Source: Lachnospiraceae bacterium
GTDB taxonomy: Bacteria > Bacillota > Clostridia > Lachnospirales > Lachnospiraceae
Assembly: GCA_024698885.1 (NCBI GenBank)
Contig: JAILQQ010000054.1
Span: 619-64,618, forward strand
Reading direction: 5' to 3'
DNA: 64,000 nucleotides
Under the pieces are notes generated by a model that was not told the DNA's origin, did not search any database, and worked only from the letters and a program-made list of their open reading frames with translations. Below are positions 1 through 64,000 of this stretch, piece by piece. Made by a program: the position numbers and the translations under genes. Positions within the stretch are counted from its first letter, which is position 1; each line of letters begins with the position of its first letter.

Positions 1-1252
1 CTTTCGGATGGAGGCCGTCACGGGGCGGATCGAGAATGACGAGATCCGGCTTCTGTACAATCTCGTCAAGTACCTGGAGAACGTCTCCGGCAATAAAGCT
101 GCAGTTATCCAGCCCGTTTGCCGCCGCGTTCTCACGGGCCGCCTGTACCGCCTCGGGAACGATCTCGACGCCGATCACCCGCGGAGACAGATCCGCAAGC
201 TGCCTCGCCATCAGCTGCGCGATCGTGCCCGTGCCGGAATAGAGATCAAAAAGAACCGGATCAAACGGCGTCTCCCCTGTCGCGTTCACGGCTGAGAGTG
301 CCTCCTGCGCGTATTCCGCGGCTGTATCATAAACGACCTCCGCTGACAGGGTATTGGTCTGAAAGAAGGAAAAGGGCGTGATCTTAAAGCGAAGCCCCGA
401 CAGCTCCTCCTCAAAATAATCCTGTCCGTATAAAACAGTCGTATGCTCGTCCTTCACGGCATCTGCCGGCGAATCGTTGACCGTATGCAGGATTCCGACG
501 ATCCTTCCCTGGAGCTTCCTCTCAAGCAGCAGGTTTTTCCAGTCCTCTAAGAGGCTGATCTCCGTACAGATCGTTTCCGGCGGAAACTGTGAGGTTGTCA
601 CCAGATCGACTAAGAGCTCTCCGGTTTTTGCTGCCTTTCGGATCAGCAGATGTCTTAAAAAACCCTGATGCGTCCTTTTATGAAAATAAGGCGTTTCCTT
701 TCCCCGGAAATAGGAAAGCGTCTCCGTCAGGATCTGTCTATAATCATTGTCAACGATGCGGCAGTGCGGTACGGAGATCACATCATAAAAGCTGCCTTTT
801 TTGTGCAGCCCAAGCTCTAACGGTCCGTCCTTTAACGCATCTCCGAAAGAAAATTCCATTTTGTTCCGGTACCCTTGCGTCACCGGACTCCCCTTTATGC
901 CTTCAAAGACCTGGTCCGGAACGCCTGCTTCCGCAAGCAGCGCCCTGACCTGGCTCTCCTTCAGCGCAAGCTGCTCCTCATACGGCAGGTTTAACCAGGT
1001 ACAGCCCCCACAGCTGCCAAAATGCGGGCAGGGCGGATCGATCTCGGATGCCGCCCGTTTCAGGACCTCTGACAGAATTCCCTCTGTACGGCCGCCGCGC
1101 TTTTTATGCACGCGAAAGCGCACGGTCTGTCCTGTATAGGTGTCTTTTACGGTACATATTTCCTCGCCGTTCTCTGTCTCAACATGAACCTGCCCCTTAT
1201 TCGGAAATTCCACTTCCGTCACCGTTCCCGTATATTCCTGTCCCTTTTTCAT
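1..1252 (-). CDS. RumA/TrmA-family 23S rRNA (uracil-5-)-methyltransferase, 3' end truncated by window edge
   Basis: The minus-strand frame is open to position 1, so it is absent from the ORF track. ATG at 1252 follows GAGGAG with about 9 nt spacing. The N-terminus MKKGQEYTGTVTEVEFPNKGQV is TRAM-like. It carries a CPHFGSCGGC Fe-S cysteine cluster, the SAM motif DLYSGTGTIAQ and the motif ILDPPRDGLHPK. Confidence 0.85.
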   Translation of the reverse strand, partial: MKKGQEYTGTVTEVEFPNKGQVHVETENGEEICTVKDTYTGQTVRFRVHKKRGGRTEGILSEVLKRAASEIDPPCPHFGSCGGCTWLNLPYEEQLALKESQVRALLAEAGVPDQVFEGIKGSPVTQGYRNKMEFSFGDALKDGPLELGLHKKGSFYDVISVPHCRIVDNDYRQILTETLSYFRGKETPYFHKRTHQGFLRHLLIRKAAKTGELLVDLVTTSQFPPETICTEISLLEDWKNLLLERKLQGRIVGILHTVNDSPADAVKDEHTTVLYGQDYFEEELSGLRFKITPFSFFQTNTLSAEVVYDTAAEYAQEALSAVNATGETPFDPVLFDLYSGTGTIAQLMARQLADLSPRVIGVEIVPEAVQAARENAAANGLDNCSFIAGDVLQVLDEIVQKPDLVILDPPRDGLHPK

Positions 1253-1276
1253 TCCGCTTCTCTCCTCACGCGCCTT

Positions 1277-3229
1277 TTAGGCGTCCAGCTTGCAGATCTC
1301 CCTGTCATATGTCAAAATACCGTTTACCTCATCCTCCACGTCAGAGAGCTGGGTATATACCGTTGCCGAAAGCCCTTTCTGTATCTCTGGTTCTATGATG
1401 CTATCCATCAGCCGTTTATAGCGTTTCTTAAATTCCTTCGGATCACGGGCAAAAGAGTAACCATAGGTCCTTCCGGTTGCCGTATGCCCCTTTATGCGGC
1501 AGGAAATGCCGCCGAATTCCGAAAGCACGGTAGCCCTGTGCAGGCACCACTGAATATTCAGCTTCATATAATAGTAGTGCTGGCTGCGCACGTCCCCGCA
1601 GCTCTGATCGAACCAGCCGGAGGCCGCGTCAATCAGCCTCGTCGGATCGGCTTCCTTAAGCCGCTTCGCCAGGCGCTTTGCGTCAAACTGTCCCCAGCCC
1701 TCATTAAAAATGACCCAGGTCGAAATGCAGGGGTGATTATAAAGGAGTTCCGCCGTTTCCACCATTTCTCTCTCAAACTCCCGCCTGCCGGCTTTCTCGG
1801 TGCGCGACAGCAGATAGTAGCAGTTATCGAAAATGCGGTATCTAAACTGGTTAAAGGCAGTGGCCATATAGGTGACAAACCAGAACTTGTATTTTCCGCC
1901 GCCGTTCACCATATCCTGCCACACCGTCATACCGATCCGGTCGCAGTGATAATAAAACCGGTCCGGTTCTATCTTCAGATGCTTTCTGAGCATATTAAAG
2001 CCAAGCTCCTTCATCTTCAGGATATCATATATAAAGGCCAGATCGTGCGGCGCTGTATAGAGTCCCTCCGGCCAGTAGCCCTGGTCGAGGACCCCCTTCT
2101 GGAAAAAAGGCTTATGGTTCAGGCAGATCCGCGGATGACTTTTTACCTCCTCATACAGCATCTCAAACAGATCGCCTTTTTTTGCTTCCCTGACAAGAGT
2201 CCGGAAGGTACCCCCGGAAAAGTCTTCCGTAAACGCCTGCCGCTCCACGCTGAAGGAACGGAACGCAAAATACCCAAGCACCGTATCCGCGCCGGCTTTC
2301 AGCTTAAAATAATACAGATACGGCGTTTCCGGGCTCCAGAGCCGTCTGTTTTTTACGGTGAAGGAGAGCAGAGCCACATGTCCGTCACTGCCGGTCCGCA
2401 GTTCAGAAAGCAGAGCATCCCCGGAAAGACTGTCATAGTCCCTGTCGCGAAAGCATTCCGCGGTATACGCTTCCGCCGATCTGCAGTCCTCTGCGGATAC
2501 GGCCGGGGTCGAAAGCTCATCAAGGTATGCTTCCCTGACCTGAACGGAGAGCGCCTGGTTTTGCCGGTGCTTTTCCTCTTTGCCGTTAAAGTGAACCCTC
2601 ATTTCCACACGCCCTGTCTCCGCATCAGGTGTGATGGTATATCGGATTACATAACATCTTGGTGCGCATTCCATCCAGACGCTCTGCCAGATGCCGCTCT
2701 GTGCCGTATAAAACATACCGCCACGCTTCAAACACTGCTTTCCCCGGCTATGGTAAGAGGTATCGGACAAATCCTTTACGCAGACAGAAAGCAGGAAGTC
2801 AGACATCTCGTGGTTTACATAATCTGTCAAATCAACGGTAAACGGTAAATACCCGCCCATGTGTCTGCCGGCCGGCTTTTGGTTTACATAAATCTTGCAC
2901 ATCTGATCCACTGCTCCAAAATGCAAAAGGAGCCGTTTATCGCTCCCGTAATCCGCAGGCACCGCGACTGTACGCTCATACCAGAGATATTCTCCCGGCC
3001 TGAGCTGCCTTTCCATCCCGGAAAGACTGCTTTCCGGAGAAAACGGCACAAGGATTTCCCCTTCATAGCGCACGGCCGAGGGATCCGTATGGTTTACGGC
3101 GCTGATGCCATAACGCCACCTGCCGTTTAAGTTTACATAACTTTTTCTCTTCATCTGCGGCCTGGGATGCTCCGTTAATACCCGGTCTTCATTAAGCTCC
3201 CGGCCCCATTTCGTATATAATGGTATCAT
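1277..3229 (-). CDS. Glycoside hydrolase family 2 (beta-galactosidase/beta-glucuronidase-like)
   Basis: The long ORF is 1277..3280. It has the GH2-type motif NHPCISTWVIFNEGWGQ and an N-terminal PRPQ...LNGRW sugar-binding region. I prefer the MIPLYTKWG start at 3229, behind GGGAGAG, over the maximal ORF start at 3280. Confidence 0.85.
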   Translation of the reverse strand: MIPLYTKWGRELNEDRVLTEHPRPQMKRKSYVNLNGRWRYGISAVNHTDPSAVRYEGEILVPFSPESSLSGMERQLRPGEYLWYERTVAVPADYGSDKRLLLHFGAVDQMCKIYVNQKPAGRHMGGYLPFTVDLTDYVNHEMSDFLLSVCVKDLSDTSYHSRGKQCLKRGGMFYTAQSGIWQSVWMECAPRCYVIRYTITPDAETGRVEMRVHFNGKEEKHRQNQALSVQVREAYLDELSTPAVSAEDCRSAEAYTAECFRDRDYDSLSGDALLSELRTGSDGHVALLSFTVKNRRLWSPETPYLYYFKLKAGADTVLGYFAFRSFSVERQAFTEDFSGGTFRTLVREAKKGDLFEMLYEEVKSHPRICLNHKPFFQKGVLDQGYWPEGLYTAPHDLAFIYDILKMKELGFNMLRKHLKIEPDRFYYHCDRIGMTVWQDMVNGGGKYKFWFVTYMATAFNQFRYRIFDNCYYLLSRTEKAGRREFEREMVETAELLYNHPCISTWVIFNEGWGQFDAKRLAKRLKEADPTRLIDAASGWFDQSCGDVRSQHYYYMKLNIQWCLHRATVLSEFGGISCRIKGHTATGRTYGYSFARDPKEFKKRYKRLMDSIIEPEIQKGLSATVYTQLSDVEDEVNGILTYDREICKLDA

Positions 3230-3320
3230 GTCCTTTCTCTCCCTGTGCTTGACGTCCGCTCCTTTTATATATATACTCAAATCCGGTATTTTTTAATGGC
3301 AAGTAACTGCAGGAGACCCT

Positions 3321-4070
3321 ATGGAAAAAAACTCTGACCGCCTGTATCTGCTGGACGCGCTGCGCGGTTTCGTCGTTCTCATGATGATCGCCTTCCATTT
3401 CTGCTATGATTATTTCGTGATCTTCGGCGGGAACTATGAATGGCCGCTAAAACGCAGCATTTTTATCTGGGAACAGTCGATCTGCTGCTCCTTCAACCTG
3501 ATCTCCGGCTTTGTATGGCGTTTTGGAAAAAAGAACTGTATAAGACGCGGCGTGATCGTTAATCTCTGCGGTTTTGCCGTTACTTTCGCGACCTTGCTGA
3601 TCATGCCTGAAATGCCGATCCTTTACGGCGTTCTGACCTTCTTGGGCTGCGCCATGATCCTGATGCTGCCGCTTTCAAAGCTCCTGGACCGGCTGCCGGC
3701 GCTTCCCGGAGTCCTGATCTCCTTAGCCCTGTTTCTGGCCACCTTCTGCATCCCCCGCGGCGGACTCGGATTCTATGACCATCTCCTGTTCCCACTTCCG
3801 CAGGCACTGTATCACTCTGCTCTGCTTACGCCCCTTGGTTTTCCGTATATCGGCTTCTATTCCAGCGACTATTTTCCGCTGATCCCCTGGATCTTTCTCT
3901 ATATCTGCGGCTATTTTCTGAACAGGCTCCTTCTCGCGAAGGAATCCGTCACGCGCTTTCTGACGTATCGCATTCCTCCTCTTGAATGGATCGGCCGCCA
4001 CAGTCTCCTCCTCTACATGCTGCATCAGCCCGTCTGCTACGGTGTCTGTCTGCTGCTCTTTCACGCCTGA
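3321..4070 (+). CDS. DUF1624 / heparan-alpha-glucosaminide N-acetyltransferase-like membrane protein
   Basis: 249-aa polytopic membrane ORF. Its N-terminus RLYLLDALRGFVVLMMIAFHF is typical of this acyltransferase-like family. It is divergent from the GH2 gene. Confidence 0.6.
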   Translation: MEKNSDRLYLLDALRGFVVLMMIAFHFCYDYFVIFGGNYEWPLKRSIFIWEQSICCSFNLISGFVWRFGKKNCIRRGVIVNLCGFAVTFATLLIMPEMPILYGVLTFLGCAMILMLPLSKLLDRLPALPGVLISLALFLATFCIPRGGLGFYDHLLFPLPQALYHSALLTPLGFPYIGFYSSDYFPLIPWIFLYICGYFLNRLLLAKESVTRFLTYRIPPLEWIGRHSLLLYMLHQPVCYGVCLLLFHA

Positions 4071-4075
4071 ACCGC

Positions 4076-6421
4076 TTAGGATAAAACCATCCCGATCAGC
4101 CTGACAAAAAGCGCGGCGACCCAGGCCACCATACACTGCCAGAGTACGACATACAGGGCCCATTTCCTGCCCAGTTCCCTGCGGATCGAAGCCACCGCCG
4201 CCACACAGGGCGTATATAACAGGCTGAAAATCAAAAGCGAAGCCGCCGTCAGGGAGCTGATCGCCGCCGTGACGCCGCCCTCATCACCAAACAGGACCTC
4301 CAGCACGGAAACCACGCTTTCCTTTGCCATAAAACCGCTGATCAAAGAGGTGACGATCCTCCAGTCGCCCAACCCGACCGGTGTAAAAAGAGGCACCAGG
4401 ACCCCCGAGATCATCGCTAAAATACTGTCATGCGAATCCGTTACGATATTGAAGCGGTAATCAAAGCTCTTTAAAAACCATACGACGATCGTCGCGATCA
4501 GGATGATGGAAAAGGCTCTCTGCAGGAAATCCTTGGCCTTTTCCCAGAGAAGCTGAGTCACATTGCGGATGCTCGGCAGCCGGTAATTCGGAAGCTCCAT
4601 CACAAAGGGAACCGCCTCACCCCTGAAAAACGTTTTCTTATAAAGGATCGCCGCCAGTATTCCCAATACCACCCCGCACACATACAGACCGGTCATAATA
4701 AGCGCCTTGTTCCGCGAAAAGAACGCATCCACGAAGAACGCGTAGATCGGGAGCTTTGCCGTGCAGCTCATAAAGGGCGTCAGCAGGATCGTCATTTTTC
4801 TGTCCCGCTCACTGGGCAGCGTGCGCGAGGACATGACCGCCGGAACCGTACAGCCGAACCCGATCAGTAACGGAACGATACTGCGCCCCGACAATCCGAG
4901 CTTTCGCAGAAGCTTATCCATAAAAAAGGCGACCCGCGCGATGTAGCCGCTGTCCTCAAGCAGCGACAGAAAGAAAAACATCGTGACGATGATCGGCAGG
5001 AAGCTGAGCACGCTTCCCACCCCTTCGAAAATACCGTCGACCACTAACGCATGCAGCACAGCGTTCACATCATATTTCGTCAGCAGTTCATCGACCAGTC
5101 CGGTCAATGTCTCGATCCCTGCGGCCATCAGATCCTGAAGCCAGGCCCCGATCACATGAAAGGTCAGATAGAATACAAGCCCCATCATCCCGAAGAAGAT
5201 CGGAATGGCAGTGTATTTTCCCGTCAGAAGGCTGTCGATCCTCCGGCTTCTCATATGCTCTCTGCTTTCCTGCGGCTTCGTGACGCAGGCGTCGCAGACC
5301 TTCATGATAAAGGAAAAGCGCATGTCCGCGATGGCAGCGCTGCCATCCAGTCCCCGCTCCCGCTCCATCTGAAGGGTGATATGCTCCAGGGTCTCCTTTT
5401 CGTTCTGATCGAGCGCCAGCTGATTTAGGATCAGCTCGTCCCCCTCGATCAGCTTGCTGGCGGCAAACCGCACGGGGAGCCCTGCTGCCGCGGCATGATC
5501 CTCGATCAGATGGATCACGGCATGCAGGCAGCGGTGAACGGCGCCGCCATGCTCGCTCTGATCGCAGAAATCCTGGCGGGACGGTTTCTCCTGATACTTT
5601 GCGATATGAAGGGCATGCTCCACCAGCTCGTGAATACCCTCATTTTTCGCCGCCGAGATCGGAACCACCGGTGCGCCCAGCATAGCCTCCATGGTATTGA
5701 CATCGATGGAGCCGCCGTTTCCCGTCATCTCATCCATCATATTCAGGGCTACCACCACCGGAATGTCCATCTCTAAAAGCTGCATGGTCAGATAAAGATT
5801 CCGCTCAATATTTGTCGCGTCCACGATATTGACCACGGCCTTCGGCTTCTCCTGCAGCACAAAATCCCGGGAAACCAGCTCCTCCTTCGAATACGGAGAC
5901 ATGGAATAGATCCCGGGCAGATCGGTAATGGACGTATTCTCAAGATGCAGGATCATGCCGTCCTTGCGGTCCACGGTAACTCCCGGAAAGTTACCGACAT
6001 GCTGTCTGGACCCGGTCAGCTGGTTAAATAACGTAGTCTTGCCGCTGTTCTGATTCCCCACTAACGCAAAGGTGAGCAGCGTCCCCTCCGGAAGGGGCGT
6101 CCCGCTCCCCTTCGGATGAAACCGCCCTCCCTCGCCGAGGCCCGGGTGCTCCTTCTTTTTTTCCGCCGCTTTCTTATTCGTCGGAAAGGCAGGATCCTGA
6201 AGGGGCTTAACTTCAATCTCTGCGGCATCATCAAGCCTGAGCGTCAGCTCATATCCGTGCACCTGGATCTCCACCGGATCTCCCATCGGCGCGTATTTAA
6301 CAGTCGTTACCTCTGCGCCCGGAATAATGCCCATATCGAGAAAATGCTGTCTGAGCGCGCCGTCTCCTCCTACCGCAGTCACGACGGCGCTTTGGGAAAC
6401 CTCCAGCTCTTTAAGCGTCAT
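4076..6421 (-). CDS. feoB: Ferrous iron transporter FeoB with N-terminal FeoA domain fusion
   Basis: The first ~75 aa are FeoA-like. G-domain motifs GNQNSGKTTLFN, DLPG and NMMD are followed by a polytopic membrane domain. GAGGAGAG lies upstream of the ATG at 6421. Confidence 0.95.
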   Translation of the reverse strand: MTLKELEVSQSAVVTAVGGDGALRQHFLDMGIIPGAEVTTVKYAPMGDPVEIQVHGYELTLRLDDAAEIEVKPLQDPAFPTNKKAAEKKKEHPGLGEGGRFHPKGSGTPLPEGTLLTFALVGNQNSGKTTLFNQLTGSRQHVGNFPGVTVDRKDGMILHLENTSITDLPGIYSMSPYSKEELVSRDFVLQEKPKAVVNIVDATNIERNLYLTMQLLEMDIPVVVALNMMDEMTGNGGSIDVNTMEAMLGAPVVPISAAKNEGIHELVEHALHIAKYQEKPSRQDFCDQSEHGGAVHRCLHAVIHLIEDHAAAAGLPVRFAASKLIEGDELILNQLALDQNEKETLEHITLQMERERGLDGSAAIADMRFSFIMKVCDACVTKPQESREHMRSRRIDSLLTGKYTAIPIFFGMMGLVFYLTFHVIGAWLQDLMAAGIETLTGLVDELLTKYDVNAVLHALVVDGIFEGVGSVLSFLPIIVTMFFFLSLLEDSGYIARVAFFMDKLLRKLGLSGRSIVPLLIGFGCTVPAVMSSRTLPSERDRKMTILLTPFMSCTAKLPIYAFFVDAFFSRNKALIMTGLYVCGVVLGILAAILYKKTFFRGEAVPFVMELPNYRLPSIRNVTQLLWEKAKDFLQRAFSIILIATIVVWFLKSFDYRFNIVTDSHDSILAMISGVLVPLFTPVGLGDWRIVTSLISGFMAKESVVSVLEVLFGDEGGVTAAISSLTAASLLIFSLLYTPCVAAVASIRRELGRKWALYVVLWQCMVAWVAALFVRLIGMVLS

Positions 6422-6437
6422 CCGTCATTCTCTCCTC

Positions 6438-7400
6438 TCAAAATCGAAATCCCGCTTTAAAAGCAGGTGAAGCAAAGGCTTTTTCATAATCGGCCAGCTC
6501 ATAGAATTCCACAGGCGGAAAGCTGACCCGTTCCTCCTTTAAAAGCTTGAGCGCCGGCTCAAACGGCCCGCAGCGGCTGCCAACGAGCGTAACCTCATTG
6601 ACCGGGAACAGACTCATATCGACCTTTGTCTGTCCCGCATAGGTGCTTTTCAGAATAATGGTCCCCATCTTCCGCACGAGGTGAAACGCCATCGCAAGGC
6701 CGGTTTCATTCCCGGTGGCATCGATCACATATTCAAAGCATTCCTCTGCCGTAAGAGGCTTCAGCTCTTCACCTTCGTAATAATCCGTGCTGAGAGCCGT
6801 ATCGGCAAAGGGTTCAAACATCCGAAGCTTCTCCGGATGGCGTCCGATCACCGTCAGGCGGATCCCGGTCAGCGCGAGGACCTGCGCGATCATAAAGGCA
6901 AGCCGTCCGTCTCCGATAATGGCCGCGTTTAACGCCGGATCGATCTTTACCTGTCTGACGATCTCAAGCGCCGCCGCGAGGGGCTCCGTAAAAACAGCCT
7001 TCTCAGGCATCAGTCCTTCCGGAACCGGATGCAGCAGATGATCGGCAAGCGTCATATATTCCGCAAAGCAGCCGTCCACCGACATACCGATCACACGCCG
7101 GGACAGACAGTGCTTTTCTCTGCCGGTACGGCAGTAAAGACAGGTCCCGCAGCCCTCATTCAGCTCTCCGGCTACGAGGCTTCCGACAAGCTCCTTCCGG
7201 CCGCTCTCCACCACCTCTCCGACAAATTCATGGCCCATGATCCCCCGAAAGTCCGGCCGGTAGCCCTTTAAGATCTCCCGGTCCGTATTGCAGATATTCG
7301 CGTATTTCACCCGGATCAGACTATGGCCCTCCTTCGGAACAGGCCTGTCGGCATCTGTCCGGTAAACTGCCTTCTGTCCGTCAAAATAAAGTGCCTTCAT
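6438..7400 (-). CDS. Zinc-dependent alcohol dehydrogenase family oxidoreductase
   Basis: GHEFVGEV catalytic Zn motif and CGTCLYCRTGREKHC structural Zn cluster. The MKALYFDG start at 7400 sits 6 nt behind AGGAGG. The ORF-track start at 7421 is probably an over-extension. Confidence 0.85.
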   Translation of the reverse strand: MKALYFDGQKAVYRTDADRPVPKEGHSLIRVKYANICNTDREILKGYRPDFRGIMGHEFVGEVVESGRKELVGSLVAGELNEGCGTCLYCRTGREKHCLSRRVIGMSVDGCFAEYMTLADHLLHPVPEGLMPEKAVFTEPLAAALEIVRQVKIDPALNAAIIGDGRLAFMIAQVLALTGIRLTVIGRHPEKLRMFEPFADTALSTDYYEGEELKPLTAEECFEYVIDATGNETGLAMAFHLVRKMGTIILKSTYAGQTKVDMSLFPVNEVTLVGSRCGPFEPALKLLKEERVSFPPVEFYELADYEKAFASPAFKAGFRF

Positions 7401-7518
7401 ATGCGTCCTCCTTCTGACCATTTCCTATTGTACAATGGTTACCAAAAAAAGAGAAGATTTATTCCGCTCAAATGAACATATCTCCTTCTTTTGCTTATTT
7501 CTCTGGCTATTATCCTTA

Positions 7519-7527
7519 TGTTATAAT
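7519..7527 (+). promoter_or_regulatory. Putative extended -10 (TGtTATAAT) for the chemotaxis receptor gene
   Basis: TGTTATAAT at 7519..7527 lies about 130 nt upstream of the MCP start. The -35 is weak (TTCTCT at 17 nt spacing). Confidence 0.35.
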
Positions 7528-7655
7528 AGAATAGACTTATATCATGATTGAGGCTTCAAAAGTCACATCGTTCGGGGGTGTACAATTTTCAGGAAAGACT
7601 GAGCAGATCAACGTTTCCTTATGGAAATCATAAAAACCGCGAAAAGGAGTTAGCT

Positions 7656-9713
7656 ATGAAATTCAAAAAAATCAGTTCCCGTATGCTGGCCATCATCGTT
7701 CCGATCCTGATCCTGTCCATGGGGGTTATGACCGTGATCAGTGTCAGGGATTCCAGCAGCACGATCACCGAACAGATCAACGAACGCATGACCTCCGAGC
7801 TGAACGCGGCCGAGAAAGGCATCGAAGAAAGCCTGTCAGGCGTGACCGCCATGGCGGAAACCATCTCCGGCGCCGTAAGCTCCACCTATAAGGCGATGGG
7901 ATTGCCGTCCTTTGAAAAAATGTTAGCGGGGATCATCACAAGCAATGATATGGTCTTAGGCAGCGGCCTCTGGTTTGAGCCCTTTGCCTATAACAAAAAT
8001 AAGGAATATGTAGGCCCCTACATCTATAAAGACGGCGGTTCTACCGTCGTGACCTATGATTATGAGGGCCCGGAATATGACTATTTCTCCCAGGAATACT
8101 ATACGGCACCGAAGGCATCCAAAAAAACGGTCATTACGGATCCGTATTACGACCCGACCTCCGGTATCGTCATGTCCTCCTGCTCAACGCCGATCATCAA
8201 TGACAAGAGTGAATATGTAGGCTGTGTCACAGTCGATATGGAGCTTTCCTCGATATCGGAGCTGGTGGAAGGGATCAAGGTCGGAAAAAACGGCAATGCG
8301 ATCCTCCTTGACTCAAACGGCATCTTCTTAGCCGGTGTGTCCGGGGATAAGATCGAAGCCGCCGCCAATATCCAGAACGAGAGCAATGCGTCTCTGGCAG
8401 CCGCCGGAAAGCTGATCATGTCAAACGAAAAAGGCTCCACGACCTATACCTCTGCAGAGTTTGGTCTGGAGGATATCTACTATACAACGATACCCGCCAC
8501 GGGCTGGAAGGTCATGATCCAGATGCCGCGTTCCGAAACACAGGCGCCGGTAAAGCAGCTGGCCCTCATCATGATCGTCATCGCCGCGGCGTTTATCATT
8601 CTCGAAATACTGATCGTCATCCTGCAGGTACGGAGTATCGCCAAGAGCATCGGCAAGGTGAAGAATTTCGCCGGGACGCTCGCGGAGGGTGATTTCACGG
8701 TTTCACCGATCGAGGTCAGATCTGTCGACGAGCTGGGTGTCATGAGTACCTCCTTAAACGACATGTATGACAGCAACAAGGGCGTGATCAGCAGTATCGC
8801 CGACTATTCGAAGGAGATCGATGAAGCCAGCAGACGCCTGTCTGACTCGTCCAACGAATTAAACGATCAGTTTGATACCATCCAGAATCAGATGCACAAT
8901 GTAAACGGCGCCATGATGACCACAAGCGCCGCGACACAGGAAGTGAACGCTTCCACAGAAGAAGTGCTTTCCAACGTGAACCTCTTGGCCGGAGAAGCGG
9001 AATCCTGCATGGAGATGAGCCGCGAGATCATGGAACGCGCGGGCGACATCGAGCAGAAGAGCCGCAAGTCCTTTGATGAAGCGCAGAAGCTGACCACCGA
9101 GTTCTCCGAGAGGCTGGCGGAAAGCATCAAAAACGCGGAGGTCGTCGATACGATCAGCATGATGGCAGACGATATCTCCGGTATCGCGGGGCAGGTCAAT
9201 CTGCTTTCGTTAAACGCCTCCATCGAAGCGGCCAGAGCCGGAGACGCCGGCAGAGGCTTCGCGGTAGTCGCGACCGAGATCGGAAATCTGGCAGGCTCCA
9301 CCTCGGAAACCGTTTCCAGGATCCAGGAAACGATCCGGCAGGTGCAGGACGCCTTCGGGGAATTAAAGGATTCCGCCGGCGGGATCCTCGATTTCGTACA
9401 GAATACGGTGGCGCCGGATTATGATAACTTTGTCAGCGTAGCCGAGCAGTACGGAAATGACGCCAAGAGCTTCGAGAATGCCAGCAGCAAGATCTCCCAG
9501 ATGTCTGACAATATCAAGTCCATCATGAGCGAGGTGACGGACGCGGTACAGAATATCGCGGAAGCGACTCAGGATACGACGGATATCAGCTCACAGATCA
9601 TGAGCTCCATCGAAACAGCCTCCGAGCAGATCACGGATGTTTCCTGCATGTCCTCCTCGCAGCAGCAGATCGCTGACAGCCTGGCGGATACCGTCGGTAA
9701 GTTCAAACTGTAA
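7656..9713 (+). CDS. Methyl-accepting chemotaxis protein (Cache-like sensor, HAMP, signalling domain)
   Basis: The [15 protein letters not shown] start at 7656 follows AAAAGGAG. A transmembrane segment, a ~280-aa extracellular domain, a second transmembrane segment and a HAMP region are present. The signalling hairpin [31 protein letters not shown] is conserved. Confidence 0.93.
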
Positions 9714-9715
9714 GT

Positions 9716-9755
9716 TTGCGCCGATCCGGTCGGATCCTCCGACCGGATCATTTCC
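9716..9755 (-). repeat. Intergenic hairpin repeat (H3-type module with GATCATTTCC tail)
   Basis: TTGCGCCGATCCGGTCGGATCCTCCGACCGGATCATTTCC. The stem GATCCGGTCGGA/TCCGACCGGATC belongs to the repeat family described in the findings. Confidence 0.7.
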
Positions 9756-9771
9756 GCATTCCACACATAAT

Positions 9772-9811
9772 AAAAGCGCCCGGATCTCATTTCAAAGATC
9801 CGGGCGCTTTT
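9772..9811. terminator. Bidirectional rho-independent terminator between convergent genes
   Basis: AAAAGCGCCCGGATC (10-nt loop) GATCCGGGCGCTTTT gives a perfect 11-bp GC-rich stem. It is flanked by an A-tract and a T-tract, so it can serve both strands. Confidence 0.85.
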
Positions 9812-9832
9812 CATATCATTATTTTTTTGTCG

Positions 9833-10087
9833 TTAGGAATCTATCTCCCCGCGGGCCTGCTGTACCTGCGTCCAGTTGACTATCATCCGGTTCTGTCCCG
9901 CCAGATGCGCCAGCGCATCAGCCTTGGTCTCATAAGCATCTATCTTATGGCCGTCGTGATCATCAAGCACCTCCCAGTGTTTTACCGGATCCGCCCCGGC
10001 TATTTCCGAGGAATCAAATAACATCCCGCCGGCTACCTTTCCCATTTCCTCTTCGCTTAATGCATTCTTCATTAAATTCTCATTCAT
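9833..10087 (-). CDS. Small secreted-peptide precursor candidate with double-glycine leader
   Basis: The 84-aa ORF starts at MNENLMKNALSEEEMGKVAGG. GGAGGG lies 7 nt upstream. The gene has its own promoter and terminator. The leader matches the LSxxELxxIxGG pattern, with hydrophobic residues at -4, -7 and -12 and Glu at -8. Confidence 0.6.
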   Translation of the reverse strand: MNENLMKNALSEEEMGKVAGGMLFDSSEIAGADPVKHWEVLDDHDGHKIDAYETKADALAHLAGQNRMIVNWTQVQQARGEIDS

Positions 10088-10174
10088 GGCCTTACCCTCC
10101 TCTTCTATATTTCCGGGAGTCTCTCCCGGAATTTCTCCCGGGGAAAACATCTCTTGTTTTGCTCTTTCTGTTTA

Positions 10175-10203
10175 TTTATACGCAATATTTATGGCATTGG
10201 CAA
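10175..10203 (-). promoter_or_regulatory. Sigma-A-type promoter for the GG-leader peptide gene
   Basis: On the minus strand, TTGCCA (10203..10198), a 17-nt spacer, then TATAAA (10180..10175). Confidence 0.5.
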
Positions 10204-10229
10204 CATTTTTTATAAATAACATTTGCTAT

Positions 10230-12323
10230 TTAATATTTTTTTGCCTCAAGCACCGCTGTCGTCCGGGGGGAAAGCACCAGTTTTGTCTCATCAGGCAGCA
10301 CTGTATCCCCTTCTTCTGCCGCCCGCGCTGCCCCCGTTTCAAAGGCAAGCCGCCATACAAAGCCCGCCGGGATCACCGGCAGCGTAAAACAGTGCTCTTC
10401 CCAGTGCGCATTGACCGCGACATAAATAAACGCGTCTTCTCCGGTGTGATATTTCTCATGATCCTCCGCGTACATATAGGCAAACGCAAGCCCCGGCGCC
10501 GCCTCATCAAGCTCCCAGGGGGTCGTCCCATGGAAGGACAGCTCCGGATATCCGGTGTCGTTATTGCCAAACTGATATTTACTGGCTAAAAAGACCGGAT
10601 GGTTCCTTCGGAATCCGATCAGCCGTCTGACATATTCGAAATGCTCCCTGTTCTTTGAAAGCAATGTCCAGTCAAGCCAGGAAACCGCATTATCCTGACA
10701 ATAGGCATTATTATTCCCCCACTGGGTATTGGCAAATTCATCCCCCGATAAAAGCATGGGAATGCCGCGGCTTGTCAAAAGGATCGTCAGCATGTTGCGC
10801 ATCTGGCGAAACCTGAGGGAAAGGATCTCGGGATCCTCGGTCTCGCCCTCCGCCCCGCAGTTCCAGCTGCGGTTATCATCGCATCCGTCCCGATTGTTTT
10901 CCCCGTTTGCCTCGTTATGCTTCTTATTGTAGGAAACCAGATCGTAGAGCGTAAAGCCGTCGTGGCAGGTGATGAAATTAATGGTGGCCGCCGCGCTTCT
11001 CCCGCCGTAAAGGTCGTCAGAGCCCCGGATGCGGTGCATCAGCTCCGGCGCGGCTTCAGCCCCGCCCTTGATAAAGCTTCGTAAACAGTCACGGTATTTT
11101 CCGTTCCATTCCGACCACCGCCGCCAGGACGGAAAGCTGCCGACCTGATAAAGGCCTCCCGCGTCCCAGGCCTCCGCGATCAGAAGGCTCTTCCCCAGTA
11201 CCGCGTCATGTGCGATGCTGTCCAGTAAAGGCGGATCCATCATCGGCGTGCCGTCCTCGTCCCGGGAAAGGATCGAAGCCAGATCAAAGCGGAACCCATC
11301 CACATGGTAGGCGGAAACCCAGTAGCGCAGGCAGTCGAGCACGACGTTCCGGACCACCGGATTATTACAGTTCATGGTATTGCCGCAGCCGCTGAAATTA
11401 TAATAGCTTCCGTCCGGTGTCAGAAGATAATAGGTACGATTGTCAATGCCCCGGTAGGAAATATACGGCCCGTTTTCGTTGCCCTCCGCCGTATGGTTAA
11501 ACACCACATCGAGCACGACCTCAATGCCGTTCTGATGAAATTTCCGGATCATGTTCTTCATCTCATCCGCTTCCATGCCAAAGGGGGCGGAGGCGGCATA
11601 TCCGGCCTTGGGCGCAAAGAAGCATACCGTCGAGTAGCCCCAGTAATTAAACAACTGCTGCCCGTCCACCTCTTTCACGTTTTCAAATTCATCGAATTCA
11701 AAAACAGGCATGAGCTCGACGCAGTTTATCCCAAGCTCCTTTAAATAAGGAATCTTCTCCGTCAGTCCGGCAAAGGTGCCCTTAAAGCGGACGCCGCTTT
11801 CCTTATGCTTCGTAAAGGACCGCACATGCAGCTCGTAGATGACCAGATCGCACTGCCTGTATTCCAGTGGTTTATCCCCTCTCCAGTCATAGTCCTCCCG
11901 GACTAACTGCCCTCTGTGCAAAAAAGGCCTGGACCAGTCCGGTTTCTTTCCCCAGACGGTCCTGCCGGATACGGATTTCGCGTAAGGATCGAGAAGGATC
12001 TGCGACGGGTCAAAGCGCAGCCCTTTCTCCGGCTGAAAGGGACCGTCAAAGCGGTAACCGTATTCCGTCGTTTCGACATTGAGGCCGAAGACCATGATCG
12101 TATAGACATTGCCGATCCGAAACTCCGGGGGGATCGGGATCTCCACAAAGGGCTTCTTCTGGCCGTGATGAAAGAGAACCAGCGTACAGCCCGTGGCATC
12201 CCGCGAAAAAATACTGAAATTTACGCCGTCATCCATGATCGTCGCACCAAAGGGGAAAACCCGCCCGATCCCGTATTTCAGATTCTTTATCTGATCCGTC
12301 GGATAAGTATCGATCGCCTTCAT
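10230..12323 (-). CDS. glgX: Glycogen debranching enzyme (GH13 isoamylase type)
   Basis: GH13 conserved regions DVVFNHT, GFRFDLAS, EAWD and FITCHDGFTL. GGAGGA lies 7 nt upstream of the ATG. Confidence 0.92.
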   Translation of the reverse strand: MKAIDTYPTDQIKNLKYGIGRVFPFGATIMDDGVNFSIFSRDATGCTLVLFHHGQKKPFVEIPIPPEFRIGNVYTIMVFGLNVETTEYGYRFDGPFQPEKGLRFDPSQILLDPYAKSVSGRTVWGKKPDWSRPFLHRGQLVREDYDWRGDKPLEYRQCDLVIYELHVRSFTKHKESGVRFKGTFAGLTEKIPYLKELGINCVELMPVFEFDEFENVKEVDGQQLFNYWGYSTVCFFAPKAGYAASAPFGMEADEMKNMIRKFHQNGIEVVLDVVFNHTAEGNENGPYISYRGIDNRTYYLLTPDGSYYNFSGCGNTMNCNNPVVRNVVLDCLRYWVSAYHVDGFRFDLASILSRDEDGTPMMDPPLLDSIAHDAVLGKSLLIAEAWDAGGLYQVGSFPSWRRWSEWNGKYRDCLRSFIKGGAEAAPELMHRIRGSDDLYGGRSAAATINFITCHDGFTLYDLVSYNKKHNEANGENNRDGCDDNRSWNCGAEGETEDPEILSLRFRQMRNMLTILLTSRGIPMLLSGDEFANTQWGNNNAYCQDNAVSWLDWTLLSKNREHFEYVRRLIGFRRNHPVFLASKYQFGNNDTGYPELSFHGTTPWELDEAAPGLAFAYMYAEDHEKYHTGEDAFIYVAVNAHWEEHCFTLPVIPAGFVWRLAFETGAARAAEEGDTVLPDETKLVLSPRTTAVLEAKKY

Positions 12324-12490
12324 TCTGATGTCCTCCAGATAATCAAATCATACCATTTTCTGCCGCATTATGCCAACAGTATGTTATTGCTGTTGTTGCT
12401 GTCATCACAACGGTACTTGCCAAAAACGGGGCGGATGAATTAAAATAGACCCCGGCGGAATTAACCGATTTTAAACAGAGGAGACAAGAG

Positions 12491-13513
12491 ATGATCAAGG
12501 AAGCTATCGTTAAAATTGTAAACAAGGAAGATCTGTCTTATGATGAGGCTTATACTGTCATGAACGAGATCATGAGCGGGGAAACCTCGCCGACGCAGAA
12601 TGCCGCTTTTTTAGCGGCGCTTTCCACGAAAAGCGCGAGAGCCGAGACGACGGATGAAATCGCGGGCTGTGCGGCTGCCATGCGGGATCACGCGACGAAG
12701 GTGGAAACCGGTCTCGATATTCTGGAGATCGTCGGCACCGGCGGCGACAACGCCGGCAGCTTCAATATTTCAACAACTGCGGCGCTCGTTGCGGCAGCCG
12801 GCGGGATCAAGGTAGCCAAGCACGGAAACCGGGCGGCTTCCTCTCTCTGCGGAACGGCAGACTGCCTCGAGGCGCTTGGGGTCAATATCGAACAGGACCC
12901 GGAAATGTGCAAAAGACTGCTTGACGAGGTCGGAATGTGCTTCTTCTTTGCGCAGAAATACCATACCTCGATGAAATATGTCGGCGCCATCCGAAAGGAG
13001 TTAGGCTTCCGTACTGTATTTAATATCCTCGGACCGTTGACAAACCCGGCCTCTCCGTCCATGCAGCTGCTCGGGGTATATGACGGTTATCTCGTTGAGC
13101 CCCTGGCGCAGGTTCTCGTGAATCTTGGCATCAAAAGGGGCATGGTGGTCTACGGGACGGATAAGCTCGATGAGATCTCCCTGTCCGCGCCGACGAAGAT
13201 CTGTGAGATCAAGGACGGGTGGTTTAAGTCCTTTACGATCGCGCCGGAGGATTTCGGCTTTGAGAGATGTGAAAAGGACGCGTTAAAGGGCGGAACGCCG
13301 GCGGAGAACGCTGAGATCACGAAAGCGATCTTAGGCGGCGAGAAGGGGCCGAAGCGAAACGCGGTCCTGTTAAACGCAGGCGCGGCTCTTTATATCGGCG
13401 GAAAGGCAGACAGCATAAAGGACGGCACTGTGCTTGCCGCAGAGCTCATTGATTCAAAAAAGGCAGAAGAGACACTGAAGCTGCTTATCGAAAAAAGCAG
13501 GAAGGAAGCGTAA
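12491..13513 (+). CDS. trpD: Anthranilate phosphoribosyltransferase
   Basis: [24 protein letters not shown] and KHGNRAASS motifs. AGAGGAG precedes the ATG. Confidence 0.95.
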
Positions 13514-13515
13514 CG

Positions 13516-14298
13516 ATGACGATCTTATCGGAAATCGCGGCATATACCCTGAAGCGGGTGGAAAAGGCAAAGGAGCTGCGGCCTGCGGATCAGCTCAGGG
13601 CGGAAGCGTACGCCCTGCCAAAGGGCTCGTTTTCCTTTGAAAAGGCCCTGAAGAAGCCTTCTCTCTCCTTTATCTGCGAATGTAAAAAGGCCTCCCCGTC
13701 AAAGGGGATCATCGCCCCGGATTTTCCGTATCTTGATATCGCGCTTTCCTATGAAAAGGCAGGGGCGGAGGCGATATCCGTCCTGACGGAACCGAAATGG
13801 TTCCTCGGGCGTGACGAATACCTGAAGGAAATTGTTTCCCACGTGAATATCCCTGTTCTGAGAAAGGATTTTACCGTGGATGCCTATATGATCTATGAGG
13901 CTAAGCTGCTCGGGGCTTCGGCGGTTCTTTTGATCGTTTCTCTTTTGCGGCAGGAAGAGCTGAAGGAATATCTTCGGATCTGCGACGAGCTCGGGCTTTC
14001 CGCATTAGTGGAGTGCCACGACGAAAAGGAGATCGGGACCGCGCTTTCTGCCGGCGCCCGTGTGATCGGCGTGAACAATCGTAATCTGAAGGATTTTTCA
14101 ATAGACAGGGAGCTTGGGCGGCGGCTTCGGCAGTATGTGCCGAAGGAAGCCGTATATGTATCGGAAAGCGGCGTCAAGGGGGCTTCGGACTTAAAGGGGC
14201 TTACGGAGATCGGGGCCGATGCGGTCCTGATCGGGGAGACCCTCATGCGTGCCGGAGACCGGGAGACGCTGTTAAAGGAATGGCGGGACAGTTTATGA
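13516..14298 (+). CDS. trpC: Indole-3-glycerol phosphate synthase
   Basis: ECKKASPSKG and GVNNRNL motifs. It starts 2 nt after the trpD stop. Confidence 0.95.
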   Translation: MTILSEIAAYTLKRVEKAKELRPADQLRAEAYALPKGSFSFEKALKKPSLSFICECKKASPSKGIIAPDFPYLDIALSYEKAGAEAISVLTEPKWFLGRDEYLKEIVSHVNIPVLRKDFTVDAYMIYEAKLLGASAVLLIVSLLRQEELKEYLRICDELGLSALVECHDEKEIGTALSAGARVIGVNNRNLKDFSIDRELGRRLRQYVPKEAVYVSESGVKGASDLKGLTEIGADAVLIGETLMRAGDRETLLKEWRDSL

Positions 14299-14903
14299 CA
14301 AGGATCAAGCTTTGCGGCATACGCCGGATAACGGAAATCGATGTGATCAATACGTTAAAACCTGACTACGTCGGCTTTGTTTTCGCGCCTAAGAGCAAAA
14401 GGGCGGTAACGAAGCAGACGGCAGAGGAGCTGCGGCTAAGGCTTCACCGGGATATCAAGACCGTGGGGGTTTTTGTGGATGAGGAGCTTTCTGTAGTGAC
14501 AGAGCTCCTGCAGGCAGGTATCATCGATATCGCGCAGCTTCACGGACACGAGACGGAAGAATATATTGGCAGGCTGAAGGACGTTTCCGGCAAACCGGTG
14601 ATCAGGGCTCTCCGGATCAGGAAGAAAGAGGACCTGGCCTTAGCGGATACGTGCGCGGCGGATCATATCCTGTTGGATGCCGGCGCCGGAGATGGCGTAA
14701 CCTTTGACTGGACATGGCTTCAAACCGTGAAAAGACCGTATTTTCTGGCAGGAGGCCTGAATCCGGAAAACGTCGGCGGGGCGGTACAGATGCTCCGGCC
14801 CTTCGGGGTGGACGTAAGCTCCGGGATCGAAACCGACGGCGTCAAGGACTTCGAAAAGATGCGGGCCTTTGTGGAGGCGGTACGGCAGCAGGATGAGAAA
14901 TAA
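14295..14903 (+). CDS. trpF: Phosphoribosylanthranilate isomerase
   Basis: MTRIKLCGI start. ATGA overlap with the trpC stop. The ORF-track start at 14280 is probably over-extended. Confidence 0.9.
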
Positions 14904-14965
14904 CAGATCGGCGCAGAGAGGAAATGATCCGGCCCGGAAGACGGAACGGATCAACGCAGAAAGGA
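14904..14965 (+). repeat. Intergenic hairpin repeat, the only copy in plus-sense orientation, ending in the trpB SD
   Basis: CAGATCGGCGCAGAGAGGAAATGATCCGG...CGGATCAACGCAGAAAGGA. It is the reverse complement of the motif seen next to minus-strand genes. It sits between trpF and trpB. Confidence 0.7.
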
Positions 14966-14971
14966 AAAGAA

Positions 14972-16165
14972 ATGGGTGAAAAAAAGGGCAGATTCGGTAT
15001 CCACGGCGGACAATATATACCGGAAACGCTGATGAACGCGGTAATTGAGCTGGAAAAGGCCTATGAGCGCTTCAGGGAGGATCCGGATTTTCAGAGAGAA
15101 CTGTCCGCGCTCCTTAACGAGTACGCCGGCCGGCCGTCACGGCTTTATTTTGCGGAAAAGATGACGGAGGATCTCGGGGGCGCCCGGATCTATTTAAAGA
15201 GAGAGGATCTCAATCATACCGGTGCCCATAAGATCAATAATGTTCTGGGACAGGCGCTGCTTGCGAAGAAAATGGGAAAGACGAGGCTGATCGCCGAAAC
15301 CGGGGCCGGCCAGCACGGTGTCGCCACGGCAACGGCTGCCGCTCTCATGGGGATGGAATGTGTTGTTTTCATGGGCGAAGAGGATACGAAACGGCAGGCC
15401 TTAAACGTCTACCGGATGCGCCTGCTCGGCGCCGAGGTGATCCCCGTAAAAACCGGAACCGCCACGTTAAAGGATGCGGTTTCCGAAGCGATGCGGGAAT
15501 GGACGAGAAGGATCGAGGATACGCACTACTGTCTCGGCTCCGTCATGGGACCCCACCCGTTTCCGACTATTGTCAGGGATTTTCAGGCGGTGATATCTTC
15601 GGAGATCAAGGCGCAGATGCTAAAAAAGGAGGGGCGCCTGCCGGATGCCGTTCTGGCCTGTGTCGGCGGGGGTTCTAACGCGATCGGAAGCTTCTATCAT
15701 TTTATCGGGGATAAGGAGGTCCGCCTGATCGGCTGCGAGGCAGCGGGAAGAGGCGTGGATACGCCGGAGACTGCCGCGACCATCGCGACGGGACGGGAAG
15801 GCATCTTTCATGGCATGAAATCCTATTTCTGTCAGGACGAATACGGCCAGATCGCGCCGGTTTATTCCATTTCCGCCGGACTTGACTACCCGGGGATCGG
15901 GCCGGAGCATGCCTATCTTTATGATACCGGCCGGGCGGAATATGTTGCCGTGACGGATGAGGAGGCAGTCGAAGCCTTTGAATACCTCGCAAGAACCGAA
16001 GGCATCATCCCTGCCATCGAATCCGCCCATGCGGTGGCATATGCCAGAGTACTGGCGCCGAAGTTCACAAAAGAGCAGACGATCGTCGTGACGCTGTCCG
16101 GCAGAGGAGATAAGGACTGCGCCGCGATCGCAAGATACAGAGGAGAGAAAGATATCCATGAGTAA
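14972..16165 (+). CDS. trpB: Tryptophan synthase beta chain
   Basis: The [18 protein letters not shown] start follows AAAGGAAAAG. PLP-lysine motif HTGAHKINN and GGGSNAIG are present. The ORF-track start at 14924 reads through the repeat. Confidence 0.95.
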
Positions 16166-16943
16166 GATAAGAAGCGCCTTTCAAAAGGGAAAGGCTTTCA
16201 TCCCTTTTATCACCTGCGGTGACCCGGATCTTCCGACGACGGAAAAATGCATCACGGAGATGGTGAAGGCGGGCGCGGATCTGATCGAACTGGGAATTCC
16301 CTTTTCGGATCCCACCGCGGAAGGACCTGTGATCCAGGCGGCCAATATGCGGGCGCTTGCCGGAGGCGTTACGACGGATAAGATATTCCAGATGGTGAAA
16401 AGGCTCCGGGAAACCATACGGATCCCGTTAGTTTTCATGACCTATGCCAATGTGGTATTTTCCTACGGCGCGGAAGCGTTCCTGCAGAAATGCCGGGAAA
16501 CGGGAATAGACGGTATGATCCTGCCGGACCTGCCCTTTGAGGAAAAGGAGGAATTCCTGCCGCTCTGCCATGAAACCGGCGTCGACCTGATCTCTTTAGT
16601 GGCGCCTACTTCCGAAGGAAGGATCGCCATGATCGCAAAAGAGGCGGAAGGTTTTCTCTATCTTGTCAGCAGCCTCGGCGTGACCGGCGTCAGGGGCGAG
16701 ATCACGACAGACCTCGGTTCCATCGTGAAGATCGTAAGGCAGAATACGGATATCCCCTGTGCCATCGGCTTCGGCATTTCAACGCCGGATCAGGCGAGGC
16801 GCATGGCAGCGCTTTCCGACGGTGCGATCGTCGGCTCCGCGATCATCCGGATCATCGAAGAATACAAAGCAGAAGCGCCGGAAAAGGTCGGCGCATACGT
16901 GAAGTCCATGAAAGACGCGCTGACAGCCCCTTCTCTGCCGTAA
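16158..16943 (+). CDS. trpA: Tryptophan synthase alpha chain
   Basis: [22 protein letters not shown] motif. It overlaps the trpB end by 8 nt. Confidence 0.95.
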
Positions 16944-16962
16944 GCAGGCGGGAAAGGTCTCG

Positions 16963-18444
16963 TCATATCTCCTTCGGAAGCGGTGTCTCTGCCGTCTCCA
17001 TAAATGCGCTCAATCTCTTTTTTGCCTCCGCGATGGAAAGGTTGGTTCCCGCGCCGGCCACACATCCGCCCGGACAGGCCATCCCCTCGATGAGGCACCC
17101 CTGCTTCAGCCCGGATTTTGCAAGCGTCAGCATCTTGCGGCACTCCGCCAGTCCCTCCGCGTGCTCGATATGGATCTCCGTGTCGGGGTATTTGGCGCGG
17201 ATACATTTTTCAATGGCGCTCGCTACCCCGCCTGCCGCACCGTAGCCTCTGGCGGCACCGGATGCGTCCTGCAGGCCATCCTCCGGCGTCACCTCCTCCG
17301 GATTGATGCCTTTTGCGTCAAAAATACCTAAAAGCTCCTCGTAGGTAATCACAAAATCCACGTCCGAACGCACGGTCCTTCTGCTGGCCTCCAGCTTCTT
17401 CGAAGCGCAGGGACCGATAAATACCACATCCGCGTCCGGATGCTCCTTCAGGATCTCCCTGGCGGTAGCCACCATGGGCGTCAGTTCCCTCGAAATGCTG
17501 TCAATGGTTTCCGGGAAAAAGAGCTTTGCTAAGTACATCCAGCTCGGACAGCAGGAGGTCAGCAAGAACGGGACCTCCTTTGTGCTCACCTTCTCCACAT
17601 AATGCTTGGCTTCCGCCACACAGCCGATATCCGCGCCGATAGCGGTCTCGACCACATCGTAAAAACCTAACTGCTTCAAAGCGGTTTTGACCTGTGCCTC
17701 CGTTGCGTTGCCAAACTGGCCGACAAAGGAGGGCGCTAACTCCGCGATCAGCTTCTTTCCCGACATTAACGCTTTGATCAGCTGGAAGATCTGGGATTTA
17801 TCCGCGATAGCGCCGAAGGGGCAGTGTACCATGCACTGTCCGCAGGAAACGCAGGTCGTCCGGTCGATATCCGCTCTTCCGTATTCATCACTGACGATCG
17901 CTCCCAACCCGCAGGCATCCGCGCAGGGACGGCGCTTATGGGAGATCGCGTCATACGGGCAGACACTGTGGCATTTCCCGCATTTCACGCATTTATCCTG
18001 ATCGATAAAGCTTTTTCCGTTTTGGATTGAGATCGCTCCCTTCGGACAGACCTCCACGCAGGGATGCGCGACGCACCCCATACACTGGTCCGAAACGATA
18101 TACATATTCTCCGGGCAGGCGTTGCAGGCGGAAGGGATGACCTGTAACAGGGGCGGCTCATAGTATTTTTCCGCCACATTCGATTCCTCCACCCCGGCGC
18201 TGACAGCCACCGGTTTGTTCTCCGGTCTTAATTTGATCCCGAGAGCCAGCCGCAGCCGCTCCCTGATCACGGCCCTCTCCCGGTAGATATTTCCCCAGTC
18301 TTCCGAAGAATCCATGCTGCAGAGCTCATAAGGAAGCATCTCGATATCCTCCTTCAGATTCTTCGAATGATAGGCTAGCTCCGCTACGGCCTTAAAGATC
18401 ATATGTCTGGTCTTTCTGACGTTTGTGTCCAGTCCTCTCTCCAA
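16963..18444 (-). CDS. [FeFe]-hydrogenase, monomeric ferredoxin-domain type (group B-like)
   Basis: H-cluster motifs TSCCPSW, GPCASKKLE and MACPGGCVAG, plus several CxxCxxCxxxCP clusters. TTG start behind GGAGAGAGGGAG. Confidence 0.85.
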   Translation of the reverse strand: MERGLDTNVRKTRHMIFKAVAELAYHSKNLKEDIEMLPYELCSMDSSEDWGNIYRERAVIRERLRLALGIKLRPENKPVAVSAGVEESNVAEKYYEPPLLQVIPSACNACPENMYIVSDQCMGCVAHPCVEVCPKGAISIQNGKSFIDQDKCVKCGKCHSVCPYDAISHKRRPCADACGLGAIVSDEYGRADIDRTTCVSCGQCMVHCPFGAIADKSQIFQLIKALMSGKKLIAELAPSFVGQFGNATEAQVKTALKQLGFYDVVETAIGADIGCVAEAKHYVEKVSTKEVPFLLTSCCPSWMYLAKLFFPETIDSISRELTPMVATAREILKEHPDADVVFIGPCASKKLEASRRTVRSDVDFVITYEELLGIFDAKGINPEEVTPEDGLQDASGAARGYGAAGGVASAIEKCIRAKYPDTEIHIEHAEGLAECRKMLTLAKSGLKQGCLIEGMACPGGCVAGAGTNLSIAEAKKRLSAFMETAETPLPKEI

Positions 18445-18462
18445 ACTCCCTCTCTCCTTTCC

Positions 18463-18679
18463 CTGCGCCGATTCTACTTTTCAGACGGATCATTTCCTCT
18501 CTGCACCGATCTGCCCCGCAGATCGTGCGCTTAGGCATGAACTTCAGTTCATGCCGATCCGGTCTGTTTTTCAGACCGGATCATTTCCTTATCTGCGCCG
18601 ATTTGCTCGCAAATCGTGCGCTTAGGCATGAACTTCAGTTCATGCCGATCCGGTCTGTTTTTCAGACCGGATCATTTCC
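18463..18679 (-). repeat. Tandem modular three-hairpin repeat (one degenerate copy plus two 92-bp units)
   Basis: The units start at 18501 and 18593. Each contains H1 GCGCCGATyTGC..GCArATCGtGCGC, H2 GGCATGAAC-TTCA-GTTCATGCC and H3 GATCCGGTCTG-TTTTT-CAGACCGGATC, followed by the ATTTCC tail. Confidence 0.9.
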
Positions 18680-18685
18680 TTATTC

Positions 18686-20794
18686 TCAACTTTTCTCTAG
18701 TCGGAAGCAGACCGCCTTCAGGTCTTCGTCAAAGATATATCGGAAAACACCGTCCTTAAGCGTATACTTCTCTTCTTTATAAGAATAGACATCCTTTATC
18801 TCATAATCTGCGGGAACAGGGATCCGGATCTCCTCCCCCTGTGCCCCGTGGAAGCCGTGAAGCAGAAGATAGGCTTCTGTTTTCTCCATGTTCTCCCGAA
18901 GGATCCCCTGCCATCCCTGCGGATGCCGGTATCCTGTCATTTTCGTCCCGTAATAACAGCTCCGTCCCTTTTTGATGACCGGAACCAGCCTTTTGTAAAA
19001 CGCAATGCCGTCCTCGATCAGCTTCCACTGATCGGCGGAAAGATGCAGCACATCTCCCGAAACGCACATCCTTCCGAGAAAGGTATTGGCGATGGAATAC
19101 GCGATCCGTTTCAGGCTGTCCGTTTCCCGGATCACGGCCCAGATCTGGGACTGCCTGGGCAGGATCACCCGGTGGAGGTTTGCCGCGATGATCGGGATCT
19201 CCTCGCATTCATGGGCGTCCGAGAACGAAGCCATCGCGCATTTCTGCATCATCAAAGGCTCCAGCTTATGGCCGCCCGAGGCACAGTTTTCAATGATGAT
19301 GCCCGGGATCTCCTGCTTTATTTTTTCCACAAAGGAAACCGAAGCCTCCTGATTCTGCCGAAGCCCCTCTCCCAGTGATTCCGCTCCGTCACAGCCGATC
19401 CCGGCTGTATCGTTGCAGTCTATTTTTATGTACGAAAAACCGTACGCTTTTAACGTCCCGATAACCTTTTCCGTCAGGTATTCCTGAACCGCGTCCTGCC
19501 TTAGATCCCAGAAACGTCGCGAAGTCGTCGTCAGAACCTGCCCGTCCCTTTGTAAGAGATGCTCCGTATCCTGATACGCCTCTGACGCGGAGCCGACGTT
19601 GTCGATCTCAAACCAGAGCCCGGGTTTCATCCCGGCTTCCCGGATCATTGCCGTTGTCTTCAAAAGTCCTTCCGGGAACAGTTCCTTCGAAACGTTATAG
19701 TCTCCCATCGAGAGATCCCAGGGAACCTCCGGCATTTTATACCAGCCGCAGTCGATCACAAAATAGGAAAAGCCCTTGTCCCGGATCGCTTCGACGATCG
19801 CCGCGATATTTTCGTGAGAGGGATTTCCCCAGGTCGTACAGTATTCGTTAAACAGCACCGGAAGACTCTGCTCCGTATCCGGTCCTGCGTCAAGTGTGCT
19901 GTCAAGGGCGGAGGTCAGTCTCCGGAAGATCTCCTCCTTATCCTCCCCACCGTAAACGGAAAGGAAAGCTTCGGGCGTCTTAAATTCCTCTCCGGGAAAA
20001 ACATCCTTCATCCAGTGCCCGAATTCTCTGTCCGCAAGGCCGCCCGAGATCTGCGCCTCTTCCCCCCTTCTGTAGACCTCCATCTGCCAGGAAGCGTTAT
20101 GGGCGACCGCCGCCCCCCAGAAAAGGTGATTGACACTGTCTTCGACCGCCATCACCGGAAAAAACCTGTTCACAGCCAGTGATCCTACCGCGCCGAAGCG
20201 TTCGCAGCGCACGGCATGACCGGTCCAGGAAGGCTCTAACTGCAGATCCTCAAAGGGGATGCTTTCCTTCCTTCCCTCCATGCTCCATACGCTCCGGATC
20301 CGGTGAAGGATCAGCGTATCCTTCCCGTCCTCTTCCATGAGGGGCGAGATCTTCCCTAGCGAAAAGCTCGACAGAAGCTCAAGGCTGACCTTCCTCGCCC
20401 CCTTGTTTTTAAAAATCGTGAAGCTTCTAAGCGCTCTGCCGCCTTCCGTGTAGACAAGGTGGTGGTGCACGCTTAAGCCCCTTTCATCCTTTAAAACGGT
20501 AACAATGTCCGTCTCATCCCCCTGCTTTTTCACCTGCTGGGCATCATAATGAAACAGGCCGGAAGCATCGTCCGTCCTGAGGGAAACGCCGGGAGAATAG
20601 CAGCCGGTATAGATATCTCCGGCAAGCTTTACCTGCACCAGGTTATCCGGATGGTCGTGCCCGGCATCGATCTGCCGCTCCTTCGCCTCAATCCCCGCGG
20701 GCATAAGGAGGAGCTCCGCGTTTTTCTTTGCGTCGTCCGTATAATACAGGGCCTGCATATCACCCAGCTCATATTTTTTGATCAGTTTCGTCAT
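18686..20794 (-). CDS. Alpha-galactosidase (GH36)
   Basis: 702 aa. FVIDCGWY, YIKIDCND and ENCASGGHK match the GH36 catalytic region pattern. Confidence 0.85.
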   Translation of the reverse strand: MTKLIKKYELGDMQALYYTDDAKKNAELLLMPAGIEAKERQIDAGHDHPDNLVQVKLAGDIYTGCYSPGVSLRTDDASGLFHYDAQQVKKQGDETDIVTVLKDERGLSVHHHLVYTEGGRALRSFTIFKNKGARKVSLELLSSFSLGKISPLMEEDGKDTLILHRIRSVWSMEGRKESIPFEDLQLEPSWTGHAVRCERFGAVGSLAVNRFFPVMAVEDSVNHLFWGAAVAHNASWQMEVYRRGEEAQISGGLADREFGHWMKDVFPGEEFKTPEAFLSVYGGEDKEEIFRRLTSALDSTLDAGPDTEQSLPVLFNEYCTTWGNPSHENIAAIVEAIRDKGFSYFVIDCGWYKMPEVPWDLSMGDYNVSKELFPEGLLKTTAMIREAGMKPGLWFEIDNVGSASEAYQDTEHLLQRDGQVLTTTSRRFWDLRQDAVQEYLTEKVIGTLKAYGFSYIKIDCNDTAGIGCDGAESLGEGLRQNQEASVSFVEKIKQEIPGIIIENCASGGHKLEPLMMQKCAMASFSDAHECEEIPIIAANLHRVILPRQSQIWAVIRETDSLKRIAYSIANTFLGRMCVSGDVLHLSADQWKLIEDGIAFYKRLVPVIKKGRSCYYGTKMTGYRHPQGWQGILRENMEKTEAYLLLHGFHGAQGEEIRIPVPADYEIKDVYSYKEEKYTLKDGVFRYIFDEDLKAVCFRLEKS

Positions 20795-20798
20795 CTTT

Positions 20799-21221
20799 CT
20801 ACATCACCTTTTTGATCCTGTCGGAAAGCTCCTTCAGCTCCTCCGGTGACAGATCCTCGAGATGCTGTAACATCTCGAGGATCTCCGCTTTACTTGCTTT
20901 ATACTGCATGGATACCACATCATTATAGAACGCGACGATCACGCCGGTCACCAGTGCCACGATCAGGATCGTCAGTACCGTCAGCAGAATGGAAAGTACT
21001 CTTCCAAGCGTCGTCACGGCGACAAAATCACCAAAGCCCGCCGTTGAAAATACCGCGTAGCAGTACCAGAGCGCATCACCATAGGTATTGATCCCCGGCT
21101 CGAGCATCATGATCACAAACGCGTCCAGGAAGAAAAATCCGATCAGACCGGCTATCAGCTCGTCCGCATATGTCCGCTTTAATACTCCTTTTAGTATCTT
21201 CAATCGCTTCTTTAATTTCAT
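20799..21221 (-). CDS. Two-TM potassium channel family protein
   Basis: 140 aa. TAGFGDF selectivity filter between two hydrophobic helices. Confidence 0.8.
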   Translation of the reverse strand: MKLKKRLKILKGVLKRTYADELIAGLIGFFFLDAFVIMMLEPGINTYGDALWYCYAVFSTAGFGDFVAVTTLGRVLSILLTVLTILIVALVTGVIVAFYNDVVSMQYKASKAEILEMLQHLEDLSPEELKELSDRIKKVM

Positions 21222-21227
21222 TTTCTG

Positions 21228-23288
21228 CTATTCCCCAAGGAGCTGGTCGACCAGATCCTCCACATAGGCTTTTGCGCTTTCATAGGTAGCCGGATCTGCC
21301 GGGTCCACGCACGCGATCTTTAACAGGTCCGCCGGCGCCGCCGAACAGCCTGCCTTCAGGAAATTCAGATAAGCTTCTTTTTCGCTCTCATCCTCCGATA
21401 CCTTTTCGCAGATCGCCGTGGCAAAGGTCAGGGAAGTCGCATACTGATAAACATAGTAGCCCTTGTAGAAATGCGGGATCCTCGCCCAGTCAATCCCCTG
21501 CTCCGGCAGGATATCTACCGCGTCTCCAAAGTAGGTCTCAAGAAGCTGCACATATTTTTCATTCATGGCAGCCGGCGAAAGAGCCTCTCCGGCTTCCAGC
21601 GTCTTATAACAGTAATCCTCAAATTCCGCCAGCATGCACTGGAAAAGAAGAGTGTTTGCATAGAGCTCGATCTCCTTGTCAAGCCAGTATTCCCTTTCCT
21701 CCTGATCGGCCGCGTTTTCCACCAGCTGCTTGTACAGTACCAGTTCATTGGTCGTGGAGGCAACCTCCTGCGTAAAGATGCCCGGACAGCAGTTGTAAAT
21801 ATTCTGATTCTCCCTGGAGAACTCACTGTAAATCGCATGCCCCATCTCATGCACGATCGTGTTGACATAGCCCAGGGTTCCGTCATAGTTGTACATCACA
21901 TAGGGCAGCGTTTTATTCCCGAGAAGCCATTCATAAGCGCCTCCCTCCTTCGTATCGGAAGGATAAGCATCGATATGGCCGCTTGTCATGATCCGGTCAA
22001 AGGTATCCAGGTATTCATCGCCCCAGCTCTTTATAGCCTCTCTGCCCAGGTTCACGCAGTCCTCATAGGATGCAAGCGGTACTGAATAATCATTGAGCGG
22101 AAGCGTCAGGTCATAGGTACCTATCTCCTCAAGCCCGAGCCGCTCCTTTCTCAGGGCATAATACGCATGGAACTTCGGCAGGATCGAATGCGCGAAATCG
22201 ATGATCTGGTAGAAGATCTCCGGATCTACGTCGTTCATGTCCGTAAAATAAGCAAGCGTGCTGTCGTAGCCGTGGATCTGCGCCTCGGCCCAGTTGCGCT
22301 TCATTTCTCCCGCTAAAAGCTCGGCATAGGTATTCTCATAGGGCTTACGGATTGCTGCCCGTAAAAGATTTGCTTCCTTTCGGAAATCGTGATCATACTC
22401 GTTACTGTCCATGATCTGCGAATAGGCCTCATCGGTAAGGGTCCCCACAGTCCCGTCAGGATAGGTGATCTCCGGCCTTTTGTTCTCGACATTATCAAAG
22501 ACAAAATAAGCGTTGTAGGACTGATCCGCCGCTGTGCCCAAAAGTGCTTCCGCCTGTGTGGTCTCTTCGGAAAGCGTAACCCAGTCCGGATCGGTATATC
22601 TTCTGTAGTAATACGCGTAGGGCGCAAGGCGCTCATCGGAAAAGATCTTTTCCCTCTCTTCAAGGGGCAGCGCCATGATCTCCGGCGTGACAAAGGCAGA
22701 CGACATTGTGTATTTCATGCTGCCGTCCTGCACACGCGCCGCGACATGCTTCGCCCACGGATCTGATGCGTCAAGGGAGGACAGGAATGCGCTGTACATG
22801 GTGCCCCTGTAATAGATGTCATCTAACTTCAGAATATTTTCATCCTCCGTAATCGCTAAGATCGCATCCGCATTATTCAGGGTTCCGCGATAGGCTTCCA
22901 AATCCGAAGCATGCTCCGCCAGATAATCCATGTCCGCGTCAAACGCAGCCTCATCCGCAAAAAGCTCGGTCAGGTCCCATTCGGTCGGCAGGTCGGAAAG
23001 AGCATCCTCAGACTGTACCGTCTCCGTCTCCGCGGGCTGCTCGTCTTTCGTCTCTGCTGCCGGTTCCGCTTCAGGCTCTGCCTCTTTGGATCCTTCCTCC
23101 GCAACCGCGCCGCCGCCAAGCAGTGCCAGAATGATATCCACGATCTCATTAACCATTTCCTCCGACAGGATCCCTTCTCCTTCGGCTTCCGCCGCCTTTA
23201 CCGGAACGGTGAAAAGACCCGAGAAGCTGCCGGATAGAAAGACCGCGCCGGCTAACAATACTGCTGTGATTCGTTTTGACATTTTCAT
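21228..23288 (-). CDS. Secreted M3-family oligoendopeptidase (PepF-like)
   Basis: Signal peptide MKMSKRITAVLLAGAVFLSGS. HEMGH zinc motif. The length and layout are like oligoendopeptidase F. Confidence 0.85.
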   Translation of the reverse strand: MKMSKRITAVLLAGAVFLSGSFSGLFTVPVKAAEAEGEGILSEEMVNEIVDIILALLGGGAVAEEGSKEAEPEAEPAAETKDEQPAETETVQSEDALSDLPTEWDLTELFADEAAFDADMDYLAEHASDLEAYRGTLNNADAILAITEDENILKLDDIYYRGTMYSAFLSSLDASDPWAKHVAARVQDGSMKYTMSSAFVTPEIMALPLEEREKIFSDERLAPYAYYYRRYTDPDWVTLSEETTQAEALLGTAADQSYNAYFVFDNVENKRPEITYPDGTVGTLTDEAYSQIMDSNEYDHDFRKEANLLRAAIRKPYENTYAELLAGEMKRNWAEAQIHGYDSTLAYFTDMNDVDPEIFYQIIDFAHSILPKFHAYYALRKERLGLEEIGTYDLTLPLNDYSVPLASYEDCVNLGREAIKSWGDEYLDTFDRIMTSGHIDAYPSDTKEGGAYEWLLGNKTLPYVMYNYDGTLGYVNTIVHEMGHAIYSEFSRENQNIYNCCPGIFTQEVASTTNELVLYKQLVENAADQEEREYWLDKEIELYANTLLFQCMLAEFEDYCYKTLEAGEALSPAAMNEKYVQLLETYFGDAVDILPEQGIDWARIPHFYKGYYVYQYATSLTFATAICEKVSEDESEKEAYLNFLKAGCSAAPADLLKIACVDPADPATYESAKAYVEDLVDQLLGE

Positions 23289-23336
23289 ACTTTTCCTCCA
23301 TTTTTTAATATAATTTATTGTTTTTTCTTTTTAGGC

Positions 23337-26300
23337 TTATTGTGTAATGGCGGAGCGTAATACCGCCCGCCAGTCGGCAGGGGCTCCCACAGCCTGCAGC
23401 AGCCTGTTCAGCCTTACGCTCTTAAACGCCGCTTCTCTTTCGGCGCTGCCCGTGTCTGCCGCCACGTTGAGATAGGGCCGCATCAGATTGATCACCTGCA
23501 GGGTTTCCCCGTCTGTCCTTTGTTCATCATGCACCATACAGTGTGTATCGATGGCCGAAAAGATCCGGACAAGGTCCATGAGATACATCTGGTTTTTGAT
23601 CCCGGTCTCGCGGTTTAACGCGACGTCAAAGTTGGTGGCGTTCCAGGGGTAGGAATAGCTTTTATCACCTAACATCTCGGCGAAGTTCGTCATAAAATCC
23701 GAAAAGTTCCCGATCTTCCCTACCACAAGCCCGATCACCGAAATGGCCTTGTCCACCACCTTGAAGGGCCAGGAGAGCGGTCCGAACAGACTGGCGATAT
23801 TCACGCCGAAGTCGGCCACATTGGCCGCCAGGTCGGTCCGTGCGGCGTTCCGGTCCTGCCAGTTGCGCCATTCTCCCCGCTCCTGAAATACCGCCCCGAA
23901 GCTGTTATGCTCGGCGGCGACTGCCATGGCCTGTCTGTCATTCTGGGCGTAATCACGCGGCAGGTAGGGTAAAGCCTCGCGACGTCTTGCCAGCTCATCC
24001 ATGGCTGTTTTCATATCAAGGCTGGCCCCCTGCAGGCTGTTTTTTTCCTGATGCAGAAACCGGAGACTTGAAACAGCGTTCTTCGCCCGCATGATATCTC
24101 CGACGGCGCCGAGTAAATAGCCGGTTTCCTTAGGCGACTTTTTCGCCGCGAAGGTATAGATCCCCTTTGCGATCGTGCAGGCACTGAGAGTGGCCTCCAG
24201 TGAAAGCCTGTCGATCTCTATCTCCGTTTTTTTCTGAAACGCCGCGTCCGGGTTCTGTTCCTGCTGATAGTTCTTATCCAGTATCCGAGGTATGCTGTGA
24301 ATAAACTGGGAAATAGCATACAGGGTAGACAAAGCGTTGAAACTGTAGTCAGCAGGAGACAGGGTCTCGCCGGAAGGTGCGCTTTCTCTCTTCCCGGAAG
24401 AAGACGATGCCCCGAAGTGACGAAGCGTTTCTTCCCGCGCAAAGGAGGGGAGCCCTTCGGAACCGGCCTCGCCGGATCTCTGTCCGAAAAGGCCGCTGTA
24501 GCTGTTTACGAAATCCTCCCGTGCCCTGTTAAGATCCACCGGTTCCCCGTCGATCATCGCCGCAAACTGCATCGCCTCCAGCTGGCCGCCCGCCGCCTGC
24601 ACCGCCGCTGCCTGTGCCGGTGCCCCTGCCGCTGCTGTCTGCGGAGCGCCGGTGTAGGAGCGGGACGCCCGAAAGACATTGGCACTGCTAAAGCCGAACA
24701 GGGTATAAAAAAGCTGTTGGACAGTCAGTCTGGATAAAACGCCGGCGCGCCGCGACATGATCTCTTCTCCCCGGTGCTGTATCGCCTCCGGCATAAACGA
24801 TTTTCTGAGATAGGCCGCGTCAAAGGAACGGTCCCTTGCAAATTCCTCCATCAAGGCAATGCGCATGACCTGCCCTGCCCTCGGAATCGCGTCAAGCCGT
24901 CTGCCGAGCGCCCCTCTGCCGTACCTTTCTGTCGTTTTTTCGGCAAGCTCTCTTGCGATGCCCCAAAGCGCCGTATCCTCTGTCGACAACAGCATCACGC
25001 CCAGATGCTTCACATGATCACGGGTATCCCTTTGCACTGCGGCAAAGGCTTTTTCCCTGATCTGTTCAAGGGTCTCGTCATCATGGCCTGCATGAAGCGC
25101 CTGCGCCCCTATGGAATCCGGCGCCAGGTACGCCCGTATCAGAAACAACGCCGCGCCGGCAGGGGAATAAGGCCCTGCCAGGGCAAGGGCGTGCTCGCTG
25201 CCTGCCCGGTTCAGATCATCGTCCGGATCATAAGTCATATAATACTGTATCGTTCCCGCGTTGATATGGCGGAAGAAATCCGAACGGCGTATGGCTAACC
25301 GCATCTTCTCCCTGTTTACCATCGAGGAGAGCGCGGACGGACGACTGGCCGCGCTTTCATCCGTCACGGCGGCAGACTCATCGGAATAAAACCGCCCGCC
25401 GTAAACAAAACCTCTGACCGTCCTTTCCGGTCCTTCCTCCCTGATCTTAGCCTCATACAGCTCAGCGCTTCCTTCCGAGGTCAGATATTCTCCGTTTACG
25501 CCCCGCTCATCTGCCGTCAGGTTCATTTCGCCTGCTGCCATGCCGACAGGCGCCTCCCCGGTGGAAGCTTCATACGCGGCCCGCGTGAACTTCCCCCGCT
25601 CCTGTGCCGTCTCGCCGGAAGCGGTAAGCGCCGTATAGGTCCGGTCCGTAAACTGGTTCCTTGCCCGGTAGCCGCGGAAATTACCCATAAGCTTCATGCG
25701 CACCCGCTGCCTGCCGCTCCTCTGCTCCTCTCCCAGGGTATGGATCCCCTCGGCAAAGGCGTTCATGACGATCGTCTGGTGATATTTGATGAAATTAGCC
25801 CTGTCCTCGCTGTTTAAGGAATTCTCGCTCAGGCTCTTTGCCGATACATGGGTAAGCTTCGGGCGTGCCGCCGGATCCTCCGTGGCAAGCATCTGGATCG
25901 CCCTGATCTGTCTGTAGTCGTATCCGCCCACATATTCCGCGATCTTTTTCGCCTCATTCCCGGTAAGCATCCGTCCCCAGTCCTTCGATCTCGTAAAGCT
26001 GTAATAAGCCCGGGCGTGATCGTCATATGCCTTATAATGCTTTTTAAAGGTACCTTCCCGATACCGCAGCCGTTCCCTGTCCCAGTTGCGCGCCAGTCCC
26101 CACAGTTCCCGTAACCAGGCATTTGCCATGTACTCCGCCGTATCCTTCTTTTCCCGCGCTGCCTGTACCTGCCTGTCGGCCCGGTATCTCTGAAAGCGGC
26201 CGAGTCTCCTTGCCGGATCGAACTGTCCGTTTTCCCTGCGCAGGGTCTCGAGGTAGGCATTATCCTCTGCTCTTTGCGTCCTCGTATCAAAGGATTCTTC

Positions 26301-26957
26301 CTCCACCGCAAGGGTAACGGACTCGCTCTGAGCCGGTGCCGCAGACGGTTCCGCCGGCGCAGGCGCAGGTACAGAAGCGGGTACTGCCTCCCCTGCGGGG
26401 CCGCCTTCCCCTGCGGGGGCCGCTTCCTGCGGTAACGGCGCCTGCATGCCCGGAAGCGTCACGCTCACGGTTTTTGGCTGCGAGCCGTAGGAATAGTTTC
26501 TCATCGTCGCCTCATAGAAATAGCGGCCGGCCCGCTGTAAAAGCCGGTCAAGCTCGGCATGCGCCTCCGGCGCGTCCTCTCCGGATGCCCGGACTCTCGC
26601 CATGAGCCAGTCGATCCGCGCACGGATCGCATCCCCTGCTAACTTCCGCATATTCTCGATATGCGGGAGCATGATATTATCCGTATATTTCTGATGATTG
26701 GCCTTCACAAGCATGGCATCTGCCAGGGAAGCCGCATTTTCCTGCCGCATCCTGGCAAGGATATTGTCCCGGATCCCGTCGATCACGCTCTGGCTTCTGC
26801 CTTCCCCGGCAAAGGCCTCCTCTCCCTGATCCATAAAGGAGCGCAGATCCTCCGTCATGCCTGCGGTATCAAGCTCCCCGGTATCCGGCACCAAAGCCCT
26901 GTCAAAGCCCATAGGCTCCGTTGTTTTTACTTCCGTTTCGAGATCGGTATCAGGCAT
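23337..26957 (-). CDS. 1206-aa hypothetical protein, no recognisable domain, with C-terminal hydrophobic/amphipathic helices
   Basis: The ORF is uninterrupted. Its start overlaps the upstream stop (ATGCCTGA). There is no signal peptide. It has two Ala/Pro linkers. The C-terminus carries the hydrophobic segment ANVADFGVNIASLFGPLSWPFKVVDKAISVIGLVVGKIG. Confidence 0.8.
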   Translation of the reverse strand: MPDTDLETEVKTTEPMGFDRALVPDTGELDTAGMTEDLRSFMDQGEEAFAGEGRSQSVIDGIRDNILARMRQENAASLADAMLVKANHQKYTDNIMLPHIENMRKLAGDAIRARIDWLMARVRASGEDAPEAHAELDRLLQRAGRYFYEATMRNYSYGSQPKTVSVTLPGMQAPLPQEAAPAGEGGPAGEAVPASVPAPAPAEPSAAPAQSESVTLAVEEESFDTRTQRAEDNAYLETLRRENGQFDPARRLGRFQRYRADRQVQAAREKKDTAEYMANAWLRELWGLARNWDRERLRYREGTFKKHYKAYDDHARAYYSFTRSKDWGRMLTGNEAKKIAEYVGGYDYRQIRAIQMLATEDPAARPKLTHVSAKSLSENSLNSEDRANFIKYHQTIVMNAFAEGIHTLGEEQRSGRQRVRMKLMGNFRGYRARNQFTDRTYTALTASGETAQERGKFTRAAYEASTGEAPVGMAAGEMNLTADERGVNGEYLTSEGSAELYEAKIREEGPERTVRGFVYGGRFYSDESAAVTDESAASRPSALSSMVNREKMRLAIRRSDFFRHINAGTIQYYMTYDPDDDLNRAGSEHALALAGPYSPAGAALFLIRAYLAPDSIGAQALHAGHDDETLEQIREKAFAAVQRDTRDHVKHLGVMLLSTEDTALWGIARELAEKTTERYGRGALGRRLDAIPRAGQVMRIALMEEFARDRSFDAAYLRKSFMPEAIQHRGEEIMSRRAGVLSRLTVQQLFYTLFGFSSANVFRASRSYTGAPQTAAAGAPAQAAAVQAAGGQLEAMQFAAMIDGEPVDLNRAREDFVNSYSGLFGQRSGEAGSEGLPSFAREETLRHFGASSSSGKRESAPSGETLSPADYSFNALSTLYAISQFIHSIPRILDKNYQQEQNPDAAFQKKTEIEIDRLSLEATLSACTIAKGIYTFAAKKSPKETGYLLGAVGDIMRAKNAVSSLRFLHQEKNSLQGASLDMKTAMDELARRREALPYLPRDYAQNDRQAMAVAAEHNSFGAVFQERGEWRNWQDRNAARTDLAANVADFGVNIASLFGPLSWPFKVVDKAISVIGLVVGKIGNFSDFMTNFAEMLGDKSYSYPWNATNFDVALNRETGIKNQMYLMDLVRIFSAIDTHCMVHDEQRTDGETLQVINLMRPYLNVAADTGSAEREAAFKSVRLNRLLQAVGAPADWRAVLRSAITQ

Positions 26958-27642
26958 TTTTCTTACCCCTCGGTGCTTTCTTCTTCGGCTGTGCTTCCTT
27001 CTTCGGCTTCGCTTCTTTCCCCGCGCCTTCTTCCGGATCCGGCTGCGTTTTTTTCTCCGGCTTCTCTCCCGCGTTTAATTGACCAAGGTAGTCAAATCGC
27101 TCCTGCAGATCGTTCAGATCCGCGATCGAGTCCAGATAGTCCATGTAAGCCTCGATCGTTATCCTGTCGGGATCATCGCAAAGGAAAAGGATAAAGTCCG
27201 CGAAAAGATCCAGCTGTTCGCCAAGCGTTCCGAGATAAAACTGCGCGTCCTCAAGGGCCGCGTCCAAAGCCATCGGATTCACCGGCATCCGGTAGCTTAA
27301 ATAAACCTGTCTTAGCGGCGCGTAATACCCAAAGCACCCAAAAGAAGGAAAGGCACCGGTGGAGATCACGGTGTTTAAGCTGTTTAAGCCTGTCAGGATC
27401 CCCGGGAGCTTTTCCTCTTCGATCCGCTGCGCCAGTGTGGCATGAAAATGCAGGATCGGGTAGGGCATGTCCGGATAGAAGCCGTCCTCCATGGCAGCTT
27501 CAAAAATGACATCGGTCCCCGATACCCCAAGGTTCCTCGCCATAGACCTGAGAACCCCTTTATGATCCCTGCAGTTGCCGAAAAGCCTTTCAATATTCTT
27601 CTTCAGCTCGTCCTCAAATTCCGCTGTTGATCCTATTGCCAT
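26950..27642 (-). CDS. Hypothetical protein, possibly YbjN / type III secretion chaperone-like fold, with a basic Lys/Pro tail
   Basis: The MAIGSTAEFEDELKK start at 27642 follows AGGAAAA. The ORF-track start at 27687 reads through a hairpin repeat. The fold assignment rests on strand/helix pattern only (ILHFHATLA, LTGLNSLNTV, GCFGYYAPLRQVYLSY). The tail is KPKKEAQPKKKAPRGKKNA. Confidence 0.6.
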   Translation of the reverse strand: MAIGSTAEFEDELKKNIERLFGNCRDHKGVLRSMARNLGVSGTDVIFEAAMEDGFYPDMPYPILHFHATLAQRIEEEKLPGILTGLNSLNTVISTGAFPSFGCFGYYAPLRQVYLSYRMPVNPMALDAALEDAQFYLGTLGEQLDLFADFILFLCDDPDRITIEAYMDYLDSIADLNDLQERFDYLGQLNAGEKPEKKTQPDPEEGAGKEAKPKKEAQPKKKAPRGKKNA

Positions 27643-27655
27643 TTCCGTTTTCCTG

Positions 27656-27686
27656 TCTGCGCCAATTTGCCTGCAAATTGCGCGCA
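27656..27686 (-). repeat. Intergenic hairpin repeat (H1-type), directly 5' of an SD
   Basis: TCTGCGCCAATTTGC-CT-GCAAATTGCGCGC. In sense orientation it is followed by CAGACAGGAAAACGGAAATG. Confidence 0.75.
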
Positions 27687-27689
27687 CTC

Positions 27690-29849
27690 CTATATACTTT
27701 GAAACGCCAGCTTTTCAAACTCCTGCGCGCACAGCGGCCGCGAGAAATAATAGCCCTGCACCACCGCGCAGCCCATCTGTTTCAGCATCTGAAGCTGTTT
27801 CTCTGTTTCCACGCCCTCTGCGATCACGGGAACCTGCAGGTTCTCCGCGATGCCCAGGATCAGCTTCACCAGCTGAACATCTTTTTCTTCGTGCTCAATA
27901 TTCTGAATGAACGCCCTGTCCATCTTCAGAACATCGATGGGCATAGAGGAAAGCATATTCAGCGAGGAGTAACCGGATCCGAAGTCATCCATCTCGATCT
28001 CATAGCCGTCCTTTCTCAGTCCGTCGACGACGGTGATCACCTGGTCCGCATTTTCGGTATAGGCGGATTCCGTAACCTCAAGCTTTAAGGTCTCATGCTC
28101 CAGCCGGTTGCGTGCTAAGATCTCTTCCAGCGTATCCGCAAGCTTCGGATCAAATACGTCCACCCGGGAAAGATTGACGGAAACCGGCAGCGTGATACCG
28201 TACTGATCCCGCCAGACGGCTGTCTGTCTGGCCGCTTCCGACCATACGAACTGATCAAGAAGGCTGATCTGTCCGTTCTTTTCAAAAAGAGGGATAAAGT
28301 CACCCGGGGAGATCATGCCAAGCTCCGCGTGATGCCAGCGGACAAGCGCCTCCGCGCTGACAAGCCTCGGCGTATCGGAGCGGATATCATATTTCGGCTG
28401 GTAGAACACCTCGAATTCATTTGTGTCAAGCGCGTGGCGGAGATCGTTTACCAGACGCTGCTCATAGCTCTCCCGCTCACTGACCTTTTCATCATATATG
28501 ATCAGATGCTCCTTGTAATGGCCCCGCGCCATGTTGCAGGCCGTCCGGGCTCTGTCAAACAGCTGCACCGGCTCGAGCTTCTCCCGCCAGGGCATAACGC
28601 CCATGCGCAGCCTGATATTGGCATTGGGCGCAAGCTCATAAAGCTTTGTCTGCAGACGGTCAAAGACAGATTTATATTCCTCCGCGTGAAGACAGTATAT
28701 GTCAAACCGGTCCGCCTCAAATCTTCCCGCGATCCCCTTCCTCTCGGCCGCGATCTGGCGGATCTCTTCTCCCAGTACCTTAAGGACCTGATCCCCGAAC
28801 TCCCGCCCGTTCAGCGCGTTGATCGAATGGAACTGTTCAATGTTCAAAACGATCGCGTCCATCGGCGTCTCCGGATGCTCTCTGAATATCCGGTCGGCAT
28901 ACTGGAAGAAGAATTTCCGGTTATATAATCCGGTCAGATCATCATTCTCCGTCGCTAAGATCAGGTTTTTCGCCTTTCTGACAGCCTGCATGTTCTGTAA
29001 AAGCAGCATCAGGATCACGAAGATCACCACGCCGATCATCGTCGTCAGCAAAACCAGATGATCGATCACGAAATCCATCGGGGTAAGCTTTGCGTCCTCC
29101 GTGATATAGCGGGACAGCATCGCGTTAACATGGGAATCCGGGATCATGCCGATCACCTTGGCCAGAATGGAATAGAGCTCGGTCTGGCCTTTTTTCACCC
29201 CAAAACAGTAATCCATCTCCTGCCCGATGGAAACCGGGGTCAGACGCAGTCTTTCGCATTCCCTGGCGATACTGTTGAAGCGGTAATTGCTGATCAGCAG
29301 GCAGTCCGCGCTGCCCTTCGATACGGCCTTCAGGCATTCCCAGGAATTATTGTAATAAGCGCTCTCCCAGGTGGGAAAATGCTCGTTCAGAAAGGCCTCA
29401 TAATTCGGATTGCCCCTGTTCACGGCTGCGGTCACCTGATCCCCCTTGGCAAACAGGTTGGGATCCGAAAAGCGCACGGCCGCGTACATCTCCGTATCAA
29501 GCAGCGGCGGCGTCATGACCATCCCCTGCATTTCCGCGTCATAGCCGCTGAAATTCGTAGGAAACACGCAGTCGACCTCTCCGGCCTGCAGGGCGTTCAT
29601 CGCGTCCTCTGCCGTGGGATACGCCGTCGTTTCAAAGGAAAGCTTCGCATTCGACATACAATCGGCGGCAGCGATCAGGTAATCCTTTAAAAAGCCCGTC
29701 AGCTCGCCGGTCTCCTCATCTGCGGCGCATAATGCCAGATAGTTATCCTGATACCCGACCCGGATCGTCTGATGGGCGGAAAGCCATTCCAGCTCGCTCG
29801 GCGTCATAAACGCGTTGGCACCGACCCTTCGGATGTATTTTTCATACAT
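27690..29849 (-). CDS. Solute-binding (SBP_bac_3-like) domain, TM, degenerate GGDEF, EAL c-di-GMP phosphodiesterase. Possibly the 3' part of a gene split by an in-frame TAG
   Basis: The GGDEF position reads RFEADRF, which is degenerate. EAL motifs EALVRW, DDFGSGYSSL and QGYYFSRP are intact. One TM (LVLLTTMIGVVIFVILMLLL) is present. There is no signal peptide and no SD of its own. Confidence 0.85.
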   Translation of the reverse strand: MYEKYIRRVGANAFMTPSELEWLSAHQTIRVGYQDNYLALCAADEETGELTGFLKDYLIAAADCMSNAKLSFETTAYPTAEDAMNALQAGEVDCVFPTNFSGYDAEMQGMVMTPPLLDTEMYAAVRFSDPNLFAKGDQVTAAVNRGNPNYEAFLNEHFPTWESAYYNNSWECLKAVSKGSADCLLISNYRFNSIARECERLRLTPVSIGQEMDYCFGVKKGQTELYSILAKVIGMIPDSHVNAMLSRYITEDAKLTPMDFVIDHLVLLTTMIGVVIFVILMLLLQNMQAVRKAKNLILATENDDLTGLYNRKFFFQYADRIFREHPETPMDAIVLNIEQFHSINALNGREFGDQVLKVLGEEIRQIAAERKGIAGRFEADRFDIYCLHAEEYKSVFDRLQTKLYELAPNANIRLRMGVMPWREKLEPVQLFDRARTACNMARGHYKEHLIIYDEKVSERESYEQRLVNDLRHALDTNEFEVFYQPKYDIRSDTPRLVSAEALVRWHHAELGMISPGDFIPLFEKNGQISLLDQFVWSEAARQTAVWRDQYGITLPVSVNLSRVDVFDPKLADTLEEILARNRLEHETLKLEVTESAYTENADQVITVVDGLRKDGYEIEMDDFGSGYSSLNMLSSMPIDVLKMDRAFIQNIEHEEKDVQLVKLILGIAENLQVPVIAEGVETEKQLQMLKQMGCAVVQGYYFSRPLCAQEFEKLAFQSI

Positions 29850-29852
29850 CTG

Positions 29853-30611
29853 CTAGTTATAATAGCGGTTCTCCTCCTGGATCCTGGCTAAAGCCGCGTT
29901 CAGCTCGACCATCAGATCGGGGCGGGAGTTGCTGACGGCAAAATAATACTCCGACGAACCGATCTTAAATACCGGTATCGCCTGGGTCGCATCGGTAAAG
30001 GAGTCCACCGTGATATAAGCATCTAACGCACCGTCTTCGAGCATCTGAAGGGATTCGCTCTCGGGAGTGGTCAGCTCGATGATCTCAGCATGAACGTCAT
30101 TATCTTTTTCCCAGTTAACGTAGAAATCCGCCTGAATACTGTCTTTGTTCACCCCCACCCGTTTCCCGTTCAGGGTCGCAGGGTCCTTACGGGATATCGT
30201 ATCGTTTCCCGGCGCCGTAAAGATATAGTAATCCTCGATCCCCATGGGCAGAGACGGGAACATCATTTTTTTCTCCCGCTCCGGCGTATAGGAAACGTCG
30301 CTCATCAGATCGATCTCCCCGTTTTCAAGCATATGCAGAAGATCCGACCAGCTTCCGGCTACATATTCATAGGTCCAGCCGCTATAGGCAGACAGCTTCA
30401 GCTGATACTCATAGGCATAACCGGAACGGCGACCGTATTCATCTATCGTATTATAGGTGGAGTCGTACCAGCCGACACGCACGACCTTGCTGCCCTGCGC
30501 CTCCTTCCCCGGGTCCTGTGCCCGGACGCAGAGCGGCATCGCCGTATTCAAAAAAAGGGAAAGCAAAAGAGCGGCTAATACTACCCACTTCACATCATGA
30601 TGTATGCGCAA
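29853..30611 (-). CDS. Signal-peptide-bearing SBP_bac_3-like solute-binding domain protein. Possibly the 5' part of the split sensor gene
   Basis: TTG start 5 nt after GAGGTGAGG. Signal peptide VKWVVLAALLLSLFLNTAMPLCVRA. It ends at a TAG that is in frame with the next ORF. Confidence 0.8.
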   Translation of the reverse strand: MRIHHDVKWVVLAALLLSLFLNTAMPLCVRAQDPGKEAQGSKVVRVGWYDSTYNTIDEYGRRSGYAYEYQLKLSAYSGWTYEYVAGSWSDLLHMLENGEIDLMSDVSYTPEREKKMMFPSLPMGIEDYYIFTAPGNDTISRKDPATLNGKRVGVNKDSIQADFYVNWEKDNDVHAEIIELTTPESESLQMLEDGALDAYITVDSFTDATQAIPVFKIGSSEYYFAVSNSRPDLMVELNAALARIQEENRYYN

Positions 30612-30729
30612 TATGCCTCACCTCAAATGAATTATTCTGAAGTTCATTTTTATATATTTTATCACAGATCAGCACATTATCATACAGGCTGATTTTATAT
30701 TTTGAATTCACATGTGTTCTGCGGTCTGA

Positions 30730-30945
30730 GGCATCAAAAGTGTCATGTGGCAAAGCCACATGTGCAATTTGCATGGTAAACCGTCTCTGCAAGCTCGCTT
30801 ACAAGAGCGGTTTATTATGCAAAGTGTCATGTGGCAAAGCCACATGTGTAATTTGCATGGTAAACCGTCTCTGCAAGCTCGCTTGCAAGAGCGGTTTATT
30901 ATGCAAATTCATCATGGCACTTTGTGCCATGTGACTTTTGATGCC
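30730..30945. repeat. Structured tandem element: two 84-bp units plus a third palindrome, closed by a 12-bp inverted repeat
   Basis: GGCATCAAAAGT (30730..30741) pairs with ACTTTTGATGCC (30934..30945). The units run 30740..30823 and 30824..30907. The palindrome CATGTGGC-AAA-GCCACATG occurs at 30744 and 30828, and the related CATGGCAC-TTTG-TGCCATG at 30913. Confidence 0.85.
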
Positions 30946-30948
30946 GGA

Positions 30949-31347
30949 TTACAATTTAAATCCGCTCCCGACAAACTGCGCGATGTCCCGGCCCGAATCA
31001 TCCGTGACGTCAACATTGATCACGATCGTCCGGGACCCGTTCTTCTTGCAGACGGCTCTGGCAAACAGCTTCGTGCCCTTAGGCGCGCTCAGATAATTGA
31101 TGCTGACCTGCTGTGCCACCGTGGGCATGTGAATATTATTGGAAAGCGACGCAAAGGCAAGATCGGCAAGGGTAAACATGACGCCGCCCATGATCCCGCC
31201 GTTGGCATTTTTATGGTTCTCATTCAGTACCATGCTGCAGACAGAATACTCCTCCGTCAGTTCATCCACCTGCATACCGGCCTGTGTGGCAAACCTGTCT
31301 CCCTGAAAGTATTCTCTTGCCTCCTCTGTTGATCGAAATGTTGCCAT
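30949..31347 (-). CDS. PaaI-family hotdog-fold thioesterase
   Basis: 132 aa. The NANGGIMGGVMFTLADLAF region is typical of PaaI/YigI thioesterases. Confidence 0.8.
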   Translation of the reverse strand: MATFRSTEEAREYFQGDRFATQAGMQVDELTEEYSVCSMVLNENHKNANGGIMGGVMFTLADLAFASLSNNIHMPTVAQQVSINYLSAPKGTKLFARAVCKKNGSRTIVINVDVTDDSGRDIAQFVGSGFKL

Positions 31348-31492
31348 GCTGCTGCTCCTTTACGCTTGATCCGTTAAAAAACAAAAGAGGGCCGGATGGT
31401 ATATCGATATATGCCATAAAGCTCCCCTGTTAAACAATGTATCATTAAAATGTCAAATGAACAAGTCAAATTACAGGAATACCCTAATACTA

Positions 31493-33817
31493 TTACTCCT
31501 GCCCCTTCAGTGCGTCCACCATGTCCACGGTTTTGACCTTCCGGGACAAAAGCCGGTTGACCCCCATGGAAAGAAGCAGGGTCCCGGTGATGGTATAAAT
31601 ATAGGAAAGGAGCTGGTAGCTTGCCACATAGTCCATGGATTCGGGCATCGTGGAAAAGAGAACATTGATCAGCCACATGCCGCAGGGGATCCCGAGCGCT
31701 ATCCCGACCAATGTCAGCCATATATTCTGGCTCTGTAAGATCCTTCTTATTTTGGCCGTGGTAAAGCCAAGCACCTTTAAGGTCGCCATCTCCCTGTTCT
31801 TTTCCACAAGTGACAAAACCCCCAGATTATACAGTACAACGACGCCCAGCACCGCAGCGGCGGCGATCATGATGTAGACCATGACATACATCATTTCCTT
31901 CATGGCGTCCAGGGCCTTCATCATCTCGGGCAGGCTCTGTGTTCCGGTGATATTGGTATCATCCTGCAGCTTCTCCTGCGGCGTATGGTTCGTATAGATC
32001 GTCGTCGGAACAAAATCAAACCGTAAGCTCTCAAAAACCTTTCTCGTCATCGTAATGCCCTGGCTCACGGGATTTCGGTATATGCCGCCTATTCTCAGGA
32101 TCTTCCAGTCATTGTCCCCCACCAGGTGCCATCTGACAAGGTCCCCCTCCGAAACCCCCAGGGTCTGCGCCATCTTATAGGACATGGAAATACTCTCCTC
32201 ATCAGGCTTTAGGGGCTTCAGATCCTTATCCTGGAAATGAAGGAAATTTCCGGTATCATAAACCGTCACTGTTCCCGTCTTCTTTTTACCGTAAGCTTCA
32301 AATTCCGCCGGGGACTGCTCCACCATCTGTCCCCGGTAGCGCTTGGCATATTCCTCGGTCGTCGAATAGGGGCAGCCCTCCTTCATGATGATCTGAAACT
32401 GCGAGGTGTTCAGCTCTCCGTACATCCAGGTCGTAATGAAGGAGACCGTATCCAGGCACGCAAAGGCGCCGAACATGAGCATGGCGCAGCCCAGGACGCC
32501 GATCACGCCCATTAAGGACCGCACCTTGTTGCGCAGGATATCCCGCAGGTTCCATTGCACCGCAAAATCAAGCCTTTCCCAAAGCCTGCTTTTCTCGATC
32601 AGGGAATGCTTCAGGTTTTTCGGCGCGGCAGGCCGCAGGGTTTCCGCCGGCGCAGGCGCAAGCTCCTTCCGGCAGGACATAAAGCTTACGAGGGAAGAGG
32701 TAAGGACGGAAAAGGCGATCGCCAGATATGACTTTGCGGAAAACGCCGTACCCATGCCGGGCACAAGATAGGTAGTATCCATCATGCTCAGGATATATTC
32801 GGCAATGGTGAAATGTCCCGCCACGGCGCCCGTAATACCGCCAAAGAGGCTTAAGAAAAATCCATAGGAAGCGTAATGCCTGGTGATGGTCTTTTTGGTG
32901 AATCCTAACGCCTTCAGCGTCCCGATCTGCACTCTCTGCCTTGAGGTCATCCTGGTCATCGTGGTGATGATCCCGAGGATCGCGATCAGCAGAAAGACCG
33001 CCGGGAAAATAAAGGTCATGGAGGAATGCTGTTCGATTTCCGCGCGGAAGGTCTGGTAGGAAAGGTCGGAATCCTTGTCCGTCACGATCACGCTGTCAGA
33101 CCCCAGCGCGTATTTCACTTCAAGCGCCGCTTTCGAACACTGGTTTTTCTCCTCGTCGGAAAGGCCGTCGGTATTGTCCACATCCTTGACGTCAAGGACC
33201 ATCTGATTGTAATAGACATGACGTTTATCGGGGAAGGCCTTGATATCCATGAACGCGGCGCCGTAGGCCCCGTAATCGGGCATCATGGCGGCGGCGTCCG
33301 GCAGGAAGTATACATATTCGGGATGATAGACCGCGCCCTTGATCTCCTGCTCGAAGATGATCCCGTTTACCTTCATCGAAAGCTTGTCGCCTGTTTTCAG
33401 GCCCTGTCTCTTCATGAAGCTGAAGTCAAGCCAGACCCCGCTTTCTCCTTTTACATACGGTTCCCCCTCTGTCAGATACAGCTTCGATATCTCGTTTCCA
33501 TCCAAAAAGAGCGTGGAAAGGTCAAGCTCCTCCCCCCGAAGCCTTGCTTTTCCGTTTAGCTTCAGACGAAGCTCGGCCTTCTCGATATTCGGGATAAACT
33601 CGGCTTTTCCGATATCCGACTCCCGAAAGGCGATCCCCTGCGCCCACAGATCCGCCAGTGCGGTCTCTTCGTAAAAACGTCCCTCATTTACCCGCATCCC
33701 GCTGCATTCGCTGTCAAGCCCCGTAAAAACAAAGATGCCGAGAAGCGACATCAGAAAGATAGACAGAAACTGCACCTTACTTACAAGCAGGTCCCTCCGC
33801 ATTTTCCGAAAGAGCAT
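31493..33817 (-). CDS. ABC transporter permease, FtsX/MacB-like with two FtsX domains
   Basis: 774 aa. Two four-TM FtsX-type blocks are separated by large extracytoplasmic domains. It is coupled to the upstream ATPase gene. Confidence 0.85.
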   Translation of the reverse strand: MLFRKMRRDLLVSKVQFLSIFLMSLLGIFVFTGLDSECSGMRVNEGRFYEETALADLWAQGIAFRESDIGKAEFIPNIEKAELRLKLNGKARLRGEELDLSTLFLDGNEISKLYLTEGEPYVKGESGVWLDFSFMKRQGLKTGDKLSMKVNGIIFEQEIKGAVYHPEYVYFLPDAAAMMPDYGAYGAAFMDIKAFPDKRHVYYNQMVLDVKDVDNTDGLSDEEKNQCSKAALEVKYALGSDSVIVTDKDSDLSYQTFRAEIEQHSSMTFIFPAVFLLIAILGIITTMTRMTSRQRVQIGTLKALGFTKKTITRHYASYGFFLSLFGGITGAVAGHFTIAEYILSMMDTTYLVPGMGTAFSAKSYLAIAFSVLTSSLVSFMSCRKELAPAPAETLRPAAPKNLKHSLIEKSRLWERLDFAVQWNLRDILRNKVRSLMGVIGVLGCAMLMFGAFACLDTVSFITTWMYGELNTSQFQIIMKEGCPYSTTEEYAKRYRGQMVEQSPAEFEAYGKKKTGTVTVYDTGNFLHFQDKDLKPLKPDEESISMSYKMAQTLGVSEGDLVRWHLVGDNDWKILRIGGIYRNPVSQGITMTRKVFESLRFDFVPTTIYTNHTPQEKLQDDTNITGTQSLPEMMKALDAMKEMMYVMVYIMIAAAAVLGVVVLYNLGVLSLVEKNREMATLKVLGFTTAKIRRILQSQNIWLTLVGIALGIPCGMWLINVLFSTMPESMDYVASYQLLSYIYTITGTLLLSMGVNRLLSRKVKTVDMVDALKGQE

Positions 33818-34602
33818 TACCAGCTTACCTCCGAAGCATCTTTGGGAGAATCATTGATCTCTACGGATTCGATGGTCCCGTTTTTCACCCGTATGACCCT
33901 GTCGGCGATATCCGCAAAAAAGCTGTTATGCGTGACCATTACCACCGTATGCTTCTTTTCCCGGCTCATATCCTGCAAAAGCTTTAAAACCTCCCGTCCC
34001 GTCTTGGTATCGAGCGCGCCGGTCGGCTCGTCGCAGAGCAAAAGTCTGGGATTTTTGGCAAGCGCCCTGGCGATGGAGGTTCTCTGCTGTTCCCCGCCGG
34101 ACATCTGGGAGGGGAACTGGTTGATATGCTCGCTTAACCCCACAGAAATAAGAGCCTCCTTCGGGTCGAGCAGAGACATATCCTTATTCTCTGCTTCCCA
34201 CACGGAGCCTCTTTTCACGTTTTTTCTCACATCCTTCATCAGCGCCACATTTTCGTAGGCGGTAAGCGTCGGGATCAGATTGTAGAACTGAAATACCACG
34301 CCGACGTTCCAGGCCCGGTACGCGGTGAGTTCGTCGTCCTTAAAACGGGAAATGTCATGGCCGTTAAACAGGATGCTGCCCGAGGTCGGGGAGTCCATGC
34401 CGCCAAGGAGATTTAAAAGCGTGCTCTTGCCGGCTCCGCTGGGCCCTAGGATCACGATCATTTCCCCCTCGTAGATCTCGAGATTAACGTCCTTCAGGGC
34501 GAAAAAATCGTTTTCTCCCATCCTGTATTTTCTGTCCACATGGCAGAACTCAATGAACGGCTTCAAAGGCTTTCTCCCCAATCTGCTCATCGGTAACGGC
34601 AT
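33817..34602 (-). CDS. ABC transporter ATP-binding protein (MacB/LolD-type)
   Basis: Walker A GPSGAGKST, signature MSGGEQQR, Walker B LLLCDEPT. The start is uncertain. A TTG at 34566 (MKPFIEF) is as plausible as the ATG at 34602. Confidence 0.88.
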   Translation of the reverse strand: MPLPMSRLGRKPLKPFIEFCHVDRKYRMGENDFFALKDVNLEIYEGEMIVILGPSGAGKSTLLNLLGGMDSPTSGSILFNGHDISRFKDDELTAYRAWNVGVVFQFYNLIPTLTAYENVALMKDVRKNVKRGSVWEAENKDMSLLDPKEALISVGLSEHINQFPSQMSGGEQQRTSIARALAKNPRLLLCDEPTGALDTKTGREVLKLLQDMSREKKHTVVMVTHNSFFADIADRVIRVKNGTIESVEINDSPKDASEVSW

Positions 34603-35998
34603 CGGTGATGACCGACATGCCGGCGGTAAGTCCGTCTATCACCTCGACAGCATCGCCGCTTACGATGCCGGCGGTAAAGTACTTCTTTTCGATCCGCCCC
34701 TCATCATTGATGATATAGCAGTACTCGCCGTCATCATCGCTGTAAAAGGCCTGGTACGGCATCAGCAGGACGTCTGCCTTTTCGTCGGTATAGATCGTCA
34801 CGTCCGCCTCAAGCCCTAAGATCAGCCCTCTTCCCCCCTCTATCTTCACATCGACCGCGACCTTTGACTTGTCCGAGCTGTCCGTCACCGCGATCTGCCT
34901 GATCTTTGACACCTTTCCGATATATCTGGTCCCCGAGGCGTCTATCTCGGCTCTCTGTCCCACGGCAATGCTGCTGATATCGTATTTCGAGATCATGACG
35001 GTGACCTTCATGTCATCTCTGGATACGATCGTAAACAGGGGATCCCCCTTCGAAGCGACAGAGCCCGCCTTCACATGGCAGCTCGTGACAATACCGTTAA
35101 AATCAGAGGTTATCCCCTGTCTGGCCTTTTCGAGATCGATCCGCGCATAGCTCTCCTGCTCCTTCGCGATCTCCACCTGATCAAGGAGGGCCGCCTTTTC
35201 CCCGGAATTCAGCACGCCCTCCTCATATTTTGCCTTATTGGTTTTGGTTTCATTCCAGTTTCTCGATATATCCTCCATCATATTGGATACATCGTTGTTC
35301 AGCCGGTATTCCTCCGGCGTAAGCGCTAACTGCGGAAGGGCGGCAAGCTCAACCTGCGCGCGCGCGATATCCTCCTTCAGTCCCGAGATATCCTTTTCCA
35401 GCTGCTGCCTGTCCTCGTCGGAAAGCCCGCCGTCAAGGAGCTTCGTACTCTTCTCGGCGATCTGCTGATTCTTCGAGGCAATGCAGGTATTCAGCTCCGT
35501 GGCCCGTTTTTCCGTGTTCCAGTTTTCCTGATACTGATCCTCTGAGATATAGTCCGACGCTTCCCGCTGCCACCAGTAAAGGACCGCATAGGTATTGTCA
35601 TCGTCCACAGCCTTGTTATACTTTGCCTGGTAGGAATCGCTCTTGCCGATCTTTCCTTTGCTGGTATCCTCGCTCTGGACCCTTGTTAAAGCCGCGTGCT
35701 CGGCATTTCTTTCAAAATCCTCAACATCATATTCGAGGAGCTTCTCGCCGAAGCGTACCTCATCTCCCTCTTCTATGGCAATGCTGGCAACGGGAGCCGT
35801 CACCCCCGCAAAATATGTATATTCCTCGTCACTGCCTATGCTGCCGGTCTCCTCGATGGAGCCCGCGATACTCCCCAGATAGATCTTCCCGGTCTCATGC
35901 TCCTTCCCTCTGCCCGGGAAAAAAGCCATCAGCGCGAAAGTGGATGCGCCAAGCGCGATGATCGGGAGCGTGACCCTGACGACCGTTCTTAAGCTCAT
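34550..35998 (-). CDS. HlyD/efflux periplasmic adaptor family protein
   Basis: The MSLRTVVRVTLPIIALGAS start at 35998 follows AGGAGG. It has an N-terminal TM, coiled-coil and beta-barrel regions. The ORF-track start at 36115 reads through a hairpin repeat. Confidence 0.8.
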   Translation of the reverse strand: MSLRTVVRVTLPIIALGASTFALMAFFPGRGKEHETGKIYLGSIAGSIEETGSIGSDEEYTYFAGVTAPVASIAIEEGDEVRFGEKLLEYDVEDFERNAEHAALTRVQSEDTSKGKIGKSDSYQAKYNKAVDDDNTYAVLYWWQREASDYISEDQYQENWNTEKRATELNTCIASKNQQIAEKSTKLLDGGLSDEDRQQLEKDISGLKEDIARAQVELAALPQLALTPEEYRLNNDVSNMMEDISRNWNETKTNKAKYEEGVLNSGEKAALLDQVEIAKEQESYARIDLEKARQGITSDFNGIVTSCHVKAGSVASKGDPLFTIVSRDDMKVTVMISKYDISSIAVGQRAEIDASGTRYIGKVSKIRQIAVTDSSDKSKVAVDVKIEGGRGLILGLEADVTIYTDEKADVLLMPYQAFYSDDDGEYCYIINDEGRIEKKYFTAGIVSGDAVEVIDGLTAGMSVITDAVTDEQIGEKAFEAVH

Positions 35999-36011
35999 AA
36001 GGCCTCCTATG

Positions 36012-36043
36012 TCTGCGCCGATTCGCTTGCGAATCGGATCATT
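36012..36043 (-). repeat. Intergenic hairpin repeat (H1-type), directly 5' of an SD
   Basis: TCTGCGCCGATTCGC-TT-GCGAATCGGATCATT. In sense orientation it is followed by CAGACATAGGAGGCCTTATG. Confidence 0.75.
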
Positions 36044-36130
36044 GTTATTCGTATTTCCTGACCGTTGACTATTATAATTAGCGTAGGCTAACTTGTCAAC
36101 CCTCTTAAACCGCATCCCGGCATTTTTCGC

Positions 36131-36160
36131 CTCTCGCCGATCTGCCTGCAGATCATGCGC
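36131..36160 (-). repeat. Intergenic hairpin repeat (H1-type variant)
   Basis: CTCTCGCCGATCTGC-CT-GCAGATCATGCGC, immediately after the stop of the DtxR-family gene. Confidence 0.65.
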
Positions 36161-36532
36161 TTATCCCCCGTATTTCTCCATATGGGCCTTGACCGCGTGA
36201 AAGGTTTCGTCGCTGATGTAATGCTCGATGCGGCACGCATCCTCCACAGCGATCTTTTCATCCACGCCGAGATTGATAAAAAGCCTGGTCAGCACGGTAT
36301 GCCGTTCATAGATGCGCTTTGCCGTCGCAGCGCCGGCTTCCGTCAGCTTCAGATAGCCGTCATCATCCTTCGTGACAAATCCTTCCTTCTTAAGCACGCC
36401 GATGGCACGGCTGACGGAGGGCTTGGTATACCCCAGATAATCGCTCACATCTATGCTGCGGACGGCCGCCTGTTTCTGCGAAAGCACATATATTGCTTCC
36501 AGGTACATTTCTCCGGATTCCTGTAATGCCAT
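36161..36532 (-). CDS. DtxR/MntR-family metal-dependent transcriptional repressor
   Basis: 123 aa. MYLEAIYVL...TKPSVSRAIGVLKKEGFV is a winged-helix region, and the dimerisation region is typical of the family. Confidence 0.85.
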   Translation of the reverse strand: MALQESGEMYLEAIYVLSQKQAAVRSIDVSDYLGYTKPSVSRAIGVLKKEGFVTKDDDGYLKLTEAGAATAKRIYERHTVLTRLFINLGVDEKIAVEDACRIEHYISDETFHAVKAHMEKYGG

Positions 36533-36554
36533 AATACTAACCCTCCTACCTTCC

Positions 36555-36674
36555 CGACCGGATCATTTCTGCGCCGATTTGCCCGCAAATCGTGCGCTTA
36601 GGCATGATCTTCAGATCATGCCGATTCGGTCTGCTTGCAGACCGAATCATTTCTTTGTTTGCGCCAATCTGCCC
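36555..36674 (-). repeat. Modular three-hairpin repeat, single diverged unit plus partial flanks
   Basis: Same H1-H2-H3 order as at 18501. The paired substitutions keep all three stems intact, for example GGCATGATC-TTCA-GATCATGCC and GATTCGGTCTG-CTTG-CAGACCGAATC. Confidence 0.88.
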
Positions 36675-36756
36675 CAGTTTACCATATATCTCCGCGCTGC
36701 GCAACGGAAGCCCCCGCCTCTTCCAAGGTCCCTGCATGGCGCGGAAAACCGTTAAG

Positions 36757-37482
36757 CTACTGCCCTTCCGCTCTCTCGCCGTACAGGCATGGTTCCCCTT
36801 TTTTCCCGGGGAAAAGGTATCCCGTCAGATTTCTGGCAACTTCGTCGTGCCGTCTCAGGATCACCTTTATATCCTCGCTGCAGAGCTTCATGGCCTGCAG
36901 GATCGAAAAGCGTATCATAAACATCAGATCCGTCCTGGCATCCGGCCCGTAGGCGCTCAGAAATTCGACGCGCAGACTCCCCGACGGCAGTCTGTGTATC
37001 AGAAGAAATCCGTTGATCCGGTTATCTGTCTCCAGATAGCAGGAGATATCCGGATCGAACCAGGAAAAAGGCAGCGATCCGAGATCCTCGACCACTTCCC
37101 GTTTTGTATGGAAGATGCAGTTCATCAGTCCCCGCCTGAAAAGAGGCTCATTGAGCGTCCCCAGAGCCCTCATGGCTGACGGCACCCTTTTTTTACTGAC
37201 AACGCCGAGACCGGAAAGATCCCTGACCGTAACGGTAAGATCCTCCCCCTCTTTTTCCGTAACGGAAAAGCCCGCGTCACGAAGGATATCAGGCAGTTCC
37301 CCCGATACCTCCCCGGGGAGCTCCGTAAGATAATCATCCGTTAGCAGGATATTCAGAAGATCCTGATCACTGTCCTCATCCTCAAAATATAGCAAACGAC
37401 AAAACTCTTTTCGTTTTGGCGTTTGCTGCGCCGGATTTTGGCCGCTTCCTGCGGCATATTTCCTTACAAAATCCGTGCGCAT
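36757..37482 (-). CDS. Hypothetical protein (C-terminal half weakly GNAT-like)
   Basis: 241-aa ORF, last gene of a tightly packed four-gene string. The GNAT resemblance rests on pattern only (GFLLIHRLPSGSLRVEFLSAYG). The start is uncertain because the SD abuts the ATG. Confidence 0.5.
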   Translation of the reverse strand: MRTDFVRKYAAGSGQNPAQQTPKRKEFCRLLYFEDEDSDQDLLNILLTDDYLTELPGEVSGELPDILRDAGFSVTEKEGEDLTVTVRDLSGLGVVSKKRVPSAMRALGTLNEPLFRRGLMNCIFHTKREVVEDLGSLPFSWFDPDISCYLETDNRINGFLLIHRLPSGSLRVEFLSAYGPDARTDLMFMIRFSILQAMKLCSEDIKVILRRHDEVARNLTGYLFPGKKGEPCLYGERAEGQ

Positions 37483-37496
37483 CCTCCCTCATCAGC

Positions 37497-37988
37497 TCAG
37501 ATCTTTTTATAGCCTTTTCGCTTCCTGGCCCGGTCGATCAGCGCCTCGGCCTCGTCAAAGGCTTCCGGCAGGAAACGGTTTGTATCTTCCCTCCCCTCCT
37601 TCTCCTTTGCCTTGATCTTTTCCCAGTTTGCAAGAACCTCTTCGCTGTCCTTTACCTTTACCTTATCCTCCCCGAATACATGGGGATGCCGCCGGATCAG
37701 CTTTTCAGTGATGCCCTGCGCCACCTCGTCTATGGTGAACAGTCCCTCTTCCTCCGCGATCTGCGCCTGCATCATCACCTGCAGCAGAAGATCCCCGAGC
37801 TCCTCCTTCAGATTATCGGGATTCCCGGTCCTTTCATACACATTGATCCCGCAGATCACCTCCGCCGCCTCCTCGATAACGGCCGGCTTCAGGCTTCCGT
37901 GCGTCTGCTCCCGGTCCCACGGGCAGCCGTCCGGTTCCCGCAGTCGTTTTACCACATCTCTCAGTTCATCCATCGTTTTCATGATCAT
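37497..37988 (-). CDS. mazG: MazG-family nucleoside triphosphate pyrophosphohydrolase
   Basis: CPWDREQTH, EEAAEV and ELGDLLLQV motifs. Confidence 0.88.
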   Translation of the reverse strand: MIMKTMDELRDVVKRLREPDGCPWDREQTHGSLKPAVIEEAAEVICGINVYERTGNPDNLKEELGDLLLQVMMQAQIAEEEGLFTIDEVAQGITEKLIRRHPHVFGEDKVKVKDSEEVLANWEKIKAKEKEGREDTNRFLPEAFDEAEALIDRARKRKGYKKI

Positions 37989-37997
37989 TTTACTCCT

Positions 37998-39719
37998 CTA
38001 TAATTCCAGTTCAAGCATATTCCGGTTGAAGCTCATGGTCATCAGGTGCTTTTCGTTATGGCACCAGTGTGACAGCAGGCCGGGAACGATATAGCAGCGG
38101 ATCGAGCTGACCTCAAGGTTCTGGTCCATCAGATTAAGCGGAACGCCATTGTCCCGCATGATGATGGAAAGCTTCTCCTGAGAGATCGTAAGCGCAGCCT
38201 CCCCCTGTACGTTCCCGGCGGGATTGTTTTCGTATACCATCATGAACAGTTCCTCAAATACGAGCGTACTCCTGACGACAGCCTTTTCCGGCACGCCGTT
38301 CTCCGAAAGCACTGCCGCAAAGGCGTCCCTGACCTTCATGATCTCCTCCGGAAAAACCCGTAACTCAAACAGATAGCTTTTCACCGCCTGCTCCCGTTCC
38401 GCTATCAGGAGCGGAACGTTTTCCCTTCCGTACCGTCTGGCGATATAGATCAGGGCAACCAGAAGCGCAAGCATAGGGCCAACGGCAAACCCGGCGAATA
38501 CGCCGTAGATCCCGAAGATCATCCCAAGAAGGAGCAGACTGGGAAGTAAAACAGCCACATCCCGCATGGCGCTGACCCAGAAGCTTAACGAGATCCTGTC
38601 AAGCAGCAGATAGTAGGCGGGCAGCAGATACAGTAAACATACAAAAGGCATTCCCGGCGCCATCAGGATAATGCCGGTGGAAGCGGTATGATGCAGGCCG
38701 GGATCCGTGATGCCCAAAACCCCCGGCAGTACCGGCGACAGGGCCGCAAGCAGAAGCGCCATCCCGGTCCCCTCGATCATGGCCGTGGTAACAGCAAGAC
38801 GCCAGATCTTACGCACGCCGGGAAAGCAGTCCTCCGAAAGGTACACACTGATGATCGGCGTGATCGCTTCTCCGATCCCGTCAAAGATCATCTGAAACTG
38901 CTGTACAAGCAGGATAACAGATACCATGATCAGCATCTGATCGCCAAAACGCCATAAAACAAACTTATTCAGGATGCAGGAAAAAACCGCAAGAAACAGA
39001 TAGCAGCCGGCATCCGCCAGGCTGTAGCTGACCGTATCGCAAAGGATAGAAAAAGAAAAGAACAGATTCGGCCGAAGGGAATTGCCCTTTTTAAGCAGAT
39101 GGGAGAAGCTGAGCAGAACATGCAGAATAACGGCGATCGCCGTTCCCAGGCCGATCCCGGCTATCCCCATTTTGCGGCAGAGTATGATCGAAAGCACTAT
39201 GTTGGAAACAGCTTCCACGATCGTTACGAATAAGGTACAGGCTTCATCGCCGTCGGCAAAAACCATTTCCACGACCACCTCGGCTAAAGGCGTCGCAAGC
39301 AGCGCAAACCGGACCCAGTAATAATAATCAGCGGAAAGCGAGATCAGCTCCGTGGGCAGCTGATAAAAACGGAAATACAGGTCGCGGAAAAACGTCAGCA
39401 GAAAAAAGATCAGGATACCGGCCGCCAAAGCGGTCGTAAGACCTGTCCCGAAGATCCTGTCGGCCTCCTTTTTATGGAAGTTCCCCATCTCATTGGAGTA
39501 CATGATCGGGATGCCGACAGATATGAGCATAGCCAGAAAAAAACCGAGGTTAAAGACGGGTGCGACCAGATTGACTGCTGAAACAGCCCTGTGCCCCAGA
39601 AATATACCGGAAATGAGCGAATCCGTGATCAGCAGCAAAGAATTGCTGACACTGGAAAAGGTCGCACCAAGCAGCATGGAGCGGTATTTTTTTCTCATCA
39701 TGCCAAGCCCCTGTTTCAC
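37998..39719 (-). CDS. MATE-like polytopic membrane protein with extra C-terminal cytoplasmic domain (HATPase_c_2 / anti-sigma-kinase-like by pattern)
   Basis: About 440 aa of 12-TM MATE-like sequence is followed by about 130 aa. That tail contains VFEELFMMVYENN...GEAALTISQEKLSIIMRDNGVPLN. The start is GTG at 39719, or one of the ATGs a few codons in. Confidence 0.7.
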   Translation of the reverse strand: MKQGLGMMRKKYRSMLLGATFSSVSNSLLLITDSLISGIFLGHRAVSAVNLVAPVFNLGFFLAMLISVGIPIMYSNEMGNFHKKEADRIFGTGLTTALAAGILIFFLLTFFRDLYFRFYQLPTELISLSADYYYWVRFALLATPLAEVVVEMVFADGDEACTLFVTIVEAVSNIVLSIILCRKMGIAGIGLGTAIAVILHVLLSFSHLLKKGNSLRPNLFFSFSILCDTVSYSLADAGCYLFLAVFSCILNKFVLWRFGDQMLIMVSVILLVQQFQMIFDGIGEAITPIISVYLSEDCFPGVRKIWRLAVTTAMIEGTGMALLLAALSPVLPGVLGITDPGLHHTASTGIILMAPGMPFVCLLYLLPAYYLLLDRISLSFWVSAMRDVAVLLPSLLLLGMIFGIYGVFAGFAVGPMLALLVALIYIARRYGRENVPLLIAEREQAVKSYLFELRVFPEEIMKVRDAFAAVLSENGVPEKAVVRSTLVFEELFMMVYENNPAGNVQGEAALTISQEKLSIIMRDNGVPLNLMDQNLEVSSIRCYIVPGLLSHWCHNEKHLMTMSFNRNMLELEL

Positions 39720-40105
39720 TGCTTTGCGGACCCGGACTCAGAATCCTGTTTCTTCCGGTTCTTTCTGGAAAAACGCCTTCTCTTTTCCGTGCCACCTTCG
39801 GTTTTTGCGGCGGCCGGTTCCTTTTTCCCGATCTCCTCGGCATACCAGTTCGCCACATCCTTCGGCGGATCATATTTGATCATGTTATAAAGCGTGGCAG
39901 CCATATCGGGGATCTTCGTATTAACCGGAAAATACTGCATTTCCTTATTCGGCGTCTTAATACGCAGGCTGATGCATTCATCCCCCTCAAACGACATCCT
40001 GCAGACGATCCCGCGCTCCTTTGATCCGAGCAGGACGCTGTTCTCACTTCTTTTGATCTCCGATACGCCAAAGACTACCTTGACCTTCTCCAAATCCGTA
40101 TTCAT
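39716..40105 (-). CDS. Hypothetical small protein with basic C-terminal tail
   Basis: The MNTDLEKVKVVFG start at 40105 follows GGAGGG. Its stop overlaps the start of the MATE-like gene. Confidence 0.6.
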   Translation of the reverse strand: MNTDLEKVKVVFGVSEIKRSENSVLLGSKERGIVCRMSFEGDECISLRIKTPNKEMQYFPVNTKIPDMAATLYNMIKYDPPKDVANWYAEEIGKKEPAAAKTEGGTEKRRRFSRKNRKKQDSESGSAKQ

Positions 40106-40316
40106 AATCCCTCCGTGTCCGTAAAACCACCAGGCAGCTGTTGGGATCATTATATCATAGTTTTACCGTGTTCTCAAATTATCAGATCATGTTACGATCA
40201 GCGTCCATCCAGCCGGCCGCTGATCGTAATGGTTTGCTGCCACGCAACAAGTGCGCGGCTCGGCGAGTCAACGGGGAGTCAACGGGGACGGTTCTTTTTC
40301 TTCCCCAAAATCCACC

Positions 40317-40345
40317 TTGCATTTTGACAAACCGGCCTCTATAAT
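40317..40345 (+). promoter_or_regulatory. Sigma-A-type promoter of the toxin-antitoxin pair
   Basis: TTGCAT (40317..40322), a 17-nt spacer, then TATAAT (40340..40345). The palindrome GGTCA-AGA-TGACC just downstream is a possible autoregulatory operator. Confidence 0.55.
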
Positions 40346-40387
40346 ATGGTCAAGATGACCAATATGATTCTTGTGAGGTGAATGTGT

Positions 40388-40627
40388 ATGCAAGTAAGTA
40401 TATTAGAAGCAAAAACCAATCTATCAAGTCTGGTAAGGCTTGTTGAAACAGGAAAAGAGGAAAGCATCATAATTTCAAGATACGGAAATCCCATAGTAAA
40501 AATCGTGATCTGCAATGACAAGCCTGTATCCAGAAGAATCGGCATAGCGAAAGGAAAGCTAGAGTCTCCGTCGGATCTGGATCTGCATAATGATGAGATA
40601 TTGGAAATGTTTGGAGGTGCGCTGTGA
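40388..40627 (+). CDS. Phd/YefM-family type II antitoxin
   Basis: The MQVSILEAKTNLSSLVRLVETGKE N-terminus is typical of the family. GAGG lies 9 nt upstream. The stop overlaps the toxin start (GTGA). Confidence 0.85.
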   Translation: MQVSILEAKTNLSSLVRLVETGKEESIIISRYGNPIVKIVICNDKPVSRRIGIAKGKLESPSDLDLHNDEILEMFGGAL

Positions 40628-41028
40628 ATCTGCTTCTGGATACACACATTCTGATCTGGGCTTTAAATGAAGATCCAAGACTTCCGGCAAAGGCAAAAGA
40701 CCTGATCCTCGATGAGAACAATTCTGTTTATTACAGCGTAGTCTCTTTGTGGGAGGTGTCGATTAAGCACGCGGGCCATCCTGACAACGTAAAATTTACC
40801 GGAAAGGAACTTTCCGAATTTTGTCGTGAGGCAGGTTTTCTGTCGCTCGAAATGCGTGACAGGCACGTGTTCGCTTTAGAAACAGTTAAAAGAGCGTCCG
40901 GGGCTCCTCTGCATAATGATCCGTTTGACAGAATGCTCATCGCCCAGGCAAAGGCTGAAAAAATGTCCTTTATTACGCACGATTCCCTGCTCCCATACTA
41001 CAGCGAGGACTGCATAACACCGGTTTAA
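40624..41028 (+). CDS. vapC: PIN-domain VapC-family type II toxin
   Basis: LLLDTHILIW carries the first acidic residue. DPFDRMLIAQA is the C-terminal PIN motif. GTG start. Confidence 0.88.
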   Translation: MNLLLDTHILIWALNEDPRLPAKAKDLILDENNSVYYSVVSLWEVSIKHAGHPDNVKFTGKELSEFCREAGFLSLEMRDRHVFALETVKRASGAPLHNDPFDRMLIAQAKAEKMSFITHDSLLPYYSEDCITPV

Positions 41029-41126
41029 GCTGCGAGAAACCACAACTTACAAAACCATTCCGGTGTGGTATAGTAATGGAAAAAGACTCCGAAATCGAAA
41101 TCGAAAACGAAAGGAAACGACGGAAA

Positions 41127-43055
41127 ATGAAGAGATTGCTTATACTGATCATGGGGGCAGTGATACTGTCCTGCCTGCCCGGCTGTGATGCGGCAGGCGG
41201 CGGTACCGGCGCCGGAAACGGGCTGCGCAGCAATAACGATAATGTCAAGTACTGGGGCGATGAAGGCTCCTGCGGAGAGAACATCACCTGGACCTACGAT
41301 AAAGCAAAGAAAACACTGACCATTACCGGTACCGGCGAAATGGAGACGCCCGAAACCCATATGTGGTCGGATTATGAGATCGATCAGCTGATCCTCTCCG
41401 AGGGCATCACGTCCATCGCTGACGGCGCGTTTTACGCAAATTACGGCCTGACGGGAGAGCTTGTTCTGCCCGAAAGCCTGAAGGAGATCGGAGAATTCGC
41501 GTTTTACGGCTGCGAGGGCCTGACGGGAGAACTGATCCTGCCGGACAGCGTGGAAACAGTGGGCGATTACGCCTTTACGAGGTGTACGGGCTTTTCGGGG
41601 ATAAGCCTTTCGCGCTCATTAAAATACATCGGCGTCGAATCGTTTAAGGAAATGCACGGGCTTACGGGCTCCCTGATCCTGCCGGAGGGGCTTGAGACCA
41701 TCGGTCGGGTCGCCTTCAGCCGGTGTGAAAACCTGCGGGGAGATCTGAAGCTTCCGGATTCCGTCACCTTTATCGGCGACTATACCTTTGCGGAATGCGG
41801 CTTTGACGGCACGCTGACCCTCTCAAAGGGGCTCACCGAGATCCCGGATGCCGCTTTTACGAGCTGTAAGAGCTTTAAGGGCGATCTGGTCATTCCGGAG
41901 GGGGTAACCTCCGTCGGCATGCGCGCCTTTGCGGAGGATGGCTTTGACGGTACGCTGACGCTCCCGGAAGGGCTTGAATACATCGGCATCAGTTCCTTTA
42001 CCTGTCCGTCCTTCACCGGACCGCTTGTGATCCCGGACAGCGTTACGCTGATCGACAGTTCCGCCTTCTTAGCCTGCAAGGGCTTCACATCCCTGCAGCT
42101 GCCAAAGGGGCTTCAGTATATTCGCGATGATGTATTTTTGCAGTGCGAAGGGATGACCGGCGAGCTTAAGCTCCCTTCTTCCCTGGTCGTGATCGGGGAC
42201 GGTGCCTTCAGCGCAACCTCCTTTACGGGAGAGCTTACGCTCCCGGCGGGACTTGAATCCATCGGAAGCAGCAGCTTCAGCGGCTGCAGCAAACTAACCT
42301 CGATCAAAGGCTTCCCCGATACGCTGCGGCATATCAAAAGATCAGCCTTTATCGGCTGCAGTTCCCTGAAGGGAGAGCTTGTGCTCCCTGAAAAAACGGC
42401 GTATATCGGGACCGATGCTTTCAGGAACTGCCCCCTGCTTACAAAGGTCACCTTCGGCAAGTATGTAAAGAGCATCGGCGCAGGCGCCTTTGCCGGCTGT
42501 GATGCCTTAAAGACAGTGGAATTTACGGGAGATATCCCGGATTATTACGGACCTTCAGAGAAAGAACCGAGCTTCCCCGAGGGCTGTAAGGTCGACGCGC
42601 CTGCTTCTGCCGATAAGCTGTCGGAGATCTGGGCCAAAAAGGCCTCGCAGACCGGTCCCGGAAACGGGGAAAACGGAAACGATGACATGCTGTCGGAGGA
42701 GCCCTGGTACTGGACGATGTCCCTTACCGGCAATATCTTCCAGGGCGGCGGATATTACGCGGATGTTGTGCTGTATTTTGACGACGCGGATATCCTCGTT
42801 AAGATCAACGGCCGCGATTTTCTGACGGTTCCGTATTATGCCGATCAAAACGCTTACAGTGAAGAGGAGCAGGTGGTTCTGACCGATGGCTTCTTCTGCC
42901 GTGACGGCTGTATCACGAGCCTGAAATTTGAAAACGGCTTCGGAAATGATGAACAGCTTTATGCTGAACTGGTAAAGGAAGACGGTTCCTCAGAAGAGGT
43001 GGTATTCCATACCGGCTCCGAGGAATGCCTGTATCTCACAGAAGATGCGCCCTGA
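41127..43055 (+). CDS. BspA-type leucine-rich-repeat surface lipoprotein
   Basis: MKRLLILIMGAVILSCLPGC contains a lipobox. More than 14 repeats of about 23 aa follow the pattern L.LP..L..IG..AF..C..LTG. The C-terminal domain is unassigned. Confidence 0.85.
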   Translation: MKRLLILIMGAVILSCLPGCDAAGGGTGAGNGLRSNNDNVKYWGDEGSCGENITWTYDKAKKTLTITGTGEMETPETHMWSDYEIDQLILSEGITSIADGAFYANYGLTGELVLPESLKEIGEFAFYGCEGLTGELILPDSVETVGDYAFTRCTGFSGISLSRSLKYIGVESFKEMHGLTGSLILPEGLETIGRVAFSRCENLRGDLKLPDSVTFIGDYTFAECGFDGTLTLSKGLTEIPDAAFTSCKSFKGDLVIPEGVTSVGMRAFAEDGFDGTLTLPEGLEYIGISSFTCPSFTGPLVIPDSVTLIDSSAFLACKGFTSLQLPKGLQYIRDDVFLQCEGMTGELKLPSSLVVIGDGAFSATSFTGELTLPAGLESIGSSSFSGCSKLTSIKGFPDTLRHIKRSAFIGCSSLKGELVLPEKTAYIGTDAFRNCPLLTKVTFGKYVKSIGAGAFAGCDALKTVEFTGDIPDYYGPSEKEPSFPEGCKVDAPASADKLSEIWAKKASQTGPGNGENGNDDMLSEEPWYWTMSLTGNIFQGGGYYADVVLYFDDADILVKINGRDFLTVPYYADQNAYSEEEQVVLTDGFFCRDGCITSLKFENGFGNDEQLYAELVKEDGSSEEVVFHTGSEECLYLTEDAP

Positions 43056-43070
43056 ACCGGCGTCGTCCTT

Positions 43071-44435
43071 CTATCCGGTCCGGAAGGCTCGTTTTCTGAC
43101 CACATAATACGTTGTCATCATCACGATTCCCGTAAAGACCCAGGAAACCGGATAAACATACATCAGCATCTCAAACGTATGATGCGCCCTGACCACCGTA
43201 AAGACCCAGGTGAGTCTTAAGACACAGGTTCCGAATACGGAGATAAGCGCGGGGAGGAGCGAATAGTTCATGCCTCTGATGGCCCCCCCGCTTATCTCGT
43301 AGCTCGCGATCAGAAAATGGAATACACATACGCACATGATCCGCAGATTCGCATAGTGGAGCACCGCCTCGTCCATCGTGAAAAGGCTCATGATCTGCAC
43401 CCTGAAAAGGAGCGAAAGCGCGAGATAGCAAAGATCCATCCCGATCCCCATTAACATCGAATACCGGAAAACCTTGCGGCATCTTTCCTGGTTACCGGCA
43501 CCGTAGTTCTGGCTGGTAAAGGTAACGGCGGTCTGCCCGAAGGCATTGATGATGCAGAACGAGATAAATTCCAGATTCTGCGCCGCGGTGGAGCCCGCGA
43601 TCGCATCAGCCCCGAAGCTGTTGATGGAGGACTGGATGACGACGTTTGAAAGCGAAAAGATCATGCCCTGCACGCCGGCGGGGATGCCCACCCTGATCAT
43701 TCCCGCCAGGTAAACGCTTTTGATGCGGATCTTTCGGAAGGAAAAGCGGAAGGTCTCCTCCTCTGTCATGAGAAAGTAAAGCACCAGAGCCGAGGCAAAG
43801 ATATTGGAAACAGTCGTTGCCACCGCTACGCCGATCACATGAAGATGAAAGACGATCACAAGGATAAGGTTCAGGATGATATTGATCACGCCAGATAAGA
43901 AAAGCGCGATCAGCGGGCGTCTGCTGTCGCCCTTGCTCCGAAGCACCGCCGCCGAAAAATTGTAAAGCAGGATAAAGGGCATTGCCAGACAATAGACCCT
44001 GAGGTATAAGATCGCGTAGCCCATAACCTCCGCCGGCGCGCCCATCGCCGAAAGGATCGGTCCGGCCGCGAAAAATCCGATGGTCATGGCGATCAGGCCC
44101 GCAATAAACGAGACCGCGATGACCGTATGCAGCGCCTCATTGATCTTTTCCCGGTTCCCGGCGCCGATCAGGCTTGCGATCACCACGTTTGCCCCCACCG
44201 AAAGCCCCATAAAAAGCCCCAGGATCAGACTGCTCACCGAGGCATTGCTCCCGACGGCCGCCATATGATTGGCGCTGGCAAACCGCCCCACCACCGCGAT
44301 ATCCGCGGCATTGAACAGCTGTTGGAGAATACTGGTTGCCATGAGCGGAAGCGCGAATTTGATCAGCTTATCCGCTATGGAACCATGGGTCATATCTATT
44401 TCGTTTTTTCTTTTCTTTTCACGTGCTTCGATCAT
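43071..44435 (-). CDS. MATE-family efflux transporter
   Basis: 454 aa, 12 TM. The GSIADKLIKFALPLMATSILQQLFNAADIAVVGR N-terminus is typical of MATE transporters. Confidence 0.9.
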   Translation of the reverse strand: MIEAREKKRKNEIDMTHGSIADKLIKFALPLMATSILQQLFNAADIAVVGRFASANHMAAVGSNASVSSLILGLFMGLSVGANVVIASLIGAGNREKINEALHTVIAVSFIAGLIAMTIGFFAAGPILSAMGAPAEVMGYAILYLRVYCLAMPFILLYNFSAAVLRSKGDSRRPLIALFLSGVINIILNLILVIVFHLHVIGVAVATTVSNIFASALVLYFLMTEEETFRFSFRKIRIKSVYLAGMIRVGIPAGVQGMIFSLSNVVIQSSINSFGADAIAGSTAAQNLEFISFCIINAFGQTAVTFTSQNYGAGNQERCRKVFRYSMLMGIGMDLCYLALSLLFRVQIMSLFTMDEAVLHYANLRIMCVCVFHFLIASYEISGGAIRGMNYSLLPALISVFGTCVLRLTWVFTVVRAHHTFEMLMYVYPVSWVFTGIVMMTTYYVVRKRAFRTG

Positions 44436-44653
44436 TTCCGCCGCTCAAGATCCGATCACCGGTGTTATGGTACTCGTTTTTCCTCTCAAATGGTATGATC
44501 ACATCATAGCATTTTCCGCAATCTGCTTCAAGGCATCTTCGGGGTGTATACGGGGCGGTTCAGCGTATGGCAAAAATGTGGTATTATATAGTAAACGCAA
44601 TTACTTATAGCGTTTACTATGATACAAATATAGATTGAAAAGGATGGAAGAAA

Positions 44654-45406
44654 ATGCTGCTATATGCTCTGGCGCTGGCGCCGTCGATCATACTTTTGAT
44701 CTGGCTGCTTCGGATAAAAAGATATTCCCCTTACCCAAAGGGGATCGTTGCCGGAATGTTCGCCGGGGGAGCCGCATGCGCGGTGCTTGTCGGGATCATA
44801 TTCTGGGCGATCGATTATTTCCCCGTCATGCGGACCGTCGGATCAGAGAGGTTTTTTGAACTGTTTCTTTCGGAGGATCCGACAGAGCTCGAAAGCCTTC
44901 AGAACGAGCTCTCCCCGTTTGGCGGGTATATGACGCTCCCTTCCATTCTCTGGGAGAATTTTATATCCACCGCTGCCGCGGAAGAGATCGCGAAATACCT
45001 TGTCGCCGTTTTCTTTATCAAAAGGATCGACGCAAAGTACACCGTATTTGACGCTGTCGTATGCAGTTCGATCACCGCCGTCGGATTTCAGCTGATCGAG
45101 GATCTCATGTATCTCGACGGTACTTTAGTGACTGCCGTCGTCCGGGGCATAACGCCCTTTCACTTCACGTACGGAGCGATCATGGGATTCTTTATCGGAA
45201 GAGCCATTGCCACCGGAAATAAGCAGTACCGTCTGAAGGCGCTGCTCATTCCGATCCTGATCCACGGGATCTATGATTTCAGTATTTATCTGGTAGATGC
45301 AGACGACTGGTTCCTTCTGCTCTTCTTTGTCATATATGGCCTGCTTGCGGCACTCACAATCTATATCATCACAAGGATCCACAGGATGGGCAGAAGATGT
45401 TCATAG
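44654..45406 (+). CDS. prsW: PrsW-family intramembrane glutamic/metallo-protease
   Basis: AAAEEIAKY and HGIYDF motifs in a polytopic membrane protein. Confidence 0.8.
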   Translation: MLLYALALAPSIILLIWLLRIKRYSPYPKGIVAGMFAGGAACAVLVGIIFWAIDYFPVMRTVGSERFFELFLSEDPTELESLQNELSPFGGYMTLPSILWENFISTAAAEEIAKYLVAVFFIKRIDAKYTVFDAVVCSSITAVGFQLIEDLMYLDGTLVTAVVRGITPFHFTYGAIMGFFIGRAIATGNKQYRLKALLIPILIHGIYDFSIYLVDADDWFLLLFFVIYGLLAALTIYIITRIHRMGRRCS

Positions 45407-45413
45407 GTTCCGG

Positions 45414-46625
45414 CTAGCGCGGCGGCTGTCCGTTGCTTCCGGGCGGCGTTTCCCCGGGATCCTGAGGCTGTTGCGGCCTCCCGTTCATCTCTGTATCCTG
45501 CGGAGGCTCCGGCGCAGGATCAGAAGGCCCCTCCGGTCTCCCGGTCATCTCTGTCCCCTGCGGCAGCTCCGGGGGAGAATCAGAAGGCCCCTCCGGCCTC
45601 CCGGTCATCTCTGTCCCCTGCGGTTGCTCCGGCGCAGGATCAGAAGGTCCCTCCGGCCTCCCGGTCATCTCTGTCCCCTGCGGTAACTCTGTCGCAGGCT
45701 CCGAAGGCTTCTCCGGTCTCCCGGTCGTCTCTGTACCCTGCGGCAGCTCTGTCGCAGACTCCGAAGGCCTCTCCGGCCGCCCGGTCATTTCTGTTTCCTG
45801 CGGAGGCTCTGTCGGAGGTTCAGAAAGCCCTTCCGGCCTCCCGGTCGTTTCTGTTTCCTGCGGAAGCTCTGTCGCAGGTTCTGAAGGCCTCTCCGGCCTT
45901 TCAGTCATCTCTGTATCCGTCTTTCCGCTTTCCGGCGGTAACGGCGGTGCTTCCTGTCCGTTTTCCGGATATTGTTCCAGCATGATCACCTTCCCGGGGC
46001 TCATGTTCCCGTCATGGGCTCTGGTCTTCAGATCCCGATCCACGATATAGGATTCGCCGTGGATACTCCTGTCCGGGTGCTTCCTGCCCTGCTCTTCGTT
46101 CCAGGCTTCCATTTCTCCTCTGGTTTTCTTTTCAAGCCTCCCGTCGCGGAACAGATGACTGTCTACCGTCATGATGACAGGCGTTTCCTCTCCGATATAA
46201 TCCGCCTCATCCAGCGCGTTTAACGTCATTTCGATCGCGGTATCGATATCCTGCCCCAAAACCTCCGAAGAGATTGTCGAAACGATATCTTCCCCATCCT
46301 CATTATAAGAAGCGAAATCGATCACCCGGTCAAAAAAGTTCAGGTCATACCGCAGGGACGGATTCAGATCCAGCGTAACCGTACTGTAGGCAAAAGTATT
46401 GGCGGAAAAGCTTCCCACAAGGATCAGCACGGCCGCTGCCGCCGCGGTCAGCTTTGCGGCGCGTGAACGGGTAAAGGAAAGAAGCTTCTGCCCCGTTCCC
46501 TGTCCGCTCTCAAACTCGATCGACTGACCGATCCGGTAGCTTTTGTTCCGGATATTATAATAGGTGCCGTCCATCGCCAAAACTGCGGCTCTGTCGCCCT
46601 GAATACTCATTACTACCGCTTTCAA
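45414..46625 (-). CDS. rsgI: RsgI-like anti-sigma-I factor with Pro/Glu-rich tandem-repeat C-terminus
   Basis: TTG start after AGGAGAG. The N-terminus MKAVVMSIQGDRAAVLAMDGTYYNI is an RsgI_N-type domain. A single TM is followed by an LDLNPS motif. There are about 7.5 repeats of 20 aa (TEMTGRPEGPSDPAPE.PQG). Confidence 0.8.
   Translation of the reverse strand: MKAVVMSIQGDRAAVLAMDGTYYNIRNKSYRIGQSIEFESGQGTGQKLLSFTRSRAAKLTAAAAAVLILVGSFSANTFAYSTVTLDLNPSLRYDLNFFDRVIDFASYNEDGEDIVSTISSEVLGQDIDTAIEMTLNALDEADYIGEETPVIMTVDSHLFRDGRLEKKTRGEMEAWNEEQGRKHPDRSIHGESYIVDRDLKTRAHDGNMSPGKVIMLEQYPENGQEAPPLPPESGKTDTEMTERPERPSEPATELPQETETTGRPEGLSEPPTEPPQETEMTGRPERPSESATELPQGTETTGRPEKPSEPATELPQGTEMTGRPEGPSDPAPEQPQGTEMTGRPEGPSDSPPELPQGTEMTGRPEGPSDPAPEPPQDTEMNGRPQQPQDPGETPPGSNGQPPR
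45435..45917 (-). repeat. Coding 60-bp tandem repeat (about 7.5 to 8 units) inside rsgI
   Basis: The near-identical unit CCCTCCGG(Y)CTCCCGGTCATCTCTGTCCCCTGCGG... is visible by eye. The antisense ORF it generates is an artefact. Confidence 0.9.
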
Positions 46626-46640
46626 CGTTTTCTCTCCTGT

Positions 46641-46670
46641 TCTGCGCCGATCCGCCTGCGGATCATTTCC
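46641..46670 (-). repeat. Intergenic hairpin repeat (H1-type with GATCATTTCC tail), directly 5' of the rsgI SD
   Basis: TCTGCGCCGATCCGC-CT-GCGGATCATTTCC, between the sigI stop and the rsgI start. Confidence 0.75.
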
Positions 46671-46685
46671 ATTTTATAGTATCAG

Positions 46686-47441
46686 TTACCCTGCATTTTC
46701 ATTTCTGAAATTTGCCGCGTATTCCGAAAGTCCGGGATAATCTCCGTCTAAGATCAGCGCCGTCGCGATCAGGTATTTTCGGAATTTATCAAGAAATTTT
46801 ATGGGCTGGCCGCTCCGCTCCGTAAGCTCCTTCGCCGGCAGGCGGCCGCTGTTTCTCAGAAGCTCCACAAGGGGCGGCGGAAGAAAAAACGAAGTGATCA
46901 CCTTCGCACAGCCTTTTTTTGTCTTATGCGATCTCGGTGAACACTCCGTCAGATCAAAAAAGGAGATATGATATTGCGCAAGCTCCTCCTGTAACGCAAG
47001 GATCTCGTCCCGCAGCGAGTCTTCGCAGGCGTCACCGCCTGTCGCCATCTTATCCTGCAGCTTAAGCTTTAACGACAGTTCCGGATCATCTTCTTCGATC
47101 TCACCCTCGAAAACATCCGGGCTGACCGATATCTCGCCTTCGGTTCTCTTCCGGCTCTGATACAGATTAAGCAGACGACTCTTCATGACAACGGCCGCAA
47201 AACCCCAGAAATCACCCCGGTCGGGGTTATAATGGGTAAGCGCCTCTGAAACCGCCATCAGCGCGACCGACCACTCATCATCGCTCTTCGTGACAGGATG
47301 CCCCGAAATCTTCGCCGAAAGCCGTAAAATATGATCACTTTCCTCCGCAAGGAATGCCTCCCTTTCGGAGACATCCCCTGCCGCTTTCAATGCTCTCTCA
47401 TTATCCTTTTGTGAATTTTCCGAAAAAGTCTGATGCCGCAT
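46686..47441 (-). CDS. sigI: RNA polymerase sigma-I factor
   Basis: The sigma-70 region 2-like segment DEWSVALMAVSEALTHYNPDRGDFWGFAAVVMKSRLLNLY, the SigI-type C-terminal domain and the position directly upstream of rsgI support the call. The start is uncertain, because the ORF overlaps the upstream gene by 41 nt. Confidence 0.8.
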   Translation of the reverse strand: MRHQTFSENSQKDNERALKAAGDVSEREAFLAEESDHILRLSAKISGHPVTKSDDEWSVALMAVSEALTHYNPDRGDFWGFAAVVMKSRLLNLYQSRKRTEGEISVSPDVFEGEIEEDDPELSLKLKLQDKMATGGDACEDSLRDEILALQEELAQYHISFFDLTECSPRSHKTKKGCAKVITSFFLPPPLVELLRNSGRLPAKELTERSGQPIKFLDKFRKYLIATALILDGDYPGLSEYAANFRNENAG

Positions 47442-48141
47442 TCCTTATCCTGGTAAAAAATCCTGTTTCTGTGCGCGATCCTTCCGTATTCCCCGCCGTG
47501 TCTGTATCACAGGAAGTCTCCGCGGATGGTTTCTGATCGGATCCCATCGGCATCGGTGCCTTCATTTCAACCGTGATGCCGTTTTCTCTGAGCGCCGCGA
47601 TCAGCGCTTCTTCCGCTTCTCTTGCGGCAGTTCTGAGCGAATCCAGATCGGTTTCCCCTTCTGAAGAGCCGTCTCCTTCCCTCAAAGCGTCAAATGCTTC
47701 CCGTTCAGCCTCCCGTGCCGATTCATACGCCGCAAGCAGCCCGGAGAGCGTCGACTGTGTCTCCTCATCCTCGATCGAGGAGATCGCTTCCGCCACGGCT
47801 TCCGGATCGATCATGCCGCCTTTTTGTCCGCGCCCCATGGGCGGTGCCTGCTGCCCGTCAGGTGCTTCCCCCTCCGGCAGCTCCGGGCGTTCCCCTTCAT
47901 TCATTTCCGGCAGCTCCGGACGATCCCCCTCGTTCATCTGGGGCAGTTCCGGGCGCTCCCCTTCATTCATTTCCGGCAGCTCCGGACGTTCGCCCTCCGC
48001 GAAAGCTCCCTGTGCCTCTCTGCCGCCGCCCATCCGGTTTCCGTTCCCGGGTGCCGCCAGGGCACAAACGGAAAGGGTCACTGCCAAAATCCCCGTTAAG
48101 ATCGCTGTTGATACTTTTTTACTGTTTTTTACTCTTCTCAT
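47401..48141 (-). CDS. Secreted hypothetical protein with 11-aa GERPELPEMNE repeats
   Basis: The MRRVKNSKKVSTAILTGILAVTLSVCALA signal peptide follows AAAGGAGAG. Four 33-bp tandem repeats lie at 47874..47997. The C-terminal half is acidic and helical. Confidence 0.75.
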   Translation of the reverse strand: MRRVKNSKKVSTAILTGILAVTLSVCALAAPGNGNRMGGGREAQGAFAEGERPELPEMNEGERPELPQMNEGDRPELPEMNEGERPELPEGEAPDGQQAPPMGRGQKGGMIDPEAVAEAISSIEDEETQSTLSGLLAAYESAREAEREAFDALREGDGSSEGETDLDSLRTAAREAEEALIAALRENGITVEMKAPMPMGSDQKPSAETSCDTDTAGNTEGSRTETGFFTRIRNAASDFFGKFTKG

Positions 48142-48156
48142 TTCATTCTCTCCTTT

Positions 48157-48195
48157 TCTGCGCGGCTCCGGCCAACCCTTCAGACCGGATCATCG
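48157..48195 (-). repeat. Intergenic hairpin repeat (diverged), directly 5' of an SD
   Basis: TCTGCGCGGCTCCGGCCAACCCTTCAGACCGGATCATCG. In sense orientation it is followed by CGCAGAAAAGGAGAG and the ATG at 48141. Confidence 0.6.
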
Positions 48196-48283
48196 TTTTT
48201 TTCGTTCCTGCTTATACATACAAACGGAGAAATGAAAAAACGGGGGTAAAAAAAATATTTTTAAATTTTTGACAAAGTATCGC

Positions 48284-48784
48284 TTAAAACCGGATCATCT
48301 CCTCATGATCCTCAAAAAAAACGGTCACATGCGCCGTCAGAAAAGCTGTCTCCTCCTCGACCCTTCGCAAGACCATGGAATTATCATCAATAAACACAAG
48401 CTTTTCCGGCGTTACCCCGGAGGCTTCCGCGATCTGCTTAAGCACCGCTGGCTTTTCACTGTGATCATCCACCAGATAAACGTGGGATGGCTGTATCCCG
48501 TAATACAGGTTGACGGCCTTTTTCTTGGAAACGTCATGCCGGTGGGGCTCCATGGAAAGACAGTATATACGCGCGAGATCTCTTGTTTTCAGGAAATCGC
48601 GGATCACGGGGATCCCGCGGCACCCGTTATAGATATCCACACCCCGGAATACTTCTTCGGTCGCGTCCCTGTCCAACTCATGATGCGCCCTGCGTTCTCC
48701 GTAATTATAGCTGATCAGGGTTCCGTCTATATCAAACACGATCGTTGTTTCAGGATCATTCAGTACTTCCCAGATTCTGTTCAT
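48284..48784 (-). CDS. HAD-superfamily hydrolase-like protein
   Basis: FDIDGTL motif I near the N-terminus. 166 aa. Confidence 0.65.
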   Translation of the reverse strand: MNRIWEVLNDPETTIVFDIDGTLISYNYGERRAHHELDRDATEEVFRGVDIYNGCRGIPVIRDFLKTRDLARIYCLSMEPHRHDVSKKKAVNLYYGIQPSHVYLVDDHSEKPAVLKQIAEASGVTPEKLVFIDDNSMVLRRVEEETAFLTAHVTVFFEDHEEMIRF

Positions 48785-48833
48785 TAATATTTCCTCCTGC
48801 GCCCATCCGCCATGAATCTGCTCATGCTATGCA

Positions 48834-49340
48834 TCAGGAATCGGCGCCCATCCTTATGAGCTTGATGATCAGCGCGTATACGATATCCCTTACCACATGT
48901 CTGATCAGGAAAACGATATGAATACCGAGGCAGGCGCCCGCGATTCCGCCGAAAAGCAGAAAGCCGGCGATCGCTCCCGCGGGCAGGAAGATCACGCCCG
49001 AGGTAAAGACAACCGTTCCCGTGGCAAACTGCAGGATATAGGCCGCCACAGACAGAAACGTTGCGAAAAACAGCAGTCCGTAGGCGCCGGTAACAAAGCC
49101 GATCACCCCGAGGATCCCTAAAATAAGGTAGAACAGATAGCAAAAGCGGAAAAGCCATTCCACTGCCTTTCCCATCCCTTCCTCATTCTTCTCTGCCATA
49201 GCGCGGTCTTCCTCTGCCGGCCATCTGCTCTTCTTATCGATCTCATTGCCACATTCCGGGCAGAAGATCGGATCCTTTCCCGAAACAGCCAGAGGAGAAA
49301 ACTCGAATTCCTTTTTACAGTTCTCACAATACCTCAGCAT
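48834..49340 (-). CDS. Zinc-ribbon membrane protein, function unknown
   Basis: The start MLRYCENCKKEFEF...CPECGN has two CxxC pairs and is followed by 4 TM helices. The ORF-track start at 49388 reads through a hairpin repeat. Confidence 0.65.
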   Translation of the reverse strand: MLRYCENCKKEFEFSPLAVSGKDPIFCPECGNEIDKKSRWPAEEDRAMAEKNEEGMGKAVEWLFRFCYLFYLILGILGVIGFVTGAYGLLFFATFLSVAAYILQFATGTVVFTSGVIFLPAGAIAGFLLFGGIAGACLGIHIVFLIRHVVRDIVYALIIKLIRMGADS

Positions 49341-49351
49341 GATAAATCCTT

Positions 49352-49392
49352 TCTGCGCCGATCCGTTTTGTTTTTCCGACCGGATCATTTCC
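49352..49392 (-). repeat. Intergenic hairpin repeat with GATCATTTCC tail, directly 5' of an SD
   Basis: TCTGCGCCGATCCG-TTTTGTTTTTCCGA-CCGGATCATTTCC. In sense orientation it is followed by GCGCAGAAAGGATTTATCATG. Confidence 0.75.
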
Positions 49393-49485
49393 TTCTAAAT
49401 ATAACAGAAAAGCGTGTCCGGTCAAATAAAAATATGTCAGCTCGGAAAAGCGCAGAAAAGCGGCCGTTGCTGTTCCGCTCTCTGA

Positions 49486-49515
49486 TTGATTATGCAGCCG
49501 GATCTGTGTTATAAT
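49486..49515 (+). promoter_or_regulatory. Sigma-A-type promoter with extended -10 for the HD-GYP gene
   Basis: TTGATT (49486..49491), an 18-nt spacer, then TGtTATAAT (the -10 at 49510..49515). Confidence 0.5.
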
Positions 49516-49554
49516 AACAAGTTGTGAAGCAATGTGAACAAGAGGGGAATAACG

Positions 49555-50922
49555 ATGAGAGAAAAAAGCAAAAAATACGGCGTCCTGATCTTTGCGGGAA
49601 CCCTGGCGGCCGCGATCCTGTTACTGATCATCAGTATTGTGCAGACCAACCTGTACAATTCGATGCGGCATACGTCGGTTTTTTCGAAAGAGACACTTTT
49701 TGAGGAGCAAAGCGCCAAAGAATATCCCGTCAGCATCAGGGCGGGAGTACGCGACAGCACCTGGACAAAGGTCCTTGATCCGGACAACGAGGGGCTTGAA
49801 GAGCATAATTACCAGGCCTATACGGTTGATTTCTATGTGGAAAACACTACAAAGGACGAGGTAAAGGATTTCGCATTTAAGCTGGATTTCGTGGATAACG
49901 CTTTTTTACTGTCGGCGTGGAACGGGAGTCTTCAGATCCATCAGAACACAGACAATGGGGAGATCGTCGACACGATCAGCGATCTGCGGGAATTTGTTCC
50001 CGAGGATCATGTGGTCGAGACCTTTACGGCAGACGGCGATACCCTCGTTCATATGAAGCCCGGGGATTATCTGAACTATATCCCGAGTTCTTCCCAGAAC
50101 GCCATGGAGATCCCGATTGAGCCTCACGAGGGAACTGTTCCCGGCATCATCATGTATTTCCCGATCGGAGATGACATTTCGAATACGATGTCGGTGACGT
50201 TTGAATATACCTTCAACAGAAAGCTGACGAGCGTCCCGTTATTCTGGGTATCCCAGGCCCTGATCGCGATCTGGCTCATCACCCTCATCATCTACCTGAT
50301 CATTTCCATACAGATGAGGAAATATAATGAACGCCATGAACGCGATAACAAGATCATCAACGAATCGATGGAGACCTTTATCGGGTTTATTGACGCGAAG
50401 GATCCCTATACAAACGGCCACTCCATCCGTGTGGCAAAATATACGCGGATCCTGGCGGAGGCACTCGGCTATAAGGATGAAGAGCTTGAGCGGATCTATT
50501 ATGTGGCGCTCCTGCATGACTGCGGCAAGATCGGCGTACCTGATCATATTCTCGGAAAGCCCGGCAAGCTGACGGATGAGGAGTTTGAGGTGATCAAGTC
50601 TCATACGGTACGGGGCGGCGAGATCATGAGCCACTTCAAAAGCCTTGAAAACGCAGGTGAAGGAGCCCTCTACCATCACGAGAGATATGACGGAAAGGGC
50701 TATCCCGAGGGAAAGGCCGGCGAAGAGATCCCCTTTATTGCCCGGATCATCTGTGTGGCGGATTCCTATGATGCCATGAACACAAACAGGGTATACCGCG
50801 ACAAGCTTTCAAAGGAGCATATTCTCGCAGAGATCGAGCGCTGCAAAGGAAAGCAGTTTGATCCGAAGATCGCGGATATCATGATATCCCTGATCAAAAA
50901 CGACGCGCTGAGTACGAATTAA
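49555..50922 (+). CDS. Membrane-anchored HD-GYP domain c-di-GMP phosphodiesterase
   Basis: The MREKSKKYGVLIFAG start follows GAGGGG. Layout is TM, a ~210-aa extracellular domain, TM, then the HDCGKIGVP and HHERYDGKGYP motifs. Confidence 0.88.
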   Translation: MREKSKKYGVLIFAGTLAAAILLLIISIVQTNLYNSMRHTSVFSKETLFEEQSAKEYPVSIRAGVRDSTWTKVLDPDNEGLEEHNYQAYTVDFYVENTTKDEVKDFAFKLDFVDNAFLLSAWNGSLQIHQNTDNGEIVDTISDLREFVPEDHVVETFTADGDTLVHMKPGDYLNYIPSSSQNAMEIPIEPHEGTVPGIIMYFPIGDDISNTMSVTFEYTFNRKLTSVPLFWVSQALIAIWLITLIIYLIISIQMRKYNERHERDNKIINESMETFIGFIDAKDPYTNGHSIRVAKYTRILAEALGYKDEELERIYYVALLHDCGKIGVPDHILGKPGKLTDEEFEVIKSHTVRGGEIMSHFKSLENAGEGALYHHERYDGKGYPEGKAGEEIPFIARIICVADSYDAMNTNRVYRDKLSKEHILAEIERCKGKQFDPKIADIMISLIKNDALSTN

Positions 50923-51866
50923 TGGATATGAGGAAAAGAGAAAGCAATATCTGGGCATGGCTTCCGGTCACGTTTGCCGCGGCATTATTCTGCTGCGTGC
51001 TGTGGGGAAGCGCATCCCCGGCTATAAAGATCGCATATGAGCTGTTTGGCATCGCGCCCGATGATACAGCCTCCCGGATCATGTTGGCAGGCGCCAGGTT
51101 TATCCTGGCAGGGGTCATGACCATCTGCTTCGGTTCTCTGCTTTCCCGTAAGCTCTTAATCCCGCAGAAGGCCTCGATCCGGTATGTCGTGATCCTTGCG
51201 TTTGTTCAGACAGTCGGACAGTACTTTTTCTTTTTCATGGCGCTTGCCCATACCAGCGGCGTCAGAGGCTCCATCATCAACGCATCCGGCAATTTCCTCG
51301 CGATCCTGCTTGCGGTCTATGTTTTCCGTCTCGAGCATATGACAGTCCGAAAGATCCTCGGCTGCCTGACCGGCTTTGCCGGGATCTTTCTGATCTTAGG
51401 CGGCGCAGGCGCCATAGGCACCGAAGGCGGCATTACCTTTCAGGGAGAGGGCGCCATGCTGATCGCCGCTCTCTTCTACGCCTTTTCCTCCTGCCTGATC
51501 AAGATCTTTTCGGCCCATGAAAACCCGGTCACCTTAAGCGGCTATCAGTTCCTCTGCGGCGGTATCCTTCTTTTCCTGATCGGGATGCTCCTCGGCGGGA
51601 AGCTTACGTTTTTAAGTGCCGGCTGTGTATACAATCTCTTATATATGGGCTTTATTTCCGCCGGCGCCTATACGCTCTGGGGAGTCCTGTTAAAGCATAA
51701 CCCCGTCAGCCGCGTCTCCATCTTCGGCTTTATGAACCCGGTCATGGGCGTGCTTTTATCCGCCGCTTTCCTCGGCGAAAACAAAGAGGCTTTTTCCCTG
51801 ACAGGTCTCACCGCCCTGCTCCTTGTCGCGGCAGGCATCATTATCGTCAATTCCGGCAAAAAATAA
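50922..51866 (+). CDS. EamA/DMT-family transporter
   Basis: 314 aa, 10 TM, two EamA-like halves. Its start overlaps the preceding stop (TAATG). Confidence 0.8.
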   Translation: MDMRKRESNIWAWLPVTFAAALFCCVLWGSASPAIKIAYELFGIAPDDTASRIMLAGARFILAGVMTICFGSLLSRKLLIPQKASIRYVVILAFVQTVGQYFFFFMALAHTSGVRGSIINASGNFLAILLAVYVFRLEHMTVRKILGCLTGFAGIFLILGGAGAIGTEGGITFQGEGAMLIAALFYAFSSCLIKIFSAHENPVTLSGYQFLCGGILLFLIGMLLGGKLTFLSAGCVYNLLYMGFISAGAYTLWGVLLKHNPVSRVSIFGFMNPVMGVLLSAAFLGENKEAFSLTGLTALLLVAAGIIIVNSGKK

Positions 51867-51874
51867 AGAAATTT

Positions 51875-53740
51875 CTAATATTTCCTGCCCCGGAAAACGG
51901 TATCCGGCGTATCCTGATCAAAGCTGCCTTCGGAGGAGATCACCTTAAGCGGCAGCTCTTCACCGTTCTGAAGCATTTCGATGACCCGCATCGTATCTCT
52001 TCCCAGTAACGGCGTACATTCCGCGACAAAATTCACCTCTCCGTTCTGAAGCGCGGTCAGCGCCTCCATGGTGCCGTCGATGGAAAGAACCCGGATCTCC
52101 TCTCCCGGCTTCAGGCCTGCTTCCTTCATAGCTTTCACGGCGCCGAGCATCATGTCATCGTTGTGACAGAAGAGCACATCAAAGGAGCCGCCGTTCTTTT
52201 CCAGATACTCCTTCACCGCCTGATAACCCTGTTCTCTGGAAAAATCCCCGTTTAAGCTGTCAATGATCCGGTAAGCGGGCTTTCCCTTCATCATCTCCCG
52301 AAAACCCCTTCCCCTTCCGTTTGCGGGAGAGGAGCCTCTGGTTCCCGCAAGCTCTAAGATCCGAACGTCCTCCCCGGTCACGTTTTCCTCTACCCAGCGC
52401 ATGCATCTGGCGCCCTCCTCCATAAAATCGGCGCCCACAAAAACCGTATAGAGTTCATCGCTCAGGCTGACCTCCCTGTCGGAAAGGATCACCGGGACAT
52501 CCTGTTCCCGTGCCTTCCGAAATACCTCCTCCCAACCGTCCTCGACGATCGGAGACAGGATGATCACATCCTTCCCCCCCGAAAGGAACTCTTCAAAGGC
52601 CGCAAGCTGCTCCTCCACGGTCCTGCATTCCTTTATCTCAAGCCCGATGCCGCTCTCTCTGGCCGCGCTTCGGTAGGATTCCGTATTTGCCCGGCGAAAC
52701 CCTGTATCCTCGTCGATCTGCACATAGCCCACGGAAGTGATCTTCCGTTTCCTTTTCTCATCCTGCCCCGCTAAAAGGTCCCCTGCCGTTTCCGGCGTCA
52801 CCAGGCTGTTTCGGACGATGATCTGCTTGGGCCCGTCATTCATTCCCCCGAAATAACTGACCGCGTAGGAAATGGCTTCCCTGCCGCCGGCCGGGCACAT
52901 GATCGTGGCGTCGATGATCCCGTCCTTCACCATTTCGATACCGCCGTCCTGTCCGAAAAAGCCGTCTGCCCCCAATATTTTGATCCCGTCAAAGCTCTGC
53001 CCGGTCGGTCCCTCCTTCTCAGCCAGGGTCTTCAGGGCATTGGCGGCACCTCTTGCCATATAGTCATTCTGCGTCAGGATCAGATCCGCTTCCTCTAAAA
53101 GATCCGTTCGTTCCAAAAGGATATCCTCGGTCTCATCCCGTGTACCGTTTGGGATGATCAGCTGCTTGATATCGACATTTTCGGAAACCGCCTCATTTAA
53201 AAGGCTGGCCCGCTGTCTGCCGGTATAACTGTCGATCAGGATATTGACGACCTTAATCTCCTCTTCCCCGCTCTTTCCCGTTAAAAGCCGGATCGCCGAC
53301 GCCTCCTTTGCCGCAAGAAGCCTGTCGTCCGCGCCTAAAAAGCAGGTATAATCAAAGCCCTTTACAGCTCTGTCAAGCAAAAGGATCGGCATACCCTCCC
53401 GGTAGATCTGTTCCACCGAAGAGATCAGGGCTTCCACATCCACCGGCGAAACGATCAGAAGCTCCGCCCCGTATGCCATCAGTTCCTTCAGATCATTTTT
53501 CTGCTTTTGCACATCGCCGCCCGCGTCGAGAAAAATGAGCTTAAGCCCTTCATACCGCGCCGCCTCCGCCTGCAGCTCCTTTTTCAGTTCAACTCTCCAT
53601 TCATCCGTCTGGTTTGCAAGCGATACGCCGATCAGCCGCCTGACTTCCGTTTCCCTTACCTGCTTACAGCCAGTAAGCACAGAAAAAACCATACAGCAGA
53701 TCACAAGACAGATATACAGAGAAAACCGTTTCCTTTTCAT
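51875..53740 (-). CDS. Lipoprotein with two tandem type-1 periplasmic-binding (sugar-binding) domains, probable sensor partner of the kinase/regulator pair
   Basis: Lipobox VLTGC. Two LacI/RbsB-like PBP1 halves are present. It sits directly downstream of the HK and AraC-type RR genes. Confidence 0.75.
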   Translation of the reverse strand: MKRKRFSLYICLVICCMVFSVLTGCKQVRETEVRRLIGVSLANQTDEWRVELKKELQAEAARYEGLKLIFLDAGGDVQKQKNDLKELMAYGAELLIVSPVDVEALISSVEQIYREGMPILLLDRAVKGFDYTCFLGADDRLLAAKEASAIRLLTGKSGEEEIKVVNILIDSYTGRQRASLLNEAVSENVDIKQLIIPNGTRDETEDILLERTDLLEEADLILTQNDYMARGAANALKTLAEKEGPTGQSFDGIKILGADGFFGQDGGIEMVKDGIIDATIMCPAGGREAISYAVSYFGGMNDGPKQIIVRNSLVTPETAGDLLAGQDEKRKRKITSVGYVQIDEDTGFRRANTESYRSAARESGIGLEIKECRTVEEQLAAFEEFLSGGKDVIILSPIVEDGWEEVFRKAREQDVPVILSDREVSLSDELYTVFVGADFMEEGARCMRWVEENVTGEDVRILELAGTRGSSPANGRGRGFREMMKGKPAYRIIDSLNGDFSREQGYQAVKEYLEKNGGSFDVLFCHNDDMMLGAVKAMKEAGLKPGEEIRVLSIDGTMEALTALQNGEVNFVAECTPLLGRDTMRVIEMLQNGEELPLKVISSEGSFDQDTPDTVFRGRKY

Positions 53741-53752
53741 GCCAGAAATCCC

Positions 53753-54538
53753 CTATCCTCTTTCCGTCAGTCCTTTCCGGTATTCCACCGGTGAAAGCCC
53801 CGTCTCCTTTTTAAAGGCAGCGCTGAAATAATGCTGGGAGGAATAGCCGCAGTTCTCCGCGATCTCATAGATCAGATTGCTTTCATCCTTTAACATCTCC
53901 GCGGTTTTTTTCAGTCTCAGCCGCTGGAGATATCCCTGGAAGGTATCGCCGGTCTCCTCGCGAAAAGTCTTGCTGAGATAGGGTGGGGAAACATGAAGGT
54001 ACTCCGCCGTTTCGTTCAGCGAAAACGCAGGGTCGGAGAAATGCTCTTCCATATAGGAAAGCGCTGTCTTGATCTTCTCGGAATACAGCTGCCGGTTTTC
54101 TTCTATCGTTTTCAGTCCCTGCTTTGTCTCCCCTCCCCAGCTTAGCAGCTGATCCGTCCGCTTCTTCGCATGCAGGAATTCCCGGAGTTTCTGAAGGGTC
54201 TCCATAAAATCCTGTTCCTTTACCGGCTTTAAAAGATAGTCCCGGACGGAAAGCCGCAGCGCCTGCTGCGCATAGGCAAAATCATCATAACCGGTCACGA
54301 TGACCATGCAGGTATCCGGACAGATCTTCCGCACACGTTCGATAAATTCCAGGCCGTTCACAAAGGGCATGTTGATGTCCACAAAGCATACGTCAGGGTT
54401 TGTTTCCTTTACTGCCTCAAGGGCCTCCTGCCCGTCCTCGCAGAGCGCCGTCACGGTAAAGTCCTCCTCCCTGTCCACAAAGCTCTTTAAGCCCCTGCGG
54501 ATTATCGCCTCGTCGTCAGCAATCAGCACACTATACAT
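53753..54538 (-). CDS. Response regulator, REC plus AraC-type HTH (YesN-like)
   Basis: MYSVLIADDEAIIRRGL start at 54538. The phospho-acceptor region is DVCFVDINMP. The C-terminus GYSSQHYFSAAFKKETGLSPVEYR is an AraC HTH. Confidence 0.9.
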   Translation of the reverse strand: MYSVLIADDEAIIRRGLKSFVDREEDFTVTALCEDGQEALEAVKETNPDVCFVDINMPFVNGLEFIERVRKICPDTCMVIVTGYDDFAYAQQALRLSVRDYLLKPVKEQDFMETLQKLREFLHAKKRTDQLLSWGGETKQGLKTIEENRQLYSEKIKTALSYMEEHFSDPAFSLNETAEYLHVSPPYLSKTFREETGDTFQGYLQRLRLKKTAEMLKDESNLIYEIAENCGYSSQHYFSAAFKKETGLSPVEYRKGLTERG

Positions 54539-56279
54539 ATTCCGCCTCCTTTTCCTTAAGCCGTATGATAACCTCGGTAAAAGCCCCTTCCACACTTTCG
54601 ATCCGGAACCTGAAGTCATCTCCGGCATAAAGTCTGAGCCTTTCGATCACGTAGGTCATACCGAAGCTGCCTGCGCTTCCGCTTTCGATCGCTTCGATAT
54701 CCTTTCGCAGCGCCGCAAGCTTCTCCCGTGACATGCCCGCTCCCGTATCGTACACGCTTAAGGTCAGTTCACTTCCCTGTTTTTCGGCCGTGATCCGGAT
54801 CCGCCCGCCGCCCTTCTTCAGCTTGATCCCGTGATAGATCGCATTCTCCACAAGGGGCTGCAGGATCAGCTTCGGAATGACCATGTCAAGGCAGTCCTCC
54901 TTTACGTCGATCTCGTAGGAAAGCCTGTTCTCATAGCGGACGCTCTGGATATACAGGTAATTGGTCACATGCCCGATCTCTTCCTTGACCGTGATAAAAT
55001 CCTTCCCCTGCGACAGGCCCAGACGGAACATGTTGGTAAGCGCCTCCACCATTTTGACGATGTCCTCCGCCTGATGCTCCCTGGCCATCCAGTTGATCGT
55101 GTCCAGGGTGTTGTAGAGAAAATGCGGCTTGATCTGTTCCTGTAAGCTTTTGAGCCTGGCCTGGAGCGTCCGCTGCTTTTCCGTCTGTATCTCTTCCACC
55201 ATTACGTTCATCCGGTCCAGCATATGGTCAAAGGATTTTCCCAGGGAACCGATCTCGTCCTGATATTTCAGATCAGCGCGGACCGACAGATCCCCCTGCT
55301 CCACAAGGCGCATTTTTTCTGTCAGCTTCTGGATCGGCTTCGTAAAGGAATCCGCCAGCCGGATATAGATAAAGATCGATGCCGCAAGCAGCCCCGCGGT
55401 GATAACGCCCAGCACGATATAAAGCCGCAAAACATTTTTCTTCTGGGTATACAGGGATGTTACGCTGATGAAATGCCAGTCCGTGCTCTTGCTGTCATAG
55501 GCGCTCACCATATATTCGCTGTCTCCGATCCGGACGCGGTCCTGCTCACCGTTTGCAAGGCTTAAGCATCTGTCATCCAACCGGTACGTAACGGGATTGA
55601 CCGGCGTGTAAACAATTTCGCCGTTCTCATCCGCCACGAATACGAAGCTGTCAGGCGACAGGGCGACGGACTCGATCAGGGACTGAAAGACATCCTTTTT
55701 GATGTCGATCATGATGACAGCCCGTATGCCGTTGATCCTTCCGGTTCCGAGAACGGAAAAAACCTGATCGGCACTATAGGCTTCATTGGTAATGATAACT
55801 TTACTTTCTGAAGCGTTTAATACCGTCAGGCCATCCGGGTTCTGAAGCGCTGCCTGAAACCATTTTTCCCCCGTAACGGGATCTCTCGAGATCCGTTTCA
55901 TCCCGGTTCCGATAAACCGGTCGGATTCATCCGCAAGCGCCAGTCCGACGATCTCGGGAGAAGCATCCATGATCTCCTCCTGTCTCTTGATCATCAAAGC
56001 CTCCGCGTTCGCAAAATCCGCCTCCTGCTCCATGGTGCCGAGCAGGTAGGCCATCAGCTCGTGATAGACGTCGATGTAAACATCCATCGCTTCACCGACC
56101 TGGCTGGCCGACCTGGCCGCAAACTCAGCCATGTTATCCGTCATATCCTTCGTCAGCTGACCGGTGACGACGACCGAAAGGATCAGAAGGGGAATGACCG
56201 TTAACAGACAGTAATTCAGGATCAGCTTGTTTCTGAGCTTCATGCAGCGGAGGCGATCACGGAATCTTTGTATTATCAT
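54531..56279 (-). CDS. Sensor histidine kinase (YesM/LytS-type, HAMP plus His_kinase plus HATPase)
   Basis: Two TM segments flank a ~260-aa extracellular domain. HAMP is present. The H-box is KPHFLYNTLDTI, and the ATPase motifs are VENAIYHG and DTGAGM. The start ATG directly abuts the upstream TAG. Confidence 0.9.
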   Translation of the reverse strand: MIIQRFRDRLRCMKLRNKLILNYCLLTVIPLLILSVVVTGQLTKDMTDNMAEFAARSASQVGEAMDVYIDVYHELMAYLLGTMEQEADFANAEALMIKRQEEIMDASPEIVGLALADESDRFIGTGMKRISRDPVTGEKWFQAALQNPDGLTVLNASESKVIITNEAYSADQVFSVLGTGRINGIRAVIMIDIKKDVFQSLIESVALSPDSFVFVADENGEIVYTPVNPVTYRLDDRCLSLANGEQDRVRIGDSEYMVSAYDSKSTDWHFISVTSLYTQKKNVLRLYIVLGVITAGLLAASIFIYIRLADSFTKPIQKLTEKMRLVEQGDLSVRADLKYQDEIGSLGKSFDHMLDRMNVMVEEIQTEKQRTLQARLKSLQEQIKPHFLYNTLDTINWMAREHQAEDIVKMVEALTNMFRLGLSQGKDFITVKEEIGHVTNYLYIQSVRYENRLSYEIDVKEDCLDMVIPKLILQPLVENAIYHGIKLKKGGGRIRITAEKQGSELTLSVYDTGAGMSREKLAALRKDIEAIESGSAGSFGMTYVIERLRLYAGDDFRFRIESVEGAFTEVIIRLKEKEAEYV

Positions 56280-57269
56280 CTATCCTTTTCCTTTTTGTTT
56301 ATCCGCCCTGATCGAAATGAACCTCTGTAATATGATGAACAGGCAGAGCAGAGCGGCGATCGTTACTCTTGTCCACCAGGCGTTCAGATTCTGATAGGTG
56401 ACGATCGTCTGGATAACGCCCTGTATCAATACCCCGACCACGGAGCCCAGAACGTTGCCGACACCGCCGGTCAGCAGGGTTCCGCCGATCACCGCCGAGG
56501 AAATGGCGTCCAGTTCCATTCCCATATTCTGAAGGGAATAGCCCGCAAGCGTATAAAAGCTGAAAATGATCCCGCCCAGGGCTGCGCAGAAGCTTGAGAT
56601 CATATATACGCCGATCTTAACCCATTTCACGTTAAGGCCCATATAGCCGGCGCTCAGCTCATTGCTGCCGATCGCATAAACCGTTCTTCCGAAACGAGTA
56701 TACTTTAAAATATAGTATGCCAGAAAAACGATACAAAGCGCAAGGAAAACATATATATACAGCTTGGCGTTTGTCCGCCCGAACTTAAAGCTGATCTTGT
56801 TCAGGGCCGCCTCCTTGTAAAACGCGTTGTCGATGGGGATGGAGATCGTACTGACAACGGCGCACATGCCACGCAGCAGGAACTGGGAAGCTAACGTGAT
56901 GATAAACGGCTGGATCCGGTATTCCTGCACGCAGTAGCCGATCAGAAAGCCGTTGAAGAGACCGACCGCAAGGACCAGGGGGATCACAATGACGGCGGAC
57001 CATCCCTTCTCAAGCAGATAAGCGGAAAACACGCAGGTAAACGCGACCACAGAGGAAACCGAGATATCGATCCCTCCCGTCAGCAGCACAAAGGTGATGC
57101 CCACGGCCACGACGATCAGATACGCGTTATCGTTGAAAAGGTTCAAAAAGGTCGCTGCGCTCCCGAAATGGTCGTAAACTGCCGAGCCTGCGATAAACAT
57201 GCATACAAAAAGGATGCAGGCAATGATAAGGGAAATATTTTCAATTTTTAAACTCTTCCTTGTTTTCAT
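56280..57269 (-). CDS. Sugar ABC transporter permease (YjfF-like)
   Basis: MKTRKSLKIENISLIIA start at 57269. ATGA overlap with the upstream gene. RbsC-type polytopic protein. Confidence 0.88.
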   Translation of the reverse strand: MKTRKSLKIENISLIIACILFVCMFIAGSAVYDHFGSAATFLNLFNDNAYLIVVAVGITFVLLTGGIDISVSSVVAFTCVFSAYLLEKGWSAVIVIPLVLAVGLFNGFLIGYCVQEYRIQPFIITLASQFLLRGMCAVVSTISIPIDNAFYKEAALNKISFKFGRTNAKLYIYVFLALCIVFLAYYILKYTRFGRTVYAIGSNELSAGYMGLNVKWVKIGVYMISSFCAALGGIIFSFYTLAGYSLQNMGMELDAISSAVIGGTLLTGGVGNVLGSVVGVLIQGVIQTIVTYQNLNAWWTRVTIAALLCLFIILQRFISIRADKQKGKG

Positions 57270-58297
57270 ACTGCCGGCGCCTCCTTTTTCCCTGCTTTGC
57301 CGATACGGATCTTCTTCACCTGCGTCAGAAAGGCCTGGGACTGGATCAGGCATACCACGATAACGATAACGGCTTTGGCGACTCTCGTCAGTTCCGGCGC
57401 GACTCCGAAGGCGTATATCGTCGTTGAGATCGTCTGGACGATCAGCGCGCCGATCACGCTGGAAATAATGGAGAAACGGCCGCCGGCCAGGGAAGTCCCC
57501 CCGATCGCCACAGCTAAGATCCCGTCCATTTCGATCATCAAACCGCAGTTATTGCAGTCCGCTCCCTTGATCCCCGCACTTTCAATGAGTCCCGCAAGAG
57601 CCGCGGTAATCCCGCAGAGGATATAGATGATCCACAGGTTTCTTTCTACCTTTATGCCTGCCAGGCGGCTGGAGCCCGGGTTCACGCCGATAGCCTCCAC
57701 CTGGATCCCGAAGGCGGTGGATCTTGTCAGAAGAAGAAACAGGATCACCACGCCCACCGCTATGAACATGGGCACAGGAAGGCCCAGAATATAACCGCCG
57801 CTGATATTGTAGTAGGCTTCGGAGGTGATCGTCACGATCTTGCCGTCCGCGATCAGCTGGGCTATGCCCCGTCCCGCTGTCAGAAGGATCATGGTCGCCA
57901 CCATCGGCTGCACCTTAAGCTTTGCGATCATAAAGCCGTTCCAGGCCCCGCAGAGCGCCCCCGCCAAAAGAGCGATCAGCACCGCCACGAAAACGTTTCC
58001 GTTCAGTCCCCCTAAGATCCTGCCGTCCACGATGGAGCAGGCGATGGCCCCGGCGATCGCCATGACGGAGCCGACGGAAATATCGGTTCCCCCGGTGCCA
58101 AGCGCCATCGTCATCCCGGCTGCGAGGATCGCGTACCGGCTGCCGTTTCGCAGAATATCGATCAGGCGACCGTAAAAGTGGCCCTCGACGATTGTGATCT
58201 TAAAAAAATCCCCTCCGGATATCACGCCGCAGATCAGGATGATCGCGACAAGGACGCAGAAGGGTTTGAATTCCATTTTCTGTGTCAGCTTTTTCAT
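57266..58297 (-). CDS. Sugar ABC transporter permease (YtfT-like)
   Basis: 343-aa RbsC-type permease. It overlaps the end of the ATPase gene by 4 nt. Confidence 0.88.
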   Translation of the reverse strand: MKKLTQKMEFKPFCVLVAIILICGVISGGDFFKITIVEGHFYGRLIDILRNGSRYAILAAGMTMALGTGGTDISVGSVMAIAGAIACSIVDGRILGGLNGNVFVAVLIALLAGALCGAWNGFMIAKLKVQPMVATMILLTAGRGIAQLIADGKIVTITSEAYYNISGGYILGLPVPMFIAVGVVILFLLLTRSTAFGIQVEAIGVNPGSSRLAGIKVERNLWIIYILCGITAALAGLIESAGIKGADCNNCGLMIEMDGILAVAIGGTSLAGGRFSIISSVIGALIVQTISTTIYAFGVAPELTRVAKAVIVIVVCLIQSQAFLTQVKKIRIGKAGKKEAPAV

Positions 58298-59796
58298 ACG
58301 TTCTCCTCCCCGGCGATCAGCCGCATGATCGCGCTCTGGCTGATCTCTTCTCCGTACAGCTCTCCGACGATCTTTTTATTCCGAAGAACAAACATTTTAC
58401 TGCAGCAGCGCTCCATTTCCTCAAGCTCCGAGGAGATAAAGACACAGCTCATGCCCTTTTTCGCAAGCTCTACCACGATCTTCTGGATCTCAGCCTTTGC
58501 GCCCACATCGATCCCTCTCGTCGGTTCGTCTAAGATCAGAAGCTTCGGATCCGTCGCAAGCCATCTGGCTAACAGCACCTTCTGCTGATTTCCGCCGGAA
58601 AGATTTTTGATCTTCTGGTCCGCGGAGGGCGTCTTGATCGCCAGCTCCTTAATGAGCCTCTCCGCGATCTCGTCCGCTTCCTTTCTGGATATCTTATGCA
58701 GCACCCCGCGTTTGCTCTGCAGGGCGATCACGATGTTTTCGCGGATCGTCAGGTCGCCTACGATCCCCTCCTTCTTTCTGTCTTCCGGGCAGAAGGCGAT
58801 ATCGTGAAGGATCGCGTCCAGGGGATTCCGGATGCTTTCTTCCTTTCCTTCCATCACTGTCCTTCCGGACGTCATTCTGTCCGCGCCGAAAATGAGTCTC
58901 GCGGTCTCGCTTCTTCCCGATCCCAGTAATCCCGAGAAACCCGTCACCTCGCCCCTTCCGATGGAAAGGCTGATATCCGTGATGGCGCCGGTGGTTCCAT
59001 TTTCGATCCGAAGTAACTCCTCTACGTTCTCCCTGTCTCCGGAAAGCTTCGGGATCGCCTCTAACGATTCGTAATCCTTACCGATCATCTTTCCGACAAG
59101 CTCTATCATCGGCAGCTTATCGGCATCATATGTCCCGATATAGGTACCGTTTCGCAGCACCGTGATACGGTCGGAGACCTCGTAGACCTGGTCGAGAAAA
59201 TGTGTGACAAAAATGATACCCATTCCCCGCTCCCGCAGCATCCGCATGATGTCAAACAGCCTTTTGACCTCCTGCGCGGAAAGACTGGAGGTCGGCTCGT
59301 CCAGGATCAGGACCTTGGCCTTAACGTCCACGGCCCTTGCGATCGCGATCATCTGCTGCACTGCCACGGAATAGTTATCAAGCCTCTCCTCCACATTGAT
59401 CGAAAGGCCGAAATCCTTTAACAGCTCCCTTGTTTTTTCATGGATGCGCTTCCAGTCGATGCGCATTCCCTTTCTGAGCTCTCTTCCGATAAAAACATTT
59501 TCCGCCACCGACAGATCCGGACAGAGATTCACCTCCTGATACACTGTGCTGATCCCGGCGTTCTGGGCGTCAACAGGGCGTTTCGGAGAGATCTCCTTTC
59601 CGTCCATCTCGATCGTCCCGGCATTTTTACTCTCTACCCCGGTAAGCACCTTGATCAGCGTCGACTTGCCCGCGCCGTTTTCGCCCAAAAGAGCATGTAT
59701 CTCACCGGCCCTTAAGGAAAAAGCCACATCATTCAGGGCTTTTACACCGGGATATTCCTTATAGATGTGCTCCATCCTTAATATCGTATTTTCCAT
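58294..59796 (-). CDS. Sugar ABC transporter ATP-binding protein with duplicated ATPase domains (YtfR/RbsA-like)
   Basis: The MENTILRMEHIYKEY start at 59796 follows GAAGGGAG. Walker A sites GENGAGKST and GLLGSGRSE, and the signature LSGGNQQK, are present. The ORF-track start at 59889 reads through a repeat. Confidence 0.92.
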   Translation of the reverse strand: MENTILRMEHIYKEYPGVKALNDVAFSLRAGEIHALLGENGAGKSTLIKVLTGVESKNAGTIEMDGKEISPKRPVDAQNAGISTVYQEVNLCPDLSVAENVFIGRELRKGMRIDWKRIHEKTRELLKDFGLSINVEERLDNYSVAVQQMIAIARAVDVKAKVLILDEPTSSLSAQEVKRLFDIMRMLRERGMGIIFVTHFLDQVYEVSDRITVLRNGTYIGTYDADKLPMIELVGKMIGKDYESLEAIPKLSGDRENVEELLRIENGTTGAITDISLSIGRGEVTGFSGLLGSGRSETARLIFGADRMTSGRTVMEGKEESIRNPLDAILHDIAFCPEDRKKEGIVGDLTIRENIVIALQSKRGVLHKISRKEADEIAERLIKELAIKTPSADQKIKNLSGGNQQKVLLARWLATDPKLLILDEPTRGIDVGAKAEIQKIVVELAKKGMSCVFISSELEEMERCCSKMFVLRNKKIVGELYGEEISQSAIMRLIAGEENV

Positions 59797-59844
59797 ATGT
59801 GCTCCCTTCGTAAAACCGGAAACTCCGGCTTCCAACGGACCGAA

Positions 59845-59884
59845 TCTGCGCCGATTTGCGTAAGCAGATCGTGTGCTCGTTTCC
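59845..59884 (-). repeat. Intergenic hairpin repeat (H1-type, imperfect) nested inside an 11-bp outer stem
   Basis: TCTGCGCCGATTTGCGTAAGCAGATCGTGTGCTCGTTTCC. It is enclosed by AACTCCGGCTT (59821..59831) and AAGCCGGAGTT (59896..59906). Confidence 0.7.
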
Positions 59885-59916
59885 TTCATCCGCGAAAGCC
59901 GGAGTTCAGTGTCATC

Positions 59917-60927
59917 TTAGTAGGTACGGTTCGGGAGTTCAGCCGCGGCGTCTTCCTGTGTAAATACACCGTCGTTGGAAACGATCCACTTGTCAACCGT
60001 CTCGCCGGCCTTCAGCTTTGCCGCCGTATCGAAGATCTGCTCTGCCAGGCAGGGATTGCACTCTACGGTTCCGTTCATCTCACCGGCTACCATTGCCTCG
60101 AAGGCACCCTTTACACCGTCGCAGCCAACGATCTTGATATCCTCGCCGGGCTTCTTGCCGGCTTCCTTGATCGCCTCGATGGCACCGAGAGCCATATCGT
60201 CATTATGGGCAAATACCGCGTCGATATCGTCATAGGACTTTAAGAAGGACTCCATGACCTCTTTGCCGAGGGCTCTGGTGAAGTCACCGGTCTGAGAAGC
60301 GATGATCTCGATATCCGGATATTTCTCCGCCAGCTCGCCGTCAAAGCCTTCCTTACGCTCATTCGCTGCCGAAGCGCCGACGGTTCCTTCAAGCTCTACG
60401 ACCTTGCCGCTTCCGCCCAGAAGATCGCCTACGATATCAGCAGCCTGCTGGCCTTCCCAGATGAAGTCGGAGGAGATCTGTGTATCATAGAGATCCGCAC
60501 AGGACTCGTCCACGCCTCTGTCTACCAGAATGACCGGGATCCCGGCTTCCTTACACTCGGTCAGCACTGCTTCCCAGCCTGTCTCCACCACCGGCGGGAA
60601 CGCGATCACATCCACGCCCATCTCGATGTAGTTCCGGATCGCCTTGATCTGGTTCTCCTGCTTCTGCTGCGCATCCGCAAATACCAGGTCGATGGTGTCC
60701 GTATGCTGTGCCGCGTACCACTGGATATCGTTGGTCTCTCCGTCACGCCAGCCGGATTCCTGTCCGATCTGCGCAAATCCTACCACCAGCTTGTCATTGG
60801 CGGGCTTTGCAGCCTCTGCCGCCGGTGCCGTCCCTGTGGTCTGGGCCGGATAGCCGGCGTAGCAGCCCGTTAAAAGAGCACTTCCCATTGCCGCGATCAA
60901 AGTAAACGCAAGTAACCTTTTTTTCAT
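59917..60927 (-). CDS. Sugar ABC transporter substrate-binding lipoprotein (YtfQ/RbsB-like)
   Basis: MKKRLLAFTLIAAMGSALLTGC carries a lipobox and follows AAAGGAGG. PBP1 fold pattern. Confidence 0.88.
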   Translation of the reverse strand: MKKRLLAFTLIAAMGSALLTGCYAGYPAQTTGTAPAAEAAKPANDKLVVGFAQIGQESGWRDGETNDIQWYAAQHTDTIDLVFADAQQKQENQIKAIRNYIEMGVDVIAFPPVVETGWEAVLTECKEAGIPVILVDRGVDESCADLYDTQISSDFIWEGQQAADIVGDLLGGSGKVVELEGTVGASAANERKEGFDGELAEKYPDIEIIASQTGDFTRALGKEVMESFLKSYDDIDAVFAHNDDMALGAIEAIKEAGKKPGEDIKIVGCDGVKGAFEAMVAGEMNGTVECNPCLAEQIFDTAAKLKAGETVDKWIVSNDGVFTQEDAAAELPNRTY

Positions 60928-61047
60928 TTTGAATAATCCTCCTTTAAAATGCGTTTTCGGTAACAACAACTGTTAAACGAAGTATAAGCTTTCATCCCGG
61001 CCCCGTCTTTACGCTCAGATAATCAATACTTACGATTTTTTAACATC

Positions 61048-61083
61048 AAAAAAGGGACGGGTCCCTCAATCGAGACCCGTCCC
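61048..61083 (-). terminator. Rho-independent terminator of the lipoprotein gene
   Basis: The minus strand reads GGGACGGGTC-TCGATTGAGG-GACCCGTCCC followed by TTTTTT. Confidence 0.85.
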
Positions 61084-61099
61084 TGACCGCTTCCGCTTA

Positions 61100-62221
61100 T
61101 CAGCCGGCTGCCGCGGAAAACTCCGAAAGAGGCGTATAGTCAAAACGCATATAGTCCTGGAAGCGTGACAGGAATTCCGTAAACTCTTCCTCCGGTACGC
61201 TCTCCCAGGTCTCTCCGTTATCATAGGAAATAAACCAGGGTGCGTCCTCATTTTCATATTCGTCGACCTTGAAGCTCACCTGCGGAAGGATTTCCGTGGT
61301 GTTCGGCTCTATGTCAAAGACATCCCAGCCGCTCATGGCCGCGCCGCCCGAATACTCATTGATGACCATCCCGGACTTAAGCGCGTAATATCTGCTTCTG
61401 TCCCAGCCGCTTAAAACATGCGCCGGCTCTCTGTCGACCATCGTATAGATATCATAGACAACGCCCTTCCAGTCGCCGTCAGCGATCTCGCCGACTAACA
61501 GCTCGTCGACCCCGTCATGATTGGTATCATAAAAAGCATAGCCCACACTGTCGAGCACATCCCCGTCCGAAGCGGTGCTCATGGCATAGTACATGGAGCT
61601 CATACCCTCTTCCTCGAGGCGGTTCGCGTCATACCCTTCCGTGATCGCGGTAACTAATTCTGCAAGAACCTCGGGATACAGATCTTCTCCCTTTGTTCCG
61701 CCGCCCCAAACGAAAGTGCCTTTTCCGTCTGCGCCCGCAACCGTCTTTGCAACGTCCTCCATACTGTCTGTCAGAAGCAGATAGTTCTGCGGCACATCCT
61801 CGTATTTGGTATAGTCGTACTGGATATCCGAAGGGTACTGCACCACGATATCATAAAGGGTTCCGTCCCCGTCCGTGAATTCCCCCACCTTCATATCCAT
61901 GCCGCCGGCGTACTCCGACGGTTCTTTGTAAGCAGCGATGCCAAACGCGTATCCGCCGTAGCCGGCCTCATTTGCTTCCTTTTCATAGATCGTGATCCCG
62001 TCGTCAGTCGTTTCCGCAACGAACAATCCCGCCGCTTCAGGCGGCAGAGTAACAGAGAACAGGCCGTTTGAAACAGTAAGCGTGTCATCCGCTTCCTGCG
62101 TCTGTGCCGCAGCTTCTCCCGTCCCCGCTTCGGCCGCTGCCTGCGGAAGATTATAATAGCATCCGCTCAGGCAGGACATTATCAAAAGCGATGCTGCTAA
62201 CATGATCCCTTGTTTTTTCAT
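61100..62221 (-). CDS. Hypothetical lipoprotein
   Basis: MKKQGIMLAASLLIMSCLSGC carries a lipobox. 373 aa, with no motif I recognise. Confidence 0.7.
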   Translation of the reverse strand: MKKQGIMLAASLLIMSCLSGCYYNLPQAAAEAGTGEAAAQTQEADDTLTVSNGLFSVTLPPEAAGLFVAETTDDGITIYEKEANEAGYGGYAFGIAAYKEPSEYAGGMDMKVGEFTDGDGTLYDIVVQYPSDIQYDYTKYEDVPQNYLLLTDSMEDVAKTVAGADGKGTFVWGGGTKGEDLYPEVLAELVTAITEGYDANRLEEEGMSSMYYAMSTASDGDVLDSVGYAFYDTNHDGVDELLVGEIADGDWKGVVYDIYTMVDREPAHVLSGWDRSRYYALKSGMVINEYSGGAAMSGWDVFDIEPNTTEILPQVSFKVDEYENEDAPWFISYDNGETWESVPEEEFTEFLSRFQDYMRFDYTPLSEFSAAAG

Positions 62222-62252
62222 CTCTTCCGTTTCCTCCTTTTTCTTCCGTTAT

Positions 62253-62756
62253 TCAGATCACTTCGATCTGACAGCTCCTCATTACCTCAAGCGCCGCGTT
62301 ATGCTTATCCGGCGTAACGCCCGCGCAGCAGGAGGAATCCACGATGATCGGGATCTCCCGGTTAGCCGCCTTTATGATCAGCGCGTTCGAAACAACGCAG
62401 ATATCCGTGCACAGGCCCACTAACTCAATACTCTCTATATCGCCCATTTCAGAGATCGCCTCCGCCAGGGCGATGCTGCCGAAGGTCCTCTTGCGCCATT
62501 TGGTCCTGATAAACGGCTTTAACTCCTTCCTTATCTGCCAGCCTTCGGTTTCCTCAATACAGTGCCTGACCGGAAGCTTCCTTCCCTCCTGCGTCTGTTC
62601 ATAATTCTCCCCGTGGGTATCCTGGGTAAAGATCACTTCACCGTCAAAATTTCTTACCTTTTCGACCACCTTCGGAACAATCGCCTCCGCCTCCTTTGTT
62701 CCGAGGCTTCCGTCAATGAAGTCATTCTGCATGTCGATCACGATCAAAAGCTTCAT
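62253..62756 (-). CDS. pncA: Isochorismatase-family hydrolase (nicotinamidase/pyrazinamidase-like)
   Basis: The VIDMQNDF motif and the catalytic cysteine context GLCTDICV. Confidence 0.8.
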   Translation of the reverse strand: MKLLIVIDMQNDFIDGSLGTKEAEAIVPKVVEKVRNFDGEVIFTQDTHGENYEQTQEGRKLPVRHCIEETEGWQIRKELKPFIRTKWRKRTFGSIALAEAISEMGDIESIELVGLCTDICVVSNALIIKAANREIPIIVDSSCCAGVTPDKHNAALEVMRSCQIEVI

Positions 62757-62833
62757 GATTCCGCCCTCCCTTCAAAAGCTGAGTCGATTATACCACAGGA
62801 TCAAATCCCCGTCCAATTCCGCCGGTTTCAGCC

Positions 62834-62863
62834 AAAAAAATCCGGTCTGTTTTCAGACCGGAT
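62834..62863 (-). terminator. Rho-independent terminator of the symporter gene (H3-type hairpin sequence)
   Basis: The minus strand reads ATCCGGTCTG-AAAA-CAGACCGGAT followed by TTTTTTT. Confidence 0.8.
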
Positions 62864-62875
62864 CTTCTCCTCAGA

Positions 62876-64000
62876 TCATATCTCTTTCTCGTGCTGCTCC
62901 TGGATATTTTCGATAGCCGACAGCATCGGCTTCACATCCTTTTTCAGAAGTACCCTGTCCACGTAGTTCCTGGTGATCTTCATCACGGTTCCGCTGAGGG
63001 CAAGCACCCCGATCAGGTTCGGGATTGCCATCATACCGTTAAAGGTATCGGAAAGATCCCAGGCCAGCGCAAGATCCATCGTCGCGCCGACAAGGATGAA
63101 CACCACAAACAATACCTGATATATTTTGACTGCCTTCGTCCCGAACAGATATTCAAATCCCTTGCTGCCGTACTGGCTCCAGCCAAGCACGGTGGAAAAG
63201 GCAAAGAAAAGGATCGCGACCGCTATGAAGGCGGCACCGAACTTTCCGAAGATCGTGGAAAAGGCCTCTGCCACAAGAGCGGTGGAAACATTTTCGGATA
63301 TGACTGTTCCCGTCTCCAGATCCACCAGTCCGCTTGACAATACGGCAAAGGCGGTCAGGGTACAGACGATGATCGTATCCGCGAATACCTCAAAGATCCC
63401 CCACATACCCTGCACGACAGGCTCCCTGACATTGGAGCTTGAGTGGACCATGACCGAAGAACCAAGGCCGGCCTCATTTGAGAAAACGCCTCTCTTCATG
63501 CCCCACTGAACCGCATAGGCTACGCCGCTGCCGACGATCCCGCCGCCCACGGCCTTCATGCCGAAAGCGCCCTTGATGATCGAGGTAAACACCGCACCGA
63601 TCTGGTCAAAGTTAACAACAAGCACCGCGATCGCGCCGATCAGATAGATCACAGCCATAAAGGGAACTAACTTCTCCGTCACCGAAGCGATCCTCTTCAG
63701 GCCGCCGACAATAACTAAACCCGCGATGATCATCAGCACGAGGCCCGTTGCCAGCGCCGGAATGTGAAACGCCGAATCCATGTTGATCGCGATGGAGTTG
63801 ACCTGGCTCATATTGCCGATCCCGAAGGAGGCGATCACACAGAAAATACTGAACAGAACCGCCAGCACGGCACCGAGCTGCTTGCAGCCCTTCTTGGCGC
63901 CCAGACCGTCCTTCAGATAATACATGGCACCGCCGCACCATTCGTTCCTTTCATTTCTTCTTCTGTAGTAAATACCCAGAACATTTTCCGAGAAATTCGT
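62876..64000 (-). CDS. Alanine/glycine:cation symporter (AGCS) family transporter, 5' end beyond window
   Basis: The frame stays open upstream of the ORF-track Met. GGAMYYLKDGLG and the polytopic body are typical of AGCS transporters. Confidence 0.85.
   Translation of the reverse strand, partial: TNFSENVLGIYYRRRNERNEWCGGAMYYLKDGLGAKKGCKQLGAVLAVLFSIFCVIASFGIGNMSQVNSIAINMDSAFHIPALATGLVLMIIAGLVIVGGLKRIASVTEKLVPFMAVIYLIGAIAVLVVNFDQIGAVFTSIIKGAFGMKAVGGGIVGSGVAYAVQWGMKRGVFSNEAGLGSSVMVHSSSNVREPVVQGMWGIFEVFADTIIVCTLTAFAVLSSGLVDLETGTVISENVSTALVAEAFSTIFGKFGAAFIAVAILFFAFSTVLGWSQYGSKGFEYLFGTKAVKIYQVLFVVFILVGATMDLALAWDLSDTFNGMMAIPNLIGVLALSGTVMKITRNYVDRVLLKKDVKPMLSAIENIQEQHEKEI

Follow-up and report, generated by a model that had tools for sequence, protein, structure and literature searches.

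A three-hairpin module upstream of a DtxR-family repressor gene in a Lachnospiraceae genome belongs to a modular palindromic repeat family

The ends of IS200/IS605 elements and of their gene-less derivatives (PATEs) have subterminal hairpins, no terminal inverted repeats or target-site duplications, and a strict orientation. In integron attC sites, structure is conserved over sequence: they are recognised as single-stranded hairpins, and lie between co-oriented genes just past stop codons. The REP, BIME and REPIN sequences of Proteobacteria are short extragenic palindromes present in hundreds of copies, in transcribed operon spacers and in mosaic or modular arrays; they lack terminal inverted repeats and target-site duplications, and a folded single strand is presumed to be the form that is recognised, compensatory changes and folding as single-stranded DNA having been described for REPIN hairpins (PMC3116915). 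The BOX elements of S. pneumoniae (reviewed, with RUP and SPRITE, in PMC3049150) are likewise modular, with a variable number of modules, in a Firmicute host; they are co-transcribed as 5' or 3' extensions of operons, admit several compatible pair types, and their mobilising enzyme is uncertain. The element described here resembles the REP and BOX groups in these respects: it is one copy of a lineage-restricted, modular palindromic repeat family whose positions differ between species.

The window (the whole 64-kb stretch of DNA that was analysed) contains, on the - strand, a gene of the DtxR/iron-dependent repressor family (36161..36532; PF02742, 6e-14, and PF01325, 3e-10), with its start codon at 36530-36532 and a Shine-Dalgarno sequence, AGGAGGG, at 36541-36547. 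The 224-nt spacer directly upstream of this gene is the site of a module of three perfect hairpins in the order H1-H2-H3 (36569-36654, + strand). It begins with a left linker, CTGCGCC (36569..36575), whose primary sequence is conserved, followed by H1 (36575..36592), in which CGATTTGC (36575-36582) and GCAAATCG (36585-36592) enclose the loop CC. A linker, TGCGCTTA (36593..36600), whose columns are at least 90% conserved in an alignment of 94 copies from several genomes, leads to H2 (36601..36622), with arms GGCATGATC (36601-36609) and GATCATGCC (36614-36622) and loop TTCA. H3 (36623..36648) follows immediately, with arms GATTCGGTCTG (36623-36633) and CAGACCGAATC (36638-36648) and loop CTTG, and the module ends with the right linker ATTTCT (36649..36654), a variant of the family's ATTTCC, which in the gene-sense direction is a Shine-Dalgarno-like AGAAAT or GGAAAT.

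This H1-H2-H3 arrangement is the minimum-free-energy and the centroid fold whether the module is tested as RNA or as DNA. The RNA of the gene-sense strand folds with -57.3 kcal/mol (z = -5.2) and the + strand as DNA with -31.3 kcal/mol (z = -5.8), and none of 200 shuffled sequences was as stable in either test. In both the RNA and the DNA folds, GCGC in the left linker (36571-36574) pairs with GCGC at 36594-36597, so that H1 gains four further pairs around a bulged T (36593); among 20 copies with variants of this extension, five are compensated (GCAC/GTGC), 14 have G:T and one has A:C. The full unit is flanked by two incomplete ones, all on the + strand. Between it and the Shine-Dalgarno site of the repressor gene lies a remnant of a preceding unit, CGACCGGATCATTTC (36555..36569), which comprises an H3-type right arm and end linker and matches the conserved right end of the family, GACCGGATCATTTCC; on the other side, TGCGCCAATCTGCCCC (36660..36675), recognised from the sequence and the family's left-end consensus, is the start of a truncated next unit, of which nothing but the left linker and H1's left arm is present.

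In this 3.7 Mb genome the family accounts for 371 nhmmer matches, 235 of them at least 80 nt long, in 318 arrays that make up about 0.8% of the genome. Since 52 of the matches lie less than 150 nt from contig ends, the repeat evidently breaks assemblies, and the real copy numbers are higher. The plan of a unit is CTGCGCC, H1, GTGCGCTTAGG-H2, H3, ATCATTTCC; in minimal forms a lone hairpin is enclosed by these same end linkers, and composite architectures also occur. Units are arranged head to tail (neighbouring matches on the same strand 60 times, on opposite strands six times). Nearly always they occupy the interval from a gene's stop codon to the Shine-Dalgarno site of the gene that follows, oriented so that the mRNA contains the reverse complement of the element: 156 arrays are flanked by co-directional genes to which they are antisense, and 57 more adjoin a gene start in divergent contexts. 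The median distance from array to gene is 10-12 nt, and, where a Shine-Dalgarno-like motif was found, it starts 0-3 nt past the end of the element in 58 of 74 cases. Many operons, including those for trp, sugar transport and hydrogenase, have ribosome-binding sites abutted by elements in this way. About 16% of arrays are downstream of a gene in terminator-like orientation; at the DtxR-family locus, H3 with its tail ATTTCTTTGT scores terminator-like on the + strand, opposite in sense to the genes on either side.

No Rfam family matches at its gathering score anywhere in the 64-kb window, the best permissive match being RAGATH-28 (18 bits vs a gathering score of 45.3, E = 0.73), and a search for similarity of the repeat to plasmids and phages gave none. 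Flanks of the same copy match one another no better than permuted flanks in any way suggestive of a target-site duplication (5.46 vs 5.34 +/- 0.07), the difference reflecting only the Shine-Dalgarno-like composition of both flanks, and the ends, CTGCGCC and GGAAATGAT, are not complementary and so do not form terminal inverted repeats. Both features are expected of a MITE, and neither was found here.

The family is confined to a few rumen species of Lachnospiraceae. It is present in five of 50 genomes of the genus (G000, G191, G018, G197 and G003) and in none of 150 other genera of the family. An exact 16-mer scan of 596 Gb of contigs, for which a word of this length is too short, gave 78 loci, of which 76 were chance matches; the only real copies (at L053 and L060) were both in metagenome-assembled genomes of Lachnospiraceae. 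A site that is filled in one species is in most cases empty in another: at least seven G018 sites and about ten G191 sites are empty, or have only short remnants, in G000. Expansion has taken place independently in three species, and the consensus sequences are species-specific, differing from one another by compensatory pairs (at pair 7 of H3, 92% of G000 copies have G:C and 96% of G191 copies T:A, and pair 5 of H2 is T:A in G000 and C:G in G191 and G018). One site is occupied in three species, with stems that are perfectly paired and different in each, and among orthologous copies there is also an indel of one base that is matched in the two arms of H3.

All of these genomes are metagenome-assembled, and may lack multi-copy insertion sequences and plasmids, a limit on how the following searches are to be read. 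With permissive thresholds, too, searches for PF01797 (Y1/RAYT) gave nothing in G000, G018, G191 and G197; the fifth carrier, G003, has such a gene, as do nine of 14 members of the genus that lack the repeat, and none of these genes adjoins a repeat copy. A search for an autonomous parent, with left and right ends flanking an open reading frame, gave two candidates, both of which enclose ordinary operons.

The preliminary description had reported that the copy upstream of the DtxR-family gene differs by paired changes from two full units that form a tandem array elsewhere in the window (18486..18692, + strand), and the sequence bears this out for H2 (A:T to T:A) and H3 (C:G to T:A), the arms in units 18501 and 18593 being GGCATGAAC/GTTCATGCC and GATCCGGTCTG/CAGACCGGATC. 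The contrast drawn for H1 (CGATCTGC/GCAGATCG) holds for the unit at 18501 only, as that at 18593 already has CGATTTGC/GCAAATCG, like the DtxR-associated copy; the two units differ from each other by this one H1 pair (C:G vs T:A), one loop and one linker base. Metagenome contigs that cover 18250-18850 break inside the repeat.

The wider claim of the preliminary description, that the stems covary, proves to hold far beyond chance and beyond linkage between copies. In the 94-copy alignment 97.2% of stem cells are paired, and double changes are found at 21 of the 28 pairs (seven of eight in H1, six of nine in H2, eight of 11 in H3), amounting to 300 cells, a level reached in none of 500 shuffles; controls in which the pairing was slid gave 23-44% paired cells and at most 30 with double changes. 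Changes that break stems are far from being as frequent as those that preserve them, only 2.8% of cells being unpaired. Among 200 copies, 95.4% of cells are Watson-Crick pairs, and Cramer's V is 0.53-0.92 within pairs and 0.05-0.35 between them, adjacent columns included; the top 15 of 1540 column couplings by APC-corrected mutual information are all predicted base pairs. Nearest-neighbour copies show 124 double changes (null mean 25), adjacent tandem units differ by 33 double and 31 single changes, and several pairs of tandem units have two to five double differences and no single ones. The H2 stem is very diverse in G018 and G191, yet paired. In all three stems pairs have come through many double changes that arose independently. 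The coupling is therefore specific to base-pair partners, and is not due to subfamilies or to physical linkage; hairpin pairing is truly constrained, and some form of intrastrand pairing is kept. Hypermutability of methylated GATC was considered as a cause of the paired changes and dropped, because changes driven by methylation would not couple pair partners; GATC is over-represented throughout the genome, not just in the element.

The loops drift in sequence, as had been noted, and also in length, and because the changes in their length are not multiples of three, no peptide is conserved. It went too far, however, to say that selection does not act on primary sequence: of 87 consensus positions, 45 reach 90% conservation or more, and among them are the unpaired linkers CTGCGCC, GTGCGCTTAGG and ATCATTTCC. 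Stems are broken by changes at 2.3% per site, close to the 3.0% per site at which the conserved linkers change, and the two kinds of change are correlated across copies (rho 0.24, p = 6e-4). Of the suggestion that structure is maintained in RNA or in single-stranded DNA, the part concerning intrastrand pairing stands, but nothing points to RNA, since G:U wobble is not enriched on the mRNA strand. Mismatches of the G:T and A:C types are both rare in the stems (A:C-type variants recur in G000), and those of wobble type number 54 on the mRNA strand vs 76 on the opposite strand in the three stems of 200 copies, one vs 14 in the H1 extension, and seven vs 17 in G191. This strand signal is weak and uneven (H3 97:58, H1 extension 26:10, H1 36:35), the H2 numbers of the genome-wide module scan being left out because a loose anchor drew in false modules.

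With the repeat seen as a new family of a familiar kind (REP- or BOX-type) and not as a dedicated regulatory RNA, it seems somewhat more probable than not (we would put it at about 0.55) that it is a mobile element like these, whose hairpins are needed for its own spread. Pairing would then be kept mainly because the spreading machinery recognises a folded single strand, probably of DNA, as for REP/REPIN sequences and the ends of IS200/IS605. Each species' burst of copies would start from sources obliged to keep their hairpins intact, with slow decay of the copies after insertion, and the bias in orientation and position would be the result of a filter, since the other orientation would put the terminator-like H3 and its T-rich tail inside operons. 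The mobilising enzyme would not be a Y1/RAYT transposase detectable with Pfam. Against mobility of this kind it must be said that the searches found no enzyme, parent element, target-site duplication or terminal inverted repeats, and that the three-species site, with its perfect but differing stems, also fits maintenance in place. Moreover, variants at different pairs assort almost freely, contrary to what a simple master-copy model leads one to expect; such a model would have to invoke recombination, recurrent transitions or a multitude of sources.

Compared with REP, BIME and REPIN sequences, the repeat is unusual in that the RAYT (a Y1 HUH transposase) is absent from four of its five carrier genomes, in its conserved flanks (CTGCGCC and ATCATTTCC, with no GTAG motif), in having head-to-tail units in place of inverted doublets, and in the three distinct hairpins of each unit with their conserved single-stranded linkers; one end abuts a Shine-Dalgarno site, and the host is a Firmicute. 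In BOX elements, boxA pairs with boxC in the manner of terminal inverted repeats, whereas here each module folds on itself and H1 is not paired with H3; BOX has no comparable placement between stop codon and Shine-Dalgarno site nor a comparably strict orientation, and the two are apparently dissimilar in sequence. As in the PATEs derived from IS200/IS605, hairpins (H1 and H3, which have a common GAT...ATC stem base) are next to the two ends and there is no target-site duplication. A short conserved TCCTT-like motif adjoins the left end on its outer side and reappears at the right end, which would favour tandem insertion; it precedes the left end in comparisons of filled with empty sites, but is at most a candidate target motif, being indistinguishable from the complement of a Shine-Dalgarno sequence. 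Besides the scarcity of Y1 transposases among carriers, a difference is that the presumed active strand would be on the leading-strand template where genes are co-oriented, contrary to the IS608 rule. Local GC skew tracks gene orientation (r = 0.93), and the only 12 arrays that separate replication strand from gene strand are split 9:3 toward gene orientation, which is suggestive only. With attC sites the repeat has in common the precedence of structure over sequence, the probable recognition of single-stranded DNA hairpins and the placement at gene junctions, but instead of one cassette array there are copies at more than 300 dispersed loci among housekeeping operons, and the R''-L''/L'-R' architecture is absent.

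A bolder version of the mobile-element idea, which we offer tentatively and think unlikely, is that this is a new type of structure-dependent mobile DNA of Firmicutes that spreads without Y1/RAYT, inserts in one orientation exactly at the junction of stop codon and Shine-Dalgarno site, brings its own Shine-Dalgarno-like end, and has its hairpins kept Watson-Crick by a strand-specific step in single-stranded DNA, possibly together with templated self-correction. If this were so, there would still be an enzyme to find, or a replication-coupled copy-choice mechanism that targets ribosome-binding sites.

Might the hairpins instead act in cis in operon mRNA and be selected locus by locus, blocking 3'-5' and 5'-3' exonucleases or directing processing, and so uncoupling the stability or translation of neighbouring cistrons? 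Such effects are known for some copies of REP, BIME, ERIC and BOX (reviewed in PMC3049150), and the element is always in operon transcripts, in one orientation and abutting a Shine-Dalgarno site; the gene-sense RNA forms the same three hairpins (z = -5.2), the stems are kept as well as the conserved linkers, and those of the three-species site are perfect and different. This is possible, but we think it unlikely: G:U pairs are not in excess on the mRNA strand (the overall bias is the opposite), most sites are not shared between sister species, and the DtxR locus is empty in two of these and partly deleted in a related strain. Furthermore, selection at individual loci would not be expected to give consensuses specific to species, and the orientation bias can be explained by selection against the terminator-like orientation with no positive function. 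Action on the antisense strand, with H3 and the T-rich tail stopping antisense or convergent transcription between genes, is much less probable still. Although H3 with ATTTCYTT scores terminator-like on the displayed strand, where there is also a weak excess of G:T wobble, and although the 16% or so of arrays downstream of a gene have a fitting orientation, UUUCCUU makes a poor U tract, termination would not need H1, H2 or the linkers, which are just as well conserved, and the copy number and patchy distribution are left unexplained.

Structural selection would not be needed at all if, at replication, either intrastrand template switching or repair templated by the hairpin carried a change in one arm over to the other, and correction of this kind by template switching is documented (PMC8794818). 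It would account for strictly Watson-Crick pairing with both mismatch classes rare, for double changes as common as single ones even in adjacent and presumably recently duplicated units, and for the paired one-base indel in both H3 arms of orthologous copies. It does not explain the equal conservation of unpaired linkers, nor the copy number, fixed orientation and patchy distribution among species, and a symmetric DNA process predicts no strand bias between G:T and A:C, of which a weak one exists; as a sufficient cause it seems improbable, but it can act alongside spread dependent on hairpins without taking its place. A classical REP/REPIN family mobilised by RAYT would likewise be made up of short extragenic palindromes in hundreds of copies, with compensatory stem changes as in REPINs (PMC3116915) and without terminal inverted repeats or target-site duplications; it is largely refuted, and at best very improbable, given that PF01797 is absent from four carriers and present in nine of 14 non-carrier members of the genus, that units run head to tail (60 vs 6) and not as inverted doublets, and that a GTAG-type 5' motif is missing. 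Finally, the position of the module in the 224-nt spacer directly upstream of a repressor gene might suggest that it is dedicated to regulating that gene, for instance as an operator palindrome or as a leader RNA that senses metal. The way the module is distributed rules this out: it occurs some 370 times beside unrelated genes. Rfam has no match to it, and covariation this free, with up to four types of pair, speaks against recognition of a specific sequence in double-stranded DNA. When orthologous spacers in sister species are compared, as the preliminary description proposed, the DtxR loci of G191 and G197 prove to be without the element, and that of G191 has a different palindrome (AGTTAG-N6-CTAACT). 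In a related strain, represented by an 833-nt contig from a bovine gut metagenome with about 5% other letters, the 80 nt from 36580 to 36659 are absent, 36579 being joined to 36660 with 3 nt of microhomology. Because the copy is absent in two sister species and 80 nt of it are missing in the related strain, selection at the DtxR locus is doubtful, and the constraint is more likely to be on the spread of the repeat family; any effect of the 36569-36654 copy on the DtxR-family gene is incidental.

It follows that annotators should avoid labelling these hairpins, or the further copies of the module found at over 300 gene junctions elsewhere, as RNAs or operators that regulate a particular gene. 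Elements set against ribosome-binding sites may nevertheless affect gene expression in rumen Lachnospiraceae. With its hundreds of copies, three species-level expansions and both filled and empty sites, the family is a clean natural data set on the upkeep of stems, in which selection on spread, selection in mRNA and templated repair can be weighed against one another as sources of compensatory change; it is also a REP-like family without RAYT in most of its carriers.

Simpler members of the family are also present in the window, all on the + strand. A single H1-type module, CAATTTGC/GCAAATTG (27653..27680; family D5), and two minimal elements with one hairpin have the paired H1 variants that had previously been quoted for them: at 36009..36048, CTGCGCC is followed by GATTCGC-TT-GCGAATC and GGATCATT, and at 46638..46677 by GATCCGC-CT-GCGGATC and ATTTCC (both in families D5 and D9). 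In a third minimal element (9713..9761; family D2), a stem of the H3 type stands directly between the two end linkers.

The copy at 36555-36674 (+ strand, as throughout this reading of the sequence) opens with the remnant of a preceding unit, CGACCGGATCATTTC, which is followed by the left linker CTGCGCC, the first hairpin H1 (CGATTTGC-CC-GCAAATCG, 36575-36592), the linker TGCGCTTA, H2 (GGCATGATC-TTCA-GATCATGCC, 36601-36622), H3 (GATTCGGTCTG-CTTG-CAGACCGAATC, 36623-36648), the right linker ATTTCT and the first part only of a truncated next unit, TGCGCCAATCTGCCCC, as the preliminary description had it. The two full tandem units with which it was compared there (18501 and 18593, in the array at 18486-18692) have the stems GGCATGAAC/GTTCATGCC and GATCCGGTCTG/CAGACCGGATC, so the reported paired changes of A:T to T:A in H2 and C:G to T:A in H3 are real. 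The contrast drawn for H1 holds against the 18501 unit but not against the 18593 unit, whose H1 stem is that of the copy studied here; the variants quoted from single-module copies, at 27653, 36009 and 46638, are correct. The predicted fold consists of H1, H2 and H3 both for gene-sense RNA (z = -5.2) and for + strand DNA (z = -5.8), none of 200 shuffles being as stable in either test, and in both folds H1 is lengthened by GCGC:GCGC pairing around a bulged T. A DtxR-type repressor is encoded immediately downstream (36161-36532, - strand). In the gene-sense direction the element directly follows a candidate promoter not called by a consensus scan (36676-36704, - strand: TTGCGC, a 17-nt spacer and TAAACT, with TGG in front of it as an extended -10); if it is real, most of the 5' UTR belonging to the DtxR-family gene would consist of the element. 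A 241-aa ORF further upstream (36757-37482, - strand) has no Pfam match.

An HMM built from three window copies gave 371 matches in the 3.71 Mb source assembly, 235 of them nearly full length, in 318 arrays; with 52 matches at contig ends, this count understates the number of copies really present. Neighbouring units are head to tail in 60 cases and inverted in six. There are also minimal elements, with a single hairpin (of H1 or H3 type) directly between end linkers CTGCGCC and ATTTCC, so the unit with three hairpins is a composite. The family includes more modules than these three: in sister species (Lachnospiraceae bacterium UBA3814 and G191, another genome of the genus) a fourth palindrome, TTCGATATTTGC-loop-GCAAATATCGAA, not seen in the window, lies inside H1 loops or is appended to units (L119:9721-9828, L112:10568-10750, L118 and L053:6150-6369).

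Within the 200 copies parsed from the source genome, 95.4% of stem cells are Watson-Crick pairs, and many stem positions have two to four pair types (at pair 10 of H3, TA 72, AT 67, GC 29 and CG 16). Partner columns are strongly associated (Cramer's V 0.53-0.92) and different pairs, adjacent columns included, weakly so (V mostly 0.05-0.35; 0.10 for H1 positions 5 and 6), which rules out subfamily structure or short conversion tracts as the source of the coupling. The top 15 of 1540 values of APC-corrected mutual information are all predicted pairs. When 94 copies were aligned (70 from the source genome and 24 from three others), 97.2% of cells were paired, and double changes were counted in 300 cells and at 21 of the 28 pairs, a level reached by none of 500 shuffles; with the partners slid by 1-3 columns, pairing fell to 23-44% and double-change cells to 30 or fewer. 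Between nearest-neighbour copies there are 124 double changes, where the null model gives a mean of 25; between adjacent tandem units, 33 differences are double and 31 single. The covariation claimed from a few copies is thus real and specific to pairing partners, and the hairpins have been kept through many independent paired changes. Loop sequences vary, with length steps that are not multiples of three, and no reading frame is preserved, in agreement with the earlier statement that a peptide is not what is conserved. Per site, changes that break a stem (2.3%) and changes in the conserved linkers (3.0%) are about equally rare, and the two increase together across copies.

The element as displayed is antisense to the flanking genes, so mRNA holds the reverse complement of the sequence first described. 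Arrays lie between two co-directional genes in 156 cases and in 57 adjoin one member of a divergent gene pair at its start, at a median distance of 10-12 nt from that gene. On the left the flank usually reads as a start codon and Shine-Dalgarno site in reverse complement, a Shine-Dalgarno-like motif beginning 0-3 nt past the element's end in 58 of the 74 cases with such a motif within 25 nt; on the right it often opens with a stop codon, again in reverse complement. H3 with its T-rich tail has a terminator-like score on the displayed strand, a simple reason for a presumed purging of the other orientation from operons. Selection in mRNA would be expected to leave many G:U wobbles on the mRNA strand (A:C on the displayed strand) and few A:C mismatches. 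Displayed-strand counts of G:T and A:C types are 76 and 54 for the three stems and 14 and 1 for the H1 extension in the 200 copies; 97 and 58 for H3, 26 and 10 for the H1 extension and 36 and 35 for H1 in a genome-wide scan; and 17 and 7 in G191 and 7 and 2 in G018 (a further congeneric genome). An excess of G:U on the mRNA strand was seen in none of these sets, and the commonest H2 variant of G191 (10 of 26 copies) has a T:G pair on the displayed strand. The strand bias is weak and uneven, recurrent A:C variants also being found in the source genome; pairing is essentially strict Watson-Crick, and nothing in the wobble data favours the mRNA strand. Of the original proposal of structure in RNA or single-stranded DNA, the kept pairing stands and the mRNA strand is left unfavoured.

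A covariance model of the unit found no copies in 150 other genera of Lachnospiraceae. Carriers are five of 50 genomes of the genus: the source genome, G191 (at least 64 copies), G018 (at least 54), G197 (eight) and G003 (two). When flanks of G018 and G191 copies were mapped onto the source genome, at least seven sites from G018 and about ten from G191 lacked the element there (empty, or with a few left-end-like bases), and a few sites were filled in two or three species. The family is thus limited to a few species, at positions that differ between them. At one site common to three species (C190:10662, L080 and L112) every copy is perfectly paired; several pairs are not the same in all of them, and in H3 there is a further difference, a one-base insertion or deletion that is itself paired. 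Species consensuses likewise differ by compensatory pairs (H3 pair 7 is G:C in the source genome and T:A in G191; H2 pair 5 is T:A in the source genome and C:G in G191 and G018).

We infer that the constraint acts mainly on spread, because species consensuses differ in this compensatory way, close relatives gain and lose copies, stems and linkers decay equally and the mRNA strand has no wobble signature. What the spreading machinery recognises would be a single strand in folded form, probably of DNA, as in REPINs, in which compensatory changes are likewise common (PMC3116915); that hairpins of interspersed repeats in bacteria undergo compensatory change is already known. It is possible that the repeat serves in mRNA as a stabiliser or processing site, roles discussed for other repeats (PMC3049150), and the gene-sense RNA folds stably; the wobble counts lend this no support. 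Templated self-correction of palindromes (PMC8794818) is also possible, and could act jointly with a constraint on spread. A dedicated regulator of the DtxR-family gene is excluded: no copy lies within 1.5 kb of the orthologues in G191 and G197, and in a strain about 5% diverged, represented by a contig from a bovine-gut metagenome, 36579 is joined to 36660, so that 80 nt of the module are missing there.

As to the machinery, PF01797 (Y1/RAYT) was not found in the source genome, G018, G191 or G197, all metagenome-assembled, so that multi-copy insertion sequences could be absent from the assemblies. It was found in G003 and in nine of 14 genus members without the repeat, and no repeat copies adjoin PF01797 genes; classical REP-RAYT membership is largely excluded. 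The element's ends are not inverted repeats, no target-site duplication was found in the flank test, and no autonomous parent element was found. The family had no match in Rfam or in plasmid and phage collections, a text search for Lachnospiraceae with 'repetitive extragenic palindromic' returned unrelated papers only, and the family appears to be undescribed so far.

Some further features may be recorded. Y1_Tnp (RAYT-like) genes with open frames of 230-280 aa occur in many members of the genus, namely G001, G003-G007, G011 and G013-G015, with no three-hairpin repeat nearby, and may serve a different REP family. Upstream of the DtxR orthologue of G191 (L104:1330-1350) is a palindrome, AGTTAG-N6-CTAACT, absent from the source-genome spacer, that could be an autoregulatory operator. 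The source genome nearly lacks CTAG (399 sites; O/E 0.03 from base composition, 0.20 from Markov expectation) and is strongly enriched in GATC (42,512 sites, or one in about 87 bp; O/E 2.9), biases for which restriction-modification or repair systems may be responsible. The intergenic segment 30737-30904 of the window contains two direct repeats of 84 nt that are 98% identical and unrelated to the hairpin family, and coding sequence at 45397-45974 and 47843-47997 contains tandem repeats (periods 60 nt and 33 nt).
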